Source of the DNA: Acinetobacter phage ABPH49
DNA: 64,000 nt
Direction: 5' to 3' (one strand)
Sequence record: MH533020.1
This document shows, one piece after another, positions 1 through 64,000 of the stretch. The notes beneath the pieces are model-generated. The model was not told the origin of the DNA. It saw only the letters and a list, made by a program, of their open reading frames with translations, and made no database searches. The number at the start of each line of letters is the position of its first letter. The stretch's first letter is position 1. Made by a program: the position numbers and the translations under genes.

Positions 1-10
1 GAACAGAGAG

Positions 11-259
11 TCATACAGCATCGGGAACCTCCTTAGGTAACGGGCCAGAAAGGGCCTCCAATTCAAGGTCTTCTCCGAAAACCACCGAAGAGCTGAAGCT
101 CAGGCCGGTATCATCAAGACACAGGTCTGTCCACAGGTTCATGACCTCTTTCTGGGCGATCCCCGCCGCATACTCGTAACTCTTGAACGGCCCGTAGGCC
201 TTGAACGCCACCAGATCACCATTTGAACCAACAACCATCACGTTTGCTACGTATTCCAT
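11..259 (-). CDS. hypothetical protein (82 aa)
   Basis: ORF in track; RBS GGGGAG upstream of ATG at 259. Confidence 0.6.
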   Translation of the reverse strand: MEYVANVMVVGSNGDLVAFKAYGPFKSYEYAAGIAQKEVMNLWTDLCLDDTGLSFSSSVVFGEDLELEALSGPLPKEVPDAV

Positions 260-267
260 AAACTCCC

Positions 268-537
268 CTATTTCAGTTTCTTGAGGTTCTTCTCTTGAAC
301 CCGCAGTGTTACCCAGCCACGGGACGTGCCAGTTTGGACCCTGACGGAGAACATTCTCTCCGTTGGATTCAACGGATGGGCATACGTCTCATACATCACG
401 TAGCCGCGTTTACCGGCGTACTTGCCGGTTGTTGGAGTTACATCATCGTCTGACTTTATCGTGGCAGGAACGGGGGTTTCCCCGTACTTCACCCTCGCTG
501 CCCCTCTGGCCGCATACCATTCTGAAAGGTCACTCAT
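268..537 (-). CDS. hypothetical protein (89 aa)
   Basis: ORF; RBS GGAGG upstream of ATG at 537. Confidence 0.65.
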   Translation of the reverse strand: MSDLSEWYAARGAARVKYGETPVPATIKSDDDVTPTTGKYAGKRGYVMYETYAHPLNPTERMFSVRVQTGTSRGWVTLRVQEKNLKKLK

Positions 538-749
538 TTCGCCTCCAGCAATGCCAGCCCTTTGCGGTGAATCAGGTCGCGAGCAGTGTACGGCTTACCT
601 GTACCTTCCCACCCAAGTACGAGATGAGGATTAGCGCAGGTGAAGCAGAACTTATCATACTTCCCGCCGGAGTAGTCACGGCGACAACGAAGGCAGTGAC
701 CTAAGTACCGGTCATCGTGCGGGTGATCCGCATTGCTGAATACTTTCAT
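534..749 (-). CDS. small Cys-rich (zinc-ribbon-like) protein, 71 aa
   Basis: internal ATG at 749 with GGAG RBS; motif HCLRCRR...CFTC; the track's longer N-extension lacks an RBS. Confidence 0.55.
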   Translation of the reverse strand: MKVFSNADHPHDDRYLGHCLRCRRDYSGGKYDKFCFTCANPHLVLGWEGTGKPYTARDLIHRKGLALLEAK

Positions 750-883
750 TATTTGAACTCCAAGTACCGAGGCTCTACGTTGCCAACCTCGATGTTGTTG
801 ACGAGGATGTCGTAGTTCCCATTGTCCCGCTTCCTCAATATTTCGCATTCAAAGCGATAGTGTTTTGGAAGGTATACACTCAT
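749..883 (-). CDS. hypothetical small protein (~44 aa)
   Basis: not in track (<60 aa); very strong RBS AAGGAGGAAAAAC-ATG at 883; TAATG overlap with downstream gene. Confidence 0.4.
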   Translation of the reverse strand: MSVYLPKHYRFECEILRKRDNGNYDILVNNIEVGNVEPRYLEFK

Positions 884-1163
884 GTTTTTCCTCCTTTAGT
901 TTCTTCCTCCGGGCAATAGCCCTCGCGGCCTGAATGTCCTGATCGGACGGTGGAGGGCCATCATACCCTCCATGCGCCCAGTATGCAAGAGTCCGACCGC
1001 AAGATTTGCACTGGTGGGAATACTCACAGACTGTGTAGTCAAGCCGGTCGTGGACGACCGTCTCAACCTCTTCACTGGAGCAGACGAAACACTTCTTGGC
1101 CCCGCCATCCTCGTCCCAGAATTCACTGCGGAGCTTGTATGTTTCAGGCCGCACCGGCTTCAT
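849..1163 (-). CDS. Cys-rich hypothetical protein (104 aa)
   Basis: ORF; RBS GAAAGAG; CxxC...CxxC motifs; 3' end overlaps the 749-883 candidate, so one of the two may be wrong. Confidence 0.5.
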   Translation of the reverse strand: MKPVRPETYKLRSEFWDEDGGAKKCFVCSSEEVETVVHDRLDYTVCEYSHQCKSCGRTLAYWAHGGYDGPPPSDQDIQAARAIARRKKLKEEKHECIPSKTLSL

Positions 1164-1512
1164 ACTCTTTCAGCAGGGCTATCACACCGGCCTTCAGAGG
1201 GTTATCAGCAATTGCAGAGTACCGTGGCACCTTCTCACCTTTAAACTCCGTGATGGCGTACCACAGCCCGTTCTGGAGCTTGATCTGGGTTACCCCGCCA
1301 TTCATCAGGAACCGGAAAGAGTCCCCCGCGTTGGAGCAGAAATCGTACCAGTGGTATTCGTCATTCTTTACCACACCAACGGAGCGATTGTCCCCGGCAT
1401 GTGGGTACCCGACAATTTTTGGTTCTTCCTGCCAGCCAGATTTTTCACGGATCATCTTCAGGAATTCCGCGTTCAGCTGGAAGGTTGTCATCTTGTCGTA
1501 ATTTTTCATCAC
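1144..1512 (-). CDS. hypothetical protein (122 aa)
   Basis: ORF; AAAGGG RBS. Confidence 0.6.
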   Translation of the reverse strand: MMKNYDKMTTFQLNAEFLKMIREKSGWQEEPKIVGYPHAGDNRSVGVVKNDEYHWYDFCSNAGDSFRFLMNGGVTQIKLQNGLWYAITEFKGEKVPRYSAIADNPLKAGVIALLKEYEAGAA

Positions 1513-1862
1513 AGTAGCCCTTTTGCCTTGTTGAGAACAGCGTTAACCCAGTCGCGATCGAAGCCCGGCATGGTTGGCAGAGGGGTGTCTTGAGGAACGG
1601 CGTCAATCCATTCCAGAGCCGCCTCCAGCGCCTCAACCATCTCGATGCTTACCGCCTTAGCATGTGAAGATCCAACGCGGATCAGTTTATCATCTTCCGA
1701 CGACCAAACCTCTACCGTATTTAACAGTTCGTCTTCCTCGTCGTCCGAAAATGCCGTGGAAGGGATCTCTTTGAATACGTGGGCATTTTCTTTCTTCTTT
1801 GTGTAGCCATAGCCCTTTTGTGCGTACCACCCGTGACTGGTGTCTCTGATCAGGTAACCCAT
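1509..1862 (-). CDS. hypothetical protein (start at MGYLIRD)
   Basis: RBS GGAGG before internal ATG at 1862; TAATG overlap with upstream gene. Confidence 0.6.
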   Translation of the reverse strand: MGYLIRDTSHGWYAQKGYGYTKKKENAHVFKEIPSTAFSDDEEDELLNTVEVWSSEDDKLIRVGSSHAKAVSIEMVEALEAALEWIDAVPQDTPLPTMPGFDRDWVNAVLNKAKGLL

Positions 1863-2134
1863 TATAAATCCTCCAGTATTTCCCAAACCTCGGAACGGAA
1901 TTCCGGGTCGCAGTTCAACAGCATTTTTATCGTCGTGTAAAGCTCACCAGATGAGTCAGGGAACGGCATCAAGTGGTACCGGCGAGCATTGATCTCCGCG
2001 ATGTAAATTTCACGTTCTTCCTCAACAGCAGACGGACTCTCCGTCATCACGTACCCTGTCCCGCTGAACATGGTGCCCTTCGGTGCAGGGATGCCACGGG
2101 AGATTCGACGATAGAACGCCTTGATTTCCGCCAC
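1862..2134 (-). CDS. hypothetical protein (start uncertain; GTG at 2134 or ATG near 2071)
   Basis: ORF; overlaps the 2047-2277 ORF in another frame. Confidence 0.45.
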   Translation of the reverse strand: MAEIKAFYRRISRGIPAPKGTMFSGTGYVMTESPSAVEEEREIYIAEINARRYHLMPFPDSSGELYTTIKMLLNCDPEFRSEVWEILEDL

Positions 2135-2277
2135 CGGGTACCCGAAGTAAACTCCGAGGCCACCCAGCGCAAAGCTTTGGCGTGGAGGTGTTTGAACTCC
2201 GGCAGAGGGATGTCGAATTCGTCACCGTCGTTAACCCGCTCGTTAAATTGCGGAAAATTTGGTCTTGTTTTGGTCAT
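2047..2277 (-). CDS. hypothetical protein (76 aa; C-terminal part may be out-of-frame)
   Basis: RBS AAAGGGG before ATG at 2277; N-terminal 47 aa look protein-like, the rest overlaps the 1862-2134 frame. Confidence 0.45.
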   Translation of the reverse strand: MTKTRPNFPQFNERVNDGDEFDIPLPEFKHLHAKALRWVASEFTSGTRWRKSRRSIVESPVASLHRRAPCSAGQGT

Positions 2278-2281
2278 TATT

Positions 2282-2485
2282 TTACCCCTTTACGTTGCCG
2301 AAGATGTTGTAAGCTTGCGATCTGTCGATCTCCCCGTGAACCCAGTGGTCCTCTTTCTCGTGGCACACCTTGCATATCCGGTACACCGTCGTAACGGGAC
2401 CATCAACCATGACGTTGTGGTCAAGGTGGGAGATCACCCAGTCGTGTTTGCACGACCTCGCCTTCTTCATGAAAAATCCGAACAT
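2282..2485 (-). CDS. small zinc-finger-like protein (67 aa)
   Basis: RBS GAGGAG; Cys/His spacing CKHDW...CKVCHEKEDH. Confidence 0.65.
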   Translation of the reverse strand: MFGFFMKKARSCKHDWVISHLDHNVMVDGPVTTVYRICKVCHEKEDHWVHGEIDRSQAYNIFGNVKG

Positions 2486-2487
2486 GG

Positions 2488-2736
2488 TTACTCCTCGCTG
2501 ACCCAGTATTTGTAAAACATAGAGTTAACAGCGACGCTTGACTGCTCGTAGAAGAAGTCCGCACCGGTACCTGTGTAGAATGTGGCGAGGTTTGGATGGT
2601 ACGAAGTTACCAAATTGAACAGCGCCTGACCGTAGCGGAGGTCAGGGTTCTTGATAGCCTCGTCATGCGCTCGAGAGGCAAGTTCCACGGCAACGAGTAA
2701 CGGAATCCGGTTGATTTCTTTATCCAGCTTTGACAT
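2488..2736 (-). CDS. hypothetical protein (82 aa)
   Basis: RBS AGGAGAGG. Confidence 0.65.
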   Translation of the reverse strand: MSKLDKEINRIPLLVAVELASRAHDEAIKNPDLRYGQALFNLVTSYHPNLATFYTGTGADFFYEQSSVAVNSMFYKYWVSEE

Positions 2737-2886
2737 ATCCTCTCCTAATGTGAGTTCTGTTTCGATATGGGGATTCTCTCACCTGAAGACATCCATGTCA
2801 ACAGAAAAGATCACAATTTTGCGAGGAGGAGAGTCAAGCCGACCGTGGCACCAATCCCAACGCAAAGAATCAACTCAATAATCTCG

Positions 2887-3522
2887 TTACTCATTGATTT
2901 CCTCAATCAGTTGGTTCAGTAAGTCTCTGAGTTTTATGATGTTTTTAACACCCATGATGGAAACCTCCTGATTTTTATTATCATCTCGCCTCAGGCTGAT
3001 GGTGCTGGCATTCCCGTTCGAGGTCGCCGTTACAATGGCATCATCGATCTTTCCGCATACCCTCATCGCAGGCCAAGCTACCGTAACCTCCTTTTCGAAG
3101 AAGTCTCGTACCAGCCTAACCACCACCGGTCCGTACATCTCCGCAACCTTGATGATGCGTTCCACACGGTGATATGCTACATCACGCTCACCAATAAACC
3201 GTGTAGTCAAGCATCGAGCTACCTGCACCAAGTGGTTATCGTTATCGGCGCGGAAGCTCCAGTAGCCCTCAGGGTAGGATGACGGCATCATCCGGGTAAG
3301 CAGGCGCTCCAACTGCTCGTCCACGATCTCAACATCTGGATGGATCATCATAGCCGAGAAGTGAAAAGACATCATGTTCCAGTCTACAGCTCCCGGCCCG
3401 CCGGGGAGGGCATCTGAATACATCAGGTAGCCGGACTCGCGAGCTTGACGAAGGTCCATTGTGGACATAAGCTCGTACTCTTTGCGTGGCACAACCACGG
3501 CCACTGATTGCGGCATACTCAT
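2887..3522 (-). CDS. hypothetical protein (~211 aa)
   Basis: ORF; start MSMPQS with GGGGTGG RBS. Confidence 0.6.
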   Translation of the reverse strand: MSMPQSVAVVVPRKEYELMSTMDLRQARESGYLMYSDALPGGPGAVDWNMMSFHFSAMMIHPDVEIVDEQLERLLTRMMPSSYPEGYWSFRADNDNHLVQVARCLTTRFIGERDVAYHRVERIIKVAEMYGPVVVRLVRDFFEKEVTVAWPAMRVCGKIDDAIVTATSNGNASTISLRRDDNKNQEVSIMGVKNIIKLRDLLNQLIEEINE

Positions 3523-4160
3523 TTGAACCACCCCTTTATTTTATCCACCACCGTCTGTCGTGGAGGTGCTGGCTTCAGCGTGAAGTTCTCTGGAACAACA
3601 ACCAGATCTTGGGTCAAGAGGTCGTGAGCCTCCTTCATCATCTTATCTAAGTTGTTGAATTTTCTATTCATTTTTGAAACTCTTGCAAACTTCTCGGTGA
3701 GTTCACCCACAGCCAGACTGTATTCACCCTCCAAGAATATCACATGTTCCATTAGGCCGGTTACTTTGTAGCCCCAATGACTGTGAGGATCAGGGCGAAT
3801 TCCAGTTTTCTGGCATACGGCATCTAGCTCATTGTAGGCCGCTGTCAGTGCGTTCCAGATTCCCTCTACACGCTCTGAAGAGCCTGACAATCGGTCCTTG
3901 TAGGGAGCCGTATCAAACTCTTCCAGCCGGGGGTAGATTCTCTTCGGAGGAGGGGCACTTACGGCCTGAGTTTCCAGAGCTTTCTTCGTTCCGATCGTCA
4001 GACTCAGCTGATCGATATCTGACACCCGATCAAGGATGTACCGGCGCAGGCCTACAACCCCGTCAGGACAAGACAGAATCTCTTTATACCCCCGCGAGGA
4101 GTTTACCTCGATCTTCGTCGTGTGTTTGGACAAGAAGTCCAGAATTTCTGTATCGGTCAC
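3519..4160 (-). CDS. hypothetical protein (213 aa)
   Basis: GTG start at 4160 with GAGGA RBS 7 nt upstream. Confidence 0.6.
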   Translation of the reverse strand: MTDTEILDFLSKHTTKIEVNSSRGYKEILSCPDGVVGLRRYILDRVSDIDQLSLTIGTKKALETQAVSAPPPKRIYPRLEEFDTAPYKDRLSGSSERVEGIWNALTAAYNELDAVCQKTGIRPDPHSHWGYKVTGLMEHVIFLEGEYSLAVGELTEKFARVSKMNRKFNNLDKMMKEAHDLLTQDLVVVPENFTLKPAPPRQTVVDKIKGWFK

Positions 4161-4170
4161 TTATTTATCC

Positions 4171-4530
4171 TCACCATTTTACGACTATTTGCACCGGGTA
4201 TTGTATAGAACCGCCCCGCTCGTATGCCTGCCGGTAGCCGAAATGCGCCTCGAATCCAAGATCTTTAAGGTTGGATATAAGGTTTTTGGCTCGCGTCAGA
4301 TAAGGCGATACATCGCGGTCTATGCCGTCTTCGTCCGGGTCAGCTACTGCTCCGGCAGTGCAGATGATGCATGAGTAATGTCCCTTGCTTGCTGCGGCGT
4401 GAATAGCATTTTTAACGACCTCTGGTACAAGCTTATCCTCCGCTTCTTTGGACTTACGACGGACATTCTCCGCATTAAATGCCTCAAGATCCACACCCTC
4501 TGGGTATGTTGTATCGTCTGTATGGATCAT
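4171..4530 (-). CDS. hypothetical protein (~119 aa)
   Basis: GGAGG RBS before ATG at 4530. Confidence 0.6.
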   Translation of the reverse strand: MIHTDDTTYPEGVDLEAFNAENVRRKSKEAEDKLVPEVVKNAIHAAASKGHYSCIICTAGAVADPDEDGIDRDVSPYLTRAKNLISNLKDLGFEAHFGYRQAYERGGSIQYPVQIVVKW

Positions 4531-4532
4531 TA

Positions 4533-4808
4533 TTACCTCCAACGGATGTGATCATCGCAGCTGTACTCGTACTGAGTCTGCAATGTTGTTTGTGGGACCA
4601 TGACCTTGCCGATGGTCAACCATGTTGTGACGGATTTGGTTTCTGACTGACCGGTCTTGACGCAATGTTGGGCATCCATCTCGACAGAGTCTTTGTACAT
4701 GGCGATCGGCAGTACAATGAACAGGAAGGCCACCAGCCAGACAGCAATGCCGATAAAGATGCCATCTTCAAACTTCATTGCGTCCCAAAGATCTTCAAAT
4801 ATCCACAT
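4533..4808 (-). CDS. membrane protein (91 aa, 1 TM)
   Basis: GGGAG RBS; hydrophobic segment VWLVAFLFIVLPIAM. Confidence 0.6.
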   Translation of the reverse strand: MWIFEDLWDAMKFEDGIFIGIAVWLVAFLFIVLPIAMYKDSVEMDAQHCVKTGQSETKSVTTWLTIGKVMVPQTTLQTQYEYSCDDHIRWR

Positions 4809-4810
4809 GA

Positions 4811-5146
4811 TTAGCTCCCATTGTCTTTAAGTCCTTGCAGCCCGGGAAGGGCCAGTCTACGGTTAAGCTCCTGTATTTCGCCCTCATACTGCTCGAAGAG
4901 GTCTTCGTACATTCTCATTGCCGGAGAGTCTACACCATGTTGGTCGGCAATGCCACCGCTTTCGTATTGTTTTCTTCGGATCTCCATTTGGGCATTGAGC
5001 AAGGTTCCGACGTTGGCGTCCCACATCGCCCGGGTGTAAATTATGTTGTTGTATTTCCTCACCTTTTCTTTCTCTGCCTTCAAAAGCAGGATTACCAGAA
5101 CAACGACAAGGGTGATGATGATCAACGCTCCAATTAATTCAGCCAT
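4811..5146 (-). CDS. membrane-anchored protein (111 aa)
   Basis: GGGGG RBS; N-terminal TM helix LIGALIIITLVVVLVILLL. Confidence 0.6.
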   Translation of the reverse strand: MAELIGALIIITLVVVLVILLLKAEKEKVRKYNNIIYTRAMWDANVGTLLNAQMEIRRKQYESGGIADQHGVDSPAMRMYEDLFEQYEGEIQELNRRLALPGLQGLKDNGS

Positions 5147-5321
5147 GAAACCCCCACTTCACCGGCATGATGCTGACATGACGATGACTGCGTTTTGGGA
5201 TGGTTTTCAGGTATTCTTCCCTAGCCATCTTAGCCTCTTCCTCGGTAGAATGAGCCGATACCGGCATATCTCGACAGCGGAACGATGTAGAGTCTCTCAT
5301 CACTACGTATATGTTTTTCAT
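5139..5321 (-). CDS. hypothetical protein (60 aa), paralog of 5318-5500
   Basis: internal ATG with GGGGGA RBS; shares NI(Y/H)VV..AH.T.E.A..A(R/K)EEYLK..VKWG with its neighbour. Confidence 0.55.
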   Translation of the reverse strand: MKNIYVVMRDSTSFRCRDMPVSAHSTEEEAKMAREEYLKTIPKRSHRHVSIMPVKWGFHG

Positions 5322-5500
5322 CCGATCCCCCACTTCACTTCTCGAACATGGACCTTGATGTTTCTCCATTTATCGAGGTCTTTCAGGTACTCTTCCTTTG
5401 CAGTTTCGGCACCTTCCGGCGTCTTGTGGGCAGACAGAAGCTGATCTCCGTACAGGCCAGTCAACGACGTCAAAACAACCACGTGTATGTTTTTACTCAT
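5318..5500 (-). CDS. hypothetical protein (60 aa), paralog of 5139-5321
   Basis: RBS AAGGAGAAAAC; tandem paralogy. Confidence 0.6.
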   Translation of the reverse strand: MSKNIHVVVLTSLTGLYGDQLLSAHKTPEGAETAKEEYLKDLDKWRNIKVHVREVKWGIG

Positions 5501-5509
5501 GTTTTCTCC

Positions 5510-5620
5510 TTACAGTGTCGACAGCAATTTTTCAAACCCAACCACCCCGGCAATGATGAGGAGGACAACTACCCATGCACCCATGAAGCGGAGGATGGTT
5601 GGTGGACTATCGTTCATCAT
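5510..5620 (-). CDS. small membrane peptide (~36 aa)
   Basis: not in track; RBS GGAGATAAAAG-ATGATG; hydrophobic core. Confidence 0.35.
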   Translation of the reverse strand: MMNDSPPTILRFMGAWVVVLLIIAGVVGFEKLLSTL

Positions 5621-5874
5621 CTTTTATCTCCTGTCCACTCGCCTTCGTGGTGTTTCACGGCAAACGTGTAATCCGGTCCGCCGAGATAACTCTCCCAGTG
5701 CAGGTCGGCGCATCCTGCCGCCCATTCTTGCTCAACAAGGTTGTACCCGCAAAGGGCTACAATTGCCAGCTTACCGGCGGCGATGGCCCCTGCCTCGGTA
5801 TCCGCGCCGCAGATGGTCCTAACCCAGCCACCGGCACAGCAGAAGTCTTTACAGCGTACTTGGACAACCCACAT
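5617..5874 (-). CDS. Cys-rich hypothetical protein (85 aa)
   Basis: GGAGG RBS. Confidence 0.6.
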   Translation of the reverse strand: MWVVQVRCKDFCCAGGWVRTICGADTEAGAIAAGKLAIVALCGYNLVEQEWAAGCADLHWESYLGGPDYTFAVKHHEGEWTGDKR

Positions 5875-6056
5875 TATCGATCCTCCAGAGAAATGAGAAT
5901 GATCTTTCCTACTTTCAGGAGGTACTGGAGATGAAACTGCTCATTTATGTACCCTTCGTCGTAGGCATAGGCCTCATCAGGATCTCGAGTAGTCCCTTTA
6001 TCAGGCGAAAGGTAATACTCTCCAGTAGCTACATGAAAAATAAGGAACTTTTTCAT
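5874..6056 (-). CDS. hypothetical protein (60 aa; start MKKFLIFHV), paralog of 6833-7045
   Basis: RBS GGAGAAGG before internal ATG; shared motif K.FLI...YYL.P with 6833-7045. Confidence 0.5.
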   Translation of the reverse strand: MKKFLIFHVATGEYYLSPDKGTTRDPDEAYAYDEGYINEQFHLQYLLKVGKIILISLEDR

Positions 6057-6352
6057 TATCGACCTTCTCCTTTTACGAGATGCTTCCAAGAGATGCGGAT
6101 GCTTACGATCTCTGTGAGGTGGTAATCATCACAGCTGTACGTCACTTCATACCCCAGAGACTTCAGCAGCTGACCTGCGGTCAACATTTCGTGGTTCAGA
6201 CTCGCCCCTACAATTTTGCGAGTCAGTTTGGTCTGGGTTTGTGTTGCCGGGACGTTGCGGATATGCTCCCATACTGCTTCTGGAAGAATAACTTCCTTTT
6301 GCAGCGCCTCTGTTGTCCGCTTCGCCATCTCTTCTGCTGTTGGTAAATTCAT
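6056..6352 (-). CDS. hypothetical protein (~98 aa; start MNLPTAEEM)
   Basis: RBS AAGGGGGA before internal ATG. Confidence 0.5.
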   Translation of the reverse strand: MNLPTAEEMAKRTTEALQKEVILPEAVWEHIRNVPATQTQTKLTRKIVGASLNHEMLTAGQLLKSLGYEVTYSCDDYHLTEIVSIRISWKHLVKGEGR

Positions 6353-6377
6353 TTTATCCCCCTTTGTTTTCAACATG

Positions 6378-6770
6378 TTAGTAGAATGAGTCTTCGTCTC
6401 TTTGCCAGAGATACTCCCAGCGCTCCTCCGCGTCTCGCATCCGAGACTCAAACCACTGAAGTTCGCGCTTCAGCTTGTCGTACTCCTCCTTTTTCTCCCA
6501 AGAGGCGTACTCGGTGCACTCGCTCTCGAAGTTACCTGAATCCGTGAATGAGGTTTGGTCCTCATTCCCACAGGAACACCGGTAGGATACACGAAGCATC
6601 CCACCGCTGTCAACAACTTCGCTGCCTTTTATTACTTGGTGGTTGCTCGAGATCCGGTCGCAGTTGTTACACATAAGCCGGGTTCTCGTCCCAAATCTTG
6701 CCTTTGTTCTTGGATGTTTTCTCACGCCCCCTCCAACTGTTGTGGTGTCCAAAATTGGTTGCAGTGGCAC
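6378..6770 (-). CDS. Cys-rich hypothetical protein (start uncertain)
   Basis: ORF; CNNC...CSCG zinc-ribbon-like motif; no clear RBS for the longest start. Confidence 0.4.
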   Translation of the reverse strand: MPLQPILDTTTVGGGVRKHPRTKARFGTRTRLMCNNCDRISSNHQVIKGSEVVDSGGMLRVSYRCSCGNEDQTSFTDSGNFESECTEYASWEKKEEYDKLKRELQWFESRMRDAEERWEYLWQRDEDSFY

Positions 6771-6832
6771 ACCAATATTGCCTAAAGAGGCAAACCAAGA
6801 CCCGCCTGAAGAGGCAGGCCAGTTTCCTCAGG

Positions 6833-7045
6833 TCACGCCACGGCCTGACCCTCTCCCCTCGGATTCAGCAGCACCAACCGGCATTCGCCGTACTTCAGAT
6901 TTTCCATGATGCTCCACGAACCGAGGATGGCACGCTCATCGTAGACGTGTGCCGAAACCCGTGATGGGGTAATCCCGCAAAACGGTGCAAGGTAATACTG
7001 GTCCTTTTCCACATCCTTGATCAAAAAGAGTTTACTGGTTTTCAT
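6833..7045 (-). CDS. hypothetical protein (~70 aa; start MKTSKLFLIKD)
   Basis: RBS AAGGAGGG before internal ATG; paralog of 5874-6056. Confidence 0.5.
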   Translation of the reverse strand: MKTSKLFLIKDVEKDQYYLAPFCGITPSRVSAHVYDERAILGSWSIMENLKYGECRLVLLNPRGEGQAVA

Positions 7046-7171
7046 TTGTCGCCCTCCTTTCCTGTACCCCATACCCATGAGCGGGTCACGGTACTTTGTC
7101 CAACTGTTAAGCCCAAACAGGCTCTTTGGTGTCACATCATAAAGCCCGTGTTCCCGCAGGATTGTCCCCTC

Positions 7172-7501
7172 TCAGTCAGACTCTTCATTCTGGGATACCT
7201 CCTTTTCCGGTATACCCCCGGTTTTAGAGGGGGTGGGGTCCAAAATATCACCACCAGAAATATCCCGTGGGGCTGTCTGGTCCCGTGGTGACTCGTCACG
7301 GGCGTGGTATCGCCAAATCCACAAGCTCCCGTGGGGTAAGCGCGTAGCAGGCTCACGAACTTCACCAAGGGCCTCGTCGATCGCATCGCGAAGTCTCAGC
7401 AGCTGCTCTTTCCCAACAAGGGTGACGACCTGTGTATTGCCACTCTTGAAGGTCTGGCAGACCACCAGTGATTCTCTGTCTGTTGCCAACTCAATGCTCA
7501 T
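7172..7501 (-). CDS. hypothetical protein (109 aa), first gene downstream of the 7536-7564 promoter
   Basis: GAGGA RBS; consensus sigma70 promoter just upstream. Confidence 0.6.
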   Translation of the reverse strand: MSIELATDRESLVVCQTFKSGNTQVVTLVGKEQLLRLRDAIDEALGEVREPATRLPHGSLWIWRYHARDESPRDQTAPRDISGGDILDPTPSKTGGIPEKEVSQNEESD

Positions 7502-7535
7502 ATTTTGTCCTCATGTCTGCTCATTTCTTTCCACC

Positions 7536-7564
7536 ACTATACCCAACCTAAAGAGGTCCGTCAA
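7536..7564 (-). promoter_or_regulatory. sigma70-like promoter TTGACG-N17-TATAGT
   Basis: read on the minus strand; about 32 nt upstream of the ATG at 7501. Confidence 0.6.
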
Positions 7565-8323
7565 CTGTTATCTTTCCTTGCCAAAATATCCTGCCCTTTG
7601 GAGGCGGACCGGAGGGAGGCCTCTGGGTCTTGGTGTTTCGGGGGAAATTACACTATTTGGATAGTGGTGCTTGACGGAACCTCTGGGCAGAACGGGGGTG
7701 GGGCGGATCTTTGCCAAATATCTGGGCAAAAATCAAAAAGGGTACCAGTTCCTCGCCGTTCTCAAGTTACAGACATTATAACATCGGCGTGCCAGAATAC
7801 AAGCTTTTTCTTTGCCTTTTTGTTGCAGGCATTCACCAACATTTGGGGTCAGATACAGCACTTTTTGCCAAGAAACCCGGGTTTACCTGTGCTTCACCCA
7901 ATTTAACATAAAACACGTTATACGCACCAACAAGGGACCGGCGGAGCGGGCCTGTTGCAATTGAGTCTCATTACCAACAAGGCAGGCCAGCTAAGGCGCG
8001 GCCAGTGATCAGCCACCTCCATTTGAGAACGCTTCTCATTCAACTTTTGCAATCTGAATCGCAATAATAATTATTCTCATTTGCATTTCGATCCGCATTC
8101 CGGGCACCAACTAAATTTAAAATAAAAATATTTGACAAGTAGCGAATACTGTGTTTTGCTAGGCAGCTTTGCCCTGCTGTTGGTCATCTTGTGAGCAAAT
8201 ACAGCCGCTATCCTGTGGAACCAGACCTCCGGGGCCTGTTGGTCTGCCTCTTCAGTCATCCCCTGATGCATTTCTATGCTAAGAAAACAAGATATTTATT
8301 CACTTAATTTGATAACAAAAAGC

Positions 8324-8351
8324 TTGACATACTGTAATTTGTCTCTATTAA
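8324..8351 (+). promoter_or_regulatory. sigma70-like promoter TTGACA-N16-TATTAA inside a non-coding gap
   Basis: plus-strand motif; no ORF downstream, only a structured region. Confidence 0.4.
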
Positions 8352-8357
8352 AGACAA

Positions 8358-8583
8358 AGGAAAATAGAGACAAGCGCCACCGCCGAAGGCGATGATCGCG
8401 GGGGAAGCAACACAGCCTAGCGCGTGATAGCGCTGGGTGTGGGGGTTACTCTATTTTCCTTTGTCGCTCGCTACGCTCGCGCCACCCTGATCGCGGGGGG
8501 AAAACTGCGACATCTGGTAAAGGTCAACAGCCGAAAAGCTGTGATCGTCTAAAACAGCCTGTGCGCTGTTTTAAGGCGTTTTC
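8358..8583 (+). ncRNA. candidate structured small RNA (about 220 nt), hypothetical
   Basis: promoter at 8324-8351; 17-bp arms 8353-8369 / 8449-8465 give a long-range inverted repeat; local hairpins; a repeated GATCGCGGGGG motif; terminator-like hairpin with T-run at 8553-8583; no coding potential. Confidence 0.25.
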
Positions 8584-8858
8584 ATGCTAAGGTGATAAAT
8601 GGTATGGCTTACAGCCCGAAAGCCTCGCAGTGGTCCGCCTGTGAAGCCGTTTAGATGATAATGGTTCTCAACAAGTTGGTGGTAGGATTTTTAGGGTGAT
8701 TGGTGGGTTTTGGGGGTTGTATTGATCATTGGTTGGTGATATTCTGTTAGATCGGTGTTGGTTGTGGGTGATACCATTCCGCCAGCGGCTAAGGCCGGTT
8801 TCCAACTGGTGGCAATGCCTCGAGGCTCGCCGCTGTTCGCCCTGGGTAATCTTGTGAC

Positions 8859-8888
8859 GAAAACAAGAAACCCGGCGCTGTGGCCGGG
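8859..8888 (-). terminator. rho-independent terminator (minus strand)
   Basis: hairpin CCCGGC-GCTGTG-GCCGGG followed by a U-tract on the minus strand (plus strand shows cgaaaacaagaaa). Confidence 0.5.
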
Positions 8889-8967
8889 CTTGTGGTGGGT
8901 GTTACTGTGGGTTACTGCTGGGTGTGAAACAACCATTTAGCCGCTTCATTGCGGGCCGCGACCTCTT

Positions 8968-9318
8968 CTAGAACTCTCCCCAGCTGATCCGGCTGATATG
9001 GCGGTTTTCCATTGCTGCCTGTACTGACAGATCAAAGGGGGAGAAACCATAGCGCACTATGCGGATCTCTTCAAAACCGGTGTAATACTCATTGCCGAAC
9101 TTCTTGGCTGAGAAGACCGCCTCGATCGTGTACTCCCGGTTGCCGTCGTTCACCTCTTCAATGAGGACAGTCTCACGCATTGCCCAATTCTGACAATCGC
9201 GGATAACTTGGCAAGCTTCAGGGCGGAGGGTGCCAAAATTCACGGCGTGAGCCAGCGCAGCAGGGCCAAAGGTGCGGGCAATAGCGATAACATCGGCGCG
9301 GGTTTCGATAGTGAACAT
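8968..9318 (-). CDS. hypothetical protein (~116 aa; start MFTIETRAD)
   Basis: RBS AAAGGAA before internal ATG. Confidence 0.55.
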   Translation of the reverse strand: MFTIETRADVIAIARTFGPAALAHAVNFGTLRPEACQVIRDCQNWAMRETVLIEEVNDGNREYTIEAVFSAKKFGNEYYTGFEEIRIVRYGFSPFDLSVQAAMENRHISRISWGEF

Positions 9319-9417
9319 GGTGTGATTCCTTTTTGTGGGTGGAGGCGGTATTGCCTCCCGATGTGTTAATAGTAGGTCATCTGGCGCAGGATGTAAAGCG
9401 GATAAGTGAAATAAATG

Positions 9418-9442
9418 CAAAAAACCCCGGCACTACGGCCGG
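9418..9442 (-). terminator. hairpin with U-tract (minus strand), possible terminator
   Basis: 5-bp GC stem, hexaloop, then an A-run on the plus strand (U-run on the minus transcript). Confidence 0.4.
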
Positions 9443-9705
9443 AGTTCGTTCGTGATTTCGTTGGCTGCGGCGATCTGCCGTAGGCGTGCCAATCTGTCAA
9501 GGTAGGTGCTATAAGCCTGCATTAGGGCGGCTGGCTCTTCCCGGTCATACTGCAAAGACACCCGGCGATCGTCTTCCATGCCAACGATCCAGAAATAGGC
9601 GTGATCGCTTTCTTCCACCGCAACCAGTTGTAACCAGTTAGGGGACATCCCGTCATCGTCAACAGGGGTTACGATACACTCTTCAAGCTTGATTGATTTG
9701 GTCAT
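9433..9705 (-). CDS. hypothetical protein (90 aa)
   Basis: GAGG RBS; ATGA overlap with upstream gene. Confidence 0.6.
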   Translation of the reverse strand: MTKSIKLEECIVTPVDDDGMSPNWLQLVAVEESDHAYFWIVGMEDDRRVSLQYDREEPAALMQAYSTYLDRLARLRQIAAANEITNELRP

Positions 9706-10020
9706 GATAAAGCCTCATTGGTTGGAAAATTTACTACCTGACACCGAACTTTATCAGGATAGGACCTTCCTGTTATAAAGTCAATAAAAATCGCATCTGT
9801 AAATTCAATGCTTACTGAATCATCACACCAGTTAACTATGTAATTTCTGTTTTCGAGTTGTTTGCGGGTGATGGGTTTTGCACCTGCGGCTTTCATAGAA
9901 GACCCAAGGATTTTATGGACTATCCACACATGCGCCGATCCCCGGTAAGATTTTTCTCCCTCGCTCAACAAATGGTCAAGGGCCTTTTCTGGACTGGTAA
10001 AGTTATAAGACATGTGCATG
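9702..10020 (-). CDS. hypothetical protein (~105 aa; start MHMSYNF)
   Basis: internal start preferred; the N-extension runs across an intergenic GC hairpin. Confidence 0.45.
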
Positions 10021-10059
10021 ATTAGGGTCTCATATAGGCCCCTTTCGGGGCCGGGTTGG

Positions 10060-10326
10060 TTACTTGTACAGTTTGACAAAGTCGCGGAAAATGTCGTTCC
10101 AGTCAGGACCGTTTTGCAGCTGGTAAGGCTTGCCGTGGTGGTCATAGTTCATGGCGCTAACTTCACCAGTGGCAAAGAAGCCGCTGTCATATGCTGCTTT
10201 CTCGGCCTTGCGGATCACGGCGTTGATCCGGTTTCCGTTCGGGTTGCCGTTGCTCTCAGCGTTCAATTGCTTGGCGGTAACTTCCAGATTTTTCAGGGCT
10301 GTTCTGATGAATTTAACTTTGTTCAC
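10060..10326 (-). CDS. hypothetical protein (88 aa; GTG start)
   Basis: ORF; AAAGGTAA RBS. Confidence 0.55.
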   Translation of the reverse strand: MNKVKFIRTALKNLEVTAKQLNAESNGNPNGNRINAVIRKAEKAAYDSGFFATGEVSAMNYDHHGKPYQLQNGPDWNDIFRDFVKLYK

Positions 10327-10423
10327 TTTACATTACCTTTCGGGGTGGCTGGCGGTGTGCCTTGCCTCTGGAAACAATAATAGGACCTTTCGGCCCTGAA
10401 GTCTTTAGCAAAAAGTGCTATTT

Positions 10424-10581
10424 TTATCGTTTACCGCTTGCACGGTTATTCAGCCAATCCCGAACCATGCGGATCGCCTCATAATTGTAACCTTCAGCCT
10501 GCATTCTGGCCTCTAACTGCATTTTGGTTAGGTTGAGCCTACGGATCCGCCGGGCGTACTGATAAGCCTGATCTTTTGTCA
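10424..10581 (-). CDS. hypothetical small protein (~52 aa; MTKDQAYQYARRIRR...)
   Basis: not in track; RBS GGGAGCGGG; directly abuts the downstream gene. Confidence 0.35.
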
Positions 10582-10764
10582 TTATACCCGCTCCCAAAAA
10601 GCATGATAATCAGATTCTGAGATAAAGACACGTTTACCCCGGTACAAGTAAAACCGGTGTTCGGTCCCGCGTTGCGGGTTGCGGCCCTTGTGAATGTTCA
10701 CGGTCTGGCCTGTTGCCGGGTTGGTGAAGCGCCCCAGCGGGCGCACATTTGTTAACTTAGACAT
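10582..10764 (-). CDS. hypothetical protein (~60 aa; start MSKLTNVRP)
   Basis: internal ATG with G-rich RBS. Confidence 0.5.
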   Translation of the reverse strand: MSKLTNVRPLGRFTNPATGQTVNIHKGRNPQRGTEHRFYLYRGKRVFISESDYHAFWERV

Positions 10765-10784
10765 AATCAACGATATTCCCCGGG

Positions 10785-11093
10785 TCAGTAGGTATAAAAA
10801 CCCTTTTCGGCACAAAATCCGAGATAACCGCCGGTTGTTGTTTCCCGTGCTAACAGGCCGGTTAAATCAACAGCGCCTACCCAGCGGCCCCACGCTTCAA
10901 TATAGAAAACAACATAGTTTGCCGGGCGGGCCTCAGCGTCGCCGTTTTTGTCAAAGTAAACAGCGGCGGCTTTTGCAATCTTAGCTACGGCCTTATCTGC
11001 GGCGGCCTCCGTTGCATAGTTTTTGCAAGGGTTTTTGTTATCTTTACGATACTCTTCAATGCGGGCGGTGATAGTTGCAATGATGTTAGCCAT
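10785..11093 (-). CDS. hypothetical protein (102 aa)
   Basis: follows a -10 TATAAT and the conserved 5' hairpin; AAAGAG RBS. Confidence 0.65.
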   Translation of the reverse strand: MANIIATITARIEEYRKDNKNPCKNYATEAAADKAVAKIAKAAAVYFDKNGDAEARPANYVVFYIEAWGRWVGAVDLTGLLARETTTGGYLGFCAEKGFYTY

Positions 11094-11112
11094 GATGTTT
11101 ACTCTTTAGTCT

Positions 11113-11147
11113 GGCGGGAACCATTCCCGCTTGATGTAATGATTATA
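11113..11147 (-). promoter_or_regulatory. -10 TATAAT plus conserved 5' hairpin GCGGGAA-TGG-TTCCCGC (copy 1 of 5)
   Basis: minus-strand order is -10, ATCAAG, hairpin, RBS, ATG 11093; the -35 is weak. Confidence 0.5.
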
Positions 11148-11261
11148 GCTGATCACGCGGGTGATGTTTAGCAATTCGTGCTATTTTGGGATATTTCTTC
11201 CAGATGATAAAGCTTATCATTTGCATTCTCACCTAAAAGGCCCTGAGAGCGATTCTAAGCG

Positions 11262-11370
11262 TTTTGCCGTTTTGGCTACCCTCTAAAACCGCCTGTAATC
11301 CATTCTAAGCCGCTTTTGCCTGAAGCCTAGCGGTTATACCTCTTTGAAGAGATCTCACTAATGCGAGCTA
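11262..11370. repeat. ~110-bp intergenic repeat copy A (partner at 12606-12715)
   Basis: shared blocks TAAAAC(C/G)GCCTGTAA and AGAGATCTC(A/G)CTAAT; ends in a GAGAA/TTCTC-type palindrome. Confidence 0.45.
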
Positions 11371-11385
11371 TTCTCATCTAGAAAA

Positions 11386-11646
11386 TCAGGAATTATGTGA
11401 TAAAAGCTTGTCAACGCTTGCCAAGTATGATTTAAGCAGGCTGATGCTCTTCATGTGGTCAACGTGCCCGGCCTTGCCGTTCTGGCTGTTGGTCTTAGTT
11501 TTCCTATACCGTGCCAACAACAACAGGTAAAGATCTGTGTTATGGCGGTTAGCGAAAGGCGGCGTTTGCCGCTCTGGTAAAGCCAGTATGTGACAGGGGG
11601 CAAATCGGCGGGATTGGTCCAGATCGTTACGGCGGTTAGCGCCCAT
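11386..11646 (-). CDS. hypothetical protein (86 aa)
   Basis: preceded by a GGGGCC-GTAA-GGCCCC hairpin and a GAGGA RBS. Confidence 0.45.
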   Translation of the reverse strand: MGANRRNDLDQSRRFAPCHILALPERQTPPFANRHNTDLYLLLLARYRKTKTNSQNGKAGHVDHMKSISLLKSYLASVDKLLSHNS

Positions 11647-11686
11647 GAGAAGATCCTCAAAGATGGGGCCTTACGGCCCCTGTTGG

Positions 11687-11920
11687 TTAACGTAAAGCCT
11701 TGACGGTTTCGCCATAGGAATAATCAATAGGCGATCCGGGGTGATCAGCGGTAATCACATCGACGCCGGTTTGCTTCAGCACGATCCCGGCGACCGTTTC
11801 GTAAATAGGCTGGCGGACGTCGTCGCCGCTTTCGTTTGTGGCGTCATAGTAGCCGGTTAGGATTTCGTCGCCCGCTTGAAGGTTTTCAGCGTTGATCAGT
11901 TGGCGCGTTTTAGTAGTCAT
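11687..11920 (-). CDS. hypothetical protein (~77 aa; start MTTKTRQ)
   Basis: AGAGG RBS; GC hairpin 11938-11955 just upstream. Confidence 0.5.
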   Translation of the reverse strand: MTTKTRQLINAENLQAGDEILTGYYDATNESGDDVRQPIYETVAGIVLKQTGVDVITADHPGSPIDYSYGETVKALR

Positions 11921-11963
11921 ACGTAAAGCCTCTATAGTGGGGCCTTGTGCGGCCCCTGTTAGG

Positions 11964-12446
11964 TTAGAAGTTGTGGTAACCGTCGATGCTATTAGGGTTG
12001 ACAAAGGGGAAATGATGATTCAGCGTGTTGCGGCCCCATTGTGCCATATTCATGGAGGCCAGATCCCGGCGCTCAACTGCTGCGGCGTATGCCTCGGCCT
12101 GTTCTGCGGCGTCATTCTCAACAAAGGCGCGGATCTTCTCGCATACGTTATCCGGTAGCCTTGCCAACTCATGATAGGCGAACATGTAGCCATTGAAAGC
12201 GGTGATAACCCGGCCTTGGAACTCAGCAAAGCGTGAATGGTGGTAATTGTAAGACGTTGGATCAATGAAATGCTCTACCGGTGAAACGCGGATATCATCT
12301 GGCTTGCAGAATTGCCAAACAGCCTTGCCAAGGTCTAAGCACAATTCGCCGTCAGCTGCAATATTGATGACGGTTGCATTGATGAGGCCTTTGCTGATGG
12401 AATCGAAAATAACTTTCTGGCCTACGCAATAGATTGACTTTTTCAT
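11964..12446 (-). CDS. hypothetical protein (~160 aa; start MKKSIYCVGQ)
   Basis: AAAGAGG RBS before internal ATG. Confidence 0.55.
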   Translation of the reverse strand: MKKSIYCVGQKVIFDSISKGLINATVINIAADGELCLDLGKAVWQFCKPDDIRVSPVEHFIDPTSYNYHHSRFAEFQGRVITAFNGYMFAYHELARLPDNVCEKIRAFVENDAAEQAEAYAAAVERRDLASMNMAQWGRNTLNHHFPFVNPNSIDGYHNF

Positions 12447-12605
12447 GGTGTTGCCTCTTTGTTGGCGTTGTTTCGTTCTGATGAGGTAATTATAGATCAA
12501 CGGGTGGGAGATGCAAGCGGATTTTTCAACTTTTTGCATCTTTTTCGTTGTTGAGAACGCTTATAGTTTACATTCTCATCTTGCGGGGTGTTTTGTCCAA
12601 ACTGG

Positions 12606-12715
12606 TGTTTTAGCTGTTGTCAAGCCGTCTTAAAACGGCCTGTAAGGGCCTATAAGGCGTTTTATCCGTTAGCCTTGCCGTTGTATGGCTTCGCAGAGAT
12701 CTCGCTAATAGGAAT
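12606..12715. repeat. ~110-bp intergenic repeat copy B
   Basis: see copy A; flanked by GAGAACGC...TTCTC at 12553-12578. Confidence 0.45.
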
Positions 12716-12740
12716 AATTCTCAATTGGAAAAGCCCGGAT

Positions 12741-13085
12741 TTACCGGACCTTTATTGGCAACACGCAACCCCATTCCGGGCGCTGCTTTTCTGCTACGCT
12801 TTCCAACTCTTCAGCCTCATAGCCTGACGTTCTCAGATCAAACAAGGCCGCGTCTATTTCTTCTATCTTCTTTACAAGCTCGTTTTTGCGGGCCTGTAAG
12901 GCATCGTCTAACGCTTCTATTGCCTGTTTGACCGTCTCCCCTTTTGCCTCTAGATAACCCCGATCCCTGCCGGGCAAGCTCCCGGCGCTGGTGCTGGCCG
13001 TCCAGCGTCCACGCTTAGACCAGAAAACCCGGAAGCCTTTAACCTCAAAGATGAAATTTTTCATTACGTGGCAAAAGCGGATCAT
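12741..13085 (-). CDS. putative DNA-binding protein (possible AP2-like domain), start uncertain
   Basis: segment FRVFWSKRGRWTASTSAG resembles the AP2 DNA-binding core (RG.R.R.WGKW.A.I); weak RBS. Confidence 0.4.
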   Translation of the reverse strand: MIRFCHVMKNFIFEVKGFRVFWSKRGRWTASTSAGSLPGRDRGYLEAKGETVKQAIEALDDALQARKNELVKKIEEIDAALFDLRTSGYEAEELESVAEKQRPEWGCVLPIKVR

Positions 13086-13297
13086 ATCTCTTTCCTCGCT
13101 TGTAAGTAAAGCACCGCCGTTAAGTAGGACTCATCGGCCCACTCTTTAACCGCATCCATAAAGGATGGGTATTTGTAGCTCTTAGCCTCGGGTGTTCCGT
13201 GCCAAGGGTAGATAGTCTGATAAACCTCTTTTAATACCTCTTCCCGGCGCTGTTGTGTCATGGATTCAGGATCATAACGCAAAGGTAAATTGTTCAT
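13082..13297 (-). CDS. hypothetical protein (71 aa)
   Basis: GGAG RBS; overlapping stop/start. Confidence 0.6.
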   Translation of the reverse strand: MNNLPLRYDPESMTQQRREEVLKEVYQTIYPWHGTPEAKSYKYPSFMDAVKEWADESYLTAVLYLQARKEI

Positions 13298-13740
13298 TTC
13301 TTGGCAAGCTCCCGATAAAGGCGATCATGGTAGGCCGGGCCGCGTTCGTTAACGTCGATATAAGCCTGCGTTGCGATCCGGCTCTGGTCTGGGTCACAAA
13401 TCAGAGTAGTAATGCCGCCAGCAACTACAGACACGCGGCCAAGATAATAAACATAAGCGCCGCACTCTGTGAAAATGGTGCAATTCTGGCGCAGGTATGG
13501 TAACAGGTATTTATCCCCCATTGCACGGGCCTTGTAAATAGCCTGTGAGCCGTTGATCAGGCGCTTGATGTGATGCGGGTCGTTGATCGCCTTGTTTGGG
13601 CTTCCCATGTACTGATAACGGGCCTCGGCGATGTTTTTGGCCTTGGCTTCAAGCTCTGGGATCATAACGTTGATCCGGGCCTGTTCCTGCGCCGCTGGCG
13701 TCAACTCATCAAAGTAAAACAGTTTTGAAAGATTCATCAT
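13294..13740 (-). CDS. hypothetical protein (~148 aa; start MMNLSKLF)
   Basis: AAGGGG RBS. Confidence 0.55.
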   Translation of the reverse strand: MMNLSKLFYFDELTPAAQEQARINVMIPELEAKAKNIAEARYQYMGSPNKAINDPHHIKRLINGSQAIYKARAMGDKYLLPYLRQNCTIFTECGAYVYYLGRVSVVAGGITTLICDPDQSRIATQAYIDVNERGPAYHDRLYRELAKK

Positions 13741-13836
13741 AAGCCCCTTGGCTTGTTGGTTACCTTTGACCGGTGAAGCCTCGCAAGGCCCCACCTCAAA
13801 GATATTATGGGACCAGTTCGGCCCCTTGTCAACACT

Positions 13837-14226
13837 TTAAATATAAACTTTCCCGTCGTCGCCGACGTATGGATCACAGCTCCCGGCTTTTTTGCTCATC
13901 GCTGTAAGAACGTCGCCAGTGTTGCCAAGGCCGCGATCCCAGAATCCTACGCCGTGCCCGTTGCGAGTTAACCAAAAGTCATGCCCGGACAATTCGAAAG
14001 AGTGGAGGCCGTCGGCGTCTAGACGTTCCATAATGGTATAAGCATCTTTCCAAAACGCATGGCACTCTAATTTCACCTGCTCCACAGTCTCGGCGGCCAG
14101 CTCAAAGGCTTGGAGATCCTCCACCTCTTCACCAGTGGCGGGATCCGTGCCCGGCGTGCTCCACAGCATGGCGGTGATATAGGCCTTTACAAAAGCGTTG
14201 AATTGTGGGTTATCTGAGTATTGCAT
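13837..14226 (-). CDS. hypothetical protein (~129 aa; start MQYSDNPQF)
   Basis: ATG with AAGAG RBS; the track start is a TTG. Confidence 0.5.
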   Translation of the reverse strand: MQYSDNPQFNAFVKAYITAMLWSTPGTDPATGEEVEDLQAFELAAETVEQVKLECHAFWKDAYTIMERLDADGLHSFELSGHDFWLTRNGHGVGFWDRGLGNTGDVLTAMSKKAGSCDPYVGDDGKVYI

Positions 14227-14279
14227 AATGGTATCTCTTTTCAAAGGGGCCGGGGTATCCGGCCCTTGTGGTTAGTATT

Positions 14280-14495
14280 TTACGCCAATTCGGTGATGGT
14301 TGCAACAGCGCCAAGCATTACATATTCCGAACCTTCAGCGGTGAAGTGACGATCGCCGATATAGCTTACAAAATCAGACTCGCCGACGTTACGCATAAAA
14401 CACTTATTGTCAGAATCACGAACAAAGAATTGAACCTTCTCTTTCTTGTTGGTGTAGAACTTGCCAGCGCTGCGAGTGGTTTTGGTCTGGTACAT
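14280..14495 (-). CDS. hypothetical protein (71 aa)
   Basis: RBS AAGAGGAAA; upstream TTGCGT-N16-TATAAT embedded in an inverted repeat at 14503-14543. Confidence 0.6.
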   Translation of the reverse strand: MYQTKTTRSAGKFYTNKKEKVQFFVRDSDNKCFMRNVGESDFVSYIGDRHFTAEGSEYVMLGAVATITELA

Positions 14496-14568
14496 TTGGG
14501 ATTTCCTCTTGTTGTCCCGTTTCGATATAAAAGATTATACATCACCCACGGGACAACGCAAGCACATT

Positions 14569-14721
14569 TTAGAGATAAGTGATCGAAAACTCCCAACTGA
14601 TTGAAAACGTTTTGTAAACCAGCCAGCAAATCAGACCTACAAGTGCCAGATCACACAGGACAGACAAGCCAAGGGCGGCTAGGTATTTACGGCGCAGGCG
14701 CTTTGTGGTTGAATTTTCCAT
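14569..14721 (-). CDS. small membrane protein (~50 aa; MENSTTKRL...)
   Basis: RBS AAGGGGGAA before internal ATG; TM segment. Confidence 0.45.
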   Translation of the reverse strand: MENSTTKRLRRKYLAALGLSVLCDLALVGLICWLVYKTFSISWEFSITYL

Positions 14722-14731
14722 GTGTTCCCCC

Positions 14732-15016
14732 TTAGAACCAGTTGGCTGAGTCGTTGAATTTTTGATCGCCGTAGCGGCCGGTAAAGTACAGGCGAACCAG
14801 TGTTGAGAATCGCTCACAGGTCACTGATACAATCAAAAGCGACAAGGTAGCATCCATTTGATCCCACTCCTCAAGCTTCAGTCCGCCAGCCTGCGCCGCC
14901 TGTTGTATGCGCTTCAATTCATCATGGCACGCCGCCCGGGTCCAGCCTGTAAGGCTACCAGTCCCGATCACTTGCTGCAATACGGCATTGTTTACGGGTA
15001 AAGGTTGGTTTGTCAT
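14732..15016 (-). CDS. hypothetical protein (94 aa)
   Basis: RBS AAGAGGA. Confidence 0.6.
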   Translation of the reverse strand: MTNQPLPVNNAVLQQVIGTGSLTGWTRAACHDELKRIQQAAQAGGLKLEEWDQMDATLSLLIVSVTCERFSTLVRLYFTGRYGDQKFNDSANWF

Positions 15017-15028
15017 GGTGCTATCCTC

Positions 15029-15160
15029 TTAGAAGTTGGCCGCGTGGCCGGTTTGGTAAATAGAATCAAGTGCCTTAAAGATCCCGATCATTCTGTCGGC
15101 GTCAAGTCGGTTTACTGATAACTCAACCAGCTTGTAAATCAGTTCGTGGATGATTGACAT
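15029..15160 (-). CDS. hypothetical small protein (43 aa; MSIIHELIYK...)
   Basis: not in track; AGGAGCC RBS; preceded by hairpin GCGGGCC-GTGGT-GGCCCGC. Confidence 0.35.
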   Translation of the reverse strand: MSIIHELIYKLVELSVNRLDADRMIGIFKALDSIYQTGHAANF

Positions 15161-15205
15161 CTTTAAGGCTCCTGTGCGGGCCGTGGTGGCCCGCTGTAGT
15201 TTGGG

Positions 15206-15625
15206 TTAGCGCTGATAGCCGATCAGCTCAAAACGGGCACCGGCAGCGCGGTAATTGCAACATTCACAGGCTGCGGGGGTGAAGTCCGTCTCTTTCTCAC
15301 CATTGCCCAAAAATTTATAAAGGCGATCCAGTCGCAAAACAGACTTTTCGATCTTGGCTTCCCACTCCGCCGGGATTTCTTCGCGGTGTTCACCATTGGC
15401 CCAGAACAGGCGGCAATCTTCGCACACCATGAGACTGATCGGATCTTTTGATGGCTCCAATTCGAAACCGTTGTTTAAGATCACGTGCTTCACGGCTTCC
15501 ACCATAGACGGGCTTTCGTTGTATTTGCCGGATACCGGGTCGATCTCGATCATTCCGATAAATGAACCTTCACGCTCTACAGCCATGCGGTTTGATGTGA
15601 CGCGGGTCAAAGTGCAGTTATACAT
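15206..15625 (-). CDS. Cys-rich hypothetical protein (139 aa)
   Basis: AAAGGA RBS; CEDC ... CECC motifs. Confidence 0.6.
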   Translation of the reverse strand: MYNCTLTRVTSNRMAVEREGSFIGMIEIDPVSGKYNESPSMVEAVKHVILNNGFELEPSKDPISLMVCEDCRLFWANGEHREEIPAEWEAKIEKSVLRLDRLYKFLGNGEKETDFTPAACECCNYRAAGARFELIGYQR

Positions 15626-15705
15626 GGTAAAATCCTTTGTTTCTGTTGGTTGATAACTCTTTATATGCGGCTATCTTAGCAATGATCATAACCGCATGTA
15701 AAGGA

Positions 15706-15852
15706 TTATTTTTCGGTAATGTGTAAAATTTTTGGCGCTTTGTTCACTGGTGCGGGCTTCTCGCCGTACTGGTGGATAAAGAAAGCAAAAACACAGGCTA
15801 ACATGATATGCTTTTTCCAGTCAATACGCACCGTATGCTTTTTTGTGCTCAT
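15706..15852 (-). CDS. hypothetical small protein (~48 aa)
   Basis: not in track; GGGGGCG RBS; ATGA overlap. Confidence 0.35.
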   Translation of the reverse strand: MSTKKHTVRIDWKKHIMLACVFAFFIHQYGEKPAPVNKAPKILHITEK

Positions 15853-16064
15853 AGGTAACGCCCCCACACCTTAGGGATCATGGCATCGATCACCATCGCC
15901 AGACCCGCCAGCGGCCCGGCAACAAACAGGGCAACCGCTCCGCATACCGCCACCGAATCGGCGGACCCGGTTGTCATAATCCCGATCCCGGCGGCAATGT
16001 ACGCCACAGGGACCGCAACTAACATTAAGAATATTGCAGCGGATACTGTGATTAAGCAATTCAT
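15849..16064 (-). CDS. membrane protein (~71 aa; start MNCLITVSAA)
   Basis: AGAGA RBS before internal ATG; two hydrophobic helices. Confidence 0.5.
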   Translation of the reverse strand: MNCLITVSAAIFLMLVAVPVAYIAAGIGIMTTGSADSVAVCGAVALFVAGPLAGLAMVIDAMIPKVWGRYL

Positions 16065-16372
16065 TTTTCTAATCTCTGGGGCGGTGTCCGCCCCGTTGGG
16101 TGTCAACTTACCGGCACCGCGTGCCAACTATTGACTATGGTTTTATCTTTACCGCGTGCCTCTTCAAGGTCGCGATAGTGTTTCAAGGCCCGATCCTTGT
16201 CAGTGTATACGCCTTTCACCTCGGCGGCAAGCGGGGCCGCCGTGGCTTGCGTGACAATGTAAATCACGTTAGTGATCCGCCGGGATCGTATCGTTAGCGA
16301 TGGCGGCGATAACGCCTTGCACCATATGATCCGGCAGGTAATCGCTCTCCGCCTCGGCGATGCGCTGGCCGT

Positions 16373-16576
16373 TCACCTCGCATCATAGCCGATCTTGAAC
16401 CCTTCAGCGGTACGGTAAACCATAACCACCAGCGGGCAAGTTTTGGATTCGTCCTTGTGGTGTTTAAAGGTGATCATGGTGACGTGCCCGGAGATCTTCA
16501 CCTCTGCATCGATGTGACGTTCTACAGCGGACAGGAAGAAAAATTGATTTGCTTGGCTCATGCGTTGGATAGTCAT
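16373..16576 (-). CDS. hypothetical protein (67 aa)
   Basis: downstream of promoter TTGACA-N18-TATACT and the conserved 5' hairpin; RBS AGAGGAAA. Confidence 0.65.
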   Translation of the reverse strand: MTIQRMSQANQFFFLSAVERHIDAEVKISGHVTMITFKHHKDESKTCPLVVMVYRTAEGFKIGYDAR

Positions 16577-16592
16577 TTTAGTTTCCTCTGTT

Positions 16593-16652
16593 GGCGGGAA
16601 CCATTCCCGCCGCTTGATAAGAAGTATAGGCGATTGTTCGCGGTGCTGTCAA
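16593..16652 (-). promoter_or_regulatory. sigma70 promoter TTGACA-N18-TATACT plus conserved 5' hairpin (copy 2)
   Basis: -35 at 16647-52, -10 at 16623-28, hairpin GGCGGGAA-CCA-TTCCCGCC at 16593-16611. Confidence 0.65.
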
Positions 16653-17186
16653 CTAAATAAACAGGACTTTATCAATTAATTTTTCCACCAGATCCGCGCG
16701 GTGTGCTGCGTTGCCGTTCGTCTGGCTCAGGGATACGGCGCAGGCGGCGCGGTATGCGGCGATCATGGGTTTAAGCTGCACGCGGTTAACCGTGGCTCGG
16801 GCGGCGGTGTCTGCGTTGTCACTCTGGCCTTTCATGAAGGTTATAGCGTTCTCTTCGCCGACCTTATATTTTGTAATGATCCGGCGATCTTTGAGGTAGG
16901 AAACGATCTCTTTCTGGAAGGAATAGAACCCCTCGAGGCTTCCACGTTCCAACATTTCCCCAGCAACAGACCAGACACAAGCGGCGGCGTAGGTCCCGGT
17001 TTGGCATGAGTCGGCCAGAACGTTTACCGCGTGGCGGAATTCACCGGCGGCGATCAGCTGGCGGATCTCATAAGCGCGGAATTTATAAAAGGTATGCATG
17101 GCGCTTCCAACGGGCGCTGTTCGGCGCTCGGCGATCGCCTGATCAACGATGTCAAATTTCGGCTGCAATTCGTTTAAAGTGTACAT
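16653..17186 (-). CDS. hypothetical protein (177 aa)
   Basis: GAGGA RBS. Confidence 0.65.
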   Translation of the reverse strand: MYTLNELQPKFDIVDQAIAERRTAPVGSAMHTFYKFRAYEIRQLIAAGEFRHAVNVLADSCQTGTYAAACVWSVAGEMLERGSLEGFYSFQKEIVSYLKDRRIITKYKVGEENAITFMKGQSDNADTAARATVNRVQLKPMIAAYRAACAVSLSQTNGNAAHRADLVEKLIDKVLFI

Positions 17187-17273
17187 GGTAGATCCTCAAC
17201 TGTTTTTGTGGGTTAACTTCTTTAACTGATGCCGCCATTGTATAGCGGCACCTTAAAGAATGCAACCTTTATT

Positions 17274-17432
17274 TTACCTCGCAAAGTATGCCGGGTTAAC
17301 CTTGATCCCGTGGCGGGTCAGTTCGTCAGACCGCACACGTTGACCAGCGGTAAAGCGGAAAACCCCCGCGCCTGTCCCGATCGTTACATCTACCAGACAA
17401 AACAGCAATTTACAGATTGAGCCTTTCATATT
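17274..17432 (-). CDS. hypothetical small protein (~52 aa; MKGSICKLL...)
   Basis: AAGAGG RBS before internal ATG. Confidence 0.4.
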   Translation of the reverse strand, partial: NMKGSICKLLFCLVDVTIGTGAGVFRFTAGQRVRSDELTRHGIKVNPAYFAR

Positions 17433-17505
17433 GTTACCTCTTAAAAAATGTATTGTAAAAGTGAACCTACACCATACCAGAACGCCGCACACAAAACAAG
17501 GATTG

Positions 17506-17652
17506 CGGCATAAACTTTTTGATTAAACGTGAAGCGTTGACCCATTGCCGTTCCCCCCGCTAGGTTTCTTGTTTAGCTGCTGAACCATCCACGCCGGGAC
17601 CTTCTGGCCCGCTGGCTTGTGGGTGAATTTCGTGGTTTTCTTGGTGATGCGG
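17506..17652 (-). CDS. hypothetical basic small protein (~48 aa), frame uncertain
   Basis: not in track; AAAGGGA RBS; an alternative overlapping frame exists. Confidence 0.25.
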
Positions 17653-17750
17653 ATAAATACAGATGGCATTTTGTAGTCCCTTTTGGTTTGCTTTCGTTTG
17701 CATATGCCGCCATTCTACACGACGGCATAAACCAACGTCAAGCTATTATT

Positions 17751-17936
17751 TTATGGCATTGGCTCAACTTCAGGGCCGGGGATACACTGCGCCAAAATGT
17801 AGCGGTGATCCTTGCGGCGCTCGGCTGCTACGATCTCACAGGTTACGCGGTCGTCGTAGGAGTCAATAACGTAATCTTCACAGTTCATATAACCGAAGTT
17901 TGACAAAAAGCACATAGTTGCGAATACTTCAAACAT
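17751..17936 (-). CDS. hypothetical protein (61 aa)
   Basis: GGGAGGG RBS. Confidence 0.55.
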   Translation of the reverse strand: MFEVFATMCFLSNFGYMNCEDYVIDSYDDRVTCEIVAAERRKDHRYILAQCIPGPEVEPMP

Positions 17937-18092
17937 TTACACACCCTCCCGAACATAAAATTTTGTGCCTGCTGGCAGGCGTTTGCCGTAGCCCTCTCGA
18001 TCTCTCAGTCGCTGGCGGGCTTCTTTCTCATTGTGGCCGTGAACCTTGAGGGGGTGAGCCACGCCGGGGATATTTACAAAATAGTGTTTCAT
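17937..18092 (-). CDS. hypothetical small protein (~51 aa; MKHYFVNIPG)
   Basis: internal ATG with AAAAGG RBS. Confidence 0.45.
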   Translation of the reverse strand: MKHYFVNIPGVAHPLKVHGHNEKEARQRLRDREGYGKRLPAGTKFYVREGV

Positions 18093-18094
18093 AG

Positions 18095-18202
18095 TTACCA
18101 GCCTTTTACAATTGCGATTGCTGCACATGATACCAGAGCAACCAGAGTGAAGAAAACAGCGCCGATCGCGCTAACAGGTACTTGTGTCAATTCATAAGTC
18201 AT
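18095..18202 (-). CDS. small membrane peptide (~35 aa)
   Basis: not in track; AAGGAAATG; downstream of promoter 18254-18282. Confidence 0.35.
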   Translation of the reverse strand: MTYELTQVPVSAIGAVFFTLVALVSCAAIAIVKGW

Positions 18203-18253
18203 TTTACATTTCCTTGTCGGTTTGGTCGGGGCCTTTCCCGTCCTGATGTAAGT

Positions 18254-18282
18254 AATATACACCTACTCGATCGGGGTGTCAA
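18254..18282 (-). promoter_or_regulatory. sigma70 promoter TTGACA-N17-TATATT
   Basis: consensus hexamers with ideal spacing on the minus strand. Confidence 0.6.
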
Positions 18283-18306
18283 CAAGGAAACAGAAAATAA
18301 TTTAGA

Positions 18307-18531
18307 TTATTTTCGTGTGACTCGGATCGCCGTAAAAATCTGCTTTCCCTCTTCACAGATCAGGATCTGCGAGGTACTAACCCGGATACCTTCACGCGAT
18401 GCCGTAGCTGTCAGCGAGCTAACCGCCTGCGCGTAGGTTTTTGGAGCCTCCACAAAATAAACCAGTGAATAGCCTAGCTGTTGCGCCTTCAGGTGGCGGA
18501 TAAAAGCGGTTAGACTAAGAATGTTTTCCAT
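18307..18531 (-). CDS. hypothetical protein (74 aa)
   Basis: ORF; AAAGGTAA RBS. Confidence 0.5.
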   Translation of the reverse strand: MENILSLTAFIRHLKAQQLGYSLVYFVEAPKTYAQAVSSLTATASREGIRVSTSQILICEEGKQIFTAIRVTRK

Positions 18532-18589
18532 CGTGTCGCATTACCTTTGTTTGTGGGTCAAAAGCGGCCCGTGTGGGCCGCTACGCTGT

Positions 18590-18730
18590 TTAATCCTTCA
18601 GGCCTTCCCAGTGCCACGCCTTGCCGCGTTGCGTCTTGTTGGCCTTGCTACGCTTAACCTTGTCGCGGTCGTGGTAGCCAAATTTTTCTTTGCTTGCCGC
18701 GTTGCGGGTTACTGCATTGTTGGTGATCAT
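18590..18730 (-). CDS. highly basic small protein (~46 aa)
   Basis: internal ATG with AGGATAA RBS. Confidence 0.4.
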   Translation of the reverse strand: MITNNAVTRNAASKEKFGYHDRDKVKRSKANKTQRGKAWHWEGLKD

Positions 18731-18740
18731 GCTTATTATC

Positions 18741-19046
18741 CTATTTGTTTGATTTAAGTTCAAGTGCATAACGGCGATCAATCTCATCCTGCACCAGTTC
18801 CAACGATTGGCGGGTGTAATGGTATAGCACCTCGCCGCCTAACTTCTCGAGCCGGGACAATACTGCATCGGCTACGAATTCATTTAACGCGCCGTTTTCC
18901 CGCGTGGTGTACACATCACCAAACAACTCATATTCAATATAATGAAACACTTTATGCTTTCTCCGCATAAGCTCCCGTTTGATGAGGGGCGGCGCATAGT
19001 ACGCCACCACCGCCACGGCCGCAAGGCCTGTTATCATATCAATCAT
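18741..19046 (-). CDS. hypothetical protein (101 aa), N-terminal TM
   Basis: ATGA overlap with upstream gene. Confidence 0.55.
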   Translation of the reverse strand: MIDMITGLAAVAVVAYYAPPLIKRELMRRKHKVFHYIEYELFGDVYTTRENGALNEFVADAVLSRLEKLGGEVLYHYTRQSLELVQDEIDRRYALELKSNK

Positions 19047-19461
19047 TCATCGCGTCATCCAGTAAACGGGCGATATCTTCCACGATGACGGCGCAGATCG
19101 TCCAGCTGATTACCTCCCAATCATCACCCTTTTGAGCATAGAGCGCCTTGCCGATTTCGTCAAGGTTGAAGTCCGCCAAGCCTCGGCACTCTTTGAGCAT
19201 TTCCAGAGATGATCCGTTGCCACAGTTTGCGGCCAGATTGGACAAATGATCTTGCACCTGATCCGCATACTTTTTGAGGAAAGCGCCGCACTCAGTATAG
19301 TAAATGAAACTTGTACCGCCTGCCGCGCCGTGGTTGGCGATGTCTGAAGCTTTCTCCTTGAAGTCTGCCCAGCTGCCGTGCACATTGGCAACCGCGCGGA
19401 TCAGTTTTGCATTCAGAGCGTTGTCAGTAACAAAAGATTTCAGAGTGATATTCTTAGCCAT
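19039..19461 (-). CDS. hypothetical protein (140 aa)
   Basis: AAGGTAAA RBS; promoter 19535-19562 upstream. Confidence 0.6.
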   Translation of the reverse strand: MAKNITLKSFVTDNALNAKLIRAVANVHGSWADFKEKASDIANHGAAGGTSFIYYTECGAFLKKYADQVQDHLSNLAANCGNGSSLEMLKECRGLADFNLDEIGKALYAQKGDDWEVISWTICAVIVEDIARLLDDAMND

Positions 19462-19534
19462 GATATTTACCTTATATAAAATGCCTGTCGGCGGTTGTTT
19501 GGGTTAGGGTGTTTCCCTTCCCCTGATGCCACCT

Positions 19535-19562
19535 ATTATAGGGCGGCACCGGGAAGAGTCAA
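19535..19562 (-). promoter_or_regulatory. sigma70 promoter TTGACT-N16-TATAAT
   Basis: minus-strand consensus. Confidence 0.6.
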
Positions 19563-19571
19563 CAACTATTT

Positions 19572-19937
19572 TTAATTTTCTTCGTCTTCCTCTTCGTTTT
19601 CCAACTCTTCGATCTTCTCTTCCAGATCGCTGATCTCGTTTTCTAATTCCTCTTCCTCTTCCATTAAGCCCTTATAATCCTCCTCGTCCTCTTTATCAAG
19701 GCTGTCGGTCCAGTCATTCAGGCCGCCACGGAAAGCGGTCGGGTCCAGCTGTTGGAGCGCGTAGCCCGTGTTGTAGGTTCCACCGGCGATCTCAACCGTC
19801 CCGTAGACCTCATCAAGATACTCCATGTAATCCTCATCGCTGCGGCTGATTTCGTAGGATTCCATTTCAGCCTGTTTTTCCTTCAGGTTATTGCGGGCGA
19901 TGATCAGTTGAGCGTTCAAAGTTTCGATGTTAGCCAT
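19572..19937 (-). CDS. acidic coiled-coil protein (121 aa, E/D-rich)
   Basis: downstream of promoter plus conserved hairpin; strong composition bias. Confidence 0.6.
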   Translation of the reverse strand: MANIETLNAQLIIARNNLKEKQAEMESYEISRSDEDYMEYLDEVYGTVEIAGGTYNTGYALQQLDPTAFRGGLNDWTDSLDKEDEEDYKGLMEEEEELENEISDLEEKIEELENEEEDEEN

Positions 19938-19958
19938 TATATTTATCTCTCATATTGT

Positions 19959-20019
19959 GGCGGGAACCATTCTCGCCTTGATGTGTCGTATCTTACTACT
20001 ACCTGTTTTGCGTGTCAAA
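19959..20019 (-). promoter_or_regulatory. promoter TTGACA-N18-TAAGAT plus conserved 5' hairpin (copy 3, one mismatch)
   Basis: hairpin GGCGGGAA-CCA-TTCTCGCC at 19959-19977. Confidence 0.5.
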
Positions 20020-20026
20020 CTTATTT

Positions 20027-20221
20027 TTAAATCTTTTTGCCTTGCCAATCAAACTTGAAAATCACTTTTAAATCAGGGCCTAGCAGGTTTCCGGCGGCAC
20101 TCAGTGCGGCGATCCGCTGGCTGGCTTCTTTCTCTATGTCGTTAAGAGTCTTTACCTCGCCTTTGTGGTTTACCGGCTGTATATACAAAACCGGCCCCGT
20201 TGATAAGCTTATGCTGTACAT
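20027..20221 (-). CDS. hypothetical protein (~64 aa; MYSISLSTG)
   Basis: AAGGAGG RBS before internal ATG. Confidence 0.55.
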   Translation of the reverse strand: MYSISLSTGPVLYIQPVNHKGEVKTLNDIEKEASQRIAALSAAGNLLGPDLKVIFKFDWQGKKI

Positions 20222-20541
20222 TGTGAAACCTCCTTGAACCGTGCGGCCTCGTCTGGGTGTGCGTAGCGACCGAGGCCTATCACATACTCCCAATTTTCGG
20301 CAGTCATTACAAAAGTTTGGTGACGGCGGTCAAGTATGCCGCTTAATGCCGCCTGATCATTATAGACCGTTGGGCTTTTTGCGTCGATAACATAGCGGTT
20401 TAAGCTTGCCGCCTCGCCAGCCGTCAACACGTGGCCGGTATAACATGTATAACCCTCACAAAGCGGGTTTTTAGCCAAGTGATCGACCCGGCCTTGTAAA
20501 GACTCCAAAGAAGGGAGATCAGGATTCTGATTGTATTTCAT
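20209..20541 (-). CDS. hypothetical protein (110 aa)
   Basis: GAGG RBS. Confidence 0.6.
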   Translation of the reverse strand: MKYNQNPDLPSLESLQGRVDHLAKNPLCEGYTCYTGHVLTAGEAASLNRYVIDAKSPTVYNDQAALSGILDRRHQTFVMTAENWEYVIGLGRYAHPDEAARFKEVSQCTA

Positions 20542-20606
20542 AGTTTAACCTCGTGTCAACAAAACTTTTATGAGTGGGACCAGACAAGATCCCACTGGTA
20601 AAAGCC

Positions 20607-20786
20607 TTAGTGACGGTTTAAGCTCAAAGTGCCGCCGGTATGGGTTAGGCCCACCGTCCAGCCGTCGCGGCCCTTAACCGGTTGTTTGGTTTTGCCGCCT
20701 ACCTTGCGGAGGATAGCCGCTTCTTTGCGGGCCTGTTCGCGGGTGGTGTGAGTTGCGCCGATAGTAACGATAGTAACGTTTTTCAT
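20607..20786 (-). CDS. hypothetical basic protein (59 aa; MKNVTIVTIGATH...)
   Basis: not in track (the plus-strand shadow ORF 20682-20879 is listed instead); RBS AAAGGAAAGG; follows promoter plus hairpin. Confidence 0.5.
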   Translation of the reverse strand: MKNVTIVTIGATHTTREQARKEAAILRKVGGKTKQPVKGRDGWTVGLTHTGGTLSLNRH

Positions 20787-20806
20787 AATGCCTTTCCTTT
20801 TGGTCT

Positions 20807-20866
20807 GGCGGGAACCATTCCCGCCTTGATATTGAGTATATTAGATTATCTTGTTTTGCCTGTCAA
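20807..20866 (-). promoter_or_regulatory. sigma70 promoter TTGACA-N17-TAATAT plus conserved 5' hairpin (copy 4)
   Basis: -35 at 20861-66, -10 at 20838-43, hairpin 20807-20825. Confidence 0.6.
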
Positions 20867-21216
20867 CCGATCATTTTAGTTTTTACTGAAATTTTCGGGT
20901 GTGGAAGGATCGACCCGTCCAGCAATTCCCCGCCTGCGTGGCGCTGGCGGAAGCGATCCACAAAGTTCAACAATTCGGTATAGCTCGAGATCCTGCCGCG
21001 TGCTGATCTGTTTAGCCCTGCGTACTTAGGATCCCCATGAGACGATGATACGGTCGCCACGCGGCCCGGGGTGATAGGTTGGAAGTATACCGCACGCGCG
21101 GCGCGGATTGACTCAATACCCGGGGCGGCTTTCTTGGCTACGGTTTCGCCATGCTTTACAAACAAGATCTTGTTAAGTTCTGGGGCGTAGGCGTGGATCT
21201 CGATAACCATTTTCAT
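20863..21216 (-). CDS. hypothetical protein (117 aa)
   Basis: downstream of promoter plus hairpin; AGGTAA RBS. Confidence 0.6.
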   Translation of the reverse strand: MKMVIEIHAYAPELNKILFVKHGETVAKKAAPGIESIRAARAVYFQPITPGRVATVSSSHGDPKYAGLNRSARGRISSYTELLNFVDRFRQRHAGGELLDGSILPHPKISVKTKMIG

Positions 21217-21238
21217 CTGTCATTACCTTTTTGATTTT

Positions 21239-21297
21239 GGCGGGAACCATTCCCGCCGCTTGATAACTAATTTACGCCCTTATCTTGTTGGCGTCAA
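21239..21297 (-). promoter_or_regulatory. sigma70 promoter TTGACG-N17-TAAATT plus conserved 5' hairpin (copy 5)
   Basis: -35 at 21292-97, -10 at 21269-74, hairpin 21239-21257. Confidence 0.6.
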
Positions 21298-21305
21298 CTA
21301 CTATT

Positions 21306-21596
21306 TTAAATCTTTTTTACGTCTTTTCCTGCAACAACCCGGACACGTGCGCCGGGGTGGCGGGCCTGATACGTGGCCGCGCCGTCTTCGCATTCGCGCT
21401 TTGTTCCCACGTGGATTACAGATATTTCCCCGTCCAGCTTATCAGTGGTTACGGCGGCGTGCGACCGGTCAACGGACAACCATCCCGCCTCGAAAGCTGC
21501 GATATTTTCCGCCTTGTTGTAGCGGCTTTTCATGATCAGGCCTTGGCGGGCACACTTCACGCCATACTGATAAGCCGGGGTGTTTACGTCGATCAT
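21306..21596 (-). CDS. hypothetical protein (96 aa)
   Basis: AAGGAG RBS. Confidence 0.65.
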   Translation of the reverse strand: MIDVNTPAYQYGVKCARQGLIMKSRYNKAENIAAFEAGWLSVDRSHAAVTTDKLDGEISVIHVGTKRECEDGAATYQARHPGARVRVVAGKDVKKI

Positions 21597-21610
21597 TTTG
21601 CATTTCTCCT

Positions 21611-21901
21611 TTACAGTATGCGGGAACCTTTGAATCTAAGAATGTAGCGTTCTGTTTTGGCCGCGATGTTTTCCACCGTCTGGCGGTCATAGCCTTGGAT
21701 CTGGATGTAACAACATACCGGCGTGTTGTATGTTTCGATATCTACCAGACATGGCGGAAGGAAACCATTTACCGGCGGAAACTTTTTCCTGATCGTGTCG
21801 TGGAATTTTTCCGCCGCGTCTAGGACCTGATCAACCTCGAGATTTTCGCCCGGCTCAAAGTCTATACTACAGCGGTAAATGGTTTCAATTGTGCTTTTCA
21901 T
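21611..21901 (-). CDS. hypothetical protein (~96 aa; start MKSTIETIY)
   Basis: internal ATG; upstream extension is unsupported. Confidence 0.5.
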   Translation of the reverse strand: MKSTIETIYRCSIDFEPGENLEVDQVLDAAEKFHDTIRKKFPPVNGFLPPCLVDIETYNTPVCCYIQIQGYDRQTVENIAAKTERYILRFKGSRIL

Positions 21902-21910
21902 TGTCTGGCC

Positions 21911-22063
21911 TTTATCGGGTTTCGATATGCTCCATTCTAAGCCACGGCCCGGCGTTGTCAACTTCTTTTTTAATCAGCGCTTTGGCCTCAACCGCCGATC
22001 CGGCCTTGATCCATTGCCGCCCGTAGTGCTGGCCGACTTGCCAGCGGATCAAATATTCTTTCA
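21911..22063 (-). CDS. hypothetical small protein (~50 aa; MKEYLIRWQVGQHYG)
   Basis: not in track; GAGGGCAACAAAATG. Confidence 0.35.
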
Positions 22064-22074
22064 TTTTGTTGCCC

Positions 22075-22380
22075 TCATCTTAATTGTGAATCTTTAGACC
22101 CGCGCCGGTTGTACGTTGACGCGATCGCCCGATCGTGGTCCTGTTGGCACGTGATGCAATACCGGCAACCCGGCACGGCCGCCCGGCGGCGCTCTGGTAT
22201 AGGCTCCCCGCAATCGTCACAGTGAGTTAATGATTCACCCCGGCGGATCTGGGACCGTGCAAAATCGATCGCGTTGTCTATTGTTGCTTGGATCATGTTT
22301 AGATGATCGTCAGCACCTGCAAAACCACTAGCCATAAAATAGAGTCCCTTGTAAAGTTTCGGACAGTCTACGCCAGCCAC
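22075..22380 (-). CDS. TraR/DksA-family C4 zinc-finger protein
   Basis: CDDCGEPIPERRRAAVPGCRYCITCQ matches the TraR/DksA C4 zinc-finger signature; start uncertain (22380 or ~22335). Confidence 0.6.
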   Translation of the reverse strand: MAGVDCPKLYKGLYFMASGFAGADDHLNMIQATIDNAIDFARSQIRRGESLTHCDDCGEPIPERRRAAVPGCRYCITCQQDHDRAIASTYNRRGSKDSQLR

Positions 22381-22416
22381 CGGAGCAAAGCAAGCAAAAA
22401 TATTTTAATTTTGTTG

Positions 22417-22444
22417 TTGACTGCTGCAACACAGGGCCTATAAT
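22417..22444 (+). promoter_or_regulatory. sigma70 promoter TTGACT-N16-TATAAT (plus strand)
   Basis: perfect -10; drives the small plus-strand gene at 22476. Confidence 0.6.
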
Positions 22445-22475
22445 GGAGGTACAAACAACGCGGAGAATTGAAACA

Positions 22476-22685
22476 ATGTTGAACCTTGACCAGTTGAAAG
22501 CAGCAATAAATAACGGGGAGCTTGAAACGGCTTACAAGGATTGCCGCCGGTACGGGGTGATAACCTCCAAAGAGGATCGCCAGTGGTTTGGCGACATTAT
22601 CACCACGGTTTGGATAAGTTATCTGGGTAGGCCCTTTAAATTCTCCTTGCGGTTAGGTGTGGTAACGGCGGCAACTCTTTATTAA
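22476..22685 (+). CDS. hypothetical protein (69 aa), the only plus-strand gene inside the left arm
   Basis: promoter upstream, GGAG RBS, terminator hairpin downstream. Confidence 0.5.
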   Translation: MLNLDQLKAAINNGELETAYKDCRRYGVITSKEDRQWFGDIITTVWISYLGRPFKFSLRLGVVTAATLY

Positions 22686-22697
22686 ATTGTGTTGACA

Positions 22698-22726
22698 ACC
22701 CAGCGCAAGCTGGGTTATTCTGTTGT
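22698..22726 (+). terminator. rho-independent terminator ACCCAGC-GCAA-GCTGGGT plus T-rich tail
   Basis: 7-bp stem, GCAA loop, TATTCTGTTGT tail. Confidence 0.5.
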
Positions 22727-23027
22727 CAGCAGGAAACGCCACCCCACGGCGAAAAGGCGGGGCTAACGCAGCCGGGCACGGCGCGGAAGGTTAATCGCCG
22801 GTAGCTCGTCCAAAATTTCTTTTGTAAAGATTGAGAAAAAGCTTGATCGTGGGTGTGAGTGTGCTATTCTTATCACATGGCACCGGATGACGGGGAAGAC
22901 AAACACCACCCCTGCCTGTCATTCTGCAAACGAGAATGATTATCATTCAACATCCTAAATGAGAACCATTCTCATCCCGACCGGGAGAGATCTAGACCGA
23001 AAAACTGATTTACAAAAACAGGATACC

Positions 23028-23240
23028 CTAGAAAAATTTTTCGCCCTCCCCTCTTCTGATATAATACGATCGGAAATTTAAAAAATCGATCGAGATCCTA
23101 AAAATTTTTCGCCCTGCCCTTCTGTAGATTACGAAACCGAAAATGAAAAACCGATCGAGTACCAGAAAATTTTTTCGCCCTCCCCTGCCCGGGGTATTTC
23201 GATCTCGATTTTGAAAAACCGATCGAGAACTCAAGTTTTT
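23028..23240. repeat. three-plus tandem direct repeats of ~67 bp
   Basis: each unit carries TTTTTCGCCCT(C/G)CCC and AAAAACCGATCGAG; the units start near 23028, 23097 and 23162, in a 1.1 kb non-coding region. Confidence 0.6.
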
Positions 23241-23471
23241 TTTAATCCCACGAGGTTGGTAGGAGCGGGCCGATGGAGACCCTTCCGGTGGGTCAAGGTG
23301 TTGGGATACGTGGCGAAGTTATCCACACTTGGAGGTAAGTGGGTGGTAAGCTGTAGGTGGATGGAGGCCCTGAGTGGGTGATTACCGGCAACCGAGTGGC
23401 CGCCGGGATCTCAATTTGAATCTCGATTTGGATTTGATTTTGATTCAGGTTTTATAATATCCTGAAAAATA

Positions 23472-24251
23472 TCAAATATCTCCAAATATCTTGTCGAGAT
23501 TGTACTGGTGGGACGGGTAAATCATCTGGAAAAGATCTCCCTCTTCTTTCGTAGGCTTCGTCCAGTCAACAAATATCTTCTTCACCTCTGCGATAGGGAT
23601 CGTTAAATATCCGCTATCACCGGGCAGCTGCATCCCGACCTTACCCTCTGTAAGGTTCAACACACATCCATTGCGGTAAACGTAGAAGCCGTGGCCGCAC
23701 CACACGGCACGAATACCCTGCACTGGGTCCATGATCTGATACTCACCACGCTTCAAGTCAGGGTACATGGTGCAACGCCTCAGGCCGAGCGACGTAATTA
23801 CCTCAACAAACAACGGGGCGACTTTATGTGCGGCTATGTGGGAATCAACAGTCATGGCGTATGGGAGGTTTCTAGTAAGTTCTTCCCTCATGTGGGTCAC
23901 CATAATCTTCAGCTGTTCCAGAGACAGCTCGTCAAGGTCTGGTTCCTCATGTAAGCCGCCTGACGCCTCTAGGGCACATACCACGTCATGGCGGAAGTCA
24001 TCCATCTTCTCGTAGACTTTGTCGTGGTACTCCATGAAGTCACTGAAGTCGGGGGCCGAAAGGCTGTTAAGCTCCTTCACCAATGGGTGCACGTCATCAA
24101 GATCATCAGCATTATCGAGATTGTTGGCAATCGTGGCAATCTCCGACATCAGGTCATCCGCACTCGGAGAGGCTGGAGTCTTGCAATTGTAATTGGCATA
24201 GTATTCGGTAACACCCAATACGTGATCCATAGTGATATGGTTTAGTGGCAC
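23472..24251 (-). CDS. hypothetical protein (~259 aa; GTG start)
   Basis: GGAGG RBS 5 nt before an in-frame GTG (MPLNHITMDH); the upstream part of the track ORF is low-complexity. Confidence 0.55.
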   Translation of the reverse strand: MPLNHITMDHVLGVTEYYANYNCKTPASPSADDLMSEIATIANNLDNADDLDDVHPLVKELNSLSAPDFSDFMEYHDKVYEKMDDFRHDVVCALEASGGLHEEPDLDELSLEQLKIMVTHMREELTRNLPYAMTVDSHIAAHKVAPLFVEVITSLGLRRCTMYPDLKRGEYQIMDPVQGIRAVWCGHGFYVYRNGCVLNLTEGKVGMQLPGDSGYLTIPIAEVKKIFVDWTKPTKEEGDLFQMIYPSHQYNLDKIFGDI

Positions 24252-24355
24252 AAAACCTCCTGTACGCCATTCTAAAGACGTTGATTGTTTACTGGTGTGG
24301 TTGGATGGGTTGGGGGTTGAAAGTTGAATAGCGGCCCGCAGGGGCCGCACAGAAG

Positions 24356-24658
24356 CTACAGCAGGTACGCCACCAACCAGCACCGGGTCTTCATGAACTC
24401 AAGGGTCCAATCAACCGCTTCGTTGAACTCCGCGACGTGCTCGGCGCTGGCGCTGATCCGAAGGATATTGAAGGTATTATCGTCAACATCCAGAGTCACG
24501 TGACTGTTGAAGTCCTGACTCTCAAATTCGGCAACCACCAAATCTTCCATCTCAGCGTTGTCCGACCAAACGTTTTCAGGGTCGGTGCTCTCGAATGCCA
24601 GCCGGGCGGTAGAGATTATCGACTTGATCCCGAGATCTTTTCTTTCGTGATGTTTCAT
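24356..24658 (-). CDS. acidic hypothetical protein (100 aa)
   Basis: GGGGAGAAC RBS. Confidence 0.6.
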   Translation of the reverse strand: MKHHERKDLGIKSIISTARLAFESTDPENVWSDNAEMEDLVVAEFESQDFNSHVTLDVDDNTFNILRISASAEHVAEFNEAVDWTLEFMKTRCWLVAYLL

Positions 24659-24666
24659 GTTCTCCC

Positions 24667-24816
24667 CTATCGATGCAGGATGTATGCGAAGTACGCGCTG
24701 TTGCGGTTGGCCTTCACGCCATAATACGCCTCATGCCCGTAGCCAAACAGCCAGCCGGTGACGATCAGGATGTACTCCCACATCTTCCAGCGTGCTTTGA
24801 GTGCCAGCTTTTTCAT
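24667..24816 (-). CDS. small membrane protein (~49 aa; MKKLALKARWKMWEY...)
   Basis: not in track; GGAGGGG RBS; ATGA overlap. Confidence 0.4.
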   Translation of the reverse strand: MKKLALKARWKMWEYILIVTGWLFGYGHEAYYGVKANRNSAYFAYILHR

Positions 24817-24977
24817 TTCCCCTCCGGGTGGTTGATTGTCGTCAATGTCTCACCCAGAGTCCGGGCCAGCTGCTCACGGAGTTGTTGGGTGCCTTGGTAT
24901 TTCACGGCCGTGTCACGGAGCCTGTTTACAAGCTCCCGAAACACGTGCGGCTTTACGTGGGTCTTAGTCTCGTTCAT
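24813..24977 (-). CDS. hypothetical small protein (~54 aa; MNETKTHVKPHVF...)
   Basis: not in track; AAAGAAAG RBS. Confidence 0.35.
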   Translation of the reverse strand: MNETKTHVKPHVFRELVNRLRDTAVKYQGTQQLREQLARTLGETLTTINHPEGK

Positions 24978-25416
24978 CTTTCTTTGCCGGTGCGATGAAG
25001 TAGTTCTGACCCTGTTTCACTTGCACAAAGAAGCCACGGAACCACACGCTACCGTCCAGCATGTCTGTATTCATAGCCACATCGTACAGATCGAGGGTTT
25101 CACGGGATGGGCGCATGGTGGCCGTCAGAAGAGTGTCGAATGCACTCATTGAAAGCTCGTACATGTGGCCGTCTTTGTCTTCCAGATGGATGTTGGCTGC
25201 GCTACGCCCACGGCTGTAAGTGTTGTAACGGAGTTCCAGCTTCCGACTGATGTGCTGATCCACAATCTTGTGCGTCTGCGAAGGCATCCAGTGATATTTG
25301 TCCCGATCCTCCTCGATCCGGATGTCGCCTTCCCAGCCAGTATACCACTTGCCGTCTTTTTCCCCGCCATCGTAAACTACCGCAGGATACTTTCGTTTGT
25401 TCAGCTTTTTGTTCAT
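24964..25416 (-). CDS. hypothetical protein (150 aa)
   Basis: GGAGG RBS. Confidence 0.65.
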   Translation of the reverse strand: MNKKLNKRKYPAVVYDGGEKDGKWYTGWEGDIRIEEDRDKYHWMPSQTHKIVDQHISRKLELRYNTYSRGRSAANIHLEDKDGHMYELSMSAFDTLLTATMRPSRETLDLYDVAMNTDMLDGSVWFRGFFVQVKQGQNYFIAPAKKDERD

Positions 25417-25505
25417 TTTACCTCCACAGCGTTATCAGTAGGTGGAGTGTACCACACACAACCACCAATGCAAGCCCTAATCTGATCATCCAAAATGAGA
25501 TCAGG

Positions 25506-25727
25506 TCACCCATGCGATCCTTTTCGATTTTTGGCCTCCTTTTGGTTTATTGCAATAAACCATGCCACTGTAAATGCTATGCACGTTATGGATCTGGCGA
25601 TCTTGTCATTCTCGACACCGAACAGGTGGTTCAACAACATGTGGGTGCCGACACCAAATGCAGCCAGTAAGGCTCCACACAGGGCCATCCAAAACATCAC
25701 GACCAGAAACTGTAAGAAAATCTTCAT
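25506..25727 (-). CDS. membrane protein (~73 aa, 2 TM)
   Basis: AAGGAG RBS before internal ATG. Confidence 0.55.
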   Translation of the reverse strand: MKIFLQFLVVMFWMALCGALLAAFGVGTHMLLNHLFGVENDKIARSITCIAFTVAWFIAINQKEAKNRKGSHG

Positions 25728-25924
25728 TTCTTTATGAACTCCTTCTCTATCATATTCCCCAACAAGTAGCAAGTGACAAATACAGCAGCTATTCCAACGA
25801 ACTTAATGAACATCCACAAGTTATTGTTTATTAGCCATGCGGCACTGATCATCAAAGCTGCAACGATCATGATCACAATGATAGCACACAACCCATAAAA
25901 CATACGCTTTAGAAAATTAGACAT
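25724..25924 (-). CDS. membrane protein (~66 aa, 2 TM)
   Basis: GGAGG RBS before internal ATG (MSNFLKRMF). Confidence 0.55.
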   Translation of the reverse strand: MSNFLKRMFYGLCAIIVIMIVAALMISAAWLINNNLWMFIKFVGIAAVFVTCYLLGNMIEKEFIKK

Positions 25925-26112
25925 GAAAACCTCCAACATTTAGTAAAGATCCGTTATAATTAGGAGATCAATAATGACGACCGGTTAGGGAGTTATTATT
26001 GATCGAATAATTATCATGAGCGACCAGCGGGAGCGAGTGTTCTTATGTTAATACTTGTGTTCCTTTTTAAGAACACCACTCCACGCCGATCTTGTAGCTG
26101 TTGACTACAACA

Positions 26113-26493
26113 TCATCTCTCGAGACGCTTGGTGAACTTCCTCACCGCGTTGTCAACCTCCTCATCATCGGTACCGGCCTGCCAGTGGATAACGAGAAGT
26201 GATCCCAACTCTATCATCTCTCGGTCCACGTCGTCAAACCTTTCCGTCAACATTTGGATCAGATCCTTCTCACTGTCCTGAACGTCGTCTGGATAGGTGA
26301 AACTGTTGAACTTGACATACGTGTCTTCGAATCCATCACTGAACTTCCGCTCAATTTGGAAACCTTTCCCGTTGGCCGTGATGTTGTACACGATGCTTGA
26401 CTCTTCCCCTGAGTCTGGGATATCCGTTACTGTGAAGATCCCGTACATCCCTGTACGAACGGCGATTGCTTCGCCAGATACGTTTCTTGCCAT
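26113..26493 (-). CDS. hypothetical acidic protein (126 aa)
   Basis: AAGGAGAG RBS. Confidence 0.65.
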   Translation of the reverse strand: MARNVSGEAIAVRTGMYGIFTVTDIPDSGEESSIVYNITANGKGFQIERKFSDGFEDTYVKFNSFTYPDDVQDSEKDLIQMLTERFDDVDREMIELGSLLVIHWQAGTDDEEVDNAVRKFTKRLER

Positions 26494-26502
26494 GAACTCT
26501 CC

Positions 26503-28269
26503 TTACATGAACTCATCGAAGTAGATCACCTCGCCAAATGGCGCTATCCACGGTGCCCGTCGCCCACCCAGCTTGACCCACAAGGTTTGGTTGTACTTGT
26601 GGTACCAATCTTTCTCGTTGGCTGGAGAGTGGAACTCGCAGTCAGTGAAGATTATCAGCTGATCAACCCGCTCGTCAAGCGTGTCGAGGTAATTAAACAC
26701 GCAGAACACGTCAGTCCCCCACGAAGTCTCGATCTTGTAATCGTTGATCTCGAAGGCATTCTCTTTCGTGTACCGGCATACCTTGCCCACGTGCGTTGAC
26801 CAGCAGAACAATACCACCTCGAACTCGTCGAACTGGTTCATCAGTCCACCGATCTCATTTCGAACATGGCGGAGAAGGCCGTCGTTAAATGACCCTGACA
26901 CGTCGAAACCAATGAATACCTTGATGATCTTCTTGGTATCCTTGCCCGGCAACACGACCGACTGGTTCGGCTTAATGTACCCACCTGACCGCAGTGAGCG
27001 AGTCAATGACCACGACCGACGATGTGGACGGCGATACGACACGTTTTCCTTACGCAGAGACATCAGGGTCTTACGGATCATCTCCATGTAGTTGATACAG
27101 GCTTGTTGGCCGTCTTCCAACCACTCGCGGGCCTCTTTTGGTGCAGCTGCCCCAGCGTTAATGATCGCAACCTCGCATGTGCGACGCATAACCGCCTGAT
27201 TTTCTTTCATCTCCTCTTCGGAAATCTCAGGCTGCTTTGATGTGTCTACGCCCAGTGCACTTTGGATATCCCCGAGGGAAGTCTTTCCGTCATCATCCTC
27301 TTCACCTTCCTGATCGGAGGATCCCTTTCCGCCGACGCCGGATCCTTCTCCCTCTTCTTCACCCTCGCCCTCTTCAGGTTCGCCTTCCCCGTCGCCAGAA
27401 TCTGCTTCGCCTGAGCCTTCCAAATCCCCCTCGTCGTCCTCTTCTTCCTCGGTATCATCGTCTTCATCCGGGGAAGACCCGCCACCTTCTTCTTCTTCGG
27501 GTTCCTCAGGTGGTGGAGTGCCAGAATCATCCTCTTCTCCCTCCGGCTTGTTGCCGGATCCGTCTTCATTGAGGTGGACGTCGTGGGACTTGTCTGGAAC
27601 ATCCTCGCCAGACTCTACACGCTTGTAGATGTCTCGGTAAATGTCTTCAGTCGCCCAGTTCAGGTACTTGAAGTCTACGCAGCACAGGGACAACCATCCG
27701 AACTCTTCACCACGGACAAAGACAGTTTTCTCTGCATCAGGGAACCACGCCTTGCCGAGGGCATCAGTTTTACTGTGCTCGATTACCAGACTTGTGTTGA
27801 TGCCGTGATCCGCAGCGATGTTGAACTCATCATTGTTGAACTCTTTACCACGGAAGATGTGTTCGTTCAGTACGTGGCGCACCTCATGCTCCATGACAAA
27901 GACAACCTCGCGAGGGGTCTTCTCTTTGAACCAAACATCCAGCTCCTCCTTCAGCCGCTGCCGCTTAGCGAAGGACATACCCAGACTGTCGATGCGCTTG
28001 TGGACCATCTCACGGCGCTTCTCTGACATCCCGGCGATGAACTCGACGGAGTAGTAGAAGTTGCGACCATCAGTGGCGCAGGTACTTAACCACTCTGTGG
28101 CCTCAACAACCGGCATGGATGCGAGCATGGTGCCGTAGAACGGGCGAACACGCTGAAGCTGTATGGATGCCATCTCCAACAGGCGGGTCGCCTTCTCGGA
28201 GTTTATACGCGCCTCTGCAAGCTCTTCTTGGGTCATGTGTTTTGGTGCAGTTAACAACTCGATAGACAT
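26503..28269 (-). CDS. CobT-like VWA-domain protein with N-terminal HExxH metallopeptidase-like domain (DUF2201-type) and ~100-aa acidic linker
   Basis: N-terminus HEVRHVLNEH (HExxH); C-terminus DVSGS (MIDAS DxSxS) with VWA-like beta-alpha pattern; central D/E/G/P-rich tract; start MSIELL with GGAGGAAAGA RBS. Confidence 0.75.
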   Translation of the reverse strand: MSIELLTAPKHMTQEELAEARINSEKATRLLEMASIQLQRVRPFYGTMLASMPVVEATEWLSTCATDGRNFYYSVEFIAGMSEKRREMVHKRIDSLGMSFAKRQRLKEELDVWFKEKTPREVVFVMEHEVRHVLNEHIFRGKEFNNDEFNIAADHGINTSLVIEHSKTDALGKAWFPDAEKTVFVRGEEFGWLSLCCVDFKYLNWATEDIYRDIYKRVESGEDVPDKSHDVHLNEDGSGNKPEGEEDDSGTPPPEEPEEEEGGGSSPDEDDDTEEEEDDEGDLEGSGEADSGDGEGEPEEGEGEEEGEGSGVGGKGSSDQEGEEDDDGKTSLGDIQSALGVDTSKQPEISEEEMKENQAVMRRTCEVAIINAGAAAPKEAREWLEDGQQACINYMEMIRKTLMSLRKENVSYRRPHRRSWSLTRSLRSGGYIKPNQSVVLPGKDTKKIIKVFIGFDVSGSFNDGLLRHVRNEIGGLMNQFDEFEVVLFCWSTHVGKVCRYTKENAFEINDYKIETSWGTDVFCVFNYLDTLDERVDQLIIFTDCEFHSPANEKDWYHKYNQTLWVKLGGRRAPWIAPFGEVIYFDEFM

Positions 28270-28343
28270 TCTTTCCTCCAAAAGAAAATGGGCCATCTGT
28301 TAAGATGACCCATTGTTTCATGTGTTGATTACGAAGTCAACAC

Positions 28344-29618
28344 CTATTTGAATGCACTCGCCATCGATGCATATCGCGCCATGTACATCGAGACGATATT
28401 CGACAGGTCTTTCACTTTTCGCAGCAAGCTGGTGATCAGGTTATCGCCACGCAGTGGGTTCATGTCCAGAATCGCCTCTTCCTCTTTGGCAACCTGACGC
28501 ATCAGCTTCATGGAGACAGCAATGATCGAGTCCTTGGCTTCATGGATGTGGTTTTTCATCATGAATTTCAGGAAGTTAGCTACACGACTCAGGAACTCGT
28601 CGTTGCTGTACTTGTCGATATTCATCACATCTTTCTTCAGCTGGCGCAGGCAGTAATACACCAACACGGACACCAGATCGATCTCGTTAGGTGCCAGTTT
28701 GTTTTTGTGCTCTGTTACCTTCCCGCTGAGTACGTCCTCGGCGTCTGGAAGCTTCTTAGACCGCACGTGGTGGTCCATCAGGGCAGTTACCATGTCTGAA
28801 CCAACCAGACCTTGAATAGCCACTTCTGCCAACTCACGGTCCAGCTCTCCGGCATCATAATCATCGAGAACATTGCCGCAGTCTACCAGTTGGCGAGGTG
28901 ACGAGAAGCATGGCCCTTCGAAGCCTTGTGTACCAACCAGATGGCCGGTATAGATTTTGTCCGGGTTTTTCTTGATGAAGGTTACGACGCTCTGGTGCAC
29001 GTTCTGAGGAACAGCGAAGTCCTCGATCCACACAGTTGCGTTATAATCAACCTCAACAATCATCATTCGGTTAACCAACGGACCCAACAGCTCGGTTGTT
29101 GCACCGTTGTCGCCCGGGCGGTTACCAGCACCGATAAAGACGGACTTCGGGAAGGTGAACTCGCCGATACGGTGATCCAGCATGATCTGGTATGCCGCCT
29201 GTTGACACGCCGGGCTGGCGTTTGTCAGCTCGTCAAGGAAGACGAATCCGCGCCAGTTTGGGTCGGTAGGCCAGAAGCTTGGCGTTGCGTACACGGTTCT
29301 GACGATAGTCTTTCCGTTCTCGACAACCTCAACTGGGATCTGCACACCGGCCAAGTCGGCAGGTTCTTTATCCGACAGGCGGATATCACAGACTGACCCC
29401 CACGACGTACCGATGTAATCTGGGAACATCTCCGCCGCGAGTTGGGCAATCTTTTGGGATTTACCAAGACCGGCACCGCCGAAGAAGAAGATCGCCTTGC
29501 CAGTTTTGGCACAGTGTTTGATCAGGGGTTCCATCTGGCGCATGGTTATGCGACGAGTGAAGATGTTTTGCTTTTTGTACTGAGCCACAATATTTCCTCT
29601 TTCATGTGAATGAGGCCC
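28344..29618 (-). CDS. CobS-like MoxR-family AAA+ ATPase
   Basis: Walker A GGAGLGKSQ, Walker B FVFLDE; directly upstream of the VWA partner; start MGPHS with AAAGG RBS. Confidence 0.75.
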   Translation of the reverse strand, partial: GPHSHERGNIVAQYKKQNIFTRRITMRQMEPLIKHCAKTGKAIFFFGGAGLGKSQKIAQLAAEMFPDYIGTSWGSVCDIRLSDKEPADLAGVQIPVEVVENGKTIVRTVYATPSFWPTDPNWRGFVFLDELTNASPACQQAAYQIMLDHRIGEFTFPKSVFIGAGNRPGDNGATTELLGPLVNRMMIVEVDYNATVWIEDFAVPQNVHQSVVTFIKKNPDKIYTGHLVGTQGFEGPCFSSPRQLVDCGNVLDDYDAGELDRELAEVAIQGLVGSDMVTALMDHHVRSKKLPDAEDVLSGKVTEHKNKLAPNEIDLVSVLVYYCLRQLKKDVMNIDKYSNDEFLSRVANFLKFMMKNHIHEAKDSIIAVSMKLMRQVAKEEEAILDMNPLRGDNLITSLLRKVKDLSNIVSMYMARYASMASAFK

Positions 29619-29644
29619 CATGATAAGGACCTTTTGACAGGATG

Positions 29645-29866
29645 TCAAATTACTTTTTCGTACCCTTCTGCATAGAGGTCAGTGACAAACCATGCAACCA
29701 ACTTGACTCCACCTTCAGAGAATGGATCCAGTGCCGACGGGTATGGGGTAGCCATAGTTCCATCTCGCCTTTCAAACCAATTTGTCAGGGTTTTGTTTGC
29801 GAAGTCGAATCGGTAAGTATGTCCCGAGATTGGTTCGCGAAAAGTCAAGGTATCATCTTGATTCAT
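29645..29866 (-). CDS. hypothetical protein (73 aa)
   Basis: GGAGAG RBS. Confidence 0.6.
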   Translation of the reverse strand: MNQDDTLTFREPISGHTYRFDFANKTLTNWFERRDGTMATPYPSALDPFSEGGVKLVAWFVTDLYAEGYEKVI

Positions 29867-30062
29867 AGATGCTCTCCAAGTCTAACCACTGATCAAGACC
29901 AACAGCCTTTCCATCGGTCTTCCGGTATTTAGTAATCTTGCCAGTTGAGCACTGGACCGCACTGACCCAGTATTTCTGACCCCCGTCCCGCAGTTGCTCT
30001 GACCAACCCCACCCGAGGGTGTTGCTGATCTTGCCTCTGTGAGTGAATTCTTTCTTAGCCAT
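29853..30062 (-). CDS. hypothetical protein (69 aa)
   Basis: GGAGG RBS. Confidence 0.6.
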   Translation of the reverse strand: MAKKEFTHRGKISNTLGWGWSEQLRDGGQKYWVSAVQCSTGKITKYRKTDGKAVGLDQWLDLESIYESR

Positions 30063-30116
30063 TATTTACCTCCAGAACAACCCCAACTCCGCCGCAAGTT
30101 TGGCATGGGCCAACCT

Positions 30117-30407
30117 TCATGTCCGATTCATCATAGAAGAATCCTTGGTGGCACCCATTTCCCCGGCAAACATGGGCTTTAGCTTTTTTCGTTGCCGGAT
30201 GATCCAGAATCCACTGTGACCACCTTTCCCAACCTCCTCGAGGTAACCTTTGGAGATCAGGCCTTCCGCCACCTTTCCGATTTTAACAGGTAACAGGCAG
30301 TCCCCGTCCCAATACTGGGTTTTTCGACGAGGACTGGCCTCTATCTCCCAGCCAAATACAACAGCAGCTTGGAGGAAACTTGCCTCGCGTTTGTTAATCT
30401 TGCTCAT
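30117..30407 (-). CDS. hypothetical protein (~96 aa; start MSKINKREAS), possibly DNA-binding
   Basis: GGGGG RBS; TGATG overlap with upstream HD gene. Confidence 0.5.
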   Translation of the reverse strand: MSKINKREASFLQAAVVFGWEIEASPRRKTQYWDGDCLLPVKIGKVAEGLISKGYLEEVGKGGHSGFWIIRQRKKLKPMFAGEMGATKDSSMMNRT

Positions 30408-30886
30408 CACTGACCCCCGTGAAGGATTTCGTGCAGCTGGCGGGCAGAGTCCAGACGAACCCACATCGCGTGGTATTTACGCATACGCAGCAGATCCTTG
30501 TCGGTAATGCCCTTCAGGCGGCGAATGTCGGTATTGTGGCGCAGGTCGGCCAGCTTAACCAGTGTTGCATTCGGGCTTTGCATCAGGCCATTGAGGTATT
30601 CCTCAGGCGTCTGACCTTCCTTCTTGGTCATGCGGTCGACAATGTCCACGACGGACTTGTCAAATCCGGCCTCGAGGAGGTATTCCAAAGTGACGTTGGT
30701 ATCTTCCACCAGATCGTGCATTACCGCAGCCGCTTTCACCAACGGGTCCTGCGACTTGACGTAGTGCATCACTTTCAAGCAGTGCAGGATGTATGGTTGA
30801 CCACCCTTGTCAAACTGGCCGTGGTGATGGGTAGCTGCCAGATAGATTGCTTTAGCCAGTTGTTCTTCTTTGCTCATCAGTTCCAT
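30407..30886 (-). CDS. HD-domain (p)ppGpp hydrolase (Mesh1/SpoT-hydrolase-like small alarmone hydrolase)
   Basis: motifs HHHGQFDKGGQPYILHCLKV ... HDLVEDT match the HD hydrolase signature of RelA/SpoT/Mesh1; AGGAGAAG RBS. Confidence 0.75.
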   Translation of the reverse strand: MELMSKEEQLAKAIYLAATHHHGQFDKGGQPYILHCLKVMHYVKSQDPLVKAAAVMHDLVEDTNVTLEYLLEAGFDKSVVDIVDRMTKKEGQTPEEYLNGLMQSPNATLVKLADLRHNTDIRRLKGITDKDLLRMRKYHAMWVRLDSARQLHEILHGGQ

Positions 30887-30898
30887 TATCTTCTCCTA

Positions 30899-31846
30899 TT
30901 AAAACATCTGTGGTGGCGGGAAGTATCTAATTTCTTCGTACTTAGGATATGAAGGATATCCTAACTTCTCCCCCTCGTCAACAAAAAACTGACCATCAGG
31001 CCAAACCATCCGAACCAGTGGTGGGATCTCTGGAAGGTTTTTAATCTCCTCGTCGAGCATCTTTGCAACATCCTGCGTCCGGCAGAAGGAAGCACATACC
31101 CTGTCATTTGGGAAAATAACAGATTCATGCTCTGTGCCGATCTCCATCCACATGTGGGTGTCACGATTGGACCAGCTGGAATAGTCCCTGACATTGGACC
31201 CATAATCCGGCCGCGCCGGTGCATTGCCGAAGTTTATCCGCAAGCCACCCAGCTGCGTCCTAACCCTATTGACGCCATACCCGAATTCCTTCGTCACCAG
31301 AGAGATCTCTGTCCCGAGCGTCAGCTCTTTGTGTTCTTCGGTGAGAAGACTACTCACCGCACTTAAACCCTCTATGCAGTACCAGAGGGACCCAACTTTT
31401 GGGCCACTACCCTGTTGGGAATCGAGCTTATAGAAATGCTCGAAAAGCTCCTCCAGAACGGTTTTTATGGAGGTGTTGTAGAATTTAACCATCCCAGTCC
31501 CGCTGACTGTCGGCATCAGATTAGGGCTTGCATTGGTGGTGGTGTGGTATCGGATAGATGGAGCCTCACGATAGAGAACAAAGGAAACGTCATCCCTTTC
31601 CTGATGCTTTACTGAATAGGCAGCGGCGCTGCCCATATTGATCATCGCATCAAGAATGCGCTCATGGAACTGAACAGACCGGTAATTTGGTATTTTACGC
31701 AAGGCTGAGTAAAACAGTGACTCATTTTTGTCGTTGGTCTGAGTGTCCCAATTGCCATTCAACATCGCCTTCATCTCCCTTTCTGAGAAGTTTGGTGTGC
31801 GTATGGATCGTTGTCCGACCCACCACGGATTTTTGTCAATTTTCAT
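30899..31846 (-). CDS. hypothetical protein (~315 aa), first gene of the left arm
   Basis: AAGGAGGG RBS before ATG (MKIDKNPWW); no recognisable domain. Confidence 0.65.
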   Translation of the reverse strand: MKIDKNPWWVGQRSIRTPNFSEREMKAMLNGNWDTQTNDKNESLFYSALRKIPNYRSVQFHERILDAMINMGSAAAYSVKHQERDDVSFVLYREAPSIRYHTTTNASPNLMPTVSGTGMVKFYNTSIKTVLEELFEHFYKLDSQQGSGPKVGSLWYCIEGLSAVSSLLTEEHKELTLGTEISLVTKEFGYGVNRVRTQLGGLRINFGNAPARPDYGSNVRDYSSWSNRDTHMWMEIGTEHESVIFPNDRVCASFCRTQDVAKMLDEEIKNLPEIPPLVRMVWPDGQFFVDEGEKLGYPSYPKYEEIRYFPPPQMF

Positions 31847-31904
31847 ATTCCCTCCTTCATTAGATTCACATAAAGGTACCATGATATTTTTATGATTTCA
31901 AGTG

Positions 31905-31933
31905 TTGACTTCGGATAATTCGACATGTAATAT
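31905..31933 (+). promoter_or_regulatory. sigma70 promoter TTGACT-N17-TAATAT that launches the right arm
   Basis: consensus hexamers; a divergent minus-strand promoter probably overlaps at 31870-31900. Confidence 0.6.
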
Positions 31934-31965
31934 TGGCACATCTTAAACGAACTGAGGGTATGAAT

Positions 31966-32664
31966 ATGTCTCGAGTTATGACCAAGAAAGAAAAGATGGC
32001 CTACATCCAAGAAACCAAGAAGATCTTGGCCGGAGCACCGACAGACTTTATCGCGGGGTTTGATCATCAGAAAGGTACGGACTTCATGGCTTACCGCGAC
32101 AACCCATACACCCGTGAAGATGGGGACAAGGGCCGCCACTGGGCCGCTGGTTTTGAACGGGCAACCATTACCAATCGGGTACGGGAGGAACTGAAGAACA
32201 CCGTTCCTGTGACCTTCGGCGAGATCCTTGCTCTGCCACGTAAAGATATGGAGTCTTGGGACACATCTCGTATTTGCAGCCTGATCGAGCACCACATGAT
32301 CCAAGGTGTCTATAACGCAACAAGCGTCTGGGTGGAAGATAAGGCCTTTGAGCGCATCGACGTCGAGACGATCTTCTACGACAATGGTGATGGAGAACGT
32401 ACCCGCACTATCGGCCTGTTGAGCTTCGACAGTATCCCTGTGATGCTTTACAACCACTCTGGTCGTGGTAGTTTTGAATACTCCAACGAATTTGTTTTGA
32501 ATTCGCTTGTGTTCAAGAACATGGCGTTGTATATTCAAAGTGTTCTTTTGGAACACGACGATGATGCGGATATTGTTGAGTATTCGCCAGATGATGACGC
32601 GGAGCACCTGATCAACTTCTATGGGTCCCGTCTGGAAATTGTAAAAGGAGAGGAAAATGTCTAA
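31966..32664 (+). CDS. hypothetical protein (~232 aa)
   Basis: GAGGG RBS; ATG at 31960 or 31966; the 276-aa antisense ORF is treated as a shadow. Confidence 0.6.
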   Translation: MSRVMTKKEKMAYIQETKKILAGAPTDFIAGFDHQKGTDFMAYRDNPYTREDGDKGRHWAAGFERATITNRVREELKNTVPVTFGEILALPRKDMESWDTSRICSLIEHHMIQGVYNATSVWVEDKAFERIDVETIFYDNGDGERTRTIGLLSFDSIPVMLYNHSGRGSFEYSNEFVLNSLVFKNMALYIQSVLLEHDDDADIVEYSPDDDAEHLINFYGSRLEIVKGEENV

Positions 32665-32914
32665 GACAATCAAGCGCCACCCTGCTGTTTACGAGTGTGA
32701 TCCGGGTGAATCTCTCGGAGGAGAGGCCAAGTACGATGTCCTGCTCAAATCGGGTTGGCACTTCTCTGACCTTGACGAGATGCCTGATGACACCCCGGTA
32801 GGTCACCCTAACCTCCGCCGGGAGGCTCGTTTCGAGACGGTGAAGGAGTTCTTTGATGCCAAACCTCGCCGTCTTAAAGACAAGAATGGAAATCCAGTTG
32901 CGGAGGGCGTGTGA
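32657..32914 (+). CDS. hypothetical protein (85 aa)
   Basis: AAAGGAGAGG RBS. Confidence 0.65.
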   Translation: MSKTIKRHPAVYECDPGESLGGEAKYDVLLKSGWHFSDLDEMPDDTPVGHPNLRREARFETVKEFFDAKPRRLKDKNGNPVAEGV

Positions 32915-33261
32915 TGAAAACCTCTAAAATCGATGAGGCGTTGATACTTTTCCTGTTGTGCTGGGCTATCATCGCCACGTGGTTTGCTATTCCAAGCGGC
33001 CCGCGATCGGATCTTCTTCAATCCAAAGAGGAGATCGCTGCCATCATGAAGGCCAGTGGCTACCGGGACGTAACTTTTGGACCGGAAGTTAAGCAGATGG
33101 GCAAGGAGTGGGGTCCTTGCCTGATCTTTGATGCCCGATATGAGAAGTCTCATGTCAGTGGTGGATACTGCACACCGAAATTTATGGACTGGGGTGTTGT
33201 CATTACTGACTACAAAGTTTCCGATATGGAACATAAAATCGAGGAGAGTTATCAAAAATGA
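32914..33261 (+). CDS. membrane-anchored protein (115 aa)
   Basis: ATGA overlap; N-terminal TM helix. Confidence 0.6.
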   Translation: MKTSKIDEALILFLLCWAIIATWFAIPSGPRSDLLQSKEEIAAIMKASGYRDVTFGPEVKQMGKEWGPCLIFDARYEKSHVSGGYCTPKFMDWGVVITDYKVSDMEHKIEESYQK

Positions 33262-33515
33262 AAAAGTTACTGATTCTGGTCACCGCCGTTCTGCTGTCTG
33301 GCTGCGATCCAACAACAAGGGACGTCAGTGGGACATTTGCAATCCCACAGGAGCTGAAGGACAAAGGCTGTACAATGTACCGCATGAAGAATGAGTACGC
33401 AGAGGCTATTTATGTCCTGTACTGTCCGAATGCGAACACAACAACGCAGCTGCAAGCCAAGCATCCCGCAAACGGATCAGTCATCAATGGTGTGTATTAT
33501 GAAGAAAACCATTAA
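33258..33515 (+). CDS. lipoprotein (85 aa)
   Basis: signal peptide plus lipobox LLSGC. Confidence 0.65.
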   Translation: MKKLLILVTAVLLSGCDPTTRDVSGTFAIPQELKDKGCTMYRMKNEYAEAIYVLYCPNANTTTQLQAKHPANGSVINGVYYEENH

Positions 33516-33720
33516 GTATGAGTACCGGATTGCCCGGTTTACGGTGTCTCTATATCCGACCCCGAGAATGTCTTTCCGTATAGAGCGTCGCCGAACCGAT
33601 AAGTACCTGTTTGTTTTCCCATACGCATGGGTGCCGGTGCGGCACAACGCATGGGTAACAATCTCTGGTGTTGGGTGCTGCTTAGTCCCTCCCGAGGGGG
33701 GATTACTTTGCGGAGTATGA
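33499..33720 (+). CDS. hypothetical protein (~73 aa)
   Basis: ATG inside a track ORF; weak RBS; overlaps the lipoprotein 3' end. Confidence 0.3.
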   Translation: MKKTIKYEYRIARFTVSLYPTPRMSFRIERRRTDKYLFVFPYAWVPVRHNAWVTISGVGCCLVPPEGGLLCGV

Positions 33721-33857
33721 AACTTTGGAGGAGGCCGTGGATTCTATTAAAAAGGCTCTTGACAAGCAGACGGATCCCGAGGTAACATTAACCTACTTTG
33801 ACGCAGCCGGTAATAAAATCGGCTCTGAAAAAGAAGGAACTGACCTATATTAAGGCC

Positions 33858-33888
33858 TTGACAACTGAAGTGGGAAGATGAGATACTC
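33858..33888 (+). promoter_or_regulatory. promoter TTGACA ... GATACT, with its -10 inside a hairpin
   Basis: TTGACA at 33858; -10-like GATACT lies in the loop of hairpin GGGAAGA-TGAGATAC-TCTTCCC. Confidence 0.4.
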
Positions 33889-33921
33889 TTCCCAACGCAA
33901 ACAACAAAGAAGGATAAAATT

Positions 33922-34929
33922 ATGACTCTGCAAACTCAAATCTCTACTATCAAAGATGTAAACCGCGCTTATGGCTACACCGATTGTGGCTCTCTGGTCC
34001 GCAAACTGGGTAACAAGAAGCTGAATGCAGCTGACCGAAACATCGCGTATGACCTGAACTTTGACGACCTCCTGATGATGGGTTATAAACTCTCTGGCAA
34101 CGGCACCTGTGACTATACCGGCTTACCTTTCTTCGGTACCGATAACGAAGCCTTCGCCCCGACCATCGAGCGTATCGACGACTGCAAGGGCTATGTCCGT
34201 GGCAATATCGCCATTGTTGGTGCCCGGGCAAACTATCTCAAAGATAAGTTTATCGACAAGAACCATCAGGACCCTTCCGATCTGGAGCTGAGCAAAGACG
34301 ACATCAAGATCATCAACGCCATGCTGCCGCGTGTACACGCCAAGGGTTATCTGGAAGCCCTGAAGGGGAAATACATCCCTAACTTCGCAACCGAAGAAGA
34401 ACTGGTAAAAATGCTGGACGAGAAGTGGTTCTTACCATCACTCCACCGCATCAACGACCAGCTGGAAGAGATCGCCAAAGGATCTGCTCCAGAGGATGGT
34501 AACATTTCCCTTCAGGGCGTGGGTGCGAAACTGGAAGTTCCTGAGGTGGATACCTCAGAAGAGGTTGATGCAGCACCTCTGGAGATCGACACCTCAACCC
34601 CGGCAGAAGATGAAGCAGAGAAGCCTTCTTTGCCAGATGATGTGGAGATTGCCGCGAGTTACGCAAAACTCTGCCGGGCACTGGGTAAAGTGATGACTGT
34701 GAATATCACCTTCAGCCAGTACAAGAGTATCTACACCAACAAGCGTTGCCCGTTCACCGGTGAAGAGTTGACAGAGCGTTACCCTCTGATCCTCGACCGA
34801 TCGTTGCCTCTGGAGTCTGGCAACGTGAAGATGACCAGCAACCGAGTTGGGCAGGCAATGAACGAATTTATCGACGCCACAGGCCTGTCTGTTTTCGAAC
34901 TGGCTAAAAACCTGAAGAAGTTGGCGTAA
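33922..34929 (+). CDS. protein with two degenerate Endonuclease VII-like (beta-beta-alpha-Me) repeats
   Basis: internal duplication; KGYVRGNIAIVGARANYLKDKF and SGNVKMTSNRVGQAMNEF resemble T4 Endo VII GKVRGLLCNLCNAAEGQ.KHKF, but the Cys/His ligands are mostly absent. Confidence 0.65.
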   Translation: MTLQTQISTIKDVNRAYGYTDCGSLVRKLGNKKLNAADRNIAYDLNFDDLLMMGYKLSGNGTCDYTGLPFFGTDNEAFAPTIERIDDCKGYVRGNIAIVGARANYLKDKFIDKNHQDPSDLELSKDDIKIINAMLPRVHAKGYLEALKGKYIPNFATEEELVKMLDEKWFLPSLHRINDQLEEIAKGSAPEDGNISLQGVGAKLEVPEVDTSEEVDAAPLEIDTSTPAEDEAEKPSLPDDVEIAASYAKLCRALGKVMTVNITFSQYKSIYTNKRCPFTGEELTERYPLILDRSLPLESGNVKMTSNRVGQAMNEFIDATGLSVFELAKNLKKLA

Positions 34930-34960
34930 CACCACAGGGCAAACAACAAAGAGGATAGCA

Positions 34961-35167
34961 ATGAACGAAGAACTGATAGTTGATAGCGGGGAATATCCCG
35001 GCGTAGCCACCCCAAAGTTTAAGGTTGGTGACCGGGTACGCGACCTCGTAACTCAAAATGTGTTTTACATTGCGAGTGCGGTGTGGCAACCAGCCTTCGA
35101 AAACTGGTGCTACTCTTCCGGCGAAGATACGATGTTTATCTCGGAAGTCGATCTCGAAGGGGTGTAA
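34961..35167 (+). CDS. hypothetical protein (68 aa)
   Basis: AAAGAGGA RBS. Confidence 0.6.
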   Translation: MNEELIVDSGEYPGVATPKFKVGDRVRDLVTQNVFYIASAVWQPAFENWCYSSGEDTMFISEVDLEGV

Positions 35168-35174
35168 AAACCCT

Positions 35175-35203
35175 TGACACTGAAACAGGAGCATGTAACA
35201 ATG
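35175..35203 (+). promoter_or_regulatory. promoter TTGACA-N16-TAACAAT with hairpin GGAGCAT-GTAACA-ATGCTCC
   Basis: motifs read directly on the plus strand. Confidence 0.4.
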
Positions 35204-35236
35204 CTCCTGTTCTCACATAAACCCAAGGAGTTATAA

Positions 35237-35833
35237 ATGGTCACTTTTGAAGAAATGAACAATATTATCAGTATCGAGCGTGTTAAAATCGAGGATTGTT
35301 CGAAGCCTCTCCGAGTTTTCCGCCTGAAAGTCCGCGAAGATGGTTCTATGGAGCATGAAGAGCAGGGCTACGCACTGACAGAAGAGTCCCTGAATACCAT
35401 CCGCCAGTCAGGCTATGATATTGTTCAGGTGGAAGATATCATCGCTGCGGACATGCCTGCTCGGATATTTTACGATCTGGACCAATTGGCTGCGACAACC
35501 GGTGCGGTTGCTTTCCTTGAGGAAGAAGCGCGCCGCCTGCGCCTTGCTTGGGATATTGCGTCGGCAAAGCGCGTCATGGAAGAGGAAGAGAAAAAAGAGT
35601 CCCTTAAAAAGTCGGTGGCTGTTCTCGGCCTTTGTGGGGTAAGTGGCAAACTGATAAGGGACATCCTTGCCGAGCGCCACGGGGTCAGCTGCCTGATGGC
35701 TCGCCCAAACGATGTTTGGGATTTCCCGCAAGAGATGTTGGCGGACACCCCGCAGGAAAGCTGGAAACAGACAAAGCTTCGCCGGGGGCCGGGCCACAAT
35801 AAATTCAGCAAGCGTAAGGGGAAGAAAAAATAA
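35237..35833 (+). CDS. hypothetical protein (198 aa) with basic C-tail
   Basis: AAGGAG RBS. Confidence 0.65.
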   Translation: MVTFEEMNNIISIERVKIEDCSKPLRVFRLKVREDGSMEHEEQGYALTEESLNTIRQSGYDIVQVEDIIAADMPARIFYDLDQLAATTGAVAFLEEEARRLRLAWDIASAKRVMEEEEKKESLKKSVAVLGLCGVSGKLIRDILAERHGVSCLMARPNDVWDFPQEMLADTPQESWKQTKLRRGPGHNKFSKRKGKKK

Positions 35834-36192
35834 TGAAAGACGTAGACTATTACCGGTCTATTTACAACCGGGATGAACTCAATCTTGAGAAAATCCTGAT
35901 GCTTCTTGACGAGACCTGTAAGGACCGTGACAACGATTCACTCATCGACCGTCCACTTGGATACCTTCGTGACATTCTCGCCCTTGGCGAGGCGTACAGG
36001 AAGGAATTGTACGCAGTTCGTGTGGTTGGTCTGTCGAAGTTTGTTTCTGGCGACTTGGTTGTCGATAAGGTTCTCGGATTTAAGTTCGAGGTAACAGACG
36101 CGCAGGTCGAACTTAACGACGGCGCTTACAAATGGATGTACCGCCGTGGTGCATACTGGATCCCAGAGGAAGACTTGGAGGAAGTGCAATGA
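35833..36192 (+). CDS. hypothetical protein (119 aa)
   Basis: ATGA overlap. Confidence 0.6.
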   Translation: MKDVDYYRSIYNRDELNLEKILMLLDETCKDRDNDSLIDRPLGYLRDILALGEAYRKELYAVRVVGLSKFVSGDLVVDKVLGFKFEVTDAQVELNDGAYKWMYRRGAYWIPEEDLEEVQ

Positions 36193-36464
36193 AAAGTGCA
36201 GATGCAGCAATCCGCGAAGCCATTTCAGCTTTGCGTTATCTGGCAAAACACGAACGCCCTGTCGGTGGTGAAAGCCTGTTCAACTCGGCTCACCTCGAAC
36301 AGCTGGCTCAGCAACTGGTACCAGTCCAATACGAGGTTGGGTTTGTTGTTCAGTTGCCGAAAGGTCTGGCGAAGAATATCAAAGATGACGGGTATTACCG
36401 TGGGGTCTGCGATATGATGGACTGTGTTCGCGCCGCAGGTAGTAAGATGGTAGGGGACGAATGA
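36189..36464 (+). CDS. hypothetical protein (91 aa)
   Basis: ATGA overlap; start MKSADAAIRE. Confidence 0.55.
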   Translation: MKSADAAIREAISALRYLAKHERPVGGESLFNSAHLEQLAQQLVPVQYEVGFVVQLPKGLAKNIKDDGYYRGVCDMMDCVRAAGSKMVGDE

Positions 36465-36646
36465 TGACAAAATCTCATGAAGAGCGTATCCTGTTTGCAC
36501 AGGTTAACGATATGCCGATGGACTTTGTTGATTGGTTCTTCGATAACAAAGCCCCGGCAATCAGCAGCTCGATGGTTCTGTGTGCAGCGGCCTTCATGTA
36601 TGAAGGTTGGAAAGGTCGTGACGATCAAGATGGCCGGGGGTGTTAA
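36461..36646 (+). CDS. hypothetical protein (61 aa)
   Basis: ORF, overlap-coupled to its neighbours. Confidence 0.5.
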   Translation: MMTKSHEERILFAQVNDMPMDFVDWFFDNKAPAISSSMVLCAAAFMYEGWKGRDDQDGRGC

Positions 36647-37093
36647 ATGAGTATGACTCCAGAGCAAAAGAAGATCCTGATTGACACCTGCAACGTGTTA
36701 ATAAAAAGGGAGAATACCTCCGAGTATTCTGATAACCTGCGTGAAGTGGCGAAGGTCGCACTGTCCGTTCTGACTGACAGCAAAGACCCGATCGCATACC
36801 TGACTTGGCATCAGGGTTGCCGGGCACCGGATGATTGTGAGTATTATCTGGAAGCTTGGATGCACAAAACTGAAGAGCGCAGCATTGACGGGAGTCCTGC
36901 AATTCCCGTGTACGCCAATCCGTGGGAAGTTCGTAATCCTGATTATTGGATCACTTATTACCCGGAAGTGGTCGGCTTCGATGACAAAGCCCACTCCCAA
37001 AGTGGCGCGGAGTCCTGTGCGAAACGTATTGCCAAAGAGATCGGCGGTTTTGTCCGCCCTGTCTATATTGGCGACATCCAAAAAGTGGTCTGA
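36647..37093 (+). CDS. hypothetical protein (148 aa)
   Basis: ORF. Confidence 0.6.
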   Translation: MSMTPEQKKILIDTCNVLIKRENTSEYSDNLREVAKVALSVLTDSKDPIAYLTWHQGCRAPDDCEYYLEAWMHKTEERSIDGSPAIPVYANPWEVRNPDYWITYYPEVVGFDDKAHSQSGAESCAKRIAKEIGGFVRPVYIGDIQKVV

Positions 37094-37109
37094 CCGAGGA
37101 GATAAAATC

Positions 37110-37472
37110 ATGGGTTTTGAAAAGGATAAGCAGTACAAGTTCCTGAGTGCAACCACCCGTCAGCGCTTCGTTGACCGAGGTGTCGCAGATGCTGACGATT
37201 ATGTGGCTAACGAGATAATTGGCGATAAATCCTTCACCGTTCTGCATATCGATTCAGCGGGTTGTGTGACGGAGATTAAAGTTGGAGAGAAAGTGTTCAC
37301 CAGCGATGATATCGACCAGTCTTTCCTCTTTGATGAGGAAGAGATCGAGTTCTTCTACGAGTACGTTCCCGTAGATGACCCGGCGTACCGGTCGTATCTG
37401 GTGGGTAAGCTGGCCGCACTCCGTGAAGAGTGCGATGCAATCGAGCAAGAAATCAACAACCTTAAAAAGTGA
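37110..37472 (+). CDS. hypothetical acidic protein (120 aa)
   Basis: GAGGAG RBS before ATG 37110 (MGFEKDKQYKF). Confidence 0.6.
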   Translation: MGFEKDKQYKFLSATTRQRFVDRGVADADDYVANEIIGDKSFTVLHIDSAGCVTEIKVGEKVFTSDDIDQSFLFDEEEIEFFYEYVPVDDPAYRSYLVGKLAALREECDAIEQEINNLKK

Positions 37473-37480
37473 GGTGACAA

Positions 37481-37666
37481 ATGGTAATGCATGAAGTTAT
37501 GAATCCGATTATGGACCTGATCGACGACATCTGCGATGGTAATACAGAGCTGGCAATGAAGGCATTGGTTCTGTGCACAGCAACCTTGCTGGCGCAAAAC
37601 GACATGGATGGTGTTGAGATCGGCGTTGCCGGTCAAAAGATCACAGTAACGATCGAGGAAGAGTAA
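37481..37666 (+). CDS. hypothetical protein (61 aa)
   Basis: GAGGTG RBS. Confidence 0.55.
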   Translation: MVMHEVMNPIMDLIDDICDGNTELAMKALVLCTATLLAQNDMDGVEIGVAGQKITVTIEEE

Positions 37667-37667
37667 T

Positions 37668-37985
37668 ATGTGGTACGTCACACTGACGTCACTTCTCTTC
37701 CATGCATTGGTTCTGGTATTCATAGTCTGGCCGGTGATTCGTGAGACGTCGAGGGCGATCGCCCGCTGCGCCTCCATCTACCGCTGGACAATGGCTGGCC
37801 GCGAAGCAAACGGCCTGCCGAAATACCGGTGGAAGGTGTTCAAGTACAGCTGCGGCTGGTTCTGGAACTTCTTCGGGAGTGAAATAACCCGGGTGTCATC
37901 TAACCACGGAGAGTGGTTCGGCATTGGCGATTGGAAGGTCTACACAGGGGATAAAGATGAGAGCGCTGCTGAAGATCGAATGTAA
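37668..37985 (+). CDS. membrane protein (105 aa)
   Basis: N-terminal TM helix. Confidence 0.6.
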   Translation: MWYVTLTSLLFHALVLVFIVWPVIRETSRAIARCASIYRWTMAGREANGLPKYRWKVFKYSCGWFWNFFGSEITRVSSNHGEWFGIGDWKVYTGDKDESAAEDRM

Positions 37986-38145
37986 AGGGAAGGTCTTGTT
38001 CAACAGCGGGGTCCAGCACGATGTCCCCGAGGTTGGAGAGAAGATCTGGGTGAACTTCAAAGAGGTGGAGGTTACTGAGATAAAGAAACTGTACAGCCGC
38101 GACGAAGTCGTTGCACTGGTGGAGGTAAAGAAAAATGAACAATAA
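37957..38145 (+). CDS. hypothetical protein (~62 aa; MRALLKIECKG)
   Basis: GGGGATAAAG RBS. Confidence 0.5.
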   Translation: MRALLKIECKGKVLFNSGVQHDVPEVGEKIWVNFKEVEVTEIKKLYSRDEVVALVEVKKNEQ

Positions 38146-38362
38146 TGAGCGTCCAACAGTCATGTACGCAGTATATGACACCGTACTCAACGAGATCCCG
38201 CAGATGGGTCACGTACTGACACCAACTCAAAAGGCGGTGTTTGGTATTGAACGAGATGCAGCATACATTGTTGCGAACTGCAACTTTAAGCATCCCAATC
38301 GGTTCCGAGTAGTTCCTGTTGAGATTTTCCATGTTGACAACGTGGAACAACCCATGCAATAA
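38135..38362 (+). CDS. hypothetical protein (75 aa)
   Basis: GGAGG RBS. Confidence 0.6.
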   Translation: MNNNERPTVMYAVYDTVLNEIPQMGHVLTPTQKAVFGIERDAAYIVANCNFKHPNRFRVVPVEIFHVDNVEQPMQ

Positions 38363-38376
38363 TGCTCCACATGAAG

Positions 38377-38402
38377 ACGGCCCACACCGGGCCGTTATTT
38401 AG
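38377..38402 (+). terminator. rho-independent terminator ACGGCCC-ACACC-GGGCCGT-TATTT
   Basis: 7-bp GC stem plus T-run. Confidence 0.55.
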
Positions 38403-38411
38403 GAGTTTGAA

Positions 38412-38846
38412 ATGCAATTCGATATTGATGATTACCGTGTGACAATCAAAGACAGCAAGTCTGACACGATTATCGATGCCCTCTTTGGACACCACCCGGG
38501 CAATAAGTTTGCGGTGATCTCCCTCCCAGATGAGTTGATGCACCCCGCCATAATCCCTTTTGTGAAGTTTAAGATAAAAATGATGATTGACTTCACGGAG
38601 AGAAAGAGTAAGATGAATTCCACTTCTCGATACATTCCCAACCGGGATCGTCCAACGAAGTGGGTGGTGCGGAAGTTCAAGTCCGAGTTTGAAAAGGTTC
38701 ATGGTCACGACATTGAGGTCGCGAAGACAAACTGGGATTACAACAAGGCACCAAAGCATAACAACACAGGCCGGTTTGGGGACCTGAAAGCATTCTGCGG
38801 GATGCGAAAAGGACAGGAACTTGACCTCGTAGCGAAAGGAGAGTGA
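38412..38846 (+). CDS. hypothetical protein (144 aa)
   Basis: AGGAG RBS. Confidence 0.65.
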   Translation: MQFDIDDYRVTIKDSKSDTIIDALFGHHPGNKFAVISLPDELMHPAIIPFVKFKIKMMIDFTERKSKMNSTSRYIPNRDRPTKWVVRKFKSEFEKVHGHDIEVAKTNWDYNKAPKHNNTGRFGDLKAFCGMRKGQELDLVAKGE

Positions 38847-38847
38847 G

Positions 38848-39363
38848 ATGACTACGCCATACTCAGAGTACATGGCCCGTCAGTTGGAGGGGTGTGTAAA
38901 CGACCCAGAGGGTCCTCGATACTACGGTAATATTGAGGTGGATCTCGAAGATATAACTGATCAGCAAGAAAAAGCGTTGATGGAACAGTTCAAATCTATC
39001 GGCGTGTCCTGTCAGATGATAAACAATCTGGACAGGCCGGTATTGATAGGTTTTGAGAGTGAAGAATACATAGGTTGGTCAATTTTATCCTGCGTAACTC
39101 TCGGCCTGTTTAACAAGACTCATTACGATGTTGGTCGAGATCTTGTCCGGGTGAGTATGTATGCCATGAAGTATGGACTGCAAAAATACACCGTGGAGGA
39201 GAATGCGGTGTATCTCGAGTTCATGATTTATTTGGCAAACAACCAGTTCTGTAATTGGGAAGATGCGGTAACACGGGTAAACTCTGTGTACCCAGATCTC
39301 CCCCGGTCAGAGATCAACAAGGCTGGGGATCGTATTCGTCGTGAAGTTGCGGGGTTGGAATAA
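38848..39363 (+). CDS. hypothetical protein (171 aa)
   Basis: GGAGAG RBS. Confidence 0.65.
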   Translation: MTTPYSEYMARQLEGCVNDPEGPRYYGNIEVDLEDITDQQEKALMEQFKSIGVSCQMINNLDRPVLIGFESEEYIGWSILSCVTLGLFNKTHYDVGRDLVRVSMYAMKYGLQKYTVEENAVYLEFMIYLANNQFCNWEDAVTRVNSVYPDLPRSEINKAGDRIRREVAGLE

Positions 39364-39860
39364 TGATTGATTACCAAATTGGGGATTTGTTCCCACACGC
39401 TTACGCCTCGGTACTGGAAGGCCACCCAACGGTTGTTGCACACTGTTGCAACTGCTTCAACACGATGAAGTCTGGGATTGCACCGCTGGTTGCGAAGAAC
39501 TTCCCAGAGGCAGAGTCCGTTGATAAGCTGACCACCAAAGGTGATCGTGGCAAACTGGGAACCACAACAGAGGCCTTCAGTCAGGGCATTCTGGTGTTCA
39601 ACCTGTACGGCCAGTTTGGCTACTGGAAACGTCGTGAAGGTAAGATGGACCTCGAGTACCCAGCCCTTGACTCTGCCCTCGGTCAAATGGCCGCAAGCAT
39701 TCACGCAAAGTGCCGGGTCAATGATATCCGTCCCAACGAGGTGAAGGTACTCTTGCCGATGATCGGTGCCGGTCTGGCAGGTGGTGATTGGAACGTAATT
39801 TCCCAGCTGATCGAGAAAAATCTCGGTAAATTCAGCGTTACTGTTTTCAAATTGAAATAG
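39363..39860 (+). CDS. macro-domain protein (ADP-ribose binding/processing; Poa1p/YmdB-like)
   Basis: N-terminal VVAHCCNCFNTMKSGIA and C-terminal LLPMIGAGLAGGDWNVI match the two glycine-rich macro-domain motifs. Confidence 0.7.
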   Translation: MIDYQIGDLFPHAYASVLEGHPTVVAHCCNCFNTMKSGIAPLVAKNFPEAESVDKLTTKGDRGKLGTTTEAFSQGILVFNLYGQFGYWKRREGKMDLEYPALDSALGQMAASIHAKCRVNDIRPNEVKVLLPMIGAGLAGGDWNVISQLIEKNLGKFSVTVFKLK

Positions 39861-39868
39861 GAGAGAAG

Positions 39869-41236
39869 ATGAGCGAGTACAAAGATCAGTACGAAGGTAA
39901 AGTGTTTGGTGGTGAGTTGGCCCTGATGGCCTGCTATGCTTGCAACCTGTACGGTAATCTGCGTAAAGACATGCGGGGCCGATTCAAAGACAACACTTCT
40001 GTGGAGACGTCTTCCGTGGAGAAGCTGGTTGTTGACAACGACACCATGATCGCGATCACCCGCAACACCGCGTATGCGTTGGTCGGCCCGTTGGTTGAGA
40101 GAGCGGTTAGTAAATCCTACGGCATGATGGCTCTATGGGACGCTGCTGTAGCAGAGCACAAAGTGGCTGTCGTTGCAGGGTTCAAAGGCCGCAAGTACCC
40201 AAGTACCGGCCAATTCCGCAATGCGATCCGCCATGCAAAACAAGTGCTGTCGTTCGAAGGCCTTGACGCCGAGGGTAATCCGATGTACGCTCCCGGCCCA
40301 TACCCGAAAATTGCCTACGGCGGTACTGTTAAGATCCACGGCACCAACGGGAGTTTCTTCAAGCTTCACCCGGAAGCCGAGATCGTTTACCAGTCCAAAG
40401 AGCGCGTTCTGTCTCTGGAGAGCGACAACTATGGCTTCTATGCCAAGTACAAGCCGAAAGAGGACGTAATTAACGGCATCTTCGGTGAGGTCGTCGAATA
40501 CCTGAAAGGATCCGGCCTTGATGATGGTGAGATTTATCCGATCCGCATCAGTGGTGAGTACGCCGGTGAAGGTATCCAGCGCGGGGTTGCAGTTGGTGAA
40601 GTGCCACGCTTCTTTGCCATCTTCGGTATTGCCTTTGGCCCAGAGCAGAACTGGTTGCCGGAAGTTGATGGTTTCGGTCATGATCTTGAAGATCATCGCA
40701 TCTTCAACATCGTCGACCTCGGCGGCGTAGACATTCTGTATCTGGACGTGGAAAACCCTCAGGCAATCCAGAATGAGCTGATTGAGCGGACGCTCGCGGT
40801 AGAGAAAGAGTGCCCGGTTGGTAAGTTCTTCGGCGTGACTGGTGTCGGAGAAGGTAAGGTATGGAAGCCTCTGGCTGCGGAATACGCAGGGGACACTGGC
40901 CTGTGGTTCAAGGTGAAGGGTGAGAAGCACTCCACCACCAAGGTCAAGACACTGGCGGAGATCGACCCGGTTAAGCTGGCTAACATCGCGGAGTTTGTTG
41001 AGTACGCACTGACCGATGCTCGTCTGGATCAGGGGTTGGCAGAACTCTTCCCAGATGGTAAGCTGGATATCCGTCGCACTGGTGACCTGCTGCGTTGGGT
41101 TAACCGCGACATCCACAAAGAAGAGTCTGACGTTCTGGAGAAGTCCGGCCTGACGATGAAGGATATCTCCAACGCCGTCGGTCTGAAGACCCGCACTTGG
41201 TTCTTCGAGCAGATTAACAATCAGGAGGTGGTGTAA
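39869..41236 (+). CDS. ATP-dependent RNA ligase (Rnl2-like nucleotidyltransferase)
   Basis: motif I KIHGTN (adenylated lysine, as in T4 Rnl2), motif IV-like EYAGEGIQ, motif V-like LWFKVKGEKH. Confidence 0.75.
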   Translation: MSEYKDQYEGKVFGGELALMACYACNLYGNLRKDMRGRFKDNTSVETSSVEKLVVDNDTMIAITRNTAYALVGPLVERAVSKSYGMMALWDAAVAEHKVAVVAGFKGRKYPSTGQFRNAIRHAKQVLSFEGLDAEGNPMYAPGPYPKIAYGGTVKIHGTNGSFFKLHPEAEIVYQSKERVLSLESDNYGFYAKYKPKEDVINGIFGEVVEYLKGSGLDDGEIYPIRISGEYAGEGIQRGVAVGEVPRFFAIFGIAFGPEQNWLPEVDGFGHDLEDHRIFNIVDLGGVDILYLDVENPQAIQNELIERTLAVEKECPVGKFFGVTGVGEGKVWKPLAAEYAGDTGLWFKVKGEKHSTTKVKTLAEIDPVKLANIAEFVEYALTDARLDQGLAELFPDGKLDIRRTGDLLRWVNRDIHKEESDVLEKSGLTMKDISNAVGLKTRTWFFEQINNQEVV

Positions 41237-41592
41237 TGGACATCATTCAAAGCCGTGATGGTAAGGTGGTGATCGCTGGAAACAGCCAGAGCTTGGTTAT
41301 CTCCAACTCCAACGGGGTTGTGACAGTGAATGGTGTGGAGATCTCACAGGTTTCCAACTGCTCGCTGGTCATCAAAATCGATGGCAACGCCGGACCAGTA
41401 ACCCTGAATGGCAGCGGCAATGTCGAAGTTTGGGGCAGTGTTGACGGCAACGTGCAGTCAATGTCTGGTGACATCGATATTCGCGGTTCGGTAGGTAGCG
41501 GTGTAACAAGTGCATCCGGCAATATCGAGGTCGGTGAAGAAGTCTGGGGCAACGTAACAACAATGTCCGGGGATATCCTCACCAAGCGATAA
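41236..41592 (+). CDS. beta-helical repeat protein (bactofilin/DUF583-like periodicity)
   Basis: 118 aa made of about 6-residue G-x-V/I repeats (GNVEVWGSVDGNVQSMSGDIDIRGSVGSGV...). Confidence 0.6.
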   Translation: MDIIQSRDGKVVIAGNSQSLVISNSNGVVTVNGVEISQVSNCSLVIKIDGNAGPVTLNGSGNVEVWGSVDGNVQSMSGDIDIRGSVGSGVTSASGNIEVGEEVWGNVTTMSGDILTKR

Positions 41593-41602
41593 GAACCTTT
41601 TG

Positions 41603-41628
41603 CCGCCCTTAGGTGGGCGGCTTTTCCC
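41603..41628 (+). terminator. rho-independent terminator GCCGCCC-TTAGGT-GGGCGGC-TTTTCC
   Basis: GC stem plus T-run. Confidence 0.6.
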
Positions 41629-41640
41629 ATTGGAGGTAAA

Positions 41641-42078
41641 ATGCGATTATGTGCCACTCTGTTGGCCTTTACACTGTCTTTGGCACCAGCTTTATCGTAT
41701 GCCCAAGAGAGTGCAAAGAAACCCCATCAGCGCGTCATACACACGTGCAGCACTAAAGACAACTCGACGTATGCCCTTGCCTGCAACATCTACAAGGAGG
41801 CCGAAGGAGAGGGTCTGGAGGGGCAAATGGCGATCGGTTTTGTGACGATCAACCGGGCGCAGCATGATAAGTTCCCGACGTCGGTCCGAAAAGTAGTTTA
41901 CCAGCACAAACAATTCAGCTGGACAATCTACAAAAACGGGTATAAGATTCGTAATCAAGAGGTGTGGGAACAGAGCATTAAAATCTCTAAGTTCCTGATA
42001 AAGATAAGGAATATGCCGGTGCTGTATAATTACCTTGACAACACACATGGTTCCCTGTACTTTCACACCACGCAATAA
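41641..42078 (+). CDS. secreted cell-wall hydrolase (SleB/CwlJ family, Hydrolase_2), candidate endolysin
   Basis: signal peptide MRLCATLLAFTLSLAPALSYA; ALACNIYKEAEGEGLEGQMAIGFVTINRAQHDKFPTSVRKVVYQHKQFSW matches the SleB-type signature. Confidence 0.7.
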   Translation: MRLCATLLAFTLSLAPALSYAQESAKKPHQRVIHTCSTKDNSTYALACNIYKEAEGEGLEGQMAIGFVTINRAQHDKFPTSVRKVVYQHKQFSWTIYKNGYKIRNQEVWEQSIKISKFLIKIRNMPVLYNYLDNTHGSLYFHTTQ

Positions 42079-42154
42079 AGCCTTACTGGTCAAAGTCTTT
42101 TAAGAAGACAGTGGTGATCGGTAACCACCAGTTTTATAAACTAAAGGAGCCATC

Positions 42155-42397
42155 ATGAAAGGTCGTCTGTTCAAGTCCCTCAAGTCACTGCAAATCGTTG
42201 CAATCTTCCTTGCACCAATGGCGATTTGGATCTTCGTGGGACAGTTCGTCGCAGGGATGTTTTTCTCCGGCGTGTACGCTGAACACCCAAGCATCGTGCC
42301 GTTTATGTTCATGGCTGGGTTTGCAGTTGGACGCATCGCAGAGTTGGTAATGTGCGGCATGGTGGAAGTATTCAAAAGAAAAGAGGGGATCGAGTGA
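42155..42397 (+). CDS. small 2-TM membrane protein (holin-like candidate)
   Basis: 80 aa, two hydrophobic helices, charged C-terminus; follows the cell-wall hydrolase. Confidence 0.55.
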   Translation: MKGRLFKSLKSLQIVAIFLAPMAIWIFVGQFVAGMFFSGVYAEHPSIVPFMFMAGFAVGRIAELVMCGMVEVFKRKEGIE

Positions 42398-43725
42398 GCT
42401 ACGAAATCGGCAGTGAGTCCGCCATCAAGAGCATCATGAGCGGAAAAAATACATTCATTACAGGCCCGGGTGGCTCTGGTAAGTCACAGATCATCCACAC
42501 GGTACAGGACATGTTGGGAGAATCTTCCCTGTCTCTGGCACCAACGGGTATCGCGGCATTGAACATCAACGGCATGACAGCACACCGTGCGATGGGACTG
42601 TCGATGGGTGTGACAATGGACGAAGACATTACAAAGGTCCGTTCCAACAAACAGGCCAAGCTGTTGTCTTCTCCGGCAATCAAGCGTATCATTCTGGACG
42701 AGGTCAGTATGATCCGTGCAGACAAGCTGTACGAAATGGACCACAAGTTCCGCCACTTCCGCAAAAACAGTAAGCCGTTTGGTGGTTTGCAGGTTGTAGC
42801 GTTTGGCGACGGATTCCAGATCAGCCCGGTCCTGACGCAGCGTGAAGCGATGGATTTCAGAAACCTGTATGGTTCAGAGATCCCGTTCGACTCGCAGACG
42901 TGGTCAGAAGCAGGGTTCCATAACATCCTGCTGGACAAGGTTTGGCGTCAGGAGGACAAGGAGTTTAGTGGTGCCCTGAACAATCTTCGTGTTGGCCGGG
43001 ACATTGATGCGGCGATCGCCTTCATCAACAACCGCTGCGCTAACAAGGGGATTCATTCGGACGCGGTAACCCTGACTTCGACCAACAAATTGGCCGACGA
43101 GATCAACTTGCGGGAGTTTAATGCTCTCCCGGGCAAGAAGTCTACCCACAGGGCGAGTATCTTGGGCGACTTCAAGGATCGACCAGTTGCTGAGGTTCTG
43201 GAATTGAAGGAGGGTTTGAAGGTGATGATCACCGCCAATGACCAAGCCGTTCCTTCCCGGTACGTCAATGGTACGGTCGGAATCGTCCGGCGCATGGCCT
43301 CGAGCTACATTCTTGTTGATATCGACGGGGATCTGGTTGAAATCATGCCGAAAGAGTGGAAGAATATCGGTTATGAGATCCAACGTCATCAGGAAGAGGT
43401 GTTTGACAAGGAAGGTAATCCGAAGTTCGTGATGGTGGATAAGAAGGTTGAGGTAAATCTCGGCCAGTACACTCAGTTCCCTTTGAAGTTGGGTTACGCC
43501 ATCACCACCCACAAGTCCCAAGGCCTGACTCTGGGTCGTGTGAACATTGACCTCGGTCACGCTGGTGCATTCACCGCCGGTCAGGCTTACGTGGCGCTGT
43601 CACGTGCTCGCTCCACCGAAGGCCTGCGGATGGTTAAACCTCTGCGAAGAAAAGATATCATCGTAGATAAGCGTGTGGTAGACTTCTACCTGAAGACATT
43701 CCCAACGCTGAGAGGAGAAGGTTGA
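42394..43725 (+). CDS. SF1B DNA helicase (Dda/PIF1/RecD-like)
   Basis: Walker A ITGPGGSGKSQ, Walker B ILDEVSM, motif III VAFGDGFQ, C-terminal TTHKSQGLT; GTG start overlaps the upstream stop (GTGA) with an AAGAGGGGA RBS. Confidence 0.8.
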   Translation: MSYEIGSESAIKSIMSGKNTFITGPGGSGKSQIIHTVQDMLGESSLSLAPTGIAALNINGMTAHRAMGLSMGVTMDEDITKVRSNKQAKLLSSPAIKRIILDEVSMIRADKLYEMDHKFRHFRKNSKPFGGLQVVAFGDGFQISPVLTQREAMDFRNLYGSEIPFDSQTWSEAGFHNILLDKVWRQEDKEFSGALNNLRVGRDIDAAIAFINNRCANKGIHSDAVTLTSTNKLADEINLREFNALPGKKSTHRASILGDFKDRPVAEVLELKEGLKVMITANDQAVPSRYVNGTVGIVRRMASSYILVDIDGDLVEIMPKEWKNIGYEIQRHQEEVFDKEGNPKFVMVDKKVEVNLGQYTQFPLKLGYAITTHKSQGLTLGRVNIDLGHAGAFTAGQAYVALSRARSTEGLRMVKPLRRKDIIVDKRVVDFYLKTFPTLRGEG

Positions 43726-43916
43726 TGGAAGACGAATACGTTAACCACACTATCGTGTTGCCGGGTCCGTGCCCGGTAATCATTGCAGTTTCCAAAACTA
43801 TCGCCGTAGATGCTGCAAAAAGCATGTATGGTGAGAAATGGGAAAGTAAAGGGGTAACTGTGCGTAAGACCACGGTGAATGATTTCCGACTGCTGAATCC
43901 AAGGGGTACAAAATGA
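43722..43916 (+). CDS. hypothetical protein (64 aa)
   Basis: ATGA overlap. Confidence 0.55.
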   Translation: MMEDEYVNHTIVLPGPCPVIIAVSKTIAVDAAKSMYGEKWESKGVTVRKTTVNDFRLLNPRGTK

Positions 43917-44119
43917 GCATACCGTTTTATGATGACGGGGTGTCAGCTTTCTACTTCCCCCCGGAAGATAAAGATCAGGGTGGTAACATCCAGATTATCG
44001 ATGAAGAGGGTGGGGAGATTTGGCTGACAACTGATCAGGCAGCTGCACTGCGTGAGGTCCTTAACAAGGCACTCAAGATCGCAGACGAGAAAGAGGGGAC
44101 CTTCGATGTCAACAATTAA
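43913..44119 (+). CDS. hypothetical acidic protein (68 aa)
   Basis: ATGA overlap. Confidence 0.55.
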   Translation: MSIPFYDDGVSAFYFPPEDKDQGGNIQIIDEEGGEIWLTTDQAAALREVLNKALKIADEKEGTFDVNN

Positions 44120-44339
44120 AGATTGCTTCGGCAACGAGGTGCGTCTGGGAGACACGATTTACTTCTCCCGGGGTAATGCTGGTGCCAAGCCGTGGGAAAA
44201 GTCGGTGGTTACCAAGATCACTGCAAAAACCATCACCTTCCACGGTAAGACGGGAAGTATGTACCGGTCAGAGTCAGAGGAGCTTCGGCGGGGTGAAGGT
44301 TGTTTCGTAATTGACATGGGAGCACGTGCAGATGGCTAA
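44106..44339 (+). CDS. hypothetical protein (77 aa)
   Basis: internal ATG MSTIKDCFG. Confidence 0.5.
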   Translation: MSTIKDCFGNEVRLGDTIYFSRGNAGAKPWEKSVVTKITAKTITFHGKTGSMYRSESEELRRGEGCFVIDMGARADG

Positions 44340-44517
44340 GAAATTCAAGGGTGGCGATGTTGTAATCCTGAACAGCGGTGGTCCCCACATGACCATCAGT
44401 CGCTACGAAGACGATGAAATTTGCAGCGCTACATGGTGGAACGGCTCAGAGTTCACTGCCGCCCGGTTCCATCAGGAATCTCTGACCAAGGTGGAGAAGA
44501 AGGAGGCCAAGCAATGA
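44332..44517 (+). CDS. DUF2158 (YodC-like) small protein, paralog 1
   Basis: MAKKFKGGDVVILNSGGPHMTI matches the DUF2158 signature FK.GD.V.LKSGGP.MTV. Confidence 0.65.
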   Translation: MAKKFKGGDVVILNSGGPHMTISRYEDDEICSATWWNGSEFTAARFHQESLTKVEKKEAKQ

Positions 44518-44702
44518 TGGTTAAGGACCTGTCAAAGGATCTGACTGCACTGAGCAATGATAAATTGCTGAAGATGCGAGACGTCGCCAACGATAACTAC
44601 TTGGAAGCCAAGATCGAGATGGCGAAGGCAGAACAGTACCTGTACCAGATTTTCGGTGAAATTGATCGTCGCCGGATGTTGGAAGGGCAGAGGCAAGCAT
44701 AA
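44514..44702 (+). CDS. hypothetical protein (62 aa)
   Basis: AGGAGG RBS. Confidence 0.55.
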   Translation: MMVKDLSKDLTALSNDKLLKMRDVANDNYLEAKIEMAKAEQYLYQIFGEIDRRRMLEGQRQA

Positions 44703-44896
44703 TGGCACCGGCAGACTTCACATACCAGATTAACGAACGGCTGAAGTTCGATCAGGGCGACAAGTCTTATCATTTCCGTGGAGAAGGCAAGGTCCTTCTC
44801 CAACAGAACTACCCGCAGTGCAACTGCTATCTGGTGGAAATGGACGACGGTCGCAAGGTGCAGGTCGTCGAGGAGCACATCCTCGGCAAGATTTGA
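44702..44896 (+). CDS. hypothetical protein (64 aa)
   Basis: ATAATG overlap. Confidence 0.55.
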   Translation: MAPADFTYQINERLKFDQGDKSYHFRGEGKVLLQQNYPQCNCYLVEMDDGRKVQVVEEHILGKI

Positions 44897-44905
44897 GGAG
44901 TTCCA

Positions 44906-45142
44906 ATGGAAAGCAAAGAGTTAGGGCTGTACTGTATTGAGGTCCGGGGTGCAGCCCCGGAGAGTGGTAAATTAGAGACTGCCCGCCAAGTTTACGTGGT
45001 GGCAGACTCTCCAGAGCACGCAAAATTGCAAGTTAGCGGCTTGTCTGGTGTGGTTTGCACCTTCGATAACGACAAGCATGAAAGTAAACTGGTTGGTTTT
45101 GGCAGCACGACTGATCCGAAGAAGTCAAAAATTTATCACTAA
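44906..45142 (+). CDS. hypothetical protein (78 aa)
   Basis: GAGGAG RBS. Confidence 0.6.
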   Translation: MESKELGLYCIEVRGAAPESGKLETARQVYVVADSPEHAKLQVSGLSGVVCTFDNDKHESKLVGFGSTTDPKKSKIYH

Positions 45143-45154
45143 GGAGTAGCACAA

Positions 45155-45424
45155 ATGACTCAAAGTATCGAGATTGCAACATTCGTAGAAGGTATTGGCG
45201 CAGTGGTTCTGGACGTTCAATACAACTACCTCCCCGCCGTGATCGGTGCCAATTCCGACTGGGATTCCCGCAACCACATCGAAATTGTCGAAGCATCTTT
45301 GTGGCAAAAAGGTGAAAAGCTGGACGTTGACATTGATCTGAATCAGGTGTACCCTGTAGTTTCGGCTCGACTTCAGGAAGTTGAGATGGAACAGGCATTC
45401 GAAGAAGAGGAAGGGGGCTTTTGA
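45155..45424 (+). CDS. hypothetical acidic protein (89 aa)
   Basis: AAGGAG RBS. Confidence 0.6.
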   Translation: MTQSIEIATFVEGIGAVVLDVQYNYLPAVIGANSDWDSRNHIEIVEASLWQKGEKLDVDIDLNQVYPVVSARLQEVEMEQAFEEEEGGF

Positions 45425-45594
45425 TGGATGATGTTTACATCATCACTCATGCAGACTCCACCGTTCTTTCCAAGGAAATCGTGCGGGTAAGTGACCTGTT
45501 TGGTTACCGATTCGTAGGTCCAGTCAGTACAGCAACCTGTATGAAGACTGGCAAGATCATGTACACGGCAACACTGGTGCGAGGGAAAGAATGA
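45424..45594 (+). CDS. hypothetical small protein (~56 aa)
   Basis: not in track; overlap-coupled (TGATGG). Confidence 0.4.
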   Translation: MDDVYIITHADSTVLSKEIVRVSDLFGYRFVGPVSTATCMKTGKIMYTATLVRGKE

Positions 45595-47789
45595 GCGGTG
45601 GAATCTTTGGTGATGGCCTGCTAGGCGGGTACAAGTTGGGGTACAAAAACCCTAAAGCATCGGCGACACGAAGCTCAGGGGGCGGTAGAATGGAAAAGTA
45701 TCAGGAAACGTTGGAGGATATCCTGACATATCCTTCGAAGGCAATCCCAGAACGAGGAATCTCCGAGGAGACAGCACGTCACTTCGGTATCCGGGTAAAG
45801 CTTTCAGCTAAGGATGGCCTGACGCACGAAGCACACTATTTCCCTTACTACATCGAGGGCAAGGTGTGTGGCTACAAAAAGCGTGATCTGACGATCCCTA
45901 AACTCCAGAACGGTCACTTCTCGACCATCGGGTATCAGGGCGTACAGTGCGAGCTGTTTGGTATGCACGCTGCCAACAAAACATCCAAACGGATGATCGT
46001 TATCACCGAAGGTGAGTATGACGCGGCGATTGCATGGCAGACGATCCGCGAGAACTACAAGAAAGACGGTAAGCCGGTAAAAATCAACCCGACGGTGGTT
46101 TCAATCACCAACGGTACCAGCAACGCAGTGCAGTGTTTGTCCCAAAAGGTCAACTACAAGCTGGTGAATAAGTTCGAGCAGGTGATCGTTGCATTCGATG
46201 GTGACAAAGCCACCGAGGCAGAGAAAGCCAAGGGCATCATGAAGGGTAAAGACGCCACGGCGGCGGTGTACTCGGTAATCCCGCAGATGAAAGTCTCGGA
46301 CATCCCTGAGGACATGGACCCTTGTGACATGTACAACAAAGGCATGGCCGTCCAGCTGTTCTGGTCGTTCTTCAAGCCAAAAGAGTACGTCCCTGAGGGC
46401 TTCAGCCTGTACGAGCAGTTCCGCGACAAAGCGCATGAACTTCCAACGCTGGGCCGTCCGTGGCCTTGGCCGACGATGACCAAGAAGACTCTGGGCCGAA
46501 GACTCGGCGAGGGCTACTTCATTGGTGCAGGCGTCAAGATGGGTAAGTCGGAGTGGCTTAACCAGTTGGTAGAGCACATCATTGTCACGGAGAGGACAAA
46601 GGTTGCGGTGTTCAAGTTCGAGGAAGAGAACAAGATCACCTGTCAGAAGGTTGCCGGGAAGCGGTACCACAAGGACTTTACAAACGCTGAGAAGGTGTTG
46701 TACCCTCAAGAAGATGGGTCTTACAAGGACATCTGGGGTAATGAGGTCCACCCGGGGATGCGTGGATACTTCACGCAGGAAGAGCTGGTTGAAGCAACGG
46801 ATAGTGTTGGAGACAACATCATCTATTACAACAACTACGGTCGAGCAGTTTGGGACGAAGTTAAGGGCGCGATCCGACACGCCGTGTTGGTAGAGGGCTG
46901 TCTTGACATCTTCATCGACCCAATCACTCGTCTGGTGCAGGGTATGAGCGCCAGTGACGCGAACATCGAGCTTGAACGCTTCTCTGATGAAATCAGTAAG
47001 ATGGCGAAAGAGTTGGGCTTCACGTACTACTGCTTCTGCCACCTGAACAAGCCAGAGAACGGCAAGCCGCACGAATTCGGCGGTCAGGTTCAGTCTGCAC
47101 AGTTCGCCGGTTCTCGTTCGATGATGCGTAACACGTACTACATGATTGGTATTGAGCGATCGAAAGATCCTGAGTTGTCACTGAAGCAACGCAACACCTC
47201 TCATTTCGTTATCCTTGATGACCGTAAGCATGGTCGTTCTGGTAAATTCCCGGTCTTCTACGACATTGATACCGGTGATTACCTCGAACCACCTGAAGGT
47301 TTCTTGGATTCTCAGTACGAGACGCTGAGGGAGTGGTATCTGGCCTATCCAGACTCCGATCCTACCAAGCTGGCACCGCGTGATGCATCCGTGCCTCTGT
47401 CGCCGGAGCAAGAGGTGGTGACCGAGTCGGACCTGACGCAGGACGACATTCCGGCCATGCGTGATCAGGACAAAGAGCCTGTTTACCCGGAAGAGGAAGA
47501 GGACGAGCCAGAGTTCAATCAGGATGATGAACCAGTAGCTGAGGAAAAGACTGACACTCCGACGGAGGAACCAAAAACTCCAGAGGTTGTGAGTGAAGAA
47601 CCAAAACCGGAACCACAGCAGGAAGCCCCTGTAGAGCCTGTGGCTGAACCGGTAGTCGAACCAGTGCAACCGGAAGGTCGTGAAGAGATCTCTTCTCCTG
47701 CCGCCCCTGCGGAGCCGCCTGAACCACCTGTGGCGAGTTTCGGAGAGTGGCAAGAGGATGACGACGACGATGACTCCTGCCCGTTCTAA
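45591..47789 (+). CDS. bifunctional primase-helicase (TOPRIM primase + DnaB/gp4-type helicase) with acidic P/E-rich C-tail
   Basis: TOPRIM-like ITEGEYDAAI ... VIVAFDGDKA; Walker A GAGVKMGKSEW; about 150-aa E/P/D-rich tail; no N-terminal Cys4 zinc ribbon seen. Confidence 0.8.
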   Translation: MSGGIFGDGLLGGYKLGYKNPKASATRSSGGGRMEKYQETLEDILTYPSKAIPERGISEETARHFGIRVKLSAKDGLTHEAHYFPYYIEGKVCGYKKRDLTIPKLQNGHFSTIGYQGVQCELFGMHAANKTSKRMIVITEGEYDAAIAWQTIRENYKKDGKPVKINPTVVSITNGTSNAVQCLSQKVNYKLVNKFEQVIVAFDGDKATEAEKAKGIMKGKDATAAVYSVIPQMKVSDIPEDMDPCDMYNKGMAVQLFWSFFKPKEYVPEGFSLYEQFRDKAHELPTLGRPWPWPTMTKKTLGRRLGEGYFIGAGVKMGKSEWLNQLVEHIIVTERTKVAVFKFEEENKITCQKVAGKRYHKDFTNAEKVLYPQEDGSYKDIWGNEVHPGMRGYFTQEELVEATDSVGDNIIYYNNYGRAVWDEVKGAIRHAVLVEGCLDIFIDPITRLVQGMSASDANIELERFSDEISKMAKELGFTYYCFCHLNKPENGKPHEFGGQVQSAQFAGSRSMMRNTYYMIGIERSKDPELSLKQRNTSHFVILDDRKHGRSGKFPVFYDIDTGDYLEPPEGFLDSQYETLREWYLAYPDSDPTKLAPRDASVPLSPEQEVVTESDLTQDDIPAMRDQDKEPVYPEEEEDEPEFNQDDEPVAEEKTDTPTEEPKTPEVVSEEPKPEPQQEAPVEPVAEPVVEPVQPEGREEISSPAAPAEPPEPPVASFGEWQEDDDDDDSCPF

Positions 47790-48237
47790 GGTGTGTAAGA
47801 AGTGCGGGGCTGAAAAGCCCCTCACTGACTTTTACCGCCACAGTGGAATGCTTGATGGGTTCTTAAACCACTGCAAGTCGTGCGTCAAGTCTCGGGTTAA
47901 GAATCACCGGGATGAGAACATAATGGAAGTTCGACAAAAAGATCAGGAAAGGGCTGCGAGAAGGGATATGGTTGCAGCTACCAAATCAGGAAAGAAGTAT
48001 CGTCAGCGAAACCCAGAGAAATACAGGGCACACACGGCGGTAGGTAATGCAGTTAGGGATGGAACCCTTATTAAACCTACCAATTGTGAGAGGTGTGGGT
48101 CTGGAGGCAGGATTACCGGACACCACCACTCTTACGCTGAAGAATTCCATCTTGACGTACTGTGGTTATGCTATCCTTGCCACTCGGCAGAGCATAAAAG
48201 GTTAAACCTTCTGGGGATTGACCCAGACAATGGTTGA
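47758..48237 (+). CDS. HNH endonuclease (homing-endonuclease-like)
   Basis: CKKCG...CKSC then CERCGSGGRITGHHHSYAEEFHLDVLWLCYPCHSAEH (HNH motif); its start overlaps the primase-helicase tail in another frame. Confidence 0.7.
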   Translation: MTTTMTPARSKVCKKCGAEKPLTDFYRHSGMLDGFLNHCKSCVKSRVKNHRDENIMEVRQKDQERAARRDMVAATKSGKKYRQRNPEKYRAHTAVGNAVRDGTLIKPTNCERCGSGGRITGHHHSYAEEFHLDVLWLCYPCHSAEHKRLNLLGIDPDNG

Positions 48238-48245
48238 CTTTTCCA

Positions 48246-48276
48246 AAGGGGTGGCGTAAGCTGCCCCTTAGTTTTA
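48246..48276 (+). terminator. terminator hairpin GGGG...CCCC plus T-run
   Basis: AAGGGGTGGCGTAAGCTGCCCCTT then AGTTTTAT. Confidence 0.5.
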
Positions 48277-48291
48277 TCCACGGAGGACAAG

Positions 48292-48456
48292 ATGAAGAAG
48301 AAATATATCATTTTTGGAAGGATGGGTGTTGACTATGACTGGCATCAGGTCGGCACCGTGTATGCTGAGTTCTTGGACCAGCGCATGAAGCACTATTACA
48401 AAACATGGCGACAGCTGAAAACTGAGGAGATTACGTATGACCGTGATGAAGGGTAA
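48292..48456 (+). CDS. hypothetical small protein (54 aa)
   Basis: not in track; GGAGGACAAG-ATG. Confidence 0.5.
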   Translation: MKKKYIIFGRMGVDYDWHQVGTVYAEFLDQRMKHYYKTWRQLKTEEITYDRDEG

Positions 48457-48823
48457 AGAAGAACTGGGCGTTCTGTTGGAAGACGGAAAGAAGTACGCGC
48501 GAATTGTCGGAGCGATCGGTCAGGCTGCTGACCTCCACATTGGGTCCGGTAAGGCAGAAGACGCTGAGTCAATCATCACCTTCGCCCAGCTGATAAATGA
48601 CACCTCTGGGTTGCTGGAAACCCTCGTCTCCGAGTTGGATAAAACCCGACAGGCAGCGGATGCACGTCTGGAGTGTGTCCAGATTTATCACCGCCGCCAG
48701 CAATACATCACCAATATTGCTGCAAAATACCCTGATCTGCCTGTAAGCGAGGTCATGGAGATGACGCGTCAGTACATGATCCGAACAAATAAAGAGGTTG
48801 CCGATGGCGCAGAGTCGGCATGA
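48437..48823 (+). CDS. hypothetical protein (128 aa)
   Basis: GAGGAG RBS. Confidence 0.6.
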   Translation: MTVMKGKEELGVLLEDGKKYARIVGAIGQAADLHIGSGKAEDAESIITFAQLINDTSGLLETLVSELDKTRQAADARLECVQIYHRRQQYITNIAAKYPDLPVSEVMEMTRQYMIRTNKEVADGAESA

Positions 48824-49004
48824 ATTGATTGCGATGGGTATTCGCATGGCTATGGATGTTGTCCAGCAGGCTCGGGATAACATCTGCGCCGGTGGCGATG
48901 CAACATCTCGCCAGTACGAAGAGTCCATCGTAGGGCCGTATCTCGATGGGGTACACGACGAGTTGAACGACATAGCAAGTGACCTGCATAAAAAGGGAGA
49001 GTAG
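48804..49004 (+). CDS. hypothetical protein (~66 aa)
   Basis: AAAGAGG RBS. Confidence 0.55.
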   Translation: MAQSRHELIAMGIRMAMDVVQQARDNICAGGDATSRQYEESIVGPYLDGVHDELNDIASDLHKKGE

Positions 49005-49006
49005 TG

Positions 49007-49291
49007 ATGGCAAGAATAACAAGACCAAAAGACCGTATCGCACACCTCACCGATGAGGCGATAAAAGAGGCTTTCGAGGGGACAAACTTTGGCCGCGAGG
49101 ATTACGATGTGATCTTGGCCGAGGTTGTTGTCAAGCGTGCCGCCGGGTATTGGTGCGGACACACCGCAACCTACCTCGCCGAGAAACTGGGCCTGATCTC
49201 ACCTAAGACCCACAACCCGACAAAAGCTGGTTATGAGTGGGCCTGCGAAGTGTTCTATTCCCGCCGGGAGAGAAAGGGGGCGACTTCATGA
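49007..49291 (+). CDS. hypothetical protein (94 aa)
   Basis: GGGAGAG RBS. Confidence 0.6.
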   Translation: MARITRPKDRIAHLTDEAIKEAFEGTNFGREDYDVILAEVVVKRAAGYWCGHTATYLAEKLGLISPKTHNPTKAGYEWACEVFYSRRERKGATS

Positions 49292-49593
49292 CAAAATTCA
49301 AAGGAACCAAAGGGCCTTGGGAGGCATTCGTCGGGCATGGTGGGTTGACACTCGCAATCCACACTCCCGGGGACAGAGGCTGCGATAATGTTGTGGGGTG
49401 GATGGGTTTCGACAGTATTGACGAAACAGCCAAGGTCAAGGTTGCGAATGCAAGACTGATAGCTGCCGCCCCAGAGCTGCTTGAGGTACTGGAATCAATA
49501 ATCTCTTGCCAAGAAAACAATGGTGCCATTTCGGCAGCGCACCTAATCGCTGCGAAGGCTGTTGTACGTAAAGCTCTTACTCAAAGAGGTTGA
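49288..49593 (+). CDS. hypothetical protein (101 aa)
   Basis: ATGA overlap; start MTKFKGTKGPW. Confidence 0.55.
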   Translation: MTKFKGTKGPWEAFVGHGGLTLAIHTPGDRGCDNVVGWMGFDSIDETAKVKVANARLIAAAPELLEVLESIISCQENNGAISAAHLIAAKAVVRKALTQRG

Positions 49594-49594
49594 C

Positions 49595-49861
49595 ATGTAC
49601 AGAAATGAAGACGAATGCCTTGCTGCGGGGCTTGACCCCAAAGAGGTAGAGAAAATTGCCAGAGGTCTGAGCCGCTATGGAAAGATGGCGAAGGATCTGG
49701 GAATCTCTGTTTTCGGTGGGTCTGGGTCGGGATCTTTGCGATTCAACCAGATGAACGGAAAGCCAGAGCTTATTGTTGCCGACCTCGTCGGTGGCATTTT
49801 TGACGGCGGAGACGGGGCAACGGATTACGATTCTGATGGCCTGCGACGCGGAGAGATGTAA
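49595..49861 (+). CDS. hypothetical protein (88 aa)
   Basis: AAAGAGG RBS. Confidence 0.6.
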   Translation: MYRNEDECLAAGLDPKEVEKIARGLSRYGKMAKDLGISVFGGSGSGSLRFNQMNGKPELIVADLVGGIFDGGDGATDYDSDGLRRGEM

Positions 49862-49870
49862 GGAGAGTGA

Positions 49871-52543
49871 ATGAAGGGGTTGTTCATTGGAGATCTGGAG
49901 GCCAACGGCCTGCTGGATGAATTGACTCACTTCCACTGTGTCCTGTTCAAAGAGTACGAGAAGGAGAACTACCACCTTTTCCTGAACAAGGCGCATGAGG
50001 AATTTGAGTCTGCATTGGCTTATGCCGAGGACAGGGCAAATGTGCCCGGCACCAACCTGACCGTGTATGATTTCACGGAATTGAACACATGGTTTGTTAC
50101 TTGTCCAAGATCAATCGCGATCCACAACCTGTTTGGTTACGACCTGCGGGCGATGAAGATGTTGTACAACACAGAGTACGATATGTTCAAGGATCCGAAG
50201 TGCATGGGCACCATCAACGGGAAGCAGGTGAACCTGTTCGACACGCTGTCTATGTCGAGAACCCTGTTCCCTGACCGACCGCTACCACGTGGTTGCCCTG
50301 ACCAGATGAAAAACCCGGTCACCGGCAAGATGAAAAAGATGGGTCCTCACGGTCTGGAAGCTTGGGGTCTGCGAGTAGCCAACCTGAAGCCGTCGATCGA
50401 GGACTGGCGTGACCTCCCGCTGTGGAAATACGTTGACCGTGTTTGGGAAGACGTAACCATCAACGAATTGGTGTGGACTGCACTGATCGCTGAGACACGG
50501 AGCGATAACACCCCGGAAGACAAGCGCTTCTATTACGACGAGGTCCCAGACCCGAAACGTATGAAGCTGATCAACTGGAAAAACGCCCTGCGTCGTGGTA
50601 TGTTGACCGACTACCTGATGGTTGAGCAGGAAATCCAAGGGGTCGTGTTCGATATCGAGAAGGCCTTGAAGCTTCGCGATGTGATCGACGCCCTGATGCG
50701 GGACATTGAGGAGGACGTTGAGCCGAAACTTCCGATGAAGGAAATGACGGCATCCGCCCGGCCAAACTTCCCGGCCAGCCCGTTCAAGGCTGATGGCACT
50801 ATCTCGGGCAATGGTTGGAAATGGTTGGAACGTCTCGGGTATAAAGTCGATTGGGACGCACTGAACTTCAAAGGCCCACCGGCCAAGGCATTCAAGGCTG
50901 ATGGATCGCTGAGTGCATCAGGCATCAAGTATTGTAATGAGCACGGGATTGAAGATGAGGATGTGATGCCTAACTTCATCCGTAATCAGAACAAGCGTGG
51001 TGAAAACCTGTCGCCGCTCCCGGCAGACCAGTTGGAAAAAGCACATCAGGATCTTCGTGACAAGAAAGAACCTGACTTCCTGATCCCGATGCGAATTGGT
51101 AACCAAGACGACATCAAGAAATACCTGATCAGGGACGCTGGGTGGAAGCCTACGCTGTGGCGAACCAACGACGTAACCAAGGACCAGTTCAAGAAACAGC
51201 GTCCAGACAGTGACGTTGACGCGCTGGTTAAGCTGTACATCCAGAAACTGGACGAGTCGGAGTACCGAGATCTGATCCTGAACAACATTGGTTTCCCGTT
51301 GTCTAAGTTCAAGAACCCGGATCAGGCTTACAAGTTCTTCCGCAAGAAAGCGCGGCAGTTGCCTTCCTCGCCGAAGCTGAAGGATGAGCGTGGGGAGTTG
51401 TGTCCAAACCTCGAGAAGATCGATGGTGAGCTGGCAAAACAGATCGTTAAGTGGCTGTCTTCACGTAACCGCCGTTCTGTTCTTGACCCGCTGAAAGAGG
51501 ACAAGGTTGATACCGGCTGGCTGAACCACCCACGACTGAAGATCGATGGTAAACTCCCGGCCAGATTCTCGGGGATTACCAACACCGGACGTCGTAAGCA
51601 CACGATCGTAGCCAACGTTCCGAAGCCGGATCCGAAGGTTCTCTTCGGTTACGAGATGCGTGAGTTGTTTACGGTACCAAAAGGCCATTATCAGGTTGGT
51701 ATCGACGGTTCTAACCTCGAGGGGATGATCGCCGCATGGGGCGCTTATGAGTTCGATGGTGGTGAATACCTGCGGATCATGGAGTCCGGTGACGCCCACG
51801 CCCGAAATGCCGAGGCATACTCGAAGGCAGCTGGGGTTACGGTAACACGTAACGGCGGTAAGAGCATCACCTACGGCATCATGTATGGTGCACAGGCCGC
51901 GAAGATTGCAGCGATGTTGGGCATATCCTTGGAGAAAGCACAGGCTGTAATCGACGCATTCTGGGACAGCAACATCGGGTTGAAAGGTCGTAAAGAGGCC
52001 CTCGAGAAGTTCTGGGAGTCGAATGGTAAGCGCTTCATCTACGGTCTGGACGGTCGTAAAATCTACACCCGCTCCAAGCACAGCCTGTTGAACGCCTACC
52101 AGCAGAACGGCGGCGCAAGCCTGTTCGACCTTGTTGGTATCCTGCTGCACAACCAGCTGGTCAAGAAGGGTTGGTACGATCAGGGTGTTCGTCGGACGAT
52201 TTACTATCACGATGAATACCAGCTTCAGGTTCCAAACAGCTTCAAAAAGGTGTGGGAGTTCGACACGCTGGAACAAGCAGATGCGTTCGTTGCAGACATG
52301 ACGAGCAAGAAGCGTGTTCTGGATGGTCACGACTACAAGAAGCAGTGCAAGGATGAGAACGGCGACAAGATCAAGGGTAAGTTCGACCCAATCTTGAACG
52401 CCAGAGGGAAGATCGAGATCGGGTACTGCCCGGTCGGCGAGATGGTTGTGAAGTGTGTTGAGCAAGCGGCACGCCTCATGAAGTCTCCAGTACACATCAC
52501 CGGTGCATACCTGACGGGTATGAACTGGGGAGACTGCCACTGA
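49871..52543 (+). CDS. family A DNA polymerase with N-terminal 3'-5' exonuclease domain
   Basis: Exo I DLEANGL; polymerase motif A/B/C equivalents incl. KSITYGIMYGAQAAKIA (motif B) and YHDEYQLQV (motif C HDE); AAGGAGAG RBS. Confidence 0.9.
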   Translation: MKGLFIGDLEANGLLDELTHFHCVLFKEYEKENYHLFLNKAHEEFESALAYAEDRANVPGTNLTVYDFTELNTWFVTCPRSIAIHNLFGYDLRAMKMLYNTEYDMFKDPKCMGTINGKQVNLFDTLSMSRTLFPDRPLPRGCPDQMKNPVTGKMKKMGPHGLEAWGLRVANLKPSIEDWRDLPLWKYVDRVWEDVTINELVWTALIAETRSDNTPEDKRFYYDEVPDPKRMKLINWKNALRRGMLTDYLMVEQEIQGVVFDIEKALKLRDVIDALMRDIEEDVEPKLPMKEMTASARPNFPASPFKADGTISGNGWKWLERLGYKVDWDALNFKGPPAKAFKADGSLSASGIKYCNEHGIEDEDVMPNFIRNQNKRGENLSPLPADQLEKAHQDLRDKKEPDFLIPMRIGNQDDIKKYLIRDAGWKPTLWRTNDVTKDQFKKQRPDSDVDALVKLYIQKLDESEYRDLILNNIGFPLSKFKNPDQAYKFFRKKARQLPSSPKLKDERGELCPNLEKIDGELAKQIVKWLSSRNRRSVLDPLKEDKVDTGWLNHPRLKIDGKLPARFSGITNTGRRKHTIVANVPKPDPKVLFGYEMRELFTVPKGHYQVGIDGSNLEGMIAAWGAYEFDGGEYLRIMESGDAHARNAEAYSKAAGVTVTRNGGKSITYGIMYGAQAAKIAAMLGISLEKAQAVIDAFWDSNIGLKGRKEALEKFWESNGKRFIYGLDGRKIYTRSKHSLLNAYQQNGGASLFDLVGILLHNQLVKKGWYDQGVRRTIYYHDEYQLQVPNSFKKVWEFDTLEQADAFVADMTSKKRVLDGHDYKKQCKDENGDKIKGKFDPILNARGKIEIGYCPVGEMVVKCVEQAARLMKSPVHITGAYLTGMNWGDCH

Positions 52544-52547
52544 CCAC

Positions 52548-52578
52548 AAGGCCACCTTCGGGTGGCCTTTTCTATTTG
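52548..52578 (+). terminator. rho-independent terminator AAGGCCACC-TTCG-GGTGGCCTT-TTCTATTT
   Basis: 9-bp stem, UUCG tetraloop, T-run. Confidence 0.7.
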
Positions 52579-52628
52579 CATCGTAAAACAGATGGTGATA
52601 TACTGCACGAAACTTTAAAGGGGCTATT

Positions 52629-53186
52629 GTGAACTATTCAGATTTTCCAGATATTCAGCAAGATGAGTGGAGCTTGACAAGACCTACGTTCCCAACGCCA
52701 AAGGGTGGGGATTTAACGGTTGTTGGGTGGTCGGGCAGGGTAGGTAGGATAGGTGCACATAAAGCCTATATCGTGGAGTGCAGTGAATGTAAAAAGGATC
52801 CATGCTTGCATGGGGGTGGCGTTTTTAAAATCTCTAAACAAGGCCTCAGCAAAGGGGGAATACCCTGCGGCTGTGCAAGAAGGGTGTATTGGACACCAGA
52901 GCAATATAAGGTGTTGATCGAAAGAATCCTGAATGGGAGCGAATTAAAATTTTTAGGCTTCGTAGATAACAATGTGGAAAATGGGAACAAGACAAAGGTG
53001 AGGGTATTTTGTCAAAAACATGGTGAGTGTAACAAAACTTCGATAAGACAAGCTCTGAGATCAGGAATAAGTTGCCCTTCGTGCACTGCCGATAGGCTGG
53101 TGAAAATAATTAATCTCAAAAAGTCATCTCGCCACGCCGGATTGCGAAAGATATTTTGGAAGCCTCCCCAAAAAGCTATACTTTGA
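52629..53186 (+). CDS. Cys-rich zinc-ribbon protein, truncated paralog of 53219-53884 (homing-endonuclease-like)
   Basis: GTG start with AAAGGGG RBS; shares ECS.C.KD...G.PC.C.RR.YT.EQ and C.KHG...SG.SCPSC with its neighbour; low-GC region. Confidence 0.55.
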   Translation: MNYSDFPDIQQDEWSLTRPTFPTPKGGDLTVVGWSGRVGRIGAHKAYIVECSECKKDPCLHGGGVFKISKQGLSKGGIPCGCARRVYWTPEQYKVLIERILNGSELKFLGFVDNNVENGNKTKVRVFCQKHGECNKTSIRQALRSGISCPSCTADRLVKIINLKKSSRHAGLRKIFWKPPQKAIL

Positions 53187-53218
53187 GAACCTCAGACAAA
53201 AAGTCGGGTGGGAAGAAT

Positions 53219-53884
53219 ATGGTACAAATTGAGTGTTCGATCTGTGCAAAAGACATGTATGCAGAGGCAGGACTTTGTGATGGGGTATTTTATACTCTTC
53301 CGAGACACTTGCTGAGAGAACCTCCGCAGCTCCCTTGTCGTTGTTCTAGAAGACCCAGTTACACTAAAGAGCAATTGGACTACAGGGCAAAAAAGGTCTG
53401 TGAGGGGTTAGGTTATGAATTTGTTGAGTGGGTTAAAGAAATAAGGACATCAGGGAAGATACGTTACAGATGCAAAATCCACGGAATTCACTCAATAAGG
53501 ATGAAAAATATGGTTAATGGAACAGGGTGCCCAGAGTGTGCAGGAAAAAACCAAAAACAATGCTACATAAATACGGTATACGACAACCGTACAGCTGTAG
53601 CTATTAAGTTTGGTATCACCAAAGACAGCGACAAGAGGGTTAAACATCAGAATTACAGAAACCTCTTCCAGATGGAACAATCTGCGGTGTACGAGTTCAA
53701 AACCGTTAAGGCGTGCAAGGATGCAGAGAAGGCCTGCAAGGGCGAGCTGAAGTGCGGGGTTCTGTCAAAGAGAGAGCTGAAGGATGGGCACTCAGAGACT
53801 GTTTCTCTGTTGGATCTGGAGAAGGTAATTGCCATTTACGAGAGATTTGGTGGTGTGAGGGTGTTGACACCAGCCAAGGAGTAG
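53219..53884 (+). CDS. T5orf172/MUG113-type (GIY-YIG-superfamily) domain protein with N-terminal Cys-rich zinc ribbon
   Basis: C-terminal AIKFGITKDSDKRVKHQNYRNLFQ ... AEKACKGEL ... GHSETV matches the T5orf172 signature (IKIGIT..R..); N-terminus is paralogous to 52629-53186. Confidence 0.6.
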   Translation: MVQIECSICAKDMYAEAGLCDGVFYTLPRHLLREPPQLPCRCSRRPSYTKEQLDYRAKKVCEGLGYEFVEWVKEIRTSGKIRYRCKIHGIHSIRMKNMVNGTGCPECAGKNQKQCYINTVYDNRTAVAIKFGITKDSDKRVKHQNYRNLFQMEQSAVYEFKTVKACKDAEKACKGELKCGVLSKRELKDGHSETVSLLDLEKVIAIYERFGGVRVLTPAKE

Positions 53885-53924
53885 TCCACAATGCAGAAAA
53901 TCAACCACAAGATAGGAGATTGAA

Positions 53925-54608
53925 ATGTTTAAACAGCTGATCGAACTGAAAGACAAATACTTCCCAAGCAAAAAGTCACTGGAGCGGGAGGCCCGCAAAG
54001 AACGGACCAAAAAGGCCATCGACTACTACGAGGAGCTGTGTACCCTGACCAATAGTCTGGGGATTCCCTGTGATAGTGGGTATTATATCGAAATTGAAGA
54101 TCGGTGTACTCAGCTACTCAGGAACATAATCGTCTCGGATTGCTCTGTATCGAAGCCCGGGAGCACCAAGATCTACATCGCTACCTTTGAAGAGGCATAC
54201 CGGTTCAGGAACAGCTTAGAACTTCTCCTGCCGGAGCTTGACGAACCGGCGACATCGATGATTGCAGAGATCACTGCTGCTACTGAGCGGGTGAAGCAGG
54301 GTTTGTGGTCTGAATCCGATCGCATATCCCCGATCATCAAGCGGGATGAAAATGGTTGGGTTATCTGCAAGGGGGTTGAAGATAGCGAAGTAAGTCTCGT
54401 ACTTCATATTGATGACGCCCATCCACCGAAGCTGTGTAAGATCGAGGATCGTGACATGGATAAGGATGTCACAGACCTCTCTTGGCTATCTTCTTACGAG
54501 AGACACCAGATCGGAAAAGCGATCGATGAATTCCTCTCCGAATACGACAAGGCTGATGCCCGTGAGATGCGTAAGTTCTACACCGGCGTGTACAACGGGT
54601 CAGTCTGA
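53925..54608 (+). CDS. hypothetical protein (227 aa)
   Basis: AGGAGA RBS; terminator follows. Confidence 0.65.
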   Translation: MFKQLIELKDKYFPSKKSLEREARKERTKKAIDYYEELCTLTNSLGIPCDSGYYIEIEDRCTQLLRNIIVSDCSVSKPGSTKIYIATFEEAYRFRNSLELLLPELDEPATSMIAEITAATERVKQGLWSESDRISPIIKRDENGWVICKGVEDSEVSLVLHIDDAHPPKLCKIEDRDMDKDVTDLSWLSSYERHQIGKAIDEFLSEYDKADAREMRKFYTGVYNGSV

Positions 54609-54613
54609 ATAAG

Positions 54614-54643
54614 AAAGCCACCTTCGGGTGGCTTTATTTTTAT
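54614..54643 (+). terminator. rho-independent terminator AAAGCCACC-TTCG-GGTGGCTTT-ATTTTTAT
   Basis: near-identical to the terminator at 52548. Confidence 0.7.
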
Positions 54644-54650
54644 CTGGGGG

Positions 54651-54679
54651 TTGACTCCCGGCTTTGGGGGTGCCATAAT
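54651..54679 (+). promoter_or_regulatory. sigma70 promoter TTGACT-N17-CATAAT
   Basis: plus-strand motifs. Confidence 0.5.
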
Positions 54680-54705
54680 CTCTCCATCGAAACACAGGAG
54701 GCTAT

Positions 54706-54894
54706 ATGGTAATTTACAACAAAGAGGGTATACGGGTCCTTCAACATGACCATTTGCAACTCTTCCACGTCCAACAATGGATGGAGGGGGATTGCCCACG
54801 GTCATACGGCCGCAGCTACGACTACCACACGGTTCTGGAAACGAGAAGTATCGAAGAGGTCAACAAGAAGGTGAAGGAGCTTTCTGATGCTTAA
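54706..54894 (+). CDS. hypothetical protein (62 aa)
   Basis: AGGAGG RBS. Confidence 0.6.
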   Translation: MVIYNKEGIRVLQHDHLQLFHVQQWMEGDCPRSYGRSYDYHTVLETRSIEEVNKKVKELSDA

Positions 54895-55141
54895 AGAAGA
54901 TTTCTTTTACCACCTTGGGCAAACGTCTCAAAAGTTTGAACCGAAGGGAATAAGAATCTCGTCGAAGTGGGAAGAGCACAAACTCTTTATTTGCGGACCT
55001 TCCAGCATCGACCCGACACTGGTGCTCGGGATTGACATCTGGCCCGCTGAGCGTACTGTGTATAAAAGTGAGAGCCGGGCATTGTTGCAGTTGAACAAGC
55101 TCCAGCGCTGGTTTAAAGAATGGGAAAAGGAGTATAAATAA
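54887..55141 (+). CDS. hypothetical protein (84 aa)
   Basis: overlap-coupled. Confidence 0.55.
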   Translation: MLKEDFFYHLGQTSQKFEPKGIRISSKWEEHKLFICGPSSIDPTLVLGIDIWPAERTVYKSESRALLQLNKLQRWFKEWEKEYK

Positions 55142-55485
55142 TGAAAGTTGGCGATATTGTTGTTCTGAAGAGTGGCGGACCTAACATGGTGATCAGTGCC
55201 CTCAACAACCGAGGGTCTGCTGAAGGTAAGCAAGGTACTGCGATCTGTAACTGGATGCATGAGGGTAATTACCACTGCTCTGAGATACCGAAGAATGCTT
55301 TGCAGTTGTACCATGAGCCAAAGCATAACGAGACGGGGATCTTCGTCACGGCAAGCAGCCCTCACTATCGGTATGGTAGAAAGGTTGAGATGAGTGGAGA
55401 CATCTCCATGTCCCAGTTTAAAGAAGCATTCTCGGATATCCTGTCTCTGGGCGCAACTTTCAGATTCTCCTCGGAGGAAGATTAA
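55141..55485 (+). CDS. DUF2158 (YodC-like) protein, paralog 2 with C-terminal extension
   Basis: MKVGDIVVLKSGGPNMVISAL matches the DUF2158 signature. Confidence 0.65.
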   Translation: MKVGDIVVLKSGGPNMVISALNNRGSAEGKQGTAICNWMHEGNYHCSEIPKNALQLYHEPKHNETGIFVTASSPHYRYGRKVEMSGDISMSQFKEAFSDILSLGATFRFSSEED

Positions 55486-55887
55486 ATGTTAGAACTTAAA
55501 AATTGGGTGGAGTTCACGAAGAAATACCCACCGGCGGAGATCTTCTTCCAGCAGAACAAAGAAAAGCAGGAGAAGCGCTGCAAGCAGCTGTGCGAGATCC
55601 TTTTCACACTGGAGCCTACCAACAGTGATCACCCGGCGGCAAAGCTGCGCCTGATGTGGCAATGGTGGCGTGAGTTTGAGGTCCTTCTCAAGCTGGGCAT
55701 CGACGACATGAAGCGCGAAGAGGTCGTCACCACGGCAGCTTGCTTCAAGCAGACGGCAAAAGATGCCATCCGGCTGATGGAAATGTATTACAAGGCTGAT
55801 CAGTACCTGTGGGCGCATTATCAAACCGGCGGCATCTCTATCAAGAAGATGACCGAACTTGTCGAAAAAGAGATTGGGAGGGGTTGA
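55486..55887 (+). CDS. hypothetical protein (133 aa)
   Basis: ORF. Confidence 0.6.
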   Translation: MLELKNWVEFTKKYPPAEIFFQQNKEKQEKRCKQLCEILFTLEPTNSDHPAAKLRLMWQWWREFEVLLKLGIDDMKREEVVTTAACFKQTAKDAIRLMEMYYKADQYLWAHYQTGGISIKKMTELVEKEIGRG

Positions 55888-55888
55888 G

Positions 55889-56326
55889 ATGGAACATTAT
55901 TTAGTTTCTCACAAAGACGGGTTCAAGGGTATTCAGGACATCATTACGATCTGCAACAATGGCGACCTCCTTACCTATTCCAAAGAAACCCGGTGGGTGA
56001 AGTGTCACCTGTGGTCTGAAGATTACATTCGTGAGCACGGAGAGCGGATCTCCCGCTATTCGTTGAAAAGTTCAGGCATCACTCCGCCAGTCCGAGATTT
56101 TAAGGATCTGGCTTGGGAGTGGAATGAAGAGCGTCAAGAATACCATGCAGTTGCCCACATTCAGGGCTATGTAGACCTGATTATCTTCCACGATGGGTCT
56201 GACTGGTGCCTGCATTACGAAGACCGGGACCCTAGTGAGCTAATCTTCAAAGGTGAGTTTTATCAGCTTCAAGATAAGGCCCAATCTCTTCACGAAGAGT
56301 CTTTGATGGCTGAATTCTTCGAATAA
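55889..56326 (+). CDS. hypothetical protein (~145 aa)
   Basis: GGGAGGGG RBS before ATG (MEHYLVSHKD). Confidence 0.6.
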   Translation: MEHYLVSHKDGFKGIQDIITICNNGDLLTYSKETRWVKCHLWSEDYIREHGERISRYSLKSSGITPPVRDFKDLAWEWNEERQEYHAVAHIQGYVDLIIFHDGSDWCLHYEDRDPSELIFKGEFYQLQDKAQSLHEESLMAEFFE

Positions 56327-56330
56327 TCGG

Positions 56331-56358
56331 TTGACGGAAGGAAAGGGGTATGTAATAA
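56331..56358 (+). promoter_or_regulatory. promoter TTGACG-N16-TAATAA with hairpin AGGGGTAT/ATGCCCCT around the -10
   Basis: plus-strand motifs. Confidence 0.45.
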
Positions 56359-56388
56359 TGCCCCTATCTTGAAACGAGGAGTCATATT

Positions 56389-56640
56389 ATGGACATGAAG
56401 AAGCAAAAAGAAGAGCTGTCTGCAAAAAGAGTTGCCGAGATTGATCGTACCAAGCGTCAACGTCTAAGTTTGGAGATGGTAAGGGCGCTCGTCAAGAAGG
56501 AATCCAGAAAGGGGGTTCTCTCGATGATTGAGGCAAAAAGGGCGCTCGAAGCGATCGACAAGTTGGACCACCACACGATGGTTGTTCTGTCACAACAGCA
56601 GGAAAATCACCGTATTCGGGAGAAGCGTAATGGAAAATAA
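56389..56640 (+). CDS. hypothetical basic coiled-coil protein (83 aa)
   Basis: GAGGAG RBS. Confidence 0.6.
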   Translation: MDMKKQKEELSAKRVAEIDRTKRQRLSLEMVRALVKKESRKGVLSMIEAKRALEAIDKLDHHTMVVLSQQQENHRIREKRNGK

Positions 56641-56851
56641 AGAAATCAGTTTAGAAGACCTTCAGGAAAATCTGCGCCAAGACCTGAAGAAGCTGACCAA
56701 GTCGCAGCTGATCGAGGTGGTTATCCAATCGCAGATGCAGGTGATGGATCTGGTTTGGTCTTTGGATAACGAGAGAAAAGACCACCGCCGGTTGAAGCAG
56801 GTAGCCAGCTCCCGCCCTCTGCGCTCCGTCGGCGGGGTAACTCTCCCATGA
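56630..56851 (+). CDS. hypothetical protein (~73 aa)
   Basis: internal ATG MENKEISLED. Confidence 0.5.
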   Translation: MENKEISLEDLQENLRQDLKKLTKSQLIEVVIQSQMQVMDLVWSLDNERKDHRRLKQVASSRPLRSVGGVTLP

Positions 56852-57027
56852 ATAAGCCAGACACTGATTACTGTGCTCATGCTATCATCATCGGTCGCTG
56901 CCTTATGGGGATCTGGTCTACCAAGCACGGGGCTATCTCTGTTGCGGAGGCAATGTACCCACACCGGGGCTGGGAGGTTACGATTGCAACGCGGGAACAT
57001 TACAGACTTTTGGGGGTACGTCCATGA
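56848..57027 (+). CDS. hypothetical small protein (~59 aa)
   Basis: not in track; ATGA-coupled at both ends. Confidence 0.4.
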   Translation: MNKPDTDYCAHAIIIGRCLMGIWSTKHGAISVAEAMYPHRGWEVTIATREHYRLLGVRP

Positions 57028-57389
57028 AAAACTACAATGAACTTTCCGACGTCCAGATCAACCGGATGGTTGCCGGAACCTTAGGTTTCGACGAATTCGG
57101 CTTTGGATGGGTAGACGGGTATGACGGCATGTACCAGTACATGTCGAAGAAGGGATCTGAGTGGCGTTCCATGCTGCCGGATTACTGCAACAATATCGCC
57201 TACGGGGCAGAGCTGGCCTTCAACGAGAAGATCACGATCATGTTTGATGGTGGTATCAACCCGATCGCCGGTACGGTTGATAGCGTTGGGCAGTGCTTCG
57301 AGGTATCCTTTGAGCACCTGATCGAGGACAAAAATCCTCTGCGGGCAGCGATGATCGTTTACTTACTGAAGAAGAGGGTTTTGCTATGA
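57024..57389 (+). CDS. hypothetical protein (121 aa)
   Basis: GGGGG RBS. Confidence 0.6.
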   Translation: MKNYNELSDVQINRMVAGTLGFDEFGFGWVDGYDGMYQYMSKKGSEWRSMLPDYCNNIAYGAELAFNEKITIMFDGGINPIAGTVDSVGQCFEVSFEHLIEDKNPLRAAMIVYLLKKRVLL

Positions 57390-57688
57390 ACACACCTGTG
57401 GTCACTGCGTTGGTAAAATACGACCTGTTCCCACATTATGTGGTATGTACCGGGACCCTCCGTAATGACGGCGGTATTCAAATGTCCGGGGCTTCTTACT
57501 ATCCGGCGGGGAGCGTTCTTCGTATCCTCCCTGAATCCTGTTATCAGGAGGAACGGCGCAAGCGAGGGGAACTCGAGCGCCGCCACTCGGCAGGGGTTGA
57601 GCGTCTTCGCTATGAACTCTTGTCGGAGGCTGGGGTTTTGGAACTCGTAGGACGAGGAGAGGGGAATGGCGCGGATACGGGTTACTGA
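57386..57688 (+). CDS. hypothetical protein (100 aa)
   Basis: ATGA overlap. Confidence 0.55.
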   Translation: MNTPVVTALVKYDLFPHYVVCTGTLRNDGGIQMSGASYYPAGSVLRILPESCYQEERRKRGELERRHSAGVERLRYELLSEAGVLELVGRGEGNGADTGY

Positions 57689-57857
57689 CCGGGGAGGCTG
57701 CTACATCCCGTCCTCTGAGATAAGAGAACTTCCAGAGGTCAAGGAAATGCAGCGCCTTGCCAAAATAATTGTTGAAAAGTCTCGGGAAATGTCTTACCGT
57801 ATGTTGGAAGGATTGCCGGAGAAGATGGAAGAAGAGAACTTCAACAATCCCGAATAA
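57666..57857 (+). CDS. hypothetical protein (63 aa)
   Basis: GGAGAGGGG RBS. Confidence 0.5.
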   Translation: MARIRVTDRGGCYIPSSEIRELPEVKEMQRLAKIIVEKSREMSYRMLEGLPEKMEEENFNNPE

Positions 57858-57863
57858 AAGTTG

Positions 57864-57892
57864 TTGACAGCAGAAATTCACCGGGTTAATAT
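57864..57892 (+). promoter_or_regulatory. sigma70 promoter TTGACA-N17-TAATAT
   Basis: consensus; upstream of the 667-aa gene. Confidence 0.6.
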
Positions 57893-57924
57893 ACTCGCAC
57901 ATTCACTGAAGAGGAGTTTTAAAG

Positions 57925-59928
57925 ATGGCAAATTTCGCCAAGTTCGCAGAAGCAGTTAAAGCACGTTTCGTTCAACTGGAAGCACGCGGTCTGTTCAAGG
58001 TCGAGCTGTCGAAAGACGAGATCTGGGACGCATATATGGCAGCGTTCCCGGCGGGCACCAACGAAATGTTCCGTGAGCGCCGTGAGTACGACTGTAACAC
58101 CTGTAAGCAATTCCTGCGTACCGCCGGTGGGTCTGTGGCAATCGGCGACAACGGTGAGCTGCTGTCAATCTGGGAAGTCGACGCTGAAGGTTACTACCAA
58201 GAAGTGGCCGACAAGATGGCGGCGCTGGTCAAGTCTGCTCAGATCCGTGGCAAGTTCTACCACTACGAAAACCGTGTGGGCATGAAAGAAACCCGCAACC
58301 TGTCCAATGTGGGTGACAAAGTTGAAGTGTACAACCACTTCTACGCTCCGCTGGCAAACAGCAGTGTCAAGCGTAAAGACGACATCGCAACTCAGCTGGG
58401 CCGCGAGCGTGCCAACAAAGACGTGCTGCTGCGGACGATGGAAGAGATCAGTCTCGATTCGGCAGAAACCGTACTGGAGCTGATTGCCCAGAACAGCCTG
58501 TACCGTGGAGAAGAGCACAAGCGCACCATCGAGCTGTTTGTACGACTGAAGCGTGCGTTCGATAAAGCCGACAACAAAGACACGTTCGCGTGGGTTGAGA
58601 GCCAGAAACTGGGTGAAGCTTCCAAGATCCGTAACACCGTGATCGGCACCCTGCTGTCCGACCTGTCAGAAGGTCAGGATCTGGAGAAGGCGGTTAAGTC
58701 GTTCGAAAGCAAAGTGGCACCGACCAACTACAAGCGCCCTACCGCGCTGGTAACTCCGGCCATGATCAAAAAGGCACAGGAGAAGGTTGAAGAGTTGGGC
58801 CTGATCGATGCACTGCCGCGCCGCTTCGCAGTGGCTACTGACCTGAACATCACGAACGTACTGTTCGCTGACCGTTCCGTCAAGCCTGCGATGAACGTGT
58901 TCGAAGAGCTGGCGCAGGGTACCGGCGTCAAAGCCAAGGACTTCGGCAAGGTTGAAGAGATCGGCATCGAAGACTTCCTGACCAAGGTACTGCCGTCGGC
59001 AGAATCTCTGGAAGTTCTGGTGGAGAACGGCCACACTGGCAACCTGATGAGCCTGATCGCTCCTCAGCACGCAGACGCTCCGAACCTGATGAAGTGGGGC
59101 AATAAGTTCAGCTGGTCGTACAACGGCGATGTTACCGACTCCATTAAGGAGCGTGTGAAGTCTGCCGGTGGTTGTGTCGAAGGTGCACTGCGTGTGTCTC
59201 TGGCATGGAGCAACCCGGACGATCTGGACCTGCACATGCGTACCCCGGACGGCCACCACATCTACTACGGTAACAAGCGTGGGGGCGGTGCGGAGCTGGA
59301 TCTGGACATGAACGGCATGGACAAACATGATGCCAACAACCCGGTAGAGAACATCATCTTCGTCAGCGAAGGTAAGATCAAAGAGGGTGTCTACACCGTG
59401 TGGGTAAATCAGTTCCGCCGTCGTTCTGGTGACCGTGTTGGTTTCACCGTGCAGCTGGATCACAAAGGTACGCAGTTTGACTTCAGCCACCCGAAAGAGC
59501 ACCGCTCCGGCGATGTGAATGTGGTTAAGTTCAACTACAGCCGTAAGGATGGCATCAAGATCATCGAATCGATGCCTCATACCAAGCAGTCGAAGGAAGT
59601 GTGGGGCGTAACCACCGAGAAGTTCCAGAAGGTCAGTATGGTGATGAACTCGCCAAACCACTGGGACGGTGAGCAGACCGGCAACAAGCACGTGTTCTTC
59701 ATCCTGCAAGGTTGTAAGAACCCTGACGCGGCACGCGGCTTCTACAATGAGTACCTGCGTGGCGATCTGGAAGAGCACCGTAAAGTGTTCGAGCTGCTGG
59801 GTGGCAAGATGAAGGTTGAGCCGTCCGACGATCAACTGAGTGGTGTTGGCTTCTCCAGCACGAACCGCAATAAAGTTGTCGTAAAAGTGACTGGAAAGGT
59901 TGCACGAACCCTGAAAGTTGTGTTCTAA
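57925..59928 (+). CDS. large hypothetical protein (667 aa), probably highly expressed
   Basis: AAGAGGAG RBS, own promoter, strongly biased codon usage (CGT/CTG/CCG), hairpin downstream. Confidence 0.8.
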   Translation: MANFAKFAEAVKARFVQLEARGLFKVELSKDEIWDAYMAAFPAGTNEMFRERREYDCNTCKQFLRTAGGSVAIGDNGELLSIWEVDAEGYYQEVADKMAALVKSAQIRGKFYHYENRVGMKETRNLSNVGDKVEVYNHFYAPLANSSVKRKDDIATQLGRERANKDVLLRTMEEISLDSAETVLELIAQNSLYRGEEHKRTIELFVRLKRAFDKADNKDTFAWVESQKLGEASKIRNTVIGTLLSDLSEGQDLEKAVKSFESKVAPTNYKRPTALVTPAMIKKAQEKVEELGLIDALPRRFAVATDLNITNVLFADRSVKPAMNVFEELAQGTGVKAKDFGKVEEIGIEDFLTKVLPSAESLEVLVENGHTGNLMSLIAPQHADAPNLMKWGNKFSWSYNGDVTDSIKERVKSAGGCVEGALRVSLAWSNPDDLDLHMRTPDGHHIYYGNKRGGGAELDLDMNGMDKHDANNPVENIIFVSEGKIKEGVYTVWVNQFRRRSGDRVGFTVQLDHKGTQFDFSHPKEHRSGDVNVVKFNYSRKDGIKIIESMPHTKQSKEVWGVTTEKFQKVSMVMNSPNHWDGEQTGNKHVFFILQGCKNPDAARGFYNEYLRGDLEEHRKVFELLGGKMKVEPSDDQLSGVGFSSTNRNKVVVKVTGKVARTLKVVF

Positions 59929-59989
59929 TACACACATGGCCCCGGTGCTCGGGGCCTAAACAACAAATTCCATTGAGAGGAGAATAAAG

Positions 59990-60388
59990 ATGACTACTAC
60001 CGCAAACCTGTTCGAACTGGCTGCACGTCGTAAGTTCCGTTTCGAGTCCCCACGTGGCCTGCTGACCGTAGAAGACCTGTTCGAGCTGCCGCTGACCGGC
60101 AAGCTGTCCCTGAACACCGTGGCGCAGCTGGTTAACCGCGACGTTAAGGCGCTGACCGAGGAAAGCTTCGTCGATACCCCGACCATTCAGGCATCTCTGG
60201 CGACTGACAAGCTGGAACTGGTTAAGCGTGTAATCGCTATCCGTAAAGAAGAAGGCGAACAGCAAGATCGTGCCCGCAACGCTGCGGCTCAGAAACAAAT
60301 CCTGCTGGCGGCGCTGGAGCGTAAAGACCAGCAAGATATCAACGAGCTGACCCGCGAAGAGCTGCTCGCTAAGCTGAAAGACCTGTAA
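59990..60388 (+). CDS. hypothetical protein (132 aa), highly expressed-type codon usage
   Basis: GAGAGGAG RBS; terminator follows. Confidence 0.7.
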   Translation: MTTTANLFELAARRKFRFESPRGLLTVEDLFELPLTGKLSLNTVAQLVNRDVKALTEESFVDTPTIQASLATDKLELVKRVIAIRKEEGEQQDRARNAAAQKQILLAALERKDQQDINELTREELLAKLKDL

Positions 60389-60401
60389 GGTAAAATCCCA
60401 G

Positions 60402-60428
60402 AGGCCCCTTCCGGGGCCTTTCTTACAT
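60402..60428 (+). terminator. rho-independent terminator AGGCCCC-TTCC-GGGGCCT-TTCTT
   Basis: 7-bp GC stem plus T-run. Confidence 0.65.
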
Positions 60429-60441
60429 TAGGAGAGAAGAG

Positions 60442-60981
60442 ATGATTACTATTCGTATCCCTGCTCAGATTCGTGGTGAAGAGCGAACCAACGTGAAAGA
60501 CCTGAACCTTGGCTTTGTTCGCCTTTCCTCTGTGTTCCAGCACCAGTTCGACCAGAAACTGGCCCGTGCCGTTCGTGGCATCACTCTGGAAAAGCGCCCA
60601 ACTGTTGGCAATACCCGATTCTTCCCGATCGACCTTGACCTGTCGCAGGAAGATATCGAAGAGTTCCGCATTGCCTCCGCCACCCAAGACCTGAGCCGAT
60701 ACACTACCAAGGTCCACAAGAAAGCCCAGAGTCTGGTAGACCTGATGGTTAGCCAGTGGGTAGCCATGATCCGTGATGAGCTGGCAGTATTCTCTGAGCA
60801 GAACCCGGGCAAGGCCGCCGCCGTAACTGCCGTAATCGAAGGCGCAGATACCGTGCTGAATGAAGAAATCCTGCCGGTCAACGTGTTCCTCCGTGACTAC
60901 GCCGACCGCACACCTCAGCTTCAGGTGGAAACATCTGTTAACTTCGTGGTCACCGAGGCTGAAGTAAAACAGGAAGGCTAA
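60442..60981 (+). CDS. hypothetical protein (179 aa)
   Basis: AGGAGAGAAG RBS. Confidence 0.7.
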   Translation: MITIRIPAQIRGEERTNVKDLNLGFVRLSSVFQHQFDQKLARAVRGITLEKRPTVGNTRFFPIDLDLSQEDIEEFRIASATQDLSRYTTKVHKKAQSLVDLMVSQWVAMIRDELAVFSEQNPGKAAAVTAVIEGADTVLNEEILPVNVFLRDYADRTPQLQVETSVNFVVTEAEVKQEG

Positions 60982-61328
60982 TGGCAAAGGTCCTCAACTT
61001 CTACAAAGAGGGCCTAAAGATCCCAGACGGTGCTGTGTACATTGGCAGGCGCATGGTTAAACACGGGCTTTCTGCCAGCAAGTTTGCCAACCCCTTCCGT
61101 TTATCTGACGATGAACCAAGGGGTGCTACCATTGAGCGGTACCGGCACTGGCTCTGGGAAAATATCAGGTCCGGCAAGATAACAGAGAAAGATCTGCTTG
61201 CATTGGAAGGTAAAGATGTAGTATGCTTCTGTCATCCGGCACCATGTCATGGTGATGTGGTGGTAAAGGCTGTTGAATGGGCAATTAGGAGAAGAGATGA
61301 AAGATTATCGTCGTACAAAAAGAAGTGA
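60981..61328 (+). CDS. DUF4326-like protein (conserved C.C.P.PCHGDV motif)
   Basis: VVCFCHPAPCHGDVV near the C-terminus. Confidence 0.55.
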   Translation: MAKVLNFYKEGLKIPDGAVYIGRRMVKHGLSASKFANPFRLSDDEPRGATIERYRHWLWENIRSGKITEKDLLALEGKDVVCFCHPAPCHGDVVVKAVEWAIRRRDERLSSYKKK

Positions 61329-61713
61329 TAACTCCCCTGTCGAGTACATGATGGGCACCGGTGAGATCTGCATGGTGATTCACGCAGACGGTAATACCAA
61401 CATCATGACCGATGCTGACCGTGTCGTCATTTCCACCAAGTATGCCGCAGTGGCCCTGCGTAATATGCTGAATGATGCGTATTCTCGCGGTGAGCTGGGT
61501 GTCGAACCAGAGAAGAAGGTTAGTGTATTCTGTGAGTGGGATATCGGCCAAGAGAACCTTGTGTTTAACAGCAAGGAAGAGGCTAAACAGTGGCTGATCG
61601 ACAACACCAATCTGGAAGAGTGCTACGAAGAAGGCCTCGAGGGCGTTGAAGCCGTTGATGACCTGATCGGCGCGGGTCTGGTTGGATTCACAGAACTGAC
61701 TGGCGGCCACTAA
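61297..61713 (+). CDS. hypothetical protein (~138 aa)
   Basis: GGAGAAGAG RBS before ATG (MKDYRRTKR); overlaps the upstream gene by ~30 nt. Confidence 0.5.
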   Translation: MKDYRRTKRSDNSPVEYMMGTGEICMVIHADGNTNIMTDADRVVISTKYAAVALRNMLNDAYSRGELGVEPEKKVSVFCEWDIGQENLVFNSKEEAKQWLIDNTNLEECYEEGLEGVEAVDDLIGAGLVGFTELTGGH

Positions 61714-62003
61714 TGCGTCGCTCAGCCCGGTTTGACACCGGCACTCCAAAATTGTTCAAAGGTTGGTTTGCGTTTGTTGGGATCATGATTGTCGCTATGG
61801 TTTCATTGACCGCAACGCATATGTATCTTGACGTGCAGGACGACATCAAGTATAACTGTCAACCTACCGGACAGCAGCGCATGGTGAACTCCATGCTGCA
61901 CGCATCAGATTCGGCTATGTCCACACTGGTAGTTCAAGACCAGTTTGAATGCGACGGTGGCCGCATCAAGTGGAAAACTCAGTACAACCAGTTTGGAGGT
62001 TAA
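61713..62003 (+). CDS. membrane protein (96 aa)
   Basis: TAATG coupling; TM helix WFAFVGIMIVAMVSL. Confidence 0.55.
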   Translation: MRRSARFDTGTPKLFKGWFAFVGIMIVAMVSLTATHMYLDVQDDIKYNCQPTGQQRMVNSMLHASDSAMSTLVVQDQFECDGGRIKWKTQYNQFGG

Positions 62004-62004
62004 A

Positions 62005-62238
62005 ATGGCACAGAACTTGCACATCAACAACTATCAAGAGCGTGTAACCATGCTGGCGCGGGAGATCTTTATTGCCGCCGGGGGTAAAATGGTACCATCG
62101 GATGCCTTCATCCACGCTAAGCGGTTCATCGAAGAACAGCAGTGGCAAGAAGATAAGGCTCGTAAGGAGTCAGAAGAGGAGTTGGCACGCACGCTGGCCC
62201 GAGCAAACAAACCACACGGGGGTACGTTACGTGGCTAA
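62005..62238 (+). CDS. hypothetical protein (~77 aa)
   Basis: GGAGG RBS. Confidence 0.6.
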   Translation: MAQNLHINNYQERVTMLAREIFIAAGGKMVPSDAFIHAKRFIEEQQWQEDKARKESEEELARTLARANKPHGGTLRG

Positions 62239-62245
62239 GAATCAC

Positions 62246-62845
62246 ATGATGTTGGATATTGAGACTCTCGATCTCAAACCAACGGCTGCGGTATTGAGCA
62301 TCGCGGCGACATTCTTCGATCCGCTTACCGGCGAGCTGGGTGAAAGCTTTGATAAGCAGATCAACCTGAAGTCGTGCACGGACCTCGGCCTGACTGTTGA
62401 TCCTTCCACAATTATGTGGTGGATGGAGCAGTCGAAGGAGGCTCAGGACGCCTTCAAAGGTAACAACAAGGCGCAGGCCTTGTCAGAGGTACTCATCAAC
62501 TTCCACAACTGGGTAACTCTGCATAGAGGCTATCTGTTTTCAGATGGTGAGTCAGACCTCTGTGTATGGGGAAACGGCAAAGACTTCGATTGCGTAATCA
62601 TCGAAAATGCCTACCTCGCTGCGGGGATTAAACGCCTGTGCCCTTGGAAATTCTGGGAAACAATGGATGTTAGAACCCTTGTCCAGCTCGGGTCAATGGC
62701 TGGTGTTCCTGACTTCAAGAAAATGGCACTTGACAACTTCAAAGGTGTCAAGCACAATGCTCTCGATGACGTGCAGAACCAGATTAAGTACGTTGTCCAG
62801 TACACACAGGCGCTGGTAGGCAAAGGTGGTGTTGATGCTCAGTAA
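62246..62845 (+). CDS. DEDDh-family 3'-5' exonuclease (DnaQ-like)
   Basis: Exo I LDIETLDL, Exo II VWGNGKDFDCVII, Exo III HNALDDV; start at ATG 62246 or GTG 62231. Confidence 0.7.
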   Translation: MMLDIETLDLKPTAAVLSIAATFFDPLTGELGESFDKQINLKSCTDLGLTVDPSTIMWWMEQSKEAQDAFKGNNKAQALSEVLINFHNWVTLHRGYLFSDGESDLCVWGNGKDFDCVIIENAYLAAGIKRLCPWKFWETMDVRTLVQLGSMAGVPDFKKMALDNFKGVKHNALDDVQNQIKYVVQYTQALVGKGGVDAQ

Positions 62846-63356
62846 ATTGAAAGCGTGGTTCGCCAAGTGGCTGCATGGTAAAGTTGAAAAGGTTTCGGTT
62901 CAGGATCCTTATCTTCGACAATTCGTAACTTTGGAAAAGGAACGAAAAGAAGATGTTTCCCCGACCGGACGTCGAAATCTTGAAGCCCTTCGGCACCAAA
63001 AAGAGATCGACAAAGCCATCTCGCAGATGGCGAGTCTTCGCAAACGAAACATCGTGAAGCCGAAGCCGGGTAACCACCCGGGTTGGCGTAGCCAAGGATC
63101 TCCATACGACGCTACGTTTGGTATTCGTTCGAATGAAAGACCGCGCCAGAGTGATGGTGGAACTATTGACCCGGCAACCGCCGTGACAATGGGATACATG
63201 CTGGGTTCTATGCCTGATGTGTCTACCTCACACTCAACGCGGTCCAGCAGCAGTAGTGATAGCTGTGATTACCACAGCAGTCATAGCAGCTCATCATCGA
63301 GCAGTTATGACAGCAGCTCTTACGACAGTGGGTCTTCCTACTCAAGTTCAAGCTGA
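62835..63356 (+). CDS. hypothetical protein with Ser/Tyr-rich low-complexity C-tail
   Basis: AAGGTGG RBS; last ~45 aa are Ser/Tyr/Asp-rich (SSSSSDSCDYHSSHSSSSSSSYDSSSYDSGSSYSSSS). Confidence 0.55.
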   Translation: MLSKLKAWFAKWLHGKVEKVSVQDPYLRQFVTLEKERKEDVSPTGRRNLEALRHQKEIDKAISQMASLRKRNIVKPKPGNHPGWRSQGSPYDATFGIRSNERPRQSDGGTIDPATAVTMGYMLGSMPDVSTSHSTRSSSSSDSCDYHSSHSSSSSSSYDSSSYDSGSSYSSSS

Positions 63357-63405
63357 GATTAAACCGAGCAAACGCTCATCATAAACTGGGAATAGGAGAA
63401 GTATC

Positions 63406-63798
63406 ATGGGAACACAAACAAACAAAGCGCCACAACGACTGACCGACGAAGAGTTTCAGGGTTGCCTGAAGCACTGGCCTACCGCTTATGCCACCGGGCA
63501 GAGCGAAGACCCACATCAGTTGTTTGCGTCATTGATGGGCGTAACTCGTAACGAGGCCAAGCGCATTTCGTGGACTTACATCTACACGAACAAAAAGCCG
63601 TGGGTTATGGACCACATGGCTTACGAACGGCACCGTATCAGCGTCCTGTCTCGAGAACTGATCAAGATGCACCGTGCCAACGGGGTGGACATGTCAGTTT
63701 ATCAACTGCTCAATTGGGCGGATGACGAGGTTCAAAAAGAGAAAGCGGCCCGGGCAGAACGTATTGCCAAGCAAAAGGAGGAGGCTAAAAATGTTTGA
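63406..63798 (+). CDS. hypothetical protein (130 aa)
   Basis: AGGAGAAG RBS. Confidence 0.65.
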   Translation: MGTQTNKAPQRLTDEEFQGCLKHWPTAYATGQSEDPHQLFASLMGVTRNEAKRISWTYIYTNKKPWVMDHMAYERHRISVLSRELIKMHRANGVDMSVYQLLNWADDEVQKEKAARAERIAKQKEEAKNV

Positions 63799-64000
63799 TC
63801 TTCTTATCACGATCTCTACTCCGCCGACAGGTAGCGTCCTCCTGTCCGCGATCCTGAAGGTATTCTTCACGGCGGCACTGATCAGCCTGTTCATCCTCCC
63901 GATGATAATTGCTGGTGCCCGCCGGGTTAAGAACTGGTTCTGGACCAGCATGTTCGTCTGGATCAGTGTCCTTCCGTTGGTGATCCCTTCGAAAGACCCC
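63791..64000 (+). CDS. membrane protein, 3'-truncated by the window edge
   Basis: AAGGAGGAGG RBS; multiple hydrophobic helices; no stop inside the window. Confidence 0.55.
   Translation, partial: MFDLLITISTPPTGSVLLSAILKVFFTAALISLFILPMIIAGARRVKNWFWTSMFVWISVLPLVIPSKDP

What the first reader, a model, noticed from the sequence alone, without database searches (positions are those of the whole stretch)
39363..41592. Macro domain protein directly upstream of an Rnl2-type RNA ligase (and a beta-helical repeat protein): candidate RNA-repair / anti-ADP-ribosylation module
The 165-aa product of 39363-39860 has both diagnostic macro-domain glycine-rich motifs. The next gene encodes a ligase with the KIHGTN motif I, as in T4 Rnl2. 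Macro domains remove ADP-ribose from proteins or nucleic acids. Poa1p-type macro domains also dephosphorylate ADP-ribose-1''-phosphate produced in tRNA-splicing/RNA-ligation pathways. Their juxtaposition with an RNA ligase suggests a coupled pathway that either repairs host-inflicted RNA breaks (anticodon nucleases) or reverses nucleic-acid ADP-ribosylation (DarT-like or mRNA ADP-ribosyltransferase defences), i.e. a phage counter-defence module. The immediately following 118-aa beta-helical repeat protein has unknown function but bactofilin-like periodicity.
Basis: partly seen in the sequence, partly recalled or inferred. Interest (0 to 1): 0.7.

Follow-up and report, generated by a model that had tools for sequence, protein, structure and literature searches.

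The report
Phage macrodomain beside Rnl2-like RNA ligase
The three genes are real (an ADP-ribose-removing macrodomain, an Rnl2-like RNA ligase and a small beta-solenoid protein), but they lie together through shared ancestry in one phage subfamily, and the macrodomain most likely protects phage DNA on its own.

Summary
The window comes from a Vequintavirinae phage, 98.7% identical to Serratia phage Kashira. All three ORFs exist as described.

- **Macrodomain (39363-39860).** It belongs to the same PHROG family as T4 Tk.4/AdfM and is 32% identical to it. It keeps the His, Asn and Gln residues that mutagenesis showed are needed in SCO6735, an enzyme that removes ADP-ribose from thymidine in DNA.
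- **Ligase (39869-41236).** It is a divergent Rnl2-type ligase with all nucleotidyltransferase motifs and the Rnl2 C-domain. Its first 107 residues are a small beta domain, which is a separate upstream gene in sister phages.
- **Third protein (41236-41592).** It has a strong 17-residue repeat and no detectable homologue of known function.

The proposed coupled module is not supported.
- Only 8 of 61 ligase loci have a macrodomain within 10 kb, and only 12 of 80 macrodomain loci have the ligase.
- Nearly all of these are Vequintavirinae-like.
- The closest macrodomain relatives lack the ligase nearby.
- Elsewhere this macrodomain family sits next to NAD+/ADP-ribose genes.
- No Tpt1/KptA, 2H or Pnkp gene was found.

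Verdict: known gene kinds, adjacent by synteny, of modest interest.

The parts
38334..38363 (+). Sigma-70-like promoter (TTGACA, 18 nt spacer, TG, AATAAT) ahead of the tightly packed gene run 38412-42078
   Evidence: 11 of 12 matches with a TG extension, the best site in 36-44 kb. This is a consensus match only, and the number of sites in the region was not above the shuffled expectation.
39363..39860 (+). Macrodomain protein, 165 aa, ALC1-like class, in the T4 Tk.4/AdfM and SCO6735/BT1257 subfamily. It is a predicted ADP-ribosyl hydrolase.
   Evidence: phrog_335 at 1.3e-47, and T4 Tk.4 falls in the same PHROG at 1.3e-65. 32% identity to T4 Tk.4, E 4e-20. PDB profile hits. Family-invariant H27, N30 and Q84 correspond to SCO6735 H24, N27 and Q85.
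39869..40189 (+). N-terminal domain of the ligase (aa 1-107): a five- to six-strand beta domain plus a helix. It belongs to a small phage-only domain family of unknown function and is fused here to the ligase.
40190..41236 (+). Rnl2-type RNA ligase core (aa 108-455): a nucleotidyltransferase domain with motif I lysine K155, plus an Rnl2-like helical C-domain
   Evidence: phrog_548 at 3.6e-58. Invariant K155, H157, G158, N160, E230, E328, G329, K348 and K350. The profile hits T4 Rnl2 2hvq residues 32-325 at 1.8e-10. The Foldseek top hit is 2hvr at 1.2e-9.
41236..41592 (+). 118-aa Gly/Val/Ser-rich repeat protein with a 17-residue period, a predicted beta-solenoid of unknown function
   Evidence: phrog_3163 at 9e-13. 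Periodicity. Alignment A3 shows the invariant recurring SG motif. No Pfam, NCBIfam or PDB match. Found only next to the ligase in Vequintavirinae-like loci.
41641..42078 (+). SleB-like cell-wall hydrolase with a signal-peptide-like N-terminus. It is the downstream anchor of the conserved synteny block and is truncated here by a 1-nt deletion.
   Evidence: Pfam Hydrolase_2 at 3.2e-15. A 1-nt deletion relative to Kashira and ChuuTotoro near 42072.

Best explanation
These are three functionally independent accessory genes in one densely packed early/middle gene run of a Vequintavirinae phage.

(1) The 165-aa protein is a Tk.4/AdfM- and SCO6735-type macrodomain hydrolase.
- It binds ADP-ribose in the cleft formed by the N-x5-KSGIA and PMIGAGLAGG loops.
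- It positions the distal ribose with Gln84, which is held by Asn30.
- It most likely removes ADP-ribose that DarT2-type toxins put on thymidine in phage single-stranded DNA, so that replication can continue.
- This function is inferred from homologues.

(2) The 455-aa protein is an ATP-dependent Rnl2-type RNA ligase.
- Lys155 would be adenylylated, AMP passed to a 5'-phosphate, and a 3'-OH/5'-PO4 nick sealed in duplex RNA.
- Its natural substrate is unknown, as it is for T4 Rnl2.
- It has gained by gene fusion a small phage-specific beta domain that probably helps bind a substrate or partner.

(3) The 118-aa protein is a 17-residue-repeat beta-solenoid that travels with the ligase.

The macrodomain and ligase are direct neighbours because the small ORFs that separate them in sister phages are missing in the Kashira lineage. 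The evidence does not show that they act in one pathway.
For: Identity of the phage.

Macrodomain:
- Same PHROG as T4 Tk.4, 32% identity, and the same ranking of PDB neighbours.
- T4 tk.4 knock-outs become sensitive to DarTG2.
- SCO6735 (profile E 4.4e-18) cleaves thymidine-linked ADP-ribose, and H24Y, N27S and Q85A lose all or almost all activity (H24Y through a disrupted fold). The equivalent residues H27, N30 and Q84 are invariant in this family.
- Kashira also carries a NADAR gene (Pfam 8.3e-32). NADARs of Vequintavirinae are reported to counter DarTG1.

Ligase. A separate DNA ligase is annotated in Kashira.

Independence of the two genes:
- The macrodomain HMM finds a copy within 10 kb in 8 of 61 ligase loci and in 4 of 23 ligase lineages.
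- The ligase HMM finds a copy in 12 of 80 macrodomain loci.
- The macrodomain occurs in 2941 GenBank phage records and the ligase in 158.
- L068-L071 carry macrodomain, N-domain protein and hydrolase with no ligase or beta-solenoid.
- Other ORFs separate the two genes in L003 and L006.
- The commonest neighbours of the macrodomain family are NAMPT, Sir2, NADAR, HAD, Prs and NMNAT-Nudix genes.
Against: - The two genes are adjacent, on the same strand, 8 nt apart, and probably co-transcribed.
- The order macrodomain ... ligase is kept across Vequintavirinae genera down to about 45% protein identity.
- Three unrelated lineages also hold the pair within 1.4-3.3 kb: L048, L062 and Vibrio Thalassavirus.
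- The macrodomain is about as close to the ADP-ribose-1''-phosphatase Poa1p as to DarG or TARG1.
- The T4 evidence is genetic and from a preprint. The biochemically proven phage AdfM (PhiKZ gp104) is only a remote relative: 17% identity, hhalign probability 91%.
- Nothing here measures activity.
Confidence: 0.6

Rival explanations
1. Coupled RNA repair. In one version the macrodomain clears ADP-ribose-1''-phosphate made by a Tpt1/KptA-dependent ligation pathway. In another it removes ADP-ribose from RNA (base-linked or 5'-phosphate-linked) so that the Rnl2-type ligase can reseal the RNA.
For: - Direct adjacency and likely co-transcription.
- Conserved order within Vequintavirinae.
- Similarity to Poa1p (1.8e-14) and TARG1 (2e-15). 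TARG1-class macrodomains reverse 5'-phosphate RNA ADP-ribosylation (titles and abstracts of PMC6582358 and PMC9458441).
- The general link between Macro, KptA, 2H and RNA repair is described in PMC9503650.
- Kashira has 20 tRNA genes and a HAD_SAK_2 'RNA-repair' phosphatase.
- Some ligase homologues are fused to a metallophosphoesterase or sit next to an Rnl1-type ligase.
Against: - 53 of 61 ligase loci and 68 of 80 macrodomain loci lack the partner within 10 kb.
- The closest macrodomain relatives have no ligase nearby.
- Most macrodomain-bearing phages lack this ligase family.
- No KptA/Tpt1, 2H or Pnkp was found in PHROG and Pfam scans of about 65 ORFs of the window and the rest of the Kashira genome, or in its annotation.
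- No neighbour of the ligase is conserved across lineages.
Confidence: 0.1
2. The macrodomain works on small ADP-ribose derivatives, such as products of host TIR, Sir2 or RES NADases or Appr-1''-p. It would destroy immune signals or toxic metabolites, or return ADP-ribose to the phage's NAD+ salvage, again independently of the ligase.
For: - In the 80 closest IMG/VR macrodomain loci the commonest neighbours are NAMPT (33 loci), Sir2 (28), NADAR (25), HAD phosphatases (28 and 20), Prs (16), NMNAT-Nudix (16) and SLOG (16).
- In Vibrio phage Athena the macrodomain lies next to a ribose-phosphate pyrophosphokinase gene.
- Kashira encodes NAMPT, Prs and HAD_SAK_2.
- PMC9503650 argues that phage macrodomains mainly target soluble ADP-ribose derivatives.
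Against: - In this phage the macrodomain is about 70 kb from the NAMPT/Prs cluster.
- Many of the NAD-island loci probably belong to a few related marine and T4-like lineages, so the counts are not independent.
- The only experimental data for close relatives (T4 Tk.4, SCO6735) concern thymidine-linked DNA ADP-ribosylation.
- The mobile loop after Gln84 is rich in Lys and Arg (K89, R90, R91, K94). In SCO6735 that loop was linked to DNA binding.
Confidence: 0.2
3. The N-domain-ligase fusion and the beta-solenoid form their own two- or three-part unit, a ligase with a targeting domain and a scaffold. This unit would have been inserted as a cassette between the macrodomain and the hydrolase.
For: - The ligase and beta-solenoid are present together in the 8 Vequintavirinae-like ligase loci that carry the macrodomain (L001-L007, L009) and in 11 of 12 ligase-bearing macrodomain loci. 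Both are absent from L068-L071.
- The N-domain-ligase fusion recurs in at least 7 diverged sequences, 30-86% identical.
Against: - The beta-solenoid is absent from all ligase loci outside the Vequintavirinae-like clade.
- The N-domain persists without the ligase in L068-L071.
- The N-domain is missing from the Klebsiella Mydovirus-type loci that do have the ligase.
- There is no functional information for either small protein.
Confidence: 0.1

Closest known systems
T4 Tk.4 = AdfM (anti-DarT factor, macrodomain)
   Same: Same PHROG family (phrog_335). 32% identity over the full length. The H-x-C-N-C, N-L-Y-x-Q and P-x-I-G-A-G motifs are shared, and the ranking of PDB neighbours is the same.
   Different: The window protein has a longer basic loop after Gln84 that T4 Tk.4 lacks. 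Its match to the DarG models is weaker: PADLOC 3.7e-4 and partial, against 1.3e-9 for Tk.4. No phenotype is known for it.
Streptomyces coelicolor SCO6735 (PDB 5E3B) and Bacteroides BT1257 (2FG1/2AFC), ALC1-like macrodomains
   Same: These are the best solved relatives (profile E 4.4e-18 and 2.8e-22). Gln replaces the catalytic Lys of TARG1 and DarG. The His, Asn and Gln residues tested by mutagenesis in SCO6735 are conserved, and the mobile loop is long and basic.
   Different: They are cellular proteins. SCO6735 Val25 corresponds to Cys28 here. SCO6735 also acts on proteins, so substrate range cannot be transferred with certainty.
Yeast Poa1p (ADP-ribose-1''-phosphate phosphatase, PDB 6LFU)
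   Same: Same macrodomain class and the shared H-x-C-N-C motif. Profile E 1.8e-14.
   Different: Poa1p acts downstream of Tpt1 in tRNA splicing. No Tpt1/KptA or 2H enzyme was found in this phage.
T4 RNA ligase 2 (Rnl2, gp24.1; PDB 2HVQ/2HVR)
   Same: KIHGTN motif I and motifs III, IV and V. The architecture of nucleotidyltransferase domain plus helical C-domain is the same. It is the best sequence-profile hit and the best Foldseek hit.
   Different: About 15% identity in the structural alignment. The window protein is far below the TIGR02307 Rnl2 equivalog cut-off (15 bits against 197). It has an extra N-terminal 107-aa domain that T4 Rnl2 lacks.
KptA/Tpt1 - 2H - Macro RNA-repair networks and phage NAD+/ADP-ribose gene islands (Iyer et al. 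2022, PMC9503650)
   Same: That paper already states that phage Macro, NADAR and Nudix genes lie in early regions together with RNA-repair genes. The macrodomain family here is indeed often next to NAD+/ADP-ribose genes.
   Different: This locus has no KptA, 2H, NADAR, Sir2 or NAMPT gene next to the macrodomain. In this phage the NADAR and NAMPT genes lie 60-70 kb away.
Bactofilins (Pfam PF04519)
   Same: Similar size and a repeat period of about 17-18 residues per turn, which suits a beta-helix (the bactofilin period is from my own knowledge).
   Different: No Pfam, NCBIfam or PDB sequence match at permissive thresholds. The fold was not modelled.

Membership tests
Macrodomain superfamily (ALC1-like class) | Sequence or profile similarity to solved macrodomains over the whole domain | tested here: met
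   phmmer 1.6e-7 to 2FG1. Family profile 2.8e-22 to BT1257, 4.4e-18 to SCO6735, 2e-15 to TARG1 and 1e-9 to DarG, covering about 155 positions.
Macrodomain superfamily (ALC1-like class) | Pfam Macro (PF01661) at the gathering threshold | tested here: not met
   The window protein has no Pfam hit at E <= 0.01. Homologues 36-51% identical do carry precomputed PF01661 hits.
AdfM / Tk.4-type phage anti-DarT2 macrodomain | Homology to T4 Tk.4 | tested here: met
   BLASTP 32% identity, E 4e-20. Both proteins have phrog_335 as best hit.
AdfM / Tk.4-type phage anti-DarT2 macrodomain | Residues required for thymidine-ADP-ribose hydrolysis in the SCO6735 subclass (His24, Asn27, Gln85) | tested here: met
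   H27, N30 and Q84 align with them and are invariant in 41 family members. Mutagenesis data are from PMC9411070.
AdfM / Tk.4-type phage anti-DarT2 macrodomain | Protects the phage from DarTG2, and removes ADP-ribose from DarT2-modified ssDNA | not testable with these tools
   This needs plaque assays and enzyme assays. The evidence exists only for T4 Tk.4, SCO6735 and the remote PhiKZ gp104.
Rnl2-type RNA ligase | Covalent nucleotidyltransferase motifs I (KxHGxN), III, IV and V | tested here: met
   K155, H157, G158, N160, E230, E328, G329, K348 and K350 are invariant in 46 sequences. They align with T4 Rnl2 KIHGTN, GEFAG, EGYV and IKCK.
Rnl2-type RNA ligase | Rnl2-specific helical C-terminal domain | tested here: met
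   The profile alignment runs to residue 325 of the 335-residue 2hvq chain. The model has helices at 367-453. Full-length T4 Rnl2 is the Foldseek top hit.
Rnl2-type RNA ligase | NCBIfam TIGR02307 (Rnl2 equivalog) and Pfam PF09414 curated cut-offs | tested here: not met
   TIGR02307 gives 15.2 bits against a cut-off of 197. PF09414 gives 19.2 bits against 27, although most homologues pass PF09414. This is a divergent sister clade and not the T4 equivalog.
Rnl2-type RNA ligase | ATP-dependent sealing of 3'-OH/5'-PO4 nicks in duplex RNA | not testable with these tools
Tpt1/KptA - 2H - Macro or Pnkp - Rnl RNA-repair system | An end-healing or 2'-phosphotransferase partner (Pnkp, KptA/Tpt1, 2H) in the locus or the genome | tested here: not met
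   None was found in PHROG scans of 28 window ORFs, in a Pfam scan of 33 further ORFs of 130-400 aa from the window and Kashira, or in the Kashira annotation. ORFs under 130 aa were not all scanned. A HAD_SAK_2 phosphatase lies about 70 kb away.
Tpt1/KptA - 2H - Macro or Pnkp - Rnl RNA-repair system | Macrodomain-ligase linkage conserved across unrelated lineages | tested here: not met
   8 of 61 ligase loci (4 of 23 lineages) and 12 of 80 macrodomain loci.
Bactofilin | Match to the bactofilin domain (PF04519) or to solved bactofilins | tested here: not met
   No Pfam family at E <= 1, no NCBIfam family, and no PDB hit better than E 0.05. Only the 17-residue period is compatible. The fold was not modelled.

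The most novel reading that the evidence does not exclude
Within Vequintavirinae the conserved run macrodomain - N-domain - Rnl2-like ligase - beta-solenoid might be a true unit that repairs ADP-ribosylated or ADP-ribose-capped RNA. A TARG1/SCO6735-class macrodomain would strip ADP-ribose from RNA ends or bases. The ligase, guided by its fused beta domain and perhaps held on the solenoid, would then reseal the RNA. This would be a counter-defence against RNA-targeting ADP-ribosyltransferases or nucleases, and it would give a phage Rnl2-type ligase a biological role for the first time.
Probability: 0.07. Interest if true: 0.65.

Novelty: new member of a known kind. Interest (0 to 1): 0.3.

Why it matters
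If the main reading holds, this adds a Vequintavirinae member to the newly recognised AdfM class of phage 'orphan antitoxin' macrodomains.
- The Kashira genome also has a NADAR gene, so these phages, like T4, would carry erasers for both the guanine-type (DarT1) and thymine-type (DarT2) DNA ADP-ribosylation.
- That is useful for predicting host range of therapeutic phages on DarTG-bearing strains.

The ligase matters less directly. The biological role of phage Rnl2-type ligases is still unknown. The recurrent fusion to a small phage-only beta domain, and the joint presence or absence with a beta-solenoid, give two concrete leads.

The negative result is also useful: adjacency in a packed phage early region is weak evidence for a shared pathway.

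Tried and rejected
- phmmer of the single ligase sequence against the PDB found nothing. A profile was needed.
The exhaustive phmmer search gave 10 hits. At least three of the large ones (P0242, P0243, P0247) look spurious, being repeat or low-complexity proteins.
- PhiKZ gp104 was considered as a direct model for the macrodomain and rejected as too remote.
- The terminator-like hairpin at 42111-42128 was rejected as an operon end. It lies inside the full-length hydrolase ORF of Kashira.
- A first greedy ORF call picked many wrong-strand ORFs. It was replaced by a strand-aware call.
- The 'Serglycin' hits are artefacts of the GS linkers used to join proteins.


Full report
**Source and observation**

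The window is 98.7% identical over the tested 4 kb to Serratia phage vB_SmaM-Kashira (Vequintavirinae, 144.5 kb). It is 78% identical to its relative ChuuTotoro. The ligase protein is 100% identical to 'RNA ligase 2 [Acinetobacter phage ABPH49]'.

- 39363-39860, 165 aa
- 39869-41236, 455 aa
- 41236-41592, 118 aa

All are on the + strand in a run of abutting genes. The run starts after a strong sigma-70-like site at 38334-38363. In Kashira the macrodomain gene and the 118-aa gene are annotated 'hypothetical' and the ligase 'RNA ligase'.

**The macrodomain**

The window protein has no Pfam hit of its own. Other evidence places it clearly:
- It matches phrog_335 ('phosphatase') at 1.3e-47.
- By phmmer it hits the solved macrodomains BT1257, SCO6735 and Poa1p.
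- A 41-member family profile hits BT1257 (2.8e-22), SCO6735 (4.4e-18), human TARG1 (2e-15), yeast Poa1p (1.8e-14) and the DarG macrodomains (1e-9).

This is the ALC1-like class. The family is very common in phages: tblastn finds it in 2941 GenBank phage records, including the T-even gene tk.4. Direct comparison with T4 Tk.4 gives 32% identity, E 4e-20. T4 Tk.4 also has phrog_335 as best hit and shows the same order of PDB neighbours.

Three papers bear on function.
- A transposon screen in T4 found tk.4 to be the one gene needed on a DarTG2 host, and a clean deletion confirmed it. The gene was renamed adfM (preprint 10.1101/2025.11.20.689424).
[quoted passage not shown] Q85A loses all activity and N27S almost all; H24Y also loses it, through a disrupted fold. 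Gln85 stands where TARG1 and DarG have their catalytic lysine (PMC9411070).
- PhiKZ gp104, also named AdfM, removes ADP-ribose from DarT2-modified ssDNA (PMC13309987).

In the printed alignments SCO6735 H24, N27 and Q85 correspond to H27, N30 and Q84 of the window protein. These three residues are invariant in the 41-member alignment. The loop after Gln84 is long and basic (K89, R90, R91, K94), like the SCO6735 loop linked to DNA binding.

Two cautions apply.
- PhiKZ gp104 is only remotely related: 17% identity, hhalign probability 91%.
- The window protein matches DarG models more weakly than T4 Tk.4 does.

**The ligase**

- Residues 108-450 match phrog_548 ('RNA ligase') at 3.6e-58.
- A 46-sequence alignment has invariant K155, H157, G158 and N160 (motif I, VKIHGTN), E230 (motif III), E328 and G329 (motif IV), and K348 and K350 (motif V).
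- Its profile hits full-length T4 Rnl2 (2hvq, residues 32-325 of 335) at 1.8e-10. That covers both the nucleotidyltransferase domain and the Rnl2-specific C-domain.
- An AlphaFold2 model (pLDDT 91.7) has T4 Rnl2 as its best Foldseek match in the PDB. Naegleria Rnl5, archaeal Rnl3 and other ligases follow.
- The protein falls far below the curated cut-offs of TIGR02307 (15 bits against 197) and PF09414 (19 against 27).

It is therefore a divergent sister clade of canonical Rnl2. The clade occurs in only 158 GenBank phage records. Kashira has a separate DNA ligase gene, so this enzyme need not be the replicative ligase.

**The N-terminal domain of the ligase**

Residues 1-107 are not part of Rnl2.
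- In other Vequintavirinae-like contigs the ligase is 345-350 aa. The equivalent of residues 1-107 is a separate ORF immediately upstream (L003 9448-9780, L006 9761-10315).
- The fused form recurs in at least seven diverged sequences, so it is a real gene fusion.
- The domain is a five- to six-strand beta unit followed by a helix (pLDDT 87).
- It resembles many uncharacterised small phage proteins in BFVD and spans several PHROGs of unknown function.
- An exhaustive phmmer search of 1.8 billion representatives gave only 10 hits.

**The 118-aa protein**

It matches only phrog_3163, of unknown function. It has a clear 17-residue period: autocorrelation 0.88 at lags 17 and 34, against -0.16 +/- 0.13 for shuffles. 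The motif G-x-V-x-T-x-S-G-D-[IV] recurs and is conserved in relatives. It shows no similarity to bactofilin or to any solved protein. Homology to bactofilin is unsupported.

**Is it a module?**

This was tested in both directions.

*Starting from the ligase.* I fetched 61 IMG/VR loci that encode ligase relatives, with up to 10 kb on each side.
- A macrodomain-family HMM finds a copy in only 8 of them. Six are Vequintavirinae-like contigs, and the other two are L048 and L062.
- When the ligases are clustered at 55% identity, 4 of 23 clusters contain a linked locus.
- No neighbour family of the ligase is conserved across lineages.

*Starting from the macrodomain.* I fetched the 80 best macrodomain loci.
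- 12 have the ligase within 10 kb, and all are Vequintavirinae-like.
- The four closest macrodomain relatives (L068-L071, 52-56% identity) read macrodomain, standalone N-domain protein, SleB-like hydrolase. They have no ligase and no beta-solenoid.
- Across the 80 loci the most frequent neighbours are NAD+/ADP-ribose genes: NAMPT (33 loci), Sir2 (28), NADAR (25), HAD phosphatases (28 and 20), Prs (16), NMNAT-Nudix (16) and SLOG (16).

*Within the Vequintavirinae clade.* The macrodomain and ligase are usually 0.5-1.5 kb apart with small ORFs between them. Direct abutment is a feature of the Kashira/ChuuTotoro lineage.

*Search for repair partners.* No Pnkp, KptA/Tpt1 or 2H enzyme appeared in PHROG or Pfam scans of about 65 ORFs, or in the Kashira annotation.
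- The window has no tRNA gene.
- Kashira has 20 tRNA genes about 75 kb away, plus NAMPT, Prs and a HAD_SAK_2 phosphatase.
- Kashira also has a NADAR gene at 69873-70433.
- Vequintavirinae NADARs have been shown to counter DarTG1 (PMC11825919).

**Interpretation**

The best-supported picture is three independent accessory genes held together by clade synteny.

*Macrodomain.*
- Shown here: it is a Tk.4/SCO6735-type macrodomain with the required residues.
- Inferred: it removes ADP-ribose from thymidine in phage ssDNA and so counters DarT2-type toxins. With the NADAR gene it would give a T4-like pair of erasers.

*Ligase.*
- Shown here: it is an Rnl2-type enzyme with an added domain.
- Inferred: it seals RNA nicks. 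The natural substrate is unknown.
- Some homologues are fused to a metallophosphoesterase or sit next to an Rnl1-type ligase. This keeps an RNA-repair role plausible for the clade.

Evidence that keeps the coupled-pathway idea alive at low probability:
- the tight spacing and likely co-transcription
- conservation of gene order within the subfamily
- three other lineages with the two genes within 1.4-3.3 kb
- the Poa1p/TARG1 affinity of the macrodomain
- reported reversal of RNA 5'-phosphate ADP-ribosylation by TARG1-class macrodomains

The general idea that phage Macro genes lie with RNA-repair genes in early regions, and that Macro can serve KptA-dependent repair, is already in the literature (PMC9503650).

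**Verdict**

The domains are right, and counter-defence is likely for the macrodomain. The macrodomain-ligase module is not supported. These are new members of known kinds. The N-domain fusion and the ligase/beta-solenoid cassette are the only mildly new features. Interest 0.3.

Noticed in passing
window 42060-42080 (within 41641-42159): The SleB-like cell-wall hydrolase has a 1-nt deletion (ACCACGGCAA to ACCACGCAA) relative to Kashira and ChuuTotoro. This ends the ORF at 42078 and removes about 27 C-terminal residues. It could be a real frameshift or a sequencing error.
   Followed up: partly
window 52629-53186 and 53156-53884: Two overlapping ORFs match the N- and C-terminal halves of one endonuclease family (phrog_681 positions 91-235 and 318-540). 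Kashira annotates a single 410-aa 'putative endonuclease' at the same place. This may be a second frameshift in the window.
   Followed up: no
L068-L071 (e.g. L068 9905-11472): In the closest macrodomain relatives the order is macrodomain, standalone N-domain protein, SleB hydrolase, with no ligase and no beta-solenoid. The ligase and beta-solenoid therefore behave as an insertion/deletion cassette inside a conserved block.
   Followed up: partly
L072-L138 (80 macrodomain loci from IMG/VR): This macrodomain family is most often embedded in NAD+/ADP-ribose gene islands: NAMPT, Sir2, NADAR, HAD phosphatases, Prs, NMNAT-Nudix and SLOG. That context differs from the one in the window.
   Followed up: partly
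Kashira ON287374.1 57616-60836 and 69873-70433 (L066), outside the window: The phage lineage carries NAMPT, ribose-phosphate pyrophosphokinase and a HAD_SAK_2 'RNA-repair type' phosphatase in a row. It also carries a NADAR gene (Pfam 8.3e-32) annotated as hypothetical, and 20 tRNA genes at 52.4-56.5 kb.
   Followed up: partly
P0032, P0026 and L008 (ligase 10166-11170; Rnl1-like ORF 11321-12457): Some ligase homologues carry an N-terminal calcineurin-like metallophosphoesterase domain. L008 also has a T4 Rnl1-type ligase (PF09511, 2.5e-18) immediately downstream. This points to RNA end-healing and repair in that lineage.
   Followed up: partly
phrog_16099; L003 9448-9780; L006 9761-10315: The standalone N-domain proteins fall in a PHROG labelled 'methyltransferase'. 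They are 110-184 aa beta-domain proteins, and the only weak structural echo is the non-catalytic RFTS domain of DNMT1. The label is probably misleading.
   Followed up: partly
window about 33300: Transcription direction switches here. ORFs below about 33.3 kb lie on the - strand and those above on the + strand, and the GC-skew sign changes at 32-34 kb. It is a divergent control region of the early genes.
   Followed up: no
window 33922-34929: A 335-aa protein matches an HNH-endonuclease PHROG (1.8e-51). Its N-terminal 90 residues also match families labelled 'decoy of host sigma70' and 'Srd anti-sigma factor'.
   Followed up: no
window 57925-59928: A 667-aa protein matches phrog_1735 end to end (3.4e-278). 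It is a large, highly conserved phage protein family with no known function.
   Followed up: no
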